The notes under the pieces: model-generated
The model's database searches: none
The model's input: only the letters and a program-made list of their open reading frames with translations
Told to the model about the DNA's origin: nothing
Virus record (IMG/VR): IMGVR_UViG_3300006802_000389
Coordinates: 1-28,796 of that record
Source of the DNA: a virus
Taxonomy: Duplodnaviria; Caudoviricetes
Reading direction: 5' to 3' (one strand)
DNA length: 28,796 bases
Shown here: positions 1-28,796 of the stretch, piece after piece
Layout of the letters: the number at the start of each line of letters is the position of its first letter
Position numbering within the stretch: the stretch's first letter is position 1
Made by a program: the position numbers and the translations under genes

Positions 1-2
1 AG

Positions 3-1121
3 GGCTTCTCTCCAAGCCGTGGTCCGGTTGACCCCCTCAAGGTGTTCAGCGCCGCCGCTGCGATGGGCGAGCAGGGGGCAACCCGGCAGCTGTTTGCGGA
101 GGGATCTCATGCGGCACGGACCCTGCAGCAGGGGATGCGCGAAAAACAAGGCGGACGGGAGGTGAACTTGTTCCCTGAGCCCGCCACGCAGGGGTCGACG
201 GGCGTGGGCGGCAAGGCGCGCGCCAGGGCGGCTGAGCTGCTCGATGAGCTTGGCGGCCCAGGCAGTGAGCGGGTGCAGCGTCTGTTTGAGGTGCTGGCCA
301 ATCCGGGCACCCCCGAGGCCGAGGCCATGCGCAACCAGGTGGCGGCGCGTCTGCAGAGCCAGGGCGCCGACGCCACTGCAATTGGCGACGAGTTGGAGGC
401 CCTGGGCCGCGCTGGCCAGGGGCGCTACGGCAATTTTGGTGCGGCACCAGAAGACCAGGAGGTGATCTACGGCGGCGGCTTTGGGATCAAGCGCGAACCC
501 ACCAGTGCCGACATGGCGTCAGAAAAGGAGGCCACGCTGCAGGGCCTGGCGAAGTCACTGCTGCAACCCGGCGCCTACAAGAGCGATGCCCAGGCCGCTT
601 ATATGGCAGACCTGGCGGCGCGCGTCGCAGTGCAGTCGGGGCGCCCGGCTGAGCAGGTGCTGGCCGAAATCATGAATCCGCCAGTCGCGCAAATTAGGGT
701 GCCAAGTCGTGACACCATCGTGAACCGAGACCCGGGTCTTGGTGGCTACGAGGGTGAGCCGCTGAATCCGAAGAATCGTCAAAACGTGGCCGCTCAGCAG
801 GCCGGACTGGAAACCTGGAAGCGCGAAGCCGAGCGAACCGGTCGACCCGTGCGCGGCGTGGCGCCGGCTCGACAGGCTGTTCGCTCGCAGTATCAACAGC
901 CGTTCGACCTGGGCATAGGTGAGAGCGGCGCCAGGAAGGTGGTGCCCTATAGCAGCGTGGCCGCCAATCTGAGCGCTGAGGTCGGATCGCCCGAGCAGGA
1001 GGCCGCCATGGCGTTGCTGGCCGACCGCCTCAGGAGCGGATCCTCTGCCGTGACGCCGGATCTAGCCGAACGGACGCGCAACTTCCTGCTGCGCAGAGCG
1101 CAGGCGGCAAGGGGCGCGTGA
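3..1121 (+). CDS. Hypothetical Ala/Gly/Gln-rich phage protein, 5'-truncated (probable internal virion protein)
   Basis: Frame is open from base 3 to TGA at 1121; GC3-rich codons; stop overlaps the next start. Confidence 0.7.
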   Translation, partial: GFSPSRGPVDPLKVFSAAAAMGEQGATRQLFAEGSHAARTLQQGMREKQGGREVNLFPEPATQGSTGVGGKARARAAELLDELGGPGSERVQRLFEVLANPGTPEAEAMRNQVAARLQSQGADATAIGDELEALGRAGQGRYGNFGAAPEDQEVIYGGGFGIKREPTSADMASEKEATLQGLAKSLLQPGAYKSDAQAAYMADLAARVAVQSGRPAEQVLAEIMNPPVAQIRVPSRDTIVNRDPGLGGYEGEPLNPKNRQNVAAQQAGLETWKREAERTGRPVRGVAPARQAVRSQYQQPFDLGIGESGARKVVPYSSVAANLSAEVGSPEQEAAMALLADRLRSGSSAVTPDLAERTRNFLLRRAQAARGA

Positions 1122-1360
1122 TGAGCGAGGGCAAGCGCGAGCGCGCCAAGGGATTAGCCCAGGCGTTCCAGAAGATGAGTAAGCCCGCCAGCCAGGGCGG
1201 CACCGGCGGCACGTTCAGCGCGGCGGCCACCAAGGCGGGCCACGCCGATAGCCCTAAGGGGCGTAAGGCGTTCGCCGATGCAGTGCTAAGCAACCCGGAT
1301 AATCACTCCGAGAAGATGGTCAAAAAGGCCAACTTCTACCGGAACGTGATCAGCAAATAG
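1118..1360 (+). CDS. Small basic phage protein (GTF.AAA.KAG...FA..VL.NP....KKANF.RN type)
   Basis: 80 aa ORF coupled to the upstream stop (GTGATG); Lys-rich; motif recalled from small phage proteins. Confidence 0.75.
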   Translation: MMSEGKRERAKGLAQAFQKMSKPASQGGTGGTFSAAATKAGHADSPKGRKAFADAVLSNPDNHSEKMVKKANFYRNVISK

Positions 1361-1381
1361 CGTCGTTAGACTGACCCCATC

Positions 1382-1708
1382 TTGGGTGACGGGGTAGTGG
1401 CGTTCCCGCTGGGCCAGCGCGATCCGGGCAGTATCAGTGACGCGCTGGGTCAGGCGTTGCTTGATAAGGAGACGCGCCGCGAAAAGCCTGTCACATTTGG
1501 GTATGAGGCGGGAACACCGACGCGCTTTGCCGGCGAAGAGATCTCGAGGAATCTGGGTCTCAACGGTGAATTTGGCGCCATGACGAATGACAAGCAGGAC
1601 AAAGATTCGCAGGCCTACCTGAAGAAGTTTGTTGGCCAGTGGACCTCCGGGGCCTTCTCGCCCTTTGGCGGCGAGGCCGGTCAGGGGTCACAGCAGGAGG
1701 TGGCGTGA
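1382..1708 (+). CDS. Hypothetical protein (start may be GTG 1397)
   Basis: ORF follows TAGACT at 1367; TGATG coupling to the next gene. Confidence 0.7.
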   Translation: MGDGVVAFPLGQRDPGSISDALGQALLDKETRREKPVTFGYEAGTPTRFAGEEISRNLGLNGEFGAMTNDKQDKDSQAYLKKFVGQWTSGAFSPFGGEAGQGSQQEVA

Positions 1709-2262
1709 TGGCAATGCGGTTCCCGATGGGCGGTGGGCGCCTGTTGAGTGCCCTCAAGGAGATCCTCCCAAAGGGTGCCGGTGAATGGGCCCTGCGCCTA
1801 GGGCCGGAAGCTGGCTTTGCCGTCATCGGCGCCGCAATGGCCCCAGAGGGCACCTCGGTGACCGATCGCCTGGCCCTGGCCGGGGAGGACGCCTTGATCG
1901 GCCTGGGTAGCTCGCTGCTCGGTAGCGCGGGCGGCCGCTTGATTGGCGGACGGATCTACCCGCGCAATGCCTTTGCTACGGCCGAGGAGCGTGCAGCCAA
2001 GCTGGCCGGCGCGATGACCGTGGGCGACATTGCGGCTGCGCCGTTGCCAATGCTTGCGCCCCGTCCGATTGCCACATCGGTGTACGAGACGGCGCTGCAG
2101 GGGCAGTCGCGGCGCGAGCAAGAAGAGGCCCAGCGGGCAGAAGAGGAGCGCCACGCGCAGGAGGCGCTGGCGACCTCGATGATCGCGGGCGGTGGCGGCG
2201 TGCTGCTGCCATCTCTGAATGCAGCCGGTATCGATAGCCGGATCTTCCAGGGCCTGGTCTGA
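1708..2262 (+). CDS. Hypothetical Gly/Ala-rich protein (probable virion protein)
   Basis: AGGAGG at 1695-1700, ATG 1708 overlapping the upstream TGA; TGATG coupling downstream. Confidence 0.75.
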   Translation: MAMRFPMGGGRLLSALKEILPKGAGEWALRLGPEAGFAVIGAAMAPEGTSVTDRLALAGEDALIGLGSSLLGSAGGRLIGGRIYPRNAFATAEERAAKLAGAMTVGDIAAAPLPMLAPRPIATSVYETALQGQSRREQEEAQRAEEERHAQEALATSMIAGGGGVLLPSLNAAGIDSRIFQGLV

Positions 2263-3593
2263 TGGCGCAAACCACTCCGCGTGAGCCCAGCCCAGAGGAG
2301 CTGCGCAACATCTTTGATTACGCGTTCCGTAGCAGCCCTCGCGCCTACGGAAGCGAGCTATATGACGACCCCTCGCCGGTGGTCGACATGCTGGGCAGCT
2401 CGCCGCTGCTCGACTACGTCCGTCAGCGCCTGCCGCAGAAGCTTGGCGACACCAAGGCTGGCAAGGCGCTCATCAACCTGTTGCCGGAGGATCAGAAGCC
2501 CCGCTCGCTGGGAGATTACGTCAAGCGGGGGATTCAAGAAGCGCCCCTGGGTGGATACTCAAAGATCCACTTGATGGATGTCGACCGACTGCGAGGCGGG
2601 GACGCCGCGGTCCAGCTAGGCACCACCCGGGTCGGTCAGGTCCCTGACATGCAGGGCTTTGACCGACCGACGGGCACGATGCGCGAGGCAGCGGCTCAGC
2701 TGGCTGGCGTTACGGCTGGGGACATCGCTCAAGACGGTGTACGCAATATCTGGTGGTTCCTGAATGCTCCGCAGGCATTGGCGTCGCTGGCGATCTTGAG
2801 CGCCGTGCATGGGGCCAGTCAGGATTTTCGGGATCCGTCCAGCAAGGGTCCGGTGATTCGCAATCGCGGCATGCGCCTGGCGGCCACGGTGCCGGCCGTG
2901 ATCGGGATGTCGATGGCGGTCGGCAATGTTGGCAGGCAGCCCGGATATAAAGCCGCGGTGCCGAGCGAGGCGGACCCGACGATCAGCGCCGATCCACTGG
3001 GAGAGGCTGTGTCGCGCTACTTCTTGGGGCGAACGGGGTCACTGCTGCCTTACGACGAGTTTGTTAAAGAGCGCCCTGACGTCTCCCGCGGTGAGTACGA
3101 GCAATACAAGGCGTACCTGCACGGCAACTCCCTGCCGATCAAGGCCACGCTTGATGGGATTCAAGGCCCCGAGGTGACCTTCCTCGGCAAGAGTATTCCG
3201 GTGGCGACGGGCATCTTGCCGGCGGTTGCCGCTGCCGTGGGCGCTGGCATGGGGATCCGGAAGGCGGGTGCCAGGTTGCGCGACGCCAAAGTGCTCGATC
3301 AGGCGGCATCGGCGCGCGAGGGTGTCAAGGAGCGCTATGGCGAACTGCGCCAGAAAGGCCTAGAGCACGAGGAGGCATTAGCTGAGCTGGGCCCAGAGAT
3401 TCGGGTGCGCGAAAGGCTTCAGCGGCAGATTGACAGCGAAATGCTGAAGCAATCGCTGGCGTACAGCAGCATTGGACTAACCGGCGCTGCCGTGACTGGT
3501 CAGCTCTTAGAATCAATCCGTCGCGCCCTCAAGGGCAGGGCTGAGATTGAACCAGCCGTAGACGAGCAGACTTCACTTCCGGCGCCGGTGTAA
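2262..3593 (+). CDS. Hypothetical 443 aa protein with hydrophobic segments (probable internal virion/ejection protein)
   Basis: Long ORF, translationally coupled, phage codon bias. Confidence 0.8.
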   Translation: MAQTTPREPSPEELRNIFDYAFRSSPRAYGSELYDDPSPVVDMLGSSPLLDYVRQRLPQKLGDTKAGKALINLLPEDQKPRSLGDYVKRGIQEAPLGGYSKIHLMDVDRLRGGDAAVQLGTTRVGQVPDMQGFDRPTGTMREAAAQLAGVTAGDIAQDGVRNIWWFLNAPQALASLAILSAVHGASQDFRDPSSKGPVIRNRGMRLAATVPAVIGMSMAVGNVGRQPGYKAAVPSEADPTISADPLGEAVSRYFLGRTGSLLPYDEFVKERPDVSRGEYEQYKAYLHGNSLPIKATLDGIQGPEVTFLGKSIPVATGILPAVAAAVGAGMGIRKAGARLRDAKVLDQAASAREGVKERYGELRQKGLEHEEALAELGPEIRVRERLQRQIDSEMLKQSLAYSSIGLTGAAVTGQLLESIRRALKGRAEIEPAVDEQTSLPAPV

Positions 3594-3599
3594 TCAGGC

Positions 3600-3965
3600 A
3601 TGGCACGTTTTACCGGGGTTGGTGGTTTTGACGATGTCCGCAGTCGCAATGAACTGGGGACCAATGCGGCGCTGAACTTTGAGCAGCGCTACAACATGGC
3701 CGATCAAGGCCTGGCCTCGATGGCCCGGATGCGCGCGGCGGACTACCTGGCCAATGCGCAGGTCGCTGCTGCGCGGACGGATGCCAACAGTTCGATCCTG
3801 ACCGGAGCCTTGAGCGGGCTCGGCAGCATTGCCGGCGGCGCCATGCGAGGCATGGCCATGCGTCCGACCATGGGAAGCGGTCAACCAGCTGCTCCCGCTA
3901 TTGACGCCGCCAACGCCACCGCTGGCGAGCGAGCTCTCATGGGAGCCCAGTACAAGCTCTACTGA
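3600..3965 (+). CDS. Hypothetical Ala/Gly-rich protein (pilot/ejection-like)
   Basis: 121 aa ORF with glycine-zipper-like ILTGALSGLGSIAGG. Confidence 0.75.
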   Translation: MARFTGVGGFDDVRSRNELGTNAALNFEQRYNMADQGLASMARMRAADYLANAQVAAARTDANSSILTGALSGLGSIAGGAMRGMAMRPTMGSGQPAAPAIDAANATAGERALMGAQYKLY

Positions 3966-3977
3966 TGGTGATGCACC

Positions 3978-4445
3978 GTGACTAGGTTCGCCGGCTCAAG
4001 ATTGCAGAACTCAGGGTGGGACTTTGAGACCCCCACCTTCCAGCCGGTGCGCCTGGTCAGCGCCCGTGGATCGAGCGGCGCCCAGGAGGCTGAGGTGCAG
4101 CCGATGCTCGGCGGCATCGACCGCGATTCCAGTGAGATACTCGGCAGTACGCCCCAGTTAAATTCAGCCGCCCAAGGTCGCATGGCCGGCAGCGCTGTGA
4201 ACGCGATCGGCGAAGTGGGCGCTGCGCGGCGCCAGGCGGATGCGATGGAGGAAGCCGCCCGGACTCGTTCGCAGGGCAGCATGACCAGCGGCATTCTTTC
4301 GACGGTCGGAACAGTGCTCGGCGGGGCCCTGGCGTTGTGTGATGAGCGCTGCAAGGAGGACATGCAGCCGCTGGCGTTCGCTCCAGCGGGCGACCGATTG
4401 AGCGAGCTGGCCTATGCCGTCAAGGGGCTGCGTGAGCATTCTTGA
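3978..4445 (+). CDS. Glycine-zipper protein ending in an S74-like cleavage motif (CDERCK)
   Basis: GILSTVGTVLGGALAL is followed by C-D-E-R-C-K-E-D-M-Q-P-L, resembling SDxRxKxNIxPL of peptidase S74. Confidence 0.7.
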   Translation: MTRFAGSRLQNSGWDFETPTFQPVRLVSARGSSGAQEAEVQPMLGGIDRDSSEILGSTPQLNSAAQGRMAGSAVNAIGEVGAARRQADAMEEAARTRSQGSMTSGILSTVGTVLGGALALCDERCKEDMQPLAFAPAGDRLSELAYAVKGLREHS

Positions 4446-4656
4446 GAGGGTGCGTCGCCTGACACCGCTGCAATTTCGCTATCGGCGCGAACTGGACCCC
4501 AGCGGAGCACTGCGAGGTGGATTCTCGGCGCAACAGGTGCAAGAGGTGTTCCCTGATGCCGTGGTTGAGGTGAATGGTGCGTTAATGATTGACCTTGAAG
4601 TGTTGGGGCGTTATGTGGAACTTGCCAGGCAAGAGCAGCTAGAAAGCGGCTTCTAG
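4432..4656 (+). CDS. Stand-alone peptidase S74 / intramolecular-chaperone C-terminal part
   Basis: GTG 4432 after AAGGGG; ILERVRRLTPLQFRYR...GGFSAQQVQEVFPDAV...LMID matches the L.PV.YRY...GFIAQEV..VFPEAV pattern. Confidence 0.75.
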   Translation: MSILERVRRLTPLQFRYRRELDPSGALRGGFSAQQVQEVFPDAVVEVNGALMIDLEVLGRYVELARQEQLESGF

Positions 4657-4688
4657 AATCAAGGCAGTAGTAATTCCTCCCGGCGGGA

Positions 4689-5453
4689 ATGGCCAGATAC
4701 ATCGATGCGGGCGGCGGACTTCTGGTTCCCGATACCTATGCCCCGCAAGATCAGGGCCCATCACCCGCTGATGTGACTGCCGCGGCAGCGTCCGCCGGTG
4801 GATGGAATCCCTTCGGGCAGGGGGGCAGGCAGGGAATCCGGAAGGCAGCGGAAAAGCCGCTGATAGCCATGGGCCTGATGAATCCGGACACTAAGGCGCT
4901 GCGGATGGGGCGCATTGGTGGCGCGAGCGCTGGGCTGGGTTCGGTATTAGCGCTGATTGCGGCAGCCAATGAGCTCAATGACCCCAACGAATCGGCGGGG
5001 CGGAATGTGGCCCAAGCCGGCGGCATGGCAACTGGCACTATTGGTGGTGGCGCCTTGGGGGCGTTGGCTGGCTCCTTCCTGGGTCCCGTCGGTACGTTCG
5101 TGGGTGGCGCCTTGGGTGGTGCACTTGGCGGCGAGGCCGGTAAAGGTCTGGCGAGTTTCGCGGCAGACCTGGTGGAGGGCTCGCCCACGGATCAGGCATT
5201 GCGGGACGCCCAGAAGCAGGCGCGCGTTGCCATGGGTCTTGAGGCTGAGCGCATGAAGACCCTGCTGCCGGTTCAGGACATGGCAGCCAAGGTGGCACTG
5301 CAGAACGAGGTGGCACGTGCCAAGGCGCTCACCGCACTGCAGAACGATGCGCAGCTGCGGCAGAACATGGCGCAGGCGTTCCTGATGCAGCAGCATGCTG
5401 GCGCTCAGCAGCAGCTGGCCACCACGCAAGCTGTACTGGGAGGCATGGGCTGA
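4689..5453 (+). CDS. Glycine-zipper plus coiled-coil protein (probable ejection protein)
   Basis: GGGALGALAGSFLGPVGTFVGGALGGALGG; TAGAAT at 4654. Confidence 0.8.
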   Translation: MARYIDAGGGLLVPDTYAPQDQGPSPADVTAAAASAGGWNPFGQGGRQGIRKAAEKPLIAMGLMNPDTKALRMGRIGGASAGLGSVLALIAAANELNDPNESAGRNVAQAGGMATGTIGGGALGALAGSFLGPVGTFVGGALGGALGGEAGKGLASFAADLVEGSPTDQALRDAQKQARVAMGLEAERMKTLLPVQDMAAKVALQNEVARAKALTALQNDAQLRQNMAQAFLMQQHAGAQQQLATTQAVLGGMG

Positions 5454-5455
5454 CC

Positions 5456-5902
5456 ATGGGCGTCGCGGACACGTATCTGGCGAGTTTTCAGCCAGTCGCT
5501 CCCGTTGCGGGCTTTGGGCTCGTCAAGGACACGGCAATGACCGAAGCCTTGACGCAGGCCAATATCCAAAACGCCTCAATTGGCCTGGCGATGGCCCAGC
5601 AGGGGCTGACTGAGTTCGGCGCGGCCACACGTCAGAAGGACCTCCTCGATGCCCAGGCCCGGGAGAATGAGTTGACCCGCCGCGCCAATCGGAGAGCGGG
5701 AATCGGCCGGATGGCTGGGCAGTTGTTTGGTGGTGGCGCAGGATTATCTCTGCCGAGCATGCAAAGTACAGACCCCCTGGCGTTGTACCAGAATCTGGAT
5801 AACTTCCTGAGATACCAGGGCGCCCGGCGCGGAGAGAGAACTGCCAGCAGTCGCGGTTACGGCGCCGGTGTTATTCAGCAGCTGGGGCAGGGCCTCGGCT
5901 AA
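5456..5902 (+). CDS. Hypothetical protein
   Basis: 148 aa ORF starting 2 nt after the upstream stop. Confidence 0.75.
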   Translation: MGVADTYLASFQPVAPVAGFGLVKDTAMTEALTQANIQNASIGLAMAQQGLTEFGAATRQKDLLDAQARENELTRRANRRAGIGRMAGQLFGGGAGLSLPSMQSTDPLALYQNLDNFLRYQGARRGERTASSRGYGAGVIQQLGQGLG

Positions 5903-5936
5903 GCACTTAGCATGGGTGTAGGTAGTAGCACCCGTT

Positions 5937-6515
5937 GTGACAAGTCAGCCGACTGGTGGGTTTTGGTCGCAGGCATCTGATGCAATTGGCAAGCGGATTC
6001 TGGGCGCCCTGACTGGCACTCCCGTGCCGGGCAGTATTGATGCACAAGCTTGGGAGCTGTACAAGAAGTCGCTAGACCCAAAACCGGTCACGGATCAGAG
6101 CTTGGAGCAAGCGCGCTCGCATTCGCTGCAGACGGGCATCAATAATGTCACCCTGCAGGGGCTGCAGAATAACGAGCGCCTGCGAACCATTGGCGCTGGC
6201 TCCGAGCTCGAGGGCCGGGGTATCATGATCGGCCAGAACACTGATGCAGCGACACGGCTGATCGGGGCTAAGTCCAGTGAGCAGGAGGCTCGCGCGAATG
6301 AGCGGCTTCAACACCAGCTGGCGTTCCAAGATCACGAGAAGTGGCTGGCCGGCGAGAGCGACGCCGAGCGCCTGAAGCAGGTCCTGGCATTTGCAGGCGG
6401 TCAAGATGACAAGAATCGCGCCCTGCAAGAGAAGTATCTGCAGCAAGCCAATACGCAGCAGATGTTCGGCAACATCCTCGGCGCTGCCGGCGTGATTGCC
6501 TCGATGTTCGCCTGA
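5937..6515 (+). CDS. Hypothetical protein with Gln-rich helix and hydrophobic C-terminus
   Basis: 192 aa ORF after TAGCAT at 5908. Confidence 0.7.
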   Translation: MTSQPTGGFWSQASDAIGKRILGALTGTPVPGSIDAQAWELYKKSLDPKPVTDQSLEQARSHSLQTGINNVTLQGLQNNERLRTIGAGSELEGRGIMIGQNTDAATRLIGAKSSEQEARANERLQHQLAFQDHEKWLAGESDAERLKQVLAFAGGQDDKNRALQEKYLQQANTQQMFGNILGAAGVIASMFA

Positions 6516-6523
6516 GGCCTGCC

Positions 6524-7192
6524 ATGGGTTCCTACGCCAACTTCCGCAACAACACGGCGTACCAGCAAGCCGCCACGGCTCTGGGCACGACCGTCAAGAA
6601 AGCCGCGCAAACCAAGGCGGGCCGCCAGCAGGTCAAGAGGTACGCCAGCGCCCAGGTCGCCAAGCCGGCCGCGCAGCCAGGTCCCGGCTCGAGTCCGCAG
6701 ATCAGCAGCCAGGGCGGAGGCCGCACGGGCTACAGCTTTGGCTCCATTCCCGGCCAGATGGTCAATACAGGTATTCAGGGTCTGGTCGACTTCGGTAACA
6801 AGTACAAGGACAACGAGACCGTTGGCGGCATCGTTGCCGGCAAGATTGGCGACATCTATGGCACCACGGCCAATACCGGCCTGGCCATCCAGTACAACGA
6901 TGCCTTCCTGAACTCCCTGGGTACCTATCAGCAGGGCCTGGAGAACCTCAAGACCGGCAACACGCTCAAGCTGATGGGCGCGGAGGGAGCCATCACCAGC
7001 AACCTTTACGGCAAGCAGGGCGAGGAGCAGCGCAAGACCGTCGAAACCCAGGGGCAGCAGTCCCGCCTGCTCACGCAAACCCAGGGAGAGCAGGAGCGGC
7101 TGAACCTGCAGGAGACGGGCAACCAGACCCTGCGGCTGCGCGCTGATGCCCGCGGAGCGATTCGCAGTCAGGGCGCCCGCTTCTACGGCTGA
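6524..7192 (+). CDS. Hypothetical protein with (T/Q)GEQ.R repeats (probable internal virion protein)
   Basis: 222 aa, high GC3, repeats QGEEQR/QGQQSR/QGEQER/TGNQTL; TGATG coupling. Confidence 0.8.
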   Translation: MGSYANFRNNTAYQQAATALGTTVKKAAQTKAGRQQVKRYASAQVAKPAAQPGPGSSPQISSQGGGRTGYSFGSIPGQMVNTGIQGLVDFGNKYKDNETVGGIVAGKIGDIYGTTANTGLAIQYNDAFLNSLGTYQQGLENLKTGNTLKLMGAEGAITSNLYGKQGEEQRKTVETQGQQSRLLTQTQGEQERLNLQETGNQTLRLRADARGAIRSQGARFYG

Positions 7193-7701
7193 TGGCGATC
7201 AACACAGACGGACCGGTCCCCCAGTTCCTGGCAGCCCTGGATAGCGATCGGCGCGAGGGCTTCCTGAACTACGTCGAGCACACCTACTCGGTCTACGAGA
7301 TCTGGCTGTATGCCGGCGTGCTCGGCTACCAGGACAGCTTCACGGCGCTGGAGAGGTGGGTCAGCAAGAACTACCCGAAGCTCAACCGGCGCGAGCTGCT
7401 GCTGGCTGAGATCTGCAAACTCGAGGCTGACATTGACTATCTGCGCCAGCAGGTGCAGGCCGATCTGATCAAGGCGGACGCCGCCGCCAGTCGGATTGCC
7501 CAGCTCTCCAAGGAACTGCGCGGTCACGTCAGCGAGATCGAGCGCATGAACCGCACCACCGATCGCCGCGGTCTGGTGCTGGCCGGCGCTGACATGGCGA
7601 TGCGGGCCCTGCGGAGCACCTTCAAGGACAACGAGGTGGTGATGCCCGCGCTGGACATGGCCTTTGAGTCAGTCTGGGCGCAGCTGGAATCGGAGAAGTA
7701 G
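7192..7701 (+). CDS. Putative terminase small subunit
   Basis: 169 aa helical/coiled-coil protein immediately upstream of TerL; product inferred from position. Confidence 0.5.
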   Translation: MAINTDGPVPQFLAALDSDRREGFLNYVEHTYSVYEIWLYAGVLGYQDSFTALERWVSKNYPKLNRRELLLAEICKLEADIDYLRQQVQADLIKADAAASRIAQLSKELRGHVSEIERMNRTTDRRGLVLAGADMAMRALRSTFKDNEVVMPALDMAFESVWAQLESEK

Positions 7702-7734
7702 GACGGACTAAGGCGAAACCGGTAGATTGATGCC

Positions 7735-10431
7735 ATGGCAGGCGCTTCGATCGCCCTGGCACGCCGGCGAAGTGCTCAGCTGGCGGCGCAAGGGATCACC
7801 AAACCACCGGAGATCGTCGTCGAATCGCCGCATGTCCTGAAGGCGCGCGACAACTTCGGCTACTTCTGCGAGCTGATGGGCAAGCCGCCTGCCCGGCACA
7901 TGAAGGAATGGCATAAAGCTCTGGTTACGGGGCAGAGCAACGAGCACCTATCGGACGTAGCTGGCGCTAACACCGTGATCCTGAGCCCCAGGGGGCCATT
8001 GGATCCGGCGACCCCAGTCGCAACCCCGTCGGGCTGGCGAGCTCTGTCTGAGATTCGATCCGGTGATGCTGTCTACGCGGATGATGGCTCTGTAACTCGA
8101 GTCTTAGGGACTTGGGATTACCCGGAGACCGAGTGTTACGAAGTCACCTTTTCCGATGGGACAAAGGTTATTTGTGACGATAGTCATCGCTGGGACGTCA
8201 GGGCGTACGGTATCCGCGCAGAGGGTTGGCGGACTGTCACGCTTCAGGAGATAAGGTCATTCGTCCCTCTGCCTGGCAAGCCGCTCGCGAATGGTCAGCG
8301 CAGGGTGCGGCAAGCGCGTAATGGGGAGAGGCCGTGGATCGCCGGTCGGTCAAGGCCGCGCTACTGCGTGCCAATTGCTTCGCCTGCGGAGTATCCCGAG
8401 CAAAAGTTGCCGATCGACCCATACATTCTTGGAGTCCTGATTGGCGATGGATCCCTTGGGGACCCCGGGTTGGTTCGCTTTTTCAAGGATGAACCTGACA
8501 TGACGGATCGAGTGCAGAAGGCACTGCCCGACGCCTGTCGCTTGGTTGCGTTGTCTGGAAGGCGCGGAGATTGGATGATTGGGATCAAGCCTGAATATCA
8601 GGGCACTCGCGCTCGTAAGGGGCAGACGAATAACCCTGTCCTGCAAGCGCTGCGACTTCTAGGGCTCTCGGGTAAGGGTTCATGTGAGAAGTTCATCCCT
8701 CGGCAGTATCTGCATGGCTCTGTACGGCAGAGGGAAGCACTTTTGCAGGGGCTGATGGATACCGATGGTTGCGCGCGTCTTGGCTCGAGGCGATCTGGTG
8801 CGAGCTTCTCGACAACGTCGGAGCAGCTTCTGGAGGATGTCGCTGAACTGGTCAGGTCATTGGGAGGATTGGCAAAAATCAACGCCCCTCGGGAAGGCGG
8901 CTATACGTTGCCCAGTGGCGATCGCAAGCCGGCGCGGACGCTTTACGGGCTCAATGCCGTTCTGCCGCCTGGGGTAAGCCCGTTTTATATCGCTCGCAAG
9001 CGAGAACGCTATGGCACGGGCGAAGGCGCGCAGGGCGCTGGCGCGTTAGTAAGGGCGATTACAGACATCCGCTCGGTCGGTAGACGCCCTGTGCGGTGCA
9101 TCAGCATCGAGCATGAGAGCGAGCGCTTTATTGGTGGCTCTTATCTGAGCCTGAAGAATTCCGCAAAGTCGACAAGCGCAGCGCTGTTGCTGGCGTGGCT
9201 AATTGGCAGGCATGCGCTCTCAAGGAAACTGCTTCGAATTCTGTATGTCTCCTACAACCAGGACGTAGCCAGGGGCAAGAGTGCCGCGATCAAGCACCTG
9301 ATCTCTACCAAGGAATACCAGGAGATCTTCCCCTGCGTCAGGCTTTCAAAGGTCAGGACATCGGACGAGTTATGGAGTATCGACTGGGATTTTGCCGAAA
9401 TCGACGTCCGAGGTGAAGACGCGTTTACGATCGCGTGCGCAGGCCTCAAAGGTACGATCACGTCTAAGCGATCCAGCCTGGTTGTCGTGGACGATGCGAT
9501 CAAATCGTCGGCGAGTATCGCGAACCCACAGATTCGCGAGGAAATGACAAATAATTGGAATACGGTTATCGTCCCAACAATTTTCCAGGGCGGTCGCGTT
9601 ATCGCCCTGGGTACGCGCTTCCATTTCGACGACCTGTTCGCGACCACGTTTACCGAGCAGAAGGGCTGGAAGGTGATCACCCAGTCGGCGCTGAAGTACG
9701 ACGATGACGGCCGCCCGAAGTCCTACTGGCCGGAAATGTGGTCGACCAAGTACCTGCTCAAGCTGCAGCAGGACGACCGCATCGCCTTCTCGTACCAGTA
9801 CCTCAACCAGCCGGTGCGCTCCACCGAACTGGGGGTAAGCCCCGAGCTGTTCGTGCGCGGTGAAGTGCCCGACGTCTACGACATGGTCGGCGTTGGCATT
9901 GACCTCTCGGCGGGCATGAGCGAGCGCAACGACTGGACCGTGTTCACCCTGGCGGGGCGGGTCGATGACAAGTGCTATGTGATCGACTACCGGCGCATGC
10001 GCTCGATGGGCAACATCGAGAAGATCGAGGCCCTGTGCGAACTGCTGCTGGAGTGGAATCTGCTGGCGACCAATGAGCAGGGGCAGTATTTCCCGACCAA
10101 CTCACCGGTGACGATCTGGCCGGAGGTGGTGGCGTACCAGAAGAGCTTTGAGGGGGATCTCAAGCGGGTGCTGTTCAACGAGTGGGGCCTCTACAACCTC
10201 AATGTCTCGCCGGTCAAGGGATTCCGCGGTGACAAGCTGGCCAGGCTGCGCGGAATCTTGGGCCTGTTTCAGGCCAAGAAGATCATCTTCAACAAGTATC
10301 GCGACTTCAGTTGCATGATCAGCGAGATCACCAACTTCGGCCACAGCCCGCACGATGACTGTGCCGACAGCCTCAATATCGTGGTTCAAGGGCTCATGCG
10401 CCGCGGAGCCGCCCAGGTGGAGTGGACCTAA
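7735..10431 (+). CDS. terL: Terminase large subunit containing an intein (510 aa after splicing)
   Basis: Walker A rebuilt as ILSPRG|SAKST, Walker B VVVDD, LGTRFHFDD coupling motif, RNase H-like GIDLS...HDDCAD. Confidence 0.93.
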   Translation: MAGASIALARRRSAQLAAQGITKPPEIVVESPHVLKARDNFGYFCELMGKPPARHMKEWHKALVTGQSNEHLSDVAGANTVILSPRGPLDPATPVATPSGWRALSEIRSGDAVYADDGSVTRVLGTWDYPETECYEVTFSDGTKVICDDSHRWDVRAYGIRAEGWRTVTLQEIRSFVPLPGKPLANGQRRVRQARNGERPWIAGRSRPRYCVPIASPAEYPEQKLPIDPYILGVLIGDGSLGDPGLVRFFKDEPDMTDRVQKALPDACRLVALSGRRGDWMIGIKPEYQGTRARKGQTNNPVLQALRLLGLSGKGSCEKFIPRQYLHGSVRQREALLQGLMDTDGCARLGSRRSGASFSTTSEQLLEDVAELVRSLGGLAKINAPREGGYTLPSGDRKPARTLYGLNAVLPPGVSPFYIARKRERYGTGEGAQGAGALVRAITDIRSVGRRPVRCISIEHESERFIGGSYLSLKNSAKSTSAALLLAWLIGRHALSRKLLRILYVSYNQDVARGKSAAIKHLISTKEYQEIFPCVRLSKVRTSDELWSIDWDFAEIDVRGEDAFTIACAGLKGTITSKRSSLVVVDDAIKSSASIANPQIREEMTNNWNTVIVPTIFQGGRVIALGTRFHFDDLFATTFTEQKGWKVITQSALKYDDDGRPKSYWPEMWSTKYLLKLQQDDRIAFSYQYLNQPVRSTELGVSPELFVRGEVPDVYDMVGVGIDLSAGMSERNDWTVFTLAGRVDDKCYVIDYRRMRSMGNIEKIEALCELLLEWNLLATNEQGQYFPTNSPVTIWPEVVAYQKSFEGDLKRVLFNEWGLYNLNVSPVKGFRGDKLARLRGILGLFQAKKIIFNKYRDFSCMISEITNFGHSPHDDCADSLNIVVQGLMRRGAAQVEWT
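7996..9159 (+). mobile_element. Intein (388 aa, Pro1, class 3-like) with LAGLIDADG homing endonuclease
   Basis: Begins PLDPATPVATPSGW; block B CDDSHRW; ILGVLIGDG and LLQGLMDTDG motifs; block F VRCISI; ends LKN|S. Confidence 0.9.
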
Positions 10432-10440
10432 CATAGGCCT

Positions 10441-12654
10441 ATGAGCCAGCCCAAGACTGAGCGTTTCCGCCGCATTCTCGAGGCCGCCCGCAAGCGGGAC
10501 GGGAGCAGCGGAACTGACACGATGATCGTGAACTCGCATCTGACGCAGATGCGGATGTTCATGCTGCGCCAGGGGCTGGAGTTCTACCCGTCGCAGGACA
10601 CCTTTGGTTTCCGCAAGTCCTTCCTGGCTGCGCTGATCGAGGAGAACGAGATCGACGCACGTCTGGAGGGTATCATTGATGACTTCCTGATTGACGGCAA
10701 GGGTCTGTGGTATTTCCGGCCGGTGCGCGACAGCTACCGGCTGATGTGGTTCAGCAAGGACAACTACCGCGCCTACTACGACCCCGCCGGTGAGCTTGAG
10801 GAGGTGGAGCTGATCTATAGCTTCACGGTGCGCGACACCCTGGGCTCGGTCGGGGCGATGCCAAGCGACGGCGGCTCGATCCGCTACGTCAAGCTGCAGG
10901 TGCGGCGTGATGTGATCAAGGAGTCGATCACCACCGAGAAGCCGAGCTTTGAGGTCGGCATCCAGAGCCTGAACTACGCGCCGAACAGCACCCGCGCCCT
11001 GCGCAACAGCCTCGGCTTCATCCCGGCGGTGGAGGCGTTTAATACGATGCGCTCCACCGGCATGGATGCCACCGGGGAGTTCGACTGGCTAGCTGATCAC
11101 ATCGTCACCCACGACGATCTGGTTAAGAACATCCGCGCCAACATCACCTTCTACGGCAATCCGACGCTGGTCTCCAGTCGTCCCAAGCAGGACCTGGTGG
11201 AGTCGGGCGATGGCGAAGAGTTCCGGCCGACGATCAGCTCGCAGGCTGGGTTCTACGCCGCCAACCGTCCCTCGACGCGGGTGAGCATGCCGATGGGTGC
11301 TGGCGGCGGTGGTGGTGGCGTGAAGGTGCCGCGGATCATCGCCAACATCGAGGCGACCGATCGCGTGGCTTACATCACACCTGATGCGGTCAGCGGTGAT
11401 CAGAACCTCTATGCCCGTCAGTATCGCGAGGAGCTGCGCAATGCCCTCGGCGGCGTGGATGAGCTGGGGGTGAGCGCCGGCGCCACGGCCTACGAAATCA
11501 AGTCGCTGTTTGGCCGCGCGTCCACCACGGCATCGCGCAAGTGCCGCGGACTGCTGACCTACGGCCTGTGCAAGCTGCTGGGGCTGATCATCTACCAGGA
11601 GGAGCGGATCTTCCGCGAGTCGTTTGCTGCCGCGATCGGCCTGGAGCCGCCGCCGCCGCCGATCCGCGAGGAGTTCCCCGATCAGGCGCAATTTGAGCAG
11701 GCGCTGGAGGTCTTTCGGCAGACGCGCCAGCAATTTGATGACGCGCTGGAGGCGAAGATTCGCGAGGCTGTTCAGAACCGCGAATTGCCGCCCGGTGTGG
11801 TCGGCTTGATCCCCGACGGCGACCGCCGCATTGAGTGGCGCTGGAAAGGGCCAGTCTTTGAGGAGTCCACGGAAGATATACTGAACTCAAGCATTGTCGT
11901 GCGCAACCTGCAGGAACTCGGTGTGAACAGCATCGAGGCCCTGAGGTATCTCTTCCCGGATAAAACCGACGAAGAGAGAAGCGCAATGCTCAGTGGCTAT
12001 CCATTCCGGATGGCGCAAGCCACGCAGCAAAGCATTGGCACCTTCCTGTCGCTGATCCAGAACATGCGACAGATCCCCCACCCGCAGGCTCCGGACCTCC
12101 CCCTGCTGGCGGACCCCAAGCTCGATCTGACGCCCTACGTCTACCGGGCTCTTGAATTCCTTAAGCGAGAGCTGACCTATGCAGGACAGTACAGCGATGG
12201 CGACGGCAGTGGCGACCCCGCAGCCCTCGATCCCATCCAGCGTGGCCGCGCCGACCGTGGCCTCCCCGCAGGCGACGCCGGCGGCCCCAGCTTCGTACCC
12301 GACGACTTCGGCTCCGGCTTATACCCCGGAAGCGCCGGTTTCGGTGCCTCAGGCCAACCCCTGGCAGGCGGCGTACCAGGGGCTCCTCGCCAGTTTGAAC
12401 GCGACGCAGCCCTCCCAGCCCCAGGCGTACGCCTCGCCGGCGACCCAACCGGTGGCCCCTACCCCGGCGGCTTACCAGCAGGCACCGGTGAGCTACCAGG
12501 CGGCTCCGTCCGTTATGGCGCCGCTGACCTCAACGTACCCACAAACGCAGGCCTATTCCCCGGCGATGCCGGCACAGGCCCCGAGCTACAGCAGCGAGTC
12601 GAGCGCAGCCGCGAGCGACGAGTATCTGCAAAACGTCAGCAGCGAAAGTCTTGA
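10441..12654 (+). CDS. Portal protein
   Basis: Large ORF directly after TerL, upstream of a scaffold-like gene; helical composition; low-complexity tail overlaps the next gene. Confidence 0.75.
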   Translation: MSQPKTERFRRILEAARKRDGSSGTDTMIVNSHLTQMRMFMLRQGLEFYPSQDTFGFRKSFLAALIEENEIDARLEGIIDDFLIDGKGLWYFRPVRDSYRLMWFSKDNYRAYYDPAGELEEVELIYSFTVRDTLGSVGAMPSDGGSIRYVKLQVRRDVIKESITTEKPSFEVGIQSLNYAPNSTRALRNSLGFIPAVEAFNTMRSTGMDATGEFDWLADHIVTHDDLVKNIRANITFYGNPTLVSSRPKQDLVESGDGEEFRPTISSQAGFYAANRPSTRVSMPMGAGGGGGGVKVPRIIANIEATDRVAYITPDAVSGDQNLYARQYREELRNALGGVDELGVSAGATAYEIKSLFGRASTTASRKCRGLLTYGLCKLLGLIIYQEERIFRESFAAAIGLEPPPPPIREEFPDQAQFEQALEVFRQTRQQFDDALEAKIREAVQNRELPPGVVGLIPDGDRRIEWRWKGPVFEESTEDILNSSIVVRNLQELGVNSIEALRYLFPDKTDEERSAMLSGYPFRMAQATQQSIGTFLSLIQNMRQIPHPQAPDLPLLADPKLDLTPYVYRALEFLKRELTYAGQYSDGDGSGDPAALDPIQRGRADRGLPAGDAGGPSFVPDDFGSGLYPGSAGFGASGQPLAGGVPGAPRQFERDAALPAPGVRLAGDPTGGPYPGGLPAGTGELPGGSVRYGAADLNVPTNAGLFPGDAGTGPELQQRVERSRERRVSAKRQQRKS

Positions 12655-13168
12655 GGTCCTGCAGCACTTCGGTGCCGAGGCCCCCGCTCTGCTGAACCGC
12701 TACGCCTGTGTCGTCGAGGACGCCCTGCTGGCTCAGGCCCGTCAGACCGCTGAGATCGCTGCCCAGCTGCAGACGATCCAGGGGCAGCTGGAGAACTCCC
12801 ACACGGTGATCAACGCCGCTGCGGAGGACAACGCCGCGTATCACACGCTGCTGACCCAGCCCGAGCTGCTGGCGAACTACGTCAACGACTTCTTCGGTCC
12901 CGAGGGTCCCTACCCGACGGAGACCGCCAACGATCGCCTCGCCGCTGAAGTGGCCGCCGGCGAGCAGCGTTTTGCTCCTCCTGCTCCGACCTATCAGCGC
13001 CCGCAGCTGGATATGCCCGCCCCCGACGTGCAGGCCGCCAGTGGTGGCGATGACTTCTGGGCGATGTTCTCCCAGCTGAGCGATCGCAACCCCGCCGCCG
13101 CCTGGCAGCTCCTCTCGCAGGCCAGTCCTGAGGCTCTGCGCAGCAAGGTGCTGGTCTCGGAAGGCTGA
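12179..13168 (+). CDS. Capsid scaffolding-like protein (start 12179 or 12197)
   Basis: Pro/Ala/Gln-rich N-half, coiled coil, short C-terminal helix; follows the portal. Confidence 0.65.
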   Translation: MQDSTAMATAVATPQPSIPSSVAAPTVASPQATPAAPASYPTTSAPAYTPEAPVSVPQANPWQAAYQGLLASLNATQPSQPQAYASPATQPVAPTPAAYQQAPVSYQAAPSVMAPLTSTYPQTQAYSPAMPAQAPSYSSESSAAASDEYLQNVSSESLEVLQHFGAEAPALLNRYACVVEDALLAQARQTAEIAAQLQTIQGQLENSHTVINAAAEDNAAYHTLLTQPELLANYVNDFFGPEGPYPTETANDRLAAEVAAGEQRFAPPAPTYQRPQLDMPAPDVQAASGGDDFWAMFSQLSDRNPAAAWQLLSQASPEALRSKVLVSEG

Positions 13169-13210
13169 TCCCTGCCGTTCTCATGCCCCCGCCATGCGGG
13201 GGTACTTCCT

Positions 13211-13543
13211 ATGACCCGACCGACCGTTCCGCCCGGCGGCATGCCGGCCTATTTCAACCCCGAGGCCCAGGGCCTTATTGCGGGCCCGACGCAGCTGCAG
13301 CTGCAGCAGGCGATGCAGCAGCAGGCCGCCAAGGCGGGCGCCATGGCCCCAGCCACGCAGGCGCAAGCCCTGTCGGGCCTCCGTGGGGCTGCTACCGCCC
13401 AGCAGTCGCTGGCGGCGACCACGCTGCAAAAGCACAAGGCCGCGGTGCTTGCCTTGTCTGGCGGGCAACTGCCTGGCTACCAAGGTGTGTTGGCAATGGG
13501 TGCTGGCACCGCCGATGGGATTGCAGCCGCAATCGGCATGTAA
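13211..13543 (+). CDS. Hypothetical Ala/Gln-rich protein
   Basis: 110 aa ORF filling the gap, codon bias. Confidence 0.65.
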   Translation: MTRPTVPPGGMPAYFNPEAQGLIAGPTQLQLQQAMQQQAAKAGAMAPATQAQALSGLRGAATAQQSLAATTLQKHKAAVLALSGGQLPGYQGVLAMGAGTADGIAAAIGM

Positions 13544-13590
13544 TCAAGCGAATTGCTGTCGCTAGATTGGGTCTACTGCGGAAAACGTGA

Positions 13591-13905
13591 ATGCGTTTGG
13601 CCGGTAGCCCCGGGATCTACAATGCCCTGGCTCGGCAGTTCACCGGCCAGGGCATTCCTCGTGGCGCCGCGCAGCATCTCGCCGCGGAGGTGTTGGTCGA
13701 TGGGAATGCCATCGAGTCCCAGACTGACGCGTTCTTTGATCTGTACGAGCTGCTGCGCTCCAAGGGTTACAGCGACACGGCGGCCCAGCATGTAGCCGTG
13801 GAGATGATGGAAGGGCGCGAGCCCATGGCCCAGTCCACACGCCGCTTTGCGGGCATTTATGGCGACGCATCCCCAGACGCTGACGAGCGCGGCGTCTTTG
13901 ATTGA
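13591..13905 (+). CDS. Hypothetical protein with internal duplication (G....AAQH.A.E twice)
   Basis: TAGATT at 13563; GIPRGAAQHLAAE and GYSDTAAQHVAVE. Confidence 0.7.
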   Translation: MRLAGSPGIYNALARQFTGQGIPRGAAQHLAAEVLVDGNAIESQTDAFFDLYELLRSKGYSDTAAQHVAVEMMEGREPMAQSTRRFAGIYGDASPDADERGVFD

Positions 13906-15025
13906 GCGCTTCGAGGGGATTGAGGAGGAGGCCTACCTCGATCCGATCGGCGTACCAACGATCTGCGCGGGTATCACCCGCTATCCCAGCGGCGATCCCG
14001 TGCGGATGGGTGATGTCTGCGATGCACGGATCTGCCGCACGATGCTGGAGGACCTGCTGAGCAAGCAGTACATCCCCGTCCTGGAGACGATTCCGGGCTG
14101 GGGTGCATTCGGGGCCAGGCGCCAGGCGGTGCTGCTCAGCTTTGCCTGGAATCTGGGGGCCAAGTTCTATGGCGCGCCGGGCTTTGAAACCATCACGGGC
14201 GTGCTGCGCGACGGCGCGCGGCGGCCTGAGGTCTATCAGCAGATGGCCCAGGCCCTGGCGCTGTACGTCAAGGCGGGCGGCCGCACGCTGCCGGGCCTGG
14301 TGGAGCGCCGCCGCCAGGAAGCCGAACTCTGGAATCAGGAGGACAGCGGAACCATGAAATTCATCGCCCAGCAGGACACGCTGCTCAAGAAAGCCCCGAT
14401 TGATGGCCGCTACCTCTCAGAGGCCGGCAAGTACCCGATCAGCAAGGGCGCAATGCTGGCGGTCAGCCGGGTCGAGGAGATCCCCGCCGACAGCCATGTC
14501 TGGTTCACGCTCAACGGCGAGGGCGAGCGCTGGGCGGCGTACATGCCGCACTGGCTCGAGGAGCAAGCCAAGCCCGCCCCGCAGAAGCCGGCCAGTGTCA
14601 ACTGGAGCGACTTTGCCGCCCCGGCCGGCAAGTACATCACCGTTGGCGAGGTGCTGCAGTACGACGCGCGCCGCAAGCCCGCATCTGGCAGCGCGGAGGA
14701 GAAGGCCATCCTGGCGATCTGCAAGGAGTTCGACGCAATCCGCGAGGCCTGGTCGGGGCCGCTTGGTGTCACCAGCGGCTACCGGCCGGAGCCGATCAAT
14801 AGCCAGGTGGGCGGAGTGCCGGGCAGTTATCACGTCAAGGGGATGGCCCTGGACATCTACCCGATCGGTGAATCCCTGCAGAAATTCCACCAGTGGCTTG
14901 TGCAGCGCTGGAGCGGCGGCTATGGCGATGGCAGGCCCAAGGGGTTCATCCATATCGATACGCGCAACGGAGGTAAATTCTGCCCCCGCGCAGGCGTTTC
15001 TCCTGCAGCGGTTTGGGATTATTGA
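13859..15025 (+). CDS. Multidomain endolysin: GH24 lysozyme + linker domain + peptidase M15 (Zn D-Ala-D-Ala type)
   Basis: E-x8-D-x5-T (FEGIEEEAYLDPIGVPT), LPGLVERRRQEA; SGYRP, SYHVKGMALD, FIHID. Confidence 0.88.
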   Translation: MATHPQTLTSAASLIERFEGIEEEAYLDPIGVPTICAGITRYPSGDPVRMGDVCDARICRTMLEDLLSKQYIPVLETIPGWGAFGARRQAVLLSFAWNLGAKFYGAPGFETITGVLRDGARRPEVYQQMAQALALYVKAGGRTLPGLVERRRQEAELWNQEDSGTMKFIAQQDTLLKKAPIDGRYLSEAGKYPISKGAMLAVSRVEEIPADSHVWFTLNGEGERWAAYMPHWLEEQAKPAPQKPASVNWSDFAAPAGKYITVGEVLQYDARRKPASGSAEEKAILAICKEFDAIREAWSGPLGVTSGYRPEPINSQVGGVPGSYHVKGMALDIYPIGESLQKFHQWLVQRWSGGYGDGRPKGFIHIDTRNGGKFCPRAGVSPAAVWDY

Positions 15026-15070
15026 GCCTCGTTAGACTTGATTGATCGCACCTAGATCGGACTGGCTGAC

Positions 15071-15523
15071 ATGGCGGTCATCGACAAAATCAACCGCAAG
15101 GGCATCAACAGCAAGCGTGTTGTCACTGGCCCCGCTCAGCTGATTGGCCCGCGATCTGGTGATAACAAGTCGGACTTCTCGACCCTTAGCGGGATTCGCG
15201 GCACTGTTGACAAGTATGAGATCAACAATGCGGGCACCGGGACCAGTCTCGGCTCCTACACAATTACGCTGAGCCCCTTCAGTGAAAGCGGTTTTACGGC
15301 GAGCCATCGCGAAGTCGGTGACATCGCCGTTATCAAGCAAGCTGGAGGCATCGCAACGCCCAGCGCCGCGCTGACGTGCCTTGGTCGCAAGCGTCCCGCT
15401 AATGGACGCTCGTCTGTCGCCCTCGGACCGTTTTCGCTGGCAGCGGGTGATCGACTGTGGGTGGTCGTCGAGCGGTTGGGACACTCCTCAACGAAGTACC
15501 AGCTAACCGTTGATCTGGCCTGA
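15071..15523 (+). CDS. Hypothetical beta-rich protein
   Basis: 150 aa ORF after TAGACT at 15033. Confidence 0.7.
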   Translation: MAVIDKINRKGINSKRVVTGPAQLIGPRSGDNKSDFSTLSGIRGTVDKYEINNAGTGTSLGSYTITLSPFSESGFTASHREVGDIAVIKQAGGIATPSAALTCLGRKRPANGRSSVALGPFSLAAGDRLWVVVERLGHSSTKYQLTVDLA

Positions 15524-15658
15524 TCAGCCCTTGCCTTGGCCGCGACGCGCTTTGCGACCGTGGCTGGGCTTGCTGCGTCGACCATTGCCCTGGCGTGTCG
15601 TCTTCTCCACGGGCTCTTTGTGGATGACGTTAGTTGGGGACTTCTTCACCTTTGCCAT
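15524..15658 (-). CDS. 44 aa basic protein MAKVKKSPTNVIHKEPVEKTTRQGNGRRSKPSHGRKARRGQGKG (below ORF-track cutoff)
   Basis: Read manually; TGATG-coupled to 15658-16074; KTT.QG.G...RGQG resembles small cyanophage basic proteins. Confidence 0.8.
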   Translation of the reverse strand: MAKVKKSPTNVIHKEPVEKTTRQGNGRRSKPSHGRKARRGQGKG

Positions 15659-16074
15659 CAGACCAGGCGGATTGCCAGCGCGCCGGCGTTGAACTGAACG
15701 GTGTCACCGGCGACGACGTCAACGGCGGTGGTCAGCTGACCGGATGCCAGGAAATTGCCGGCAGTCACGGCATCCCACACTCCGAAGTAGGTGACAGTCG
15801 CACCACCAGAGGCGTTGGTAGTGATTTGCACCGAGTTATTGTTGGTCACCTGGAAGCCCCCGCCTGTAGCGGAGCCGACGGTGCTCAAGGTGCTCGTGGC
15901 GACAGTCGTGCGGTTGGCGCTACCGGTCACGGTTAGCTGCACGTTATTGGCGGTACCGGCGGTCCCGGGATCGCCATTATGCAGGCTGATGTAGACGTTA
16001 GAGAGCGCGGTGGGGAAGGTCGTTCCCTTGATCCAGACCAGAATTTTGTCGGCTAGATACTGAGAAAACGCCAT
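15658..16074 (-). CDS. Virion structural / tail-associated protein
   Basis: YISLHNGDPG...VTYFGVWDA.TAGNFL..G.L....V.AGD...F.AG.L family pattern; TAGAAT on the minus strand at 16107-16112. Confidence 0.75.
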   Translation of the reverse strand: MAFSQYLADKILVWIKGTTFPTALSNVYISLHNGDPGTAGTANNVQLTVTGSANRTTVATSTLSTVGSATGGGFQVTNNNSVQITTNASGGATVTYFGVWDAVTAGNFLASGQLTTAVDVVAGDTVQFNAGALAIRLV

Positions 16075-16130
16075 ACCCGATTGGGAGCGAATGACACGAT
16101 TGCATCATTCTAGAAATCAGATTTCCGTGC

Positions 16131-16934
16131 TCAATAGCCGTAGCCGCCGCCATAGGGCGCCTCGCTGCTCAAGGTGCCTGTGGTGGCATCAGAGCCCCCT
16201 GCGGCGCCTGTCACTTTCCACGTCATCTTTAAGCGGCCGTCAAGGAAGAGTCGCCCCACTGCCGCCCCGCGCAAAATGGCCAGTGACAGCGTCGGCACGG
16301 CGGTACCCATGACCGCCGAGTTGGCAAGTCGCTTGATTTTGTTCGGGTTCAGAAGGGTTCCCTCGGGCAGGCCGTCACCGCGGGCGGCGCCGGCGATTTT
16401 GGCCAGAGGGAAGCGTCCGCTAGGGCTGAAAGCTCCGGATGCCGCGCCACTCAGCAAGGCGTAACGCCCAACGAACACGGAGATGGCGTACTCCAAGCGC
16501 TGCCATTGGTTACTGGAGACGGTGATGTAGTACACACCTCCAGGCATCCGCGCAAGGGACTCGTCAGTATCGGTGTTGTGGATATCGTTCTGAAATGCGT
16601 AGCCGTCATCGCTGAGCTGCACCTGGCGCCGCTCGCTATCCAGGACGCCAACGCGGATGTATTTGTCGGTCCAGCTACCGGTACCGCGCTTGATCACCCT
16701 TAGCTCGAGTTCGCGTGGAAGGGTGACCTTAAAAAAGAGCGTGTTGGCGCCGCCTTCTGCGCCGAGGTCCCCTGAAAGATCCGCAATCAGGATCTCGCCG
16801 CTACCAAGATCGCGTGACTTGCTGACAGCGTTGTATTTAACGTAGTACGGACGCAGGAATGAAGGAAGCGTGGAATCGCTGCCGCCGTAGCTCTGGCGCA
16901 GGCTGTTCCAGGTATCGGACTGGGCGACGGCCAT
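16131..16934 (-). CDS. Hypothetical beta-rich (PPC-like) probable structural protein
   Basis: ATG 16934 coupled to upstream TAA; MPGGVYYITVS motif. Confidence 0.7.
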   Translation of the reverse strand: MAVAQSDTWNSLRQSYGGSDSTLPSFLRPYYVKYNAVSKSRDLGSGEILIADLSGDLGAEGGANTLFFKVTLPRELELRVIKRGTGSWTDKYIRVGVLDSERRQVQLSDDGYAFQNDIHNTDTDESLARMPGGVYYITVSSNQWQRLEYAISVFVGRYALLSGAASGAFSPSGRFPLAKIAGAARGDGLPEGTLLNPNKIKRLANSAVMGTAVPTLSLAILRGAAVGRLFLDGRLKMTWKVTGAAGGSDATTGTLSSEAPYGGGYGY

Positions 16935-17107
16935 TAGACCTCGTACAGCAGACATTCAGGAGCTGACGGCTGCTCCTCGCAGAAATCAAGAAACTTGCGG
17001 CGCATTGCGGAATCTTCGCAAACAAGCGATTCCCGATGCGTGACGCGTTGCACGTCCGTAGCCGTGTCTGTATCAGGCAAGCGCTGATTGTCGCCTTGTT
17101 GAGCCAT
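16934..17107 (-). CDS. cp12: CP12-like protein (C-terminal domain only)
   Basis: C-terminus FLDFCEEQPSAPECLLYEV matches the CP12 C-x8-C-xx-Y motif; start 17107 follows TAGCAT(-) at 17131-17136; alternative start 17179. Confidence 0.7.
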   Translation of the reverse strand: MAQQGDNQRLPDTDTATDVQRVTHRESLVCEDSAMRRKFLDFCEEQPSAPECLLYEV

Positions 17108-17269
17108 ATAATGCCCGCGACGATGCAGCAATGCTAGACGAATCGCGACCAGGCGCCGCCACACGCTGATCAGACGCATGGCGGATCACTTTCCAGCCCA
17201 GGGAAACGGCAAAAATCCGGGCTCCTGGTGTGCAGCTGCCCCTGACGCCGTTCTTCTTCGGGGCAATCT

Positions 17270-17866
17270 CTAGTTTACCGCCTGTGCAAATCTTGACAGC
17301 AATCGTCGCCGTTGCAGGTAGTGCAGGTGCGGTGCCGCGCTCTCCTTGAACCGACCGGAATCCATCGGGCCCAGGCGCACACGGCAGGGGGTGCCGTGGT
17401 TCCACCACAGCTTGGGCGAGAAGCCGCGATCCCGCAGCCACCCGTCATACAGGGACCACTCCTCGCCGGTGACTGCCCCGCCACTGAAGGCGATCCGGTG
17501 ACGGCTCCACTTGCCGACATCGCTCCACAACACCGCCAGAACCTGATCGCCCAGCAGGTCCAGCAGTTCAGGAGTCAGTTGGCGCTCGTCTCGCGGACAG
17601 AGCAGTTCATAGGCCCGGTACAGCCCCTCGCCATGAATGCGCAGGCGGTGTATGTCATAGAAGCCGTCGGAGGGCACCCGATCCCGGACCCACTCCAGAG
17701 GGCCATCGTGTAACTCCTGCAGGCAGCGCAATTGCCAGCTCAGTTCGCCGCGCTCGGTTTCCGGTCGACGGATCTCAAGCCAGGGGCGCTTCCGCGCTCC
17801 CTTGAGGCGAAGCGAGCCCTTCACCAAACTGAAGCTCAGTGCGCGCACTACGAATGGTGCTGACAT
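17270..17866 (-). CDS. Degenerate LAGLIDADG-fold protein
   Basis: Motif1-like ALSFSLVKGSL, LYRAYELL.P....LTPELLDLLGDQVLAVLWSDVG; parallels the neighbouring ORF and the intron 2 ORF. Confidence 0.6.
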   Translation of the reverse strand: MSAPFVVRALSFSLVKGSLRLKGARKRPWLEIRRPETERGELSWQLRCLQELHDGPLEWVRDRVPSDGFYDIHRLRIHGEGLYRAYELLCPRDERQLTPELLDLLGDQVLAVLWSDVGKWSRHRIAFSGGAVTGEEWSLYDGWLRDRGFSPKLWWNHGTPCRVRLGPMDSGRFKESAAPHLHYLQRRRLLSRFAQAVN

Positions 17867-18467
17867 CCCAGGATTCTTCGGTGAACAGATAACGGCGACT
17901 GAGGGGGGCGTAATCCAGCAGGGCGATGCGGATTTTGCGGGCCTCAGCATGCGAAAAGCGCAGGCGGGGGCGGACCCGCTCTGCGAACACTTCGGAGTGG
18001 GCGCCGGTCAGCGTGGCCAGCCACTGCTGCACCAAGGTCGCTTCGTGTTCATCACCGCCGACCCGCGTGAGCTCGACGGAGCCATCGCGGCAAACCCGGG
18101 CGCCCTCCGCCCAAAGCCACGCCGCTGCTCGCGCGCCCAGCATCTCCAGCGCCGTCGAAGTGATGCGCCGCTCACCGCCCGGGTAGAGCAGGTTGTAAAT
18201 CAGCCGCAGCTTGGTGGTCGAGACTCGAAAGCGCAGCACCAGGGTCGAGCGACCATTGGCGCGCGGAGTGGTCTTATAGGGAACAATTTGCGCCTCGGTC
18301 GGCAGAAACTGGCGAAATTCAGCGACCTTCTCCTCGAGAAACGCTGACTCCTTGGCGCCTGCTGTCAGGGTCAGTTGCACATACCCCCCGCTGGGACTGC
18401 GATATCGGACAAGACTGCCATCAGCCAGCAGTAAACCCAGCAGGCCGCGGACATCTGCGGCGTCCAA
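17775..18467 (-). CDS. Free-standing LAGLIDADG endonuclease-like protein
   Basis: LLGLLLADGSL, YNLLYPGGERRIT...LGARAAAWLWAEG; AGGGAG before the TTG start. Confidence 0.8.
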   Translation of the reverse strand: MDAADVRGLLGLLLADGSLVRYRSPSGGYVQLTLTAGAKESAFLEEKVAEFRQFLPTEAQIVPYKTTPRANGRSTLVLRFRVSTTKLRLIYNLLYPGGERRITSTALEMLGARAAAWLWAEGARVCRDGSVELTRVGGDEHEATLVQQWLATLTGAHSEVFAERVRPRLRFSHAEARKIRIALLDYAPLSRRYLFTEESWDVSTIRSARTELQFGEGLASPQGSAEAPLA

Positions 18468-18490
18468 AATTGCTCCCTATAAACTAACCC

Positions 18491-18497
18491 TATAGTA
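18491..18497. promoter_or_regulatory. Overlapping divergent -10 elements (TATAGT +, TACTAT -)
   Basis: Sits in the 90 nt gap between the LAGLIDADG start (-) and the capsid start (+). Confidence 0.5.
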
Positions 18498-18557
18498 AGC
18501 CCATGGAGGCGTTTCGCGCGCCTTCTCGCACCTCGACAATTTGGAGCGTTTCATCCC

Positions 18558-21500
18558 ATGTGGATTGATAACGGCTTATTGCCGGTAAGTCTCTCCGCGA
18601 AGGATCCGATAGACAGCTTTATGGTCGCACTTGAACCGAGCCGCGATCGCTCTGTATGAGAGACCGCTTTCTCGCAATCGACGCATGTCCTGGACCTGCT
18701 CACTGTTGAAGCGCTGCAAAGATGGCTTGGGCCGGCCTTTGCTGGCGTAACCATTGCGCGCGTACGCGCCTGCAGCCCACGCTCGGCGCAGATTTTCCTG
18801 TTTGGTCACAACCTCTAGGTTCTTAAGACGGTTATTCCGCTTATTGCCATCAATATGGTCGACCTGCAAGCTATCTGAGCTGCAGCCCGTTTCATCAAGA
18901 GTTAGCCCCAGGAATGTGATGGCCATAAGGACGTGAACATGCATGCGGCGCTTAGAGCAGTCGCAGGGCAGTGACACCCTGCAGTAAGTGCTGGATTGGC
19001 TGACCTTTAATTCTGTGACCCCAGCGTCTCCCTGGAGATAGACCCTGGCCGACTCGTCGATCAGGACTCCGGGAAAACCTGGCACTGGAACTGGTTTCAT
19101 GTTATCGGTCCACTAGCCGAAGATTACCGCATAAGCAATAGAGTTGTCACCTGGTCGGGTAACCGGCCAGTGAGAACCGGGTGAATTCAGGGAAGCCCTA
19201 ACGTCAAGGCGAGGGTAATCCTGAGCGAAGCCAGTCGAGCGCGACTGGAACGTGCAGAGACTACGTGGTGCAGCACGAACTTGCTGCGTAATACACGATT
19301 AGCGCCCGGCACCCAGGAATCTGGGTGAAGAGATAGTCCGATCCCATAAGAAATTGTGGAGTGATTGAACGATTTTCCGAAGCTGCTAGGTGCCGAGCTG
19401 TATCGACCCCATCCCTCGTACATCGTTGAGATGGCGGTCGAGCCCGTGGTTGTTCACGATTTCTCTAAGCAACCCGGACAGACAGTTCAGCTTGACCGTT
19501 AGCTAGCGATGGCGGTCATTAAACCCCGTGAATTGCTGGGACCCCGCCGCGGCGCCCGCCAGGGCGTACACTGGGCAATCAGCAGCCAAGCCGCTCCGAA
19601 ATGAGCGGAAGGTTCAACGACTACCGCTGTGACTGATCTCCCCCTCTTTACGCTTGCGTCCGTAGCCGGCGACGGGTGTCTGGGCATCCCTAAGGAGCGT
19701 CCAAACTCCGTCTACCTGAGTTTTACTCATTCGGCCAGGCAGCGTGAATATCTGGTTTACAAGGTTAACCGGATTAACGAGGAGCTGGGGACTAATGGAT
19801 CTGTTGGCCCCGCCAGGCCAGTGTTTGACAAGCGCACAAAAACAAGCGCAATGACATGCCAGGCGATGGTGGTCAATCCAGCGCTCAAGGGCCTCTACTC
19901 TCTTTTTTTATAGAAACGGAGAGAAAAGGTTCTCGAAGGAGGTCTTAGACCTCCTAGGGCTAGAGGCTCTAGCCTTGTTCTGGATGGATGACGGAAACGT
20001 AGGGAAGACCACTTCTGCTGTTAACAAAGGGATCCTGAATCTATACCGCCCTTTGGAGGAAGCCCTCCTTGTGCGGGACTGGATTTATTCGTTGACCAAT
20101 GTTGAAGCAAGACCCTACGAGGACAGGGGTTCATTTCGACTGAGAATACCGAGCTCATTGATGCCCGGGTTTCTAGCGAGAATACGACCCTATGTCCACT
20201 ACTCCATGGAATACAAAGTCACCCTAATGTTCTCGCATTACAACACGAAGAGTAAGCGGGAATACGAGGCGAGCCTGAACATCCCACTTGTGGATGAAGG
20301 CGATAAGGCGGCACGAGAGCGGGGCATTCCGGCCTAATAGGCCGGAATGATGAGATAGTCTGACCTTACGGAATGGCAAACCGTAAGAACCTGGAGATAA
20401 AGAGCTCCAGGGGTAACAACTGTATCGCTTCTGGGGTGCCCCTGGCACCAAAGATAGCCGTGAGCGGACTGCTGATCAGACCCTCGGCACTGCATCTTCG
20501 CGCAGTATTGTTAAGGACAAGGTCCTTGTTTCCCTTAAGGAATATACCGGACCCGCCGATCCTTCCGATACTGCAGCTCCGAGCACCTTCAAGGTTGCTC
20601 GCGAGACTCTGCTTACCGCCCAGCGACTTCTGCTGGACTCCGGTAATTTGAATGTCTTCCATCAATCGATTGGAAGTCTAACTCTGCTGGACGATTATCG
20701 TCGGTGGCGCGATCGCGTTTTCTCTGACGAACTGTTCAAGGCAGAGGCTAATGGCGCCGCTGACAGCACCAAGGGTGGTTACTATTACCCCCTGAAAAAG
20801 TCGAAGGCTGGCTCTGCCCCCTTCCTGACTTACGCTGCCGGCGAATCCGCCAAGTTTGATGTCAAGACCGACCTCCTTGAGGTGGTCAAAGACATGCGGA
20901 AGCGAAATGTTCCGACATTCGCTGACGGTTACTACCGTTGCATTGCGGATCCCACCGCAATGATGCACCTGCGCCAGAACGATGCGTTCCGTGAGATCGC
21001 TCGTTACGCCGGCAACGGCATGGTTAACCCCATGCAGCCGGAACTGGCACCCAATGCCAACTTCTTCCGTGGCATGGGTCCTGCTTACGGTCAGGCCGGC
21101 TTTGTTGCTGGTCAGCCCGTGATGCCTAAGCAAAATTGGGCCTGCGCGGCGCGAGTCGCGTAGCAAACAGGGTGAATTGCTGGAACCCCTCCATCGCACG
21201 GGGAATCAGCAGCCAAGCCGGGCCACAGCCCGGAAGGTTCAACGACTAGGTCCCGAGAGGAAACTCAGTAATGGACCCACGAGTGCCCTGCTACTCGCAC
21301 ATTGACAACCAAAGAGTTGTAACGAGTAGGTGAGATAGTCTGACCTCACGGGATGGTAAACCGTGAGAGCTAGGGGATAAAGAGCCCCTAGGATAACATG
21401 AGTGAGTGGCTTCCTCTTTGAAGGCGTGCGGTGGTTCGAAAGCACCAACCTCGCTGAGAAGAGCCTGCAGGTGACCATCACCGACGCGTCGATCACCTCG

Positions 21501-21698
21501 ACCGTCACCACTGCTGCTCCGATGCTGTTCTTCGGTCCTCAGGCCGTGGGCGTGGGCATCGGCGGCAACAACGCCCAGATCTTGCTGAACAACAACGACG
21601 ATTTTAGTCGTTTCATCATCATGATCTGGTCGCTCTTCGCCGGTTTCGAGATCCTGAACAAGGACTTCGTGACCGTCGCGTACTCCTTCGTTTACTGA
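18558..21698 (+). CDS. Major capsid protein, spliced: join(18558..18569,19368..19499,20423..21127,21405..21698), 380 aa
   Basis: Exons join in frame: MWID|NDFPKLLGAELYRPHP...GQTVQLDR|YRFWG...GQPVMP|SGFLFEGVRWFEST...FFGPQAVGVG; GGAG at 18543-18546. Confidence 0.88.
18576..19100 (-). CDS. HNH homing endonuclease with C-terminal HTH, antisense within intron 1
   Basis: VHVLMAITF...VDHIDGNKRNNRLKNLEVVTKQEN; GLSYRAIAARFKCDHKAVYRI. Confidence 0.9.
   Translation of the reverse strand: MKPVPVPGFPGVLIDESARVYLQGDAGVTELKVSQSSTYCRVSLPCDCSKRRMHVHVLMAITFLGLTLDETGCSSDSLQVDHIDGNKRNNRLKNLEVVTKQENLRRAWAAGAYARNGYASKGRPKPSLQRFNSEQVQDMRRLRESGLSYRAIAARFKCDHKAVYRILRGETYRQ
19121..19150 (-). promoter_or_regulatory. 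Putative sigma70-type promoter for the antisense HNH gene
   Basis: Minus strand GTGACA-18 nt-TAATCT, 20 nt upstream of ATG 19100. Confidence 0.5.
19500..20422 (+). ncRNA. Group I intron 2 (923 nt)
   Basis: P1 GACCGU/GCGGUC with U.G; P10 GCGAUG/UAUCGC; GTGAATTGCTGG, AATCAGCAGCCAAG, GTTCAACGACTA, GAGATAGTCTGA; terminal G. Confidence 0.92.
19629..20337 (+). pseudogene. Intron-encoded LAGLIDADG endonuclease with +1 frameshift at T7 (19903-19909)
   Basis: LASVAGDGCL...FTHS..QREYL.YK in one frame and YRNGEKRF...LALFWMDDG in the next; removing one T gives a 235 aa ORF. Confidence 0.8.
21128..21404 (+). ncRNA. Group I intron 3 (277 nt, no ORF)
   Basis: P1 GCCU/GGGC with U.G; same core motifs as intron 2; P3 CAGGGTG/TGCCCTG; terminal G. 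Confidence 0.92.
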
Positions 21699-21714
21699 TA
21701 GGAGGTAACGAATC

Positions 21715-22353
21715 ATGGCGAAGAAGATCTACCCCGGCAACTACATCGATCGCCCTAGTTCTTACCAGAACCAGTGCGTGGTGTGCCTGCCCGGCCGGGT
21801 GTACTACCACATCACTGGCTATGCCCTGGTGGATTCCACTGGCGGTACCGCCTTTGACGTGATCATCCCGTCGCCCGACCTACGTGGCGACGACAAGCCC
21901 CGCGCCAACATCACCGGCCTGGTGCTGCCCTCTGGTGCGAACGTGTACATGCTCGGCATTCGCGTGCCGGACATGCGCAAGGATCGCAGCATTGGCACCG
22001 CTACCACGGGCCTGGTTGGAACCAATACCAACCGCCTGAAGCTGGCTGATGCCCTGGCCAACGATGACGTCTTGACCACGACGACCCTCTCCACGACCTC
22101 TTCGGCTGTGGCGGTGGCAAGTGGCACGATCGCCCCCGTGGCGAACGTCAAGAGCGTTGTCACCCCGGTGACCCTGGCTGGTAGCGAGACCCTGCGGGTT
22201 TACGTGACCAACAGCACCGGTACTGCGGCAGGTTCCACCCTGAGCTCGACTCAGACCGGTGGCACCCCGATCCTGGTGGAAGTGGCCTACTACGTCGACG
22301 ACGTGGTGGCCGAACTGCAGGATCTGCCGCTGCCTTACAACAAGGAGAACTGA
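21715..22353 (+). CDS. Probable capsid decoration / minor structural protein
   Basis: AGGAGG RBS, Thr-rich beta protein directly after the capsid gene and before the terminator. Confidence 0.7.
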   Translation: MAKKIYPGNYIDRPSSYQNQCVVCLPGRVYYHITGYALVDSTGGTAFDVIIPSPDLRGDDKPRANITGLVLPSGANVYMLGIRVPDMRKDRSIGTATTGLVGTNTNRLKLADALANDDVLTTTTLSTTSSAVAVASGTIAPVANVKSVVTPVTLAGSETLRVYVTNSTGTAAGSTLSSTQTGGTPILVEVAYYVDDVVAELQDLPLPYNKEN

Positions 22354-22392
22354 TCGCCCTTGCGGTGATCGACAGGGTTCTCCCTACAATAA

Positions 22393-22422
22393 GGGCGTCT
22401 GCTTGGTCAGGCGCCCTTTTTT
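22393..22422 (+). terminator. Rho-independent terminator
   Basis: GGGCGTCTG-cttggt-CAGGCGCCC followed by T6. Confidence 0.85.
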
Positions 22423-22430
22423 ATTGCGTT

Positions 22431-22862
22431 ATGGCGCTGTATCAGAACACGAGGAACGGCCAGATCGTCGAGTTCATTGCTCACCACGACAAGGACTGGG
22501 CAATGATCAAGAATTCCGCTGGCGCGATCCAGTACATCGCACTGGCCGACTTGGTGTCCTATGAGCCCGGCAAAGGTCGCACTGGCGAGACGCCTCAGCC
22601 GCAGTCGGCCGAGAGTCCGGTGGACGAGGACGCCATTCCAGAAGCCGCGATTCCGGTGGACACCCGCCTGAACATCAATACGGCCTCAGCAGAGGCAATT
22701 GCCAAGGCCGTTAAAGGAATCGGCTACAGCACTGCCAAGAAGATTGTTGAGCTGCGCTTGAGCCTCTCGGGCGAGCGCTTCAGCAATCTGGATCAGCTCA
22801 AGCGAATCGGCCGCGTCGATTGGGACGAGGTGATCGCAGCTGATCTGATCTACGTCGGCTGA
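22431..22862 (+). CDS. Helix-hairpin-helix (ComEA-like) DNA-binding domain protein
   Basis: RLNINTASAEAIAKAVKGIGYSTAKKIVELR...FSNLDQLKRI. Confidence 0.85.
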   Translation: MALYQNTRNGQIVEFIAHHDKDWAMIKNSAGAIQYIALADLVSYEPGKGRTGETPQPQSAESPVDEDAIPEAAIPVDTRLNINTASAEAIAKAVKGIGYSTAKKIVELRLSLSGERFSNLDQLKRIGRVDWDEVIAADLIYVG

Positions 22863-22898
22863 GCTTCTTAGAATCGGCAGTAGATCGCGATCCGATAG

Positions 22899-23384
22899 TT
22901 GGAGCTATCCGACTACGACAAGAGCCGGTGCCGCTGGCATCTCGGCATGAATGTCGGGGCTAACCTGCCTGCGGGTGACATCGCTCGTCTGGAGGAAGCC
23001 ATGGCGCGGATTCCGGACAGCTATTTCTACACCCGGGTAATTGAGCACCTGGATCGCTGTGACAAGGCCTACAAGATCTCACAGATCTTCCGGGTCGAGG
23101 ACCAGCCGCAACCGAGTCGCATCGAGCGGATCACCGGCGACACGGATCGCGCGATCTATCAGTCGGACCCGCTGAAGGCGGCGAAGGACTACCGGGAGGT
23201 CTACCTGCGGGAGGTGGATCTACTAGCTGAGACCCTCTATGTGGCGAACTACCGCCGCGAAGAGGTGCGCCGCTACGCGTTCGAACGCGGCGGCGTGGAA
23301 TTCATCATGGCCGTCCCGGGGCCAGCCGACACCGCCGTGGGAACCCGAGTCCTGCAGGCAACAGGTTCCATGAATTGGAGGTAA
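22899..23384 (+). CDS. Putative head-tail adaptor / hypothetical protein
   Basis: 161 aa helical ORF, TTG start after TAGAAT at 22869; product inferred from position. Confidence 0.6.
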   Translation: MELSDYDKSRCRWHLGMNVGANLPAGDIARLEEAMARIPDSYFYTRVIEHLDRCDKAYKISQIFRVEDQPQPSRIERITGDTDRAIYQSDPLKAAKDYREVYLREVDLLAETLYVANYRREEVRRYAFERGGVEFIMAVPGPADTAVGTRVLQATGSMNWR

Positions 23385-23387
23385 GCA

Positions 23388-24443
23388 GTGGCGCCACTTT
23401 CCCCAGGCTGGTCAGCAGAAGTCAAGAAACGGCAGCAGGCCGGTGGGTACCCGTCCGTCGACTGGCTTGGAGCCCTAGGCCTGAGGCCGACGCCGGAATT
23501 TGCGCGTCAGAACCCGTGGTACCCGGTATCACCTGCTACCGCTCGGCCTGGTCCAGGCCTGGCAAGCGACCCCCGAATCCATAACGCCCCGACCACCGAA
23601 GCCGACCTGGCCGCGTTGCGAGAAGGACAGAATGCCGCCATCCGCGCCTATGGGCCTGGGCAAGGCGCTCCTGATCCGCATGTGGTGCCACCTGAGCGCG
23701 CACGCCGGGAGGCGGTGACAGCCATGGCGCAGCAGTACGCGCCGCAGAGCTACTGGGAGAGCGAGACCGGCAAGGCCATGGCCGCCGCCGCTCAATCCGC
23801 TGGAGAGGCTGCACTGGCGGCGCGCAAAAGCGGACCCTTGGCCGATGTCGCCGATACGTCAAATCCAGCATCACAGGCTTACTGGGATCGAGCCGACATT
23901 CAGGCCTGGGCCGGTGCCAACAAGGGCCTGGCCGCATCCCTTCGCAGGAAGCATGGCTTGCCTGAGGACTTCACGGCACGGATCCCAACGGTGCAGCCGG
24001 CAGGCGAGTTCGCATACACGCCCGAGCAGCGCGCCGCTGCAGAGGCCGGTTACGCCGGCGTGACGGTGGACCCTTCCGCGGCCGCGGGCATGGGAGCCGT
24101 GAATTCGAGCGCATTTAGTAAGTCTGATGTATTCAACGCACCGCAGTACTCGGTGAGCGATCAGGCTCTTGCGGCGCCTGCTGCACCGGGAACGGCTGCA
24201 GCGCAAATGAACTTCTCGGAGCCATATCTCAATCCAAATGAAATCCGCGATGTGAACCTTTCTGGTAACGACGCGCTGCAGCGTGCCGCTAGTGGGCAGG
24301 CCGCCAAGACCGGTAGCACGCTATTGGCGACCAGCGAGGCGCAGCGCCAAGTGGCCGAGAGCGGCTATGGCGGCGTGAAGGATCCACTGCTGACCAGGTA
24401 TCTCGGCATGGCCCGAGTGCAGAACACCAGCTTCCCGCGCTGA
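23388..24443 (+). CDS. Hypothetical Ala/Pro-rich protein
   Basis: GGAGG before GTG; 351 aa. Confidence 0.75.
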   Translation: MAPLSPGWSAEVKKRQQAGGYPSVDWLGALGLRPTPEFARQNPWYPVSPATARPGPGLASDPRIHNAPTTEADLAALREGQNAAIRAYGPGQGAPDPHVVPPERARREAVTAMAQQYAPQSYWESETGKAMAAAAQSAGEAALAARKSGPLADVADTSNPASQAYWDRADIQAWAGANKGLAASLRRKHGLPEDFTARIPTVQPAGEFAYTPEQRAAAEAGYAGVTVDPSAAAGMGAVNSSAFSKSDVFNAPQYSVSDQALAAPAAPGTAAAQMNFSEPYLNPNEIRDVNLSGNDALQRAASGQAAKTGSTLLATSEAQRQVAESGYGGVKDPLLTRYLGMARVQNTSFPR

Positions 24444-24454
24444 GGAGACCGCTC

Positions 24455-24913
24455 ATGAATCTGCCACCCCGGACCAAGCTGCAGCCCGACGGCTGGGCGA
24501 TGAACCCCCAGAAGAGCCAGCTTGTAGGGGCGTTCCGCGCGCCGACACAGCGGATGCCGAACAACCCAAACAACTTGGACCAGCCGATTCCGTCGCCGCA
24601 TCCGTATGACGCGGCCTCGCAGGGTCTGGTTGCGATGGTGAATCCGTATGGCGACGGGAGCCTGCAGGTGATGCCACAAGGAGCCCTGTTGACCCGCCCA
24701 GCAGACCCGGCAGCTCTGATGGCTGGGATGCCCCCCGCGCCAAACGCCACGGAATACGCGACGCCCGGGTACGGCTTCTTGCCGGAGCAAAGTGCGTTGG
24801 CTCGAATTGACGGCGCGCAGCAGCAGACGCCGGTGATGCCGCAGCAGCCCATGGGCATGAGCACGGGTGTCGCCATAGGCGGCCCCCAACGCAATGTCCC
24901 TAAGCCGGCCTGA
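24455..24913 (+). CDS. Hypothetical Pro/Met/Gln-rich protein
   Basis: GAGGAG RBS; 152 aa. Confidence 0.75.
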   Translation: MNLPPRTKLQPDGWAMNPQKSQLVGAFRAPTQRMPNNPNNLDQPIPSPHPYDAASQGLVAMVNPYGDGSLQVMPQGALLTRPADPAALMAGMPPAPNATEYATPGYGFLPEQSALARIDGAQQQTPVMPQQPMGMSTGVAIGGPQRNVPKPA

Positions 24914-24966
24914 TGGCAGTGACTAGACTGAGTGCCATGGCACGCGTGACGCGTTAAGGGGGTCTT

Positions 24967-25506
24967 TTGGCTAGTAGCTCCTCGAACAAGCAGCCGTTAC
25001 TGATCGATCGGCCGTTGCATTCATTTGCAACGATTGGTGGAACGGCTGGCCTAACTAGTGCCACCAACTTCAATACCCCGAGCGGATCAGGGCTGACGCT
25101 ACTGATTGATTGCAGCGGAAACGACGGCGCCTTTATTGATTCACTGTCGGTTCTGATTACGGAGGCTTCGACGACAACCAGTACGGTCCTCGCCTTCCTG
25201 AGTACTGCTGCGACAAATGCATCGATCACAGCGCTGAATTCAGCTTGCGTAGCCAGTGTCGCGATCCCTGGAGGTAGCGCGGCGGGGCAGCGCGTCAACA
25301 TGACGCTTCCTCCTGTCACGGTGCCTGTGCCAAATCTGGCGTCTCCCGCTGCGACGATGGCAACCTATCCAACGGAGACAGATAAAAAGAATACGGGCCT
25401 GTTTGTGCCGTCTGGCGCGCTGATATACGTGGGCGTGACGGCCGCGCTTAGCAGCCCAAGTGCGGCAACGCGGGTGAATGTATTCGCCCAGGGCGGCTTC
25501 TACTAA
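24967..25506 (+). CDS. Probable virion structural protein
   Basis: Ser/Thr/Ala-rich beta protein ending AQGGFY; TAGACT at 24924. Confidence 0.7.
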   Translation: MASSSSNKQPLLIDRPLHSFATIGGTAGLTSATNFNTPSGSGLTLLIDCSGNDGAFIDSLSVLITEASTTTSTVLAFLSTAATNASITALNSACVASVAIPGGSAAGQRVNMTLPPVTVPVPNLASPAATMATYPTETDKKNTGLFVPSGALIYVGVTAALSSPSAATRVNVFAQGGFY

Positions 25507-25524
25507 CTGCGGAGGTGACTAAGC

Positions 25525-26357
<833 letters not shown>

Positions 26358-26358
<1 letters not shown>

Positions 26359-27767
26359 TGGCTAGGCGGGTCGGCTCTCGCGTCGACGGCGGCATGGGGC
26401 TGGGTTCAATATCGCGCGCAACAGCAAAGAAAGCGTCCGGAATTTATCCAAGCAAGGGAGAAGGACTAGGCGACTACGGCAGTACGGCATTTCCGACTGT
26501 GCTGGAATCGTACAACCGCGATAGCGACTACAAGCGCTGGCGATTAGGGCAGGAATATTTCTTTGGAACAGGAAGGAGCTGGGGCGATTACCAGATCTAC
26601 AGCTTGGCGCGATTCGTGACTGGCGCCGTAGACGGCACGTCCAAGGAGGTGACAACGCTATTCCCGAGTCAAACTTCGCCCGAACGCGCATGGTACGCCA
26701 GTTGCCGAACAAGGGGGAGCATTATTCTTCCTGGAGCGATTACCGCAGCGCGCGTAACGCTTAATACAAGCGGCACGGACCCGTCAACGCATACCCTGAC
26801 ACTGAATGTGCTGGGCATTCTGACAGCCGCTCAGCTGGGAGTATTCAATATCTTCATCGGTGACCAGTTTGAGGACTCGGCTAGTAGCGCAAGCTACCCA
26901 AGCGGGCTGATTTCTCGAGACGCAGGTAGTATTGCTCTGACGTTGATCGCAGTCAATACTTCGGCACTGACGATGACGTTTGACTTGTCGCGCCCTGCGG
27001 GACGTGTTGAACGCAATGGCCGGATCTATTGGGACAACTTGCCCTACGACCCCGCGACACCGCGGACCTGGAAGACCGACGGCACGCGATTTCTGTGCTC
27101 GTCGTTCAAGTTCTTTTGCTGCTGCCCAGACCACCTGGGCGGTGCGCTAGCCAACCTGGAGAGGCCCGACAAAGGGCAGCCGCGGGATCGCTTTCCGCTG
27201 CCAAATGCCGCCAGAGACGTCAATTCTGCCTGGGAGCGTCAAGGCGTTGGGTACTACAGGCAGTGGCGCACGCTGCCCAGGCGCAGAGACGAACGACGCG
27301 ACTGCAAGCACATCCATGCCCTGCGCTGGGAGTGCGGCGTGCCATGGCTCGAGCCAGACGATTATCCAACTGGCGAGAATCGGGAATTCCTGGAATTTGC
27401 TGCAGAGGCTGAACGGGGGTATTCAAGCGAGGAGATCATGGAATACTTCCAGACCAGGCAGCTGAACTGGGACCGCTTCCTGCTGTCGGTAGCCGATGTT
27501 GTGGGAATCATCCTGTTCCCTGGTGGCGACCCGCGCGATGCAGTGCGACCCGACGCGAGGCCACTGCTTTGGAATGACAGCGTGGAGCCCCTGGCGATTT
27601 GGTGCCGGCAAAATGACTGGTGGCTGGAGCGCGGCACAAAGCGTCTCAAGATATTCAACAGCGCCGCTAGCGCCTTTGAAGAGCAAGTGACGATCGGAGG
27701 CACGCCTTATCCGATTTTGCAATTTGTACAAGCGGGCAGCGCGGGAGCGCCGGTGATCGTGCCGTGA
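26358..27767 (+). CDS. SWIM-type zinc-finger-containing protein
   Basis: FCCCPDH ... DCKHIHA (CxC-xn-CxH). Confidence 0.7.
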
Positions 27768-27798
27768 GTTTTTAGAATGACGCCAAGGGAGTAGATCG

Positions 27799-28686
27799 AT
27801 GCCCGTAGGAACCGATTCATGGCGCCGGCCGGTCTACATCGATCGGCGCAACAGCAGGTTCTTTGCGGAACCGTTGATTGGCAACGGGGTGTGGCCAGAG
27901 GTCTCACTGACCCTTGGCATGTTTGCAGCGATTCCGGAGAATACTCTTGTTGGCCGGTACGGAAGCGCTGGCACGCCTACGTCGCTAAGCGCCGATGTTG
28001 CGATCGACTTAATCAATACAGCAACAGCGTCAACGATTAACGCCGCCCGCATCGTAGCTGCATCGACATCGAGTGCAGGTGTCGTTCAGTTGACCGATAG
28101 CACTGCAAGCACGAGCACGGCAACAGCTGCGACACCGAATTCGGTCAAGGCTGCGTACGATCTAGCGAATGCCGCCCTGCCGAAAAGCGGAGGGACTGTT
28201 ACCGGGGCTCTTGAGATCGGTGCAACCGGCTCGCTGGTCTTCGAGGGCTCGACAGACAATGCATTTGAATTAACAGTTGCGGCAGCGGACCCCACTGCGG
28301 ACAGGACGGTAACACTGCCAGACGCAACGACGACTATTGCGGGCCTGGCGGTAACGCAGACATTTACCGCCGCGCAACGAGGCGCCATCACGACGCTCAC
28401 GTCAGCAGCTACTGTGACGCCATATTTTGCGGTTGGCAATAATTTTGCCTTGGCGCTCGGCCATAACGCAACCCTGGCAAATCCGGCCAATTTAGCTGCT
28501 GGGCAGTCAGGCGCAATCGTGATCACGCAAGGCGGATCTTATACGTTGAGCTACGGGTCTCAGTGGAAATTCGTCGACGGAACACCGCCAACGGTGGCCA
28601 CTTCGGCGGGGAAGGTATCAGTCCTCGCCTATTACGTTGAAAGTGCTAGCAGGATCGCAGCGCAAATGCTTGTGAATGTCGCATGA
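27799..28686 (+). CDS. Tail fibre protein
   Basis: Tail-fibre repeat ASTSSAGVVQLTDS...AATPNSVKAAYDLA; DPTADRTVTLPD; LANPANLAAGQSG. Confidence 0.8.
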   Translation: MPVGTDSWRRPVYIDRRNSRFFAEPLIGNGVWPEVSLTLGMFAAIPENTLVGRYGSAGTPTSLSADVAIDLINTATASTINAARIVAASTSSAGVVQLTDSTASTSTATAATPNSVKAAYDLANAALPKSGGTVTGALEIGATGSLVFEGSTDNAFELTVAAADPTADRTVTLPDATTTIAGLAVTQTFTAAQRGAITTLTSAATVTPYFAVGNNFALALGHNATLANPANLAAGQSGAIVITQGGSYTLSYGSQWKFVDGTPPTVATSAGKVSVLAYYVESASRIAAQMLVNVA

Positions 28687-28796
28687 TTACGCCAGGATCC
28701 ACCAATCCATTGCTGACCTACAAGAGCACGGCAGCGGCGGCATACCAGATTTCGCGTTCACTGCGATTCAATAGTAGTGACAGCGCCTACTTGTCC
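28683..28796 (+). CDS. Tail/receptor-binding protein, 3'-truncated (LamG-like N-terminus)
   Basis: ATGA coupling; MITPGSTNPLL...YQISRSLRFNSSDSAYLS. Confidence 0.65.
   Translation, partial: MITPGSTNPLLTYKSTAAAAYQISRSLRFNSSDSAYLS

Follow-up and report, generated by a model that had tools for sequence, protein, structure and literature searches.

What do three group I introns do in the major capsid gene of a phage? The question is raised by positions 18558-21698 of a 28,796-nt stretch of viral DNA (hereafter the window) that derives from an uncultured freshwater phage. A preliminary description of this locus had proposed that three splicing steps in the most highly expressed late mRNA could gate the production of capsid protein. 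The reading favoured here, with a probability of roughly 80%, is that the locus represents the capsid gene of an S-EIV1-like phage whose three group I introns are spliced out and are likely maintained by selfish homing, without a regulatory function.

The split capsid gene and its phage

Three group I introns cut the major capsid gene, located on the plus strand, into four exons of 12, 132, 705 and 294 nt. Exon 1 (18558-18569) comprises only four codons and is followed by intron 1 (group IA, 18570-19367, 798 nt, site 4), exon 2 (19368-19499, delimited by homologue alignment and RNA contigs), intron 2 (group IA, 19500-20422, 923 nt, site 48), exon 3 (20423-21127, matching the major head protein family phrog_1357), intron 3 (group IA, 21128-21404, 277 nt, site 283, without an ORF) and exon 4 (21405-21698, including the stop codon, delimited by homologue alignment). 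The joined exons encode 380 aa, stop-free up to one terminal stop, and the introns account for 1998 of the 3141 nt of the gene. These values reproduce exactly the exon lengths, phase and protein length given in the preliminary description, as well as its estimate of about 2.0 kb of intron in 3.1 kb. Its gene map thus stands for exons and introns, although the endonuclease genes within introns 1 and 2 had been overlooked. Likewise, the four-codon first exon is supported by the alignment of homologues and by a 10-letter join in one RNA contig.

All three introns are inserted in phase 0, each with a U at the end of the exon and a G at the end of the intron. The junctions can be slid by 4, 2 and 1 nt (introns 1, 2 and 3) to yield the same mRNA, and alternative splice positions were rejected, as U and G coexist at the unslid cut only. 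A Shine-Dalgarno-like GGAG, read from the sequence, is situated at 18543-18546 (plus strand), 11 nt upstream of the capsid start codon, and a similar purine motif at a similar distance occurs in most uninterrupted homologues. The search for a sigma-70 promoter yielded no match in 18300-22500. The RNA contigs described below leave 18300-18559 uncovered. In unspliced RNA, translation meets a stop 33 codons on in intron 1, at once in intron 2, which begins with an in-frame stop, and after 11 extra codons in intron 3; thus, all three splicing events are needed for the 380-aa subunit. Early in-frame stops in group I introns are interpreted as an aid to intron folding (PMC3984707).

The split gene encodes the HK97-type major capsid protein of a phage related to S-EIV1. 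A search of 50,697 annotated phage records with exon 3 returned one match, Synechococcus phage S-EIV1 (68% identical), whose capsid gene is uninterrupted and whose record annotates an antisense ORF and a fragment instead. Homologues aligned as one piece from residue 1 at 65 of 81 loci, and 56 of these 65 share their first ten residues with the joined protein. As the preliminary description had expected, intronless homologues run contiguously across the three junctions, with 0/65 gapped there and 65/65 ungapped. One of them, L003 (97% identical), was assigned to the major head protein family phrog_1357 (E 2.6e-20). Its model, based on a deeper alignment, reached a pLDDT of 79 and had the capsid of cyanophage P-SCSP1u as best Foldseek match (E 5.7e-13), with further matches to HK97-type capsids; an earlier fold had given a pLDDT of 52 and weak Foldseek matches. 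Searches with the capsid protein in Pfam and, by sequence, in the PDB returned no match. Profile, fold match and position in the head module, taken on the L003 homologue, together indicate the HK97 fold as modelled; the genes upstream include that of the terminase, which harbours a LAGLIDADG insert of intein type, and one for a virion structural protein. The phage is likely a cyanophage, a cyanobacterial host being suggested solely by its kinship to S-EIV1. The contigs of the 12 GTDB matches were binned with unrelated taxa, one of them in a Prochlorococcus single-cell assembly, and indicate no host.

Ribozyme cores and intron-encoded nucleases

The group I identity of the inserts was borne out by the Rfam model RF00028, as well as by P1 U.G pairs, core helices, exon U and terminal G. 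This model, applied as the Infernal-type check that the preliminary description had called for, gave three matches in the window, all within the capsid gene, with 84.1, 31.7 and 49.5 bits for introns 1, 2 and 3 (E 2.7e-20, 1.3e-4 and 6.3e-10). Intron 1 exceeds the Rfam gathering score of 50, intron 3 falls below it at 49.5 bits, and so does intron 2 (31.7), whose match is split by its ORF. P1 with its U.G pair is present in all three introns. It forms locally in the second and third introns; in intron 1 it spans about 570 nt, with the long-range guide at 19143-19149 and P7 formed by 19259-19263 with 19334-19338. In intron 2, P1 pairs 19494-19501 with 19510-19517 and P7 pairs 19619-19623 with 20356-20360, and P3 contains, by reading, one bulged A. 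For intron 3 (fold z -4.5), P3 is formed by 21168-21174 with 21284-21290 and P7 by 21244-21248 with 21336-21340. A strong P10 of 7 bp occurs in intron 2 only; that of intron 1 reaches -4.9 kcal/mol with mismatches, and that of intron 3 comprises about 3 bp by reading.

The core helices, comprising the P3/P7 pseudoknot, P4, P6, P8 and P9, were placed by the Rfam alignment in introns 1 and 2, and the core of intron 3 was drawn by hand and compared over 35 of the 42 short introns from capsid genes of relatives, near-duplicates being excluded. Its helices were 95% paired, with two-sided changes in 31/45 pairs; slid controls gave 29-46%, and 0/500 shuffles were as high. Related sequences can outdo such shuffles, and still P3, P4 and P7 vary with compensation across different insertion sites. 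Pairing amounted to 99% in P3, 99.5% in P4 and 100% in both P6 and P7, and the G-C pair of the guanosine site was found in 35/35 introns. Between P7 and P3, all three introns of the window carry an insert of 33-44 nt (P7.1/P7.2 region), the helix of which was 89% paired with two-sided changes in 4/4 pairs. Extra helices between P7 and P3 are a mark of class IA, and by these sequence features all three inserts classify as IA-type group I introns. P7.1/P7.2 helices are named as class features in PMC3984707. The splice sites of the relatives were compared as well. When the guide was sought without restriction, a G lay opposite the exon U in 50/72 introns, alternative partners winning in the long site-4 introns, and a search limited to the 75 nt before P3 found the U.G pair in 17/17 distinct site-4 introns. 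The exon-end U occurred in 21/21, 11/11 and 9/9 carriers versus 70/113, 42/127 and 37/125 non-carriers, with a mapper that mildly favours U and G.

Introns 1 and 2 encode predicted site-specific homing endonucleases, whose cleavage of the intron-free allele near the insertion site is suggested indirectly by the co-conversion-like tract described below. In intron 1, the gene of a 174-aa HNH homing endonuclease with a C-terminal helix-turn-helix lies on the minus strand within the P1 loop (18576-19100; PF13392, E 1.8e-12; PHROG HNH match, 1.6e-25; weak PDB match to 1u3e, E 0.011). The HNH motif of this predicted nuclease is intact, and its 15 closest relatives among the 80 loci kept are all situated in site-4 capsid introns. 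Directly adjacent, a 13-nt stretch (19101-19113, plus strand) is complementary to 18560-18572, that is, to exon 1 and the 5' splice site, and could form a competing helix; 0/300 shuffles paired as strongly. The helix is kept in L002, L088 and L089 and missing in 10/13 HNH-bearing site-4 introns, the more distant ones. It may equally represent a relic of the nuclease target or a by-product of the ribosome-binding site of the nuclease gene. In addition, start codon and splice site can be hidden in a local hairpin at 18556-18602 (pair probability about 0.75).

The LAGLIDADG endonuclease gene of intron 2 (19629-20337, plus strand) starts inside the ribozyme core and loops out of P8; by reading, the 3' strand of P3 includes the codon of the first acidic residue of the LAGLIDADG motif. 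The gene is frameshifted here (+1) by a single extra T in the run 19903-19909, with T7 in the window versus T6 in L002 and L087. T6 is also present at this run in the RNA contigs of X1 and X3 (see below); the frameshift may accordingly reflect either recent loss or a slip in assembly. The intact copy in L002 encodes 235 aa (PF03161, E 2.8e-14), that of L087 is whole as well, and 7/7 of the relatives found sit at site 48. Intron 3 is devoid of a nuclease ORF, and L181 and L195 contain a 1.1-kb nuclease-bearing form at site 283. A further pair of LAGLIDADG-like genes upstream of the capsid gene (17270-18467, minus strand) was considered as maturases or mobilisers of the introns and rejected on distribution. 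Among first-scan loci with at least 900 nt upstream, the first gene of the pair occurred in 35 loci without introns and 7 with them and was lacking in 18 and 1, respectively, and it is absent from L090, a five-intron locus.

Introns across the S-EIV1-like lineage

The 172 homologous loci were reduced to 138 distinct alleles, excluding the loci of the window itself, L054 (false start) and L067 (frameshift). A spliced aligner with a small bonus for U and G was run on the 64 loci that did not align in a single piece, so that the U/G rule is partly built in for the relatives. No intron was present in 92 alleles, one in 23, two in 11, three in 6, four in 5 and five in 1. Altogether, 46/138 alleles are interrupted by between one and five introns, distributed over 22 sites (23 if 6+0 and 6+1 are held distinct). 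This set is enriched for introns because 15 loci were fetched by means of the HNH gene; less biased scans found introns at 9/78 and 33/77 loci. Short exons occur elsewhere, L231 featuring one of 23 nt. The 76 distinct introns include 42 short ones without a nuclease ORF, and sites 4, 48 and 283 were each seen empty, with a nuclease and without one. The set of three introns recurs in two independent contigs, whose exons are 99.9% identical, and near-identical sisters differ in intron content (L241 versus L242, L078 versus L079). Ten whole records were chosen by hand, six with capsid introns and four without (seven at least 90% complete, S-EIV1 counted as complete); RF00028 matched within the capsid gene only (11/11 matches) and gave no match in the four records without capsid introns.

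The insertion sites are located in conserved stretches (amino-acid conservation 0.945 versus 0.880, p 0.003; U-weighted permutation, p 0.004; range over the tests, 0.003-0.009), and group I introns are known to favour conserved sites (PMC2814812). Fifteen of the 22 sites are in phase 0 and 12 fall within the first 90 codons. Among nine proteins common to four genomes, the capsid protein is the most conserved (76%, versus 65% for terminase and 58% for portal). The capsid gene may gather introns because, as the most conserved shared gene, it would keep nuclease targets in place across the lineage. Conservation alone leaves unexplained the intron-free terminase and portal genes (58-65%) in the tested records, the clustering towards the 5' end and the excess of phase 0.

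Signs of movement are seen in the relative L088, whose intron 1 departs from that of the window at 3 of 798 nt. The flanks are identical over 50 and 20 nt, but 69 differences occur in the 300 nt upstream. This pattern suggests, at the level of sequence, a recent homing event with co-conversion. Part of the identical L088 flank is also common to other site-4 carriers. The minimum number of changes on a FastTree phylogeny of 131 exon sequences, computed without bootstrap, with recombination likely and with L066 outside the count, was at least 11 for site 4 (17 carriers), at least 4 for site 48 (8) and at least 5 for site 283 (8).

Splicing in environmental RNA and the role of the introns

Spliced RNA, on whose detection the preliminary description had let its proposal depend, was found for introns 1, 2 and 3. 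The data comprised runs X1-X4 (of five listed) from four studies, in the form of assembled contigs without strand information or matched DNA. Exact exon joins with 0 mismatches to the strain of the window occurred in contigs of X1, X2 and X4, i.e., in three studies. A contig of X1 joins 19499 to 20423 over 132 + 105 letters with 0 differences, and another join in X1 links 21127 to 21405, its short side measuring 20 letters. In X4, exon 3 is joined to exon 4 with a short side of 77 letters and 0 differences in the 139 listed. The X2 contig contains exon 2 without a difference, and its two ends match the final 10 letters of exon 1 and the beginning of exon 3, so that the intron 1 join is known from 10 letters of a single contig (X2 record 8). 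X3 yielded intron pieces only. Joints expected from exon skipping or intron circles did not occur among the RNA contigs, which drop rare forms. The introns are thus removed from RNA; by analogy with other group I introns, this removal is likely self-splicing, in which protein helpers may take part.

A dead or mis-assembled capsid gene, with the joined RNA stemming from an intronless relative, would be compatible with contigs that carry neither strand nor matched DNA, with an intron 2 frameshift that may be an assembly slip, and with X4 record 19, a joined sequence with 12 differences that does derive from another allele. Nevertheless, this explanation is highly improbable and largely refuted. 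The exons are free of stops and frameshifts and recur with the same three introns in two independent contigs, and X1 also holds pieces of introns 1 and 2. The joined contigs show 0 differences, whereas the best intronless allele among the 138 is identical at 214/237 letters over the X1 join (23/237 differences). An exact 60-nt stretch of exon 2 was found in four metagenome contigs, one coinciding with the record of the window itself, and all four carry introns; an intronless allele with identical exons may exist in the sampled waters.

Several points favour introns that are kept to gate or time capsid production, by sensing GTP or translation. The full subunit requires removal of all three, and a distance of 12 nt separates the start codon from the 5' splice site of intron 1, which falls within the footprint expected of the initiating ribosome. 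Besides, the hairpin and the 13-bp helix with 19101-19113 can bury both elements, the intron matches in the ten records are confined to the capsid gene, and a hypothesis in which phage introns serve as an on-switch is considered in PMC11878797. However, two thirds of the alleles (92/138) do without introns, near-identical sisters differ, the 22 sites appear interchangeable, and the 13-bp helix is absent from most HNH-bearing site-4 introns. The two nuclease genes and the co-conversion-like tract, moreover, account for spread without any benefit. Due to this patchy presence, the variable sites, the differing sisters and the site-specific endonucleases, the designed gate proposed in the preliminary description is unsupported and regarded as improbable. 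A narrower version, in which the S-EIV1-like capsid gene is the sole group I intron sink of the genome and the helix of one sub-clade renders translation initiation and first splicing mutually exclusive, a switch made from a selfish intron, is likewise doubtful. The nucleases might instead be kept as weapons against the capsid gene of co-infecting intron-free relatives, homing being a by-product. The target is essential and highly conserved, the HNH gene is intact, and a precedent is reported for phage PhiPA3 (PMC11878797). Yet more than half of the distinct introns (42/76) are short and lack a nuclease ORF, and the copying of introns into divergent alleles is homing itself, so that this reading remains rather unlikely.

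Under selfish homing, the reading preferred here, each intron would fold and bind guanosine at the P7 G-C pair, as group I chemistry implies, cut after the exon U held as U.G in P1 and ligate the exons at its terminal G. In mixed infections, each intron nuclease would cleave alleles lacking the intron at its specific site, and the intron would be copied in during repair. In time, the nuclease gene would decay, and the window may display three stages of this cycle, namely an intact HNH gene, a frameshifted LAGLIDADG gene and an intron without nuclease. The introns would be tolerated because they splice.

By assigning phage group I introns mostly to nucleotide-metabolism, replication, psbA or terminase genes, the preliminary description had implied that capsid introns are rare. 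This was overstated, as capsid-gene introns and three-intron genes have already been published. Mycobacteriophage LittleE contains an intron of about 820 nt in its major capsid gene with an antisense endonuclease ORF and RT-PCR-verified splicing (Pope et al., 2013, PMC3706429), and a capsid-gene intron of lactococcal phage Tuc2009 is cited there. LittleE resembles the present locus in exon U, terminal G, the opposite-strand endonuclease and splicing in vivo, but has a single intron that is classed only as likely group I, as compared to three introns, a 12-nt exon and at least 22 sites in the lineage here. In the crAss-like Zeta cMAG OLRF01000054, the capsid ORF is similarly split into five fragments, 3/4 gaps having intron-type domains (Yutin et al., 2021, PMC7886860), whereas introns of that group occur in many genes (up to 14) and here, in ten records, in the capsid gene only. 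In the text consulted, neither splice sites nor RNA data are given for the crAss-like gene. Three group I introns per gene, mostly IA2/IA3 and often with nucleases, are also described for Twort orf142, a structural (tail tube) gene, and for polymerase and terminase genes of Bastillevirinae (PMC11878797). In contrast to our locus, these phages have Firmicutes hosts, exon skipping was seen, and the accessible part of that paper includes no capsid gene among them. Finally, cyanophage psbA introns (S-PM2, S-CBWM1) share group I type, nucleases and a conserved host gene with the capsid introns, but interrupt a photosynthesis gene of T4-like phages (PMC8557907, PMC3706429). In the literature searched, which lacked most subscription papers, capsid introns of S-EIV1-like phages did not appear. 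What the present locus adds is RNA support for an allele with three introns, together with a map of an intron hotspot confined to one gene.

The finding has practical consequences, as gene callers fragment the capsid genes in a sizeable share of a widespread aquatic lineage (9/78 and 33/77 loci). Marker surveys miss the capsid gene because introns fragment it and because the S-EIV1 record misannotates the intronless version. The lineage further yields dozens of new IA ribozymes and predicted site-specific nucleases. With at least 22 sites in one short gene (1.14 kb), found empty, nuclease-bearing or nuclease-free, it allows the homing cycle to be tested in natural populations, and the hotspot also bears on the question why introns accumulate in one gene. 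It further shows that the gene of a highly abundant structural protein can bear three to five splicing steps, as well as a splice site covered by the initiating ribosome.

Capsid alleles and intron-borne genes among the relatives

In some related loci the major capsid gene is likewise interrupted repeatedly by group I introns, with three to five introns per allele (L231, L090, L210, L206, L181, and L191) and internal exons that shrink to 23, 33, and 38 nt in the shortest cases. In addition to the antisense HNH gene of intron 1, antisense ORFs of another type, each of some 280–350 codons, lie within introns of the related loci L004, L090, L181, L195, L200, L223, and L231 at codon positions 139, 144, 283, and 290 of the capsid gene. 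By reading of the sequences, these ORFs appear to carry a LAGLIDADG-like motif and, at the N-terminus, a part resembling a helix-turn-helix. In Synechococcus phage S-EIV1 (KJ410740), the capsid gene is uninterrupted at 14857–15987, where the annotation lists a hypothetical antisense ORF and a C-terminal fragment. Contigs of this phage family (L280–L291) were also found inside GTDB genome bins of unrelated taxa, i.e., archaea, Bacteroidetes, and Planctomycetes, which probably reflects mis-binning.

Further features of the window

The large terminase subunit (7735–10431) carries an intein-like insert containing a LAGLIDADG domain, and an endolysin (13847–15025), a lysozyme fused to a peptidase M15, is encoded between the scaffold-like and capsid genes. 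Downstream, a 277-aa ORF (25525–26358) includes a poly-Asn tract encoded by an AAC-rich low-complexity run (about 25560–25690). At the capsid gene start, an alternative 13-bp helix (18560–18572 pairing with 19101–19113) and a local hairpin (18556–18602) can bury the start codon and the 5' splice site of intron 1.

A LAGLIDADG-like gene pair upstream of the capsid gene

Two overlapping LAGLIDADG-like genes on the minus strand (17270–18467) are divergent to the capsid gene, with their start 91 nt from it. The pair is retained at 36–72% identity across one large sub-clade, in intron-bearing and intron-free relatives alike, and is absent from S-EIV1 and other relatives. The first gene shares 27% identity with the intron-2 nuclease. 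The second, on reading, is missing the usual acidic motif and matches the Pfam profile PF03161 with an E-value of only 0.12. The pair looks domesticated and may regulate the late promoter by binding DNA.
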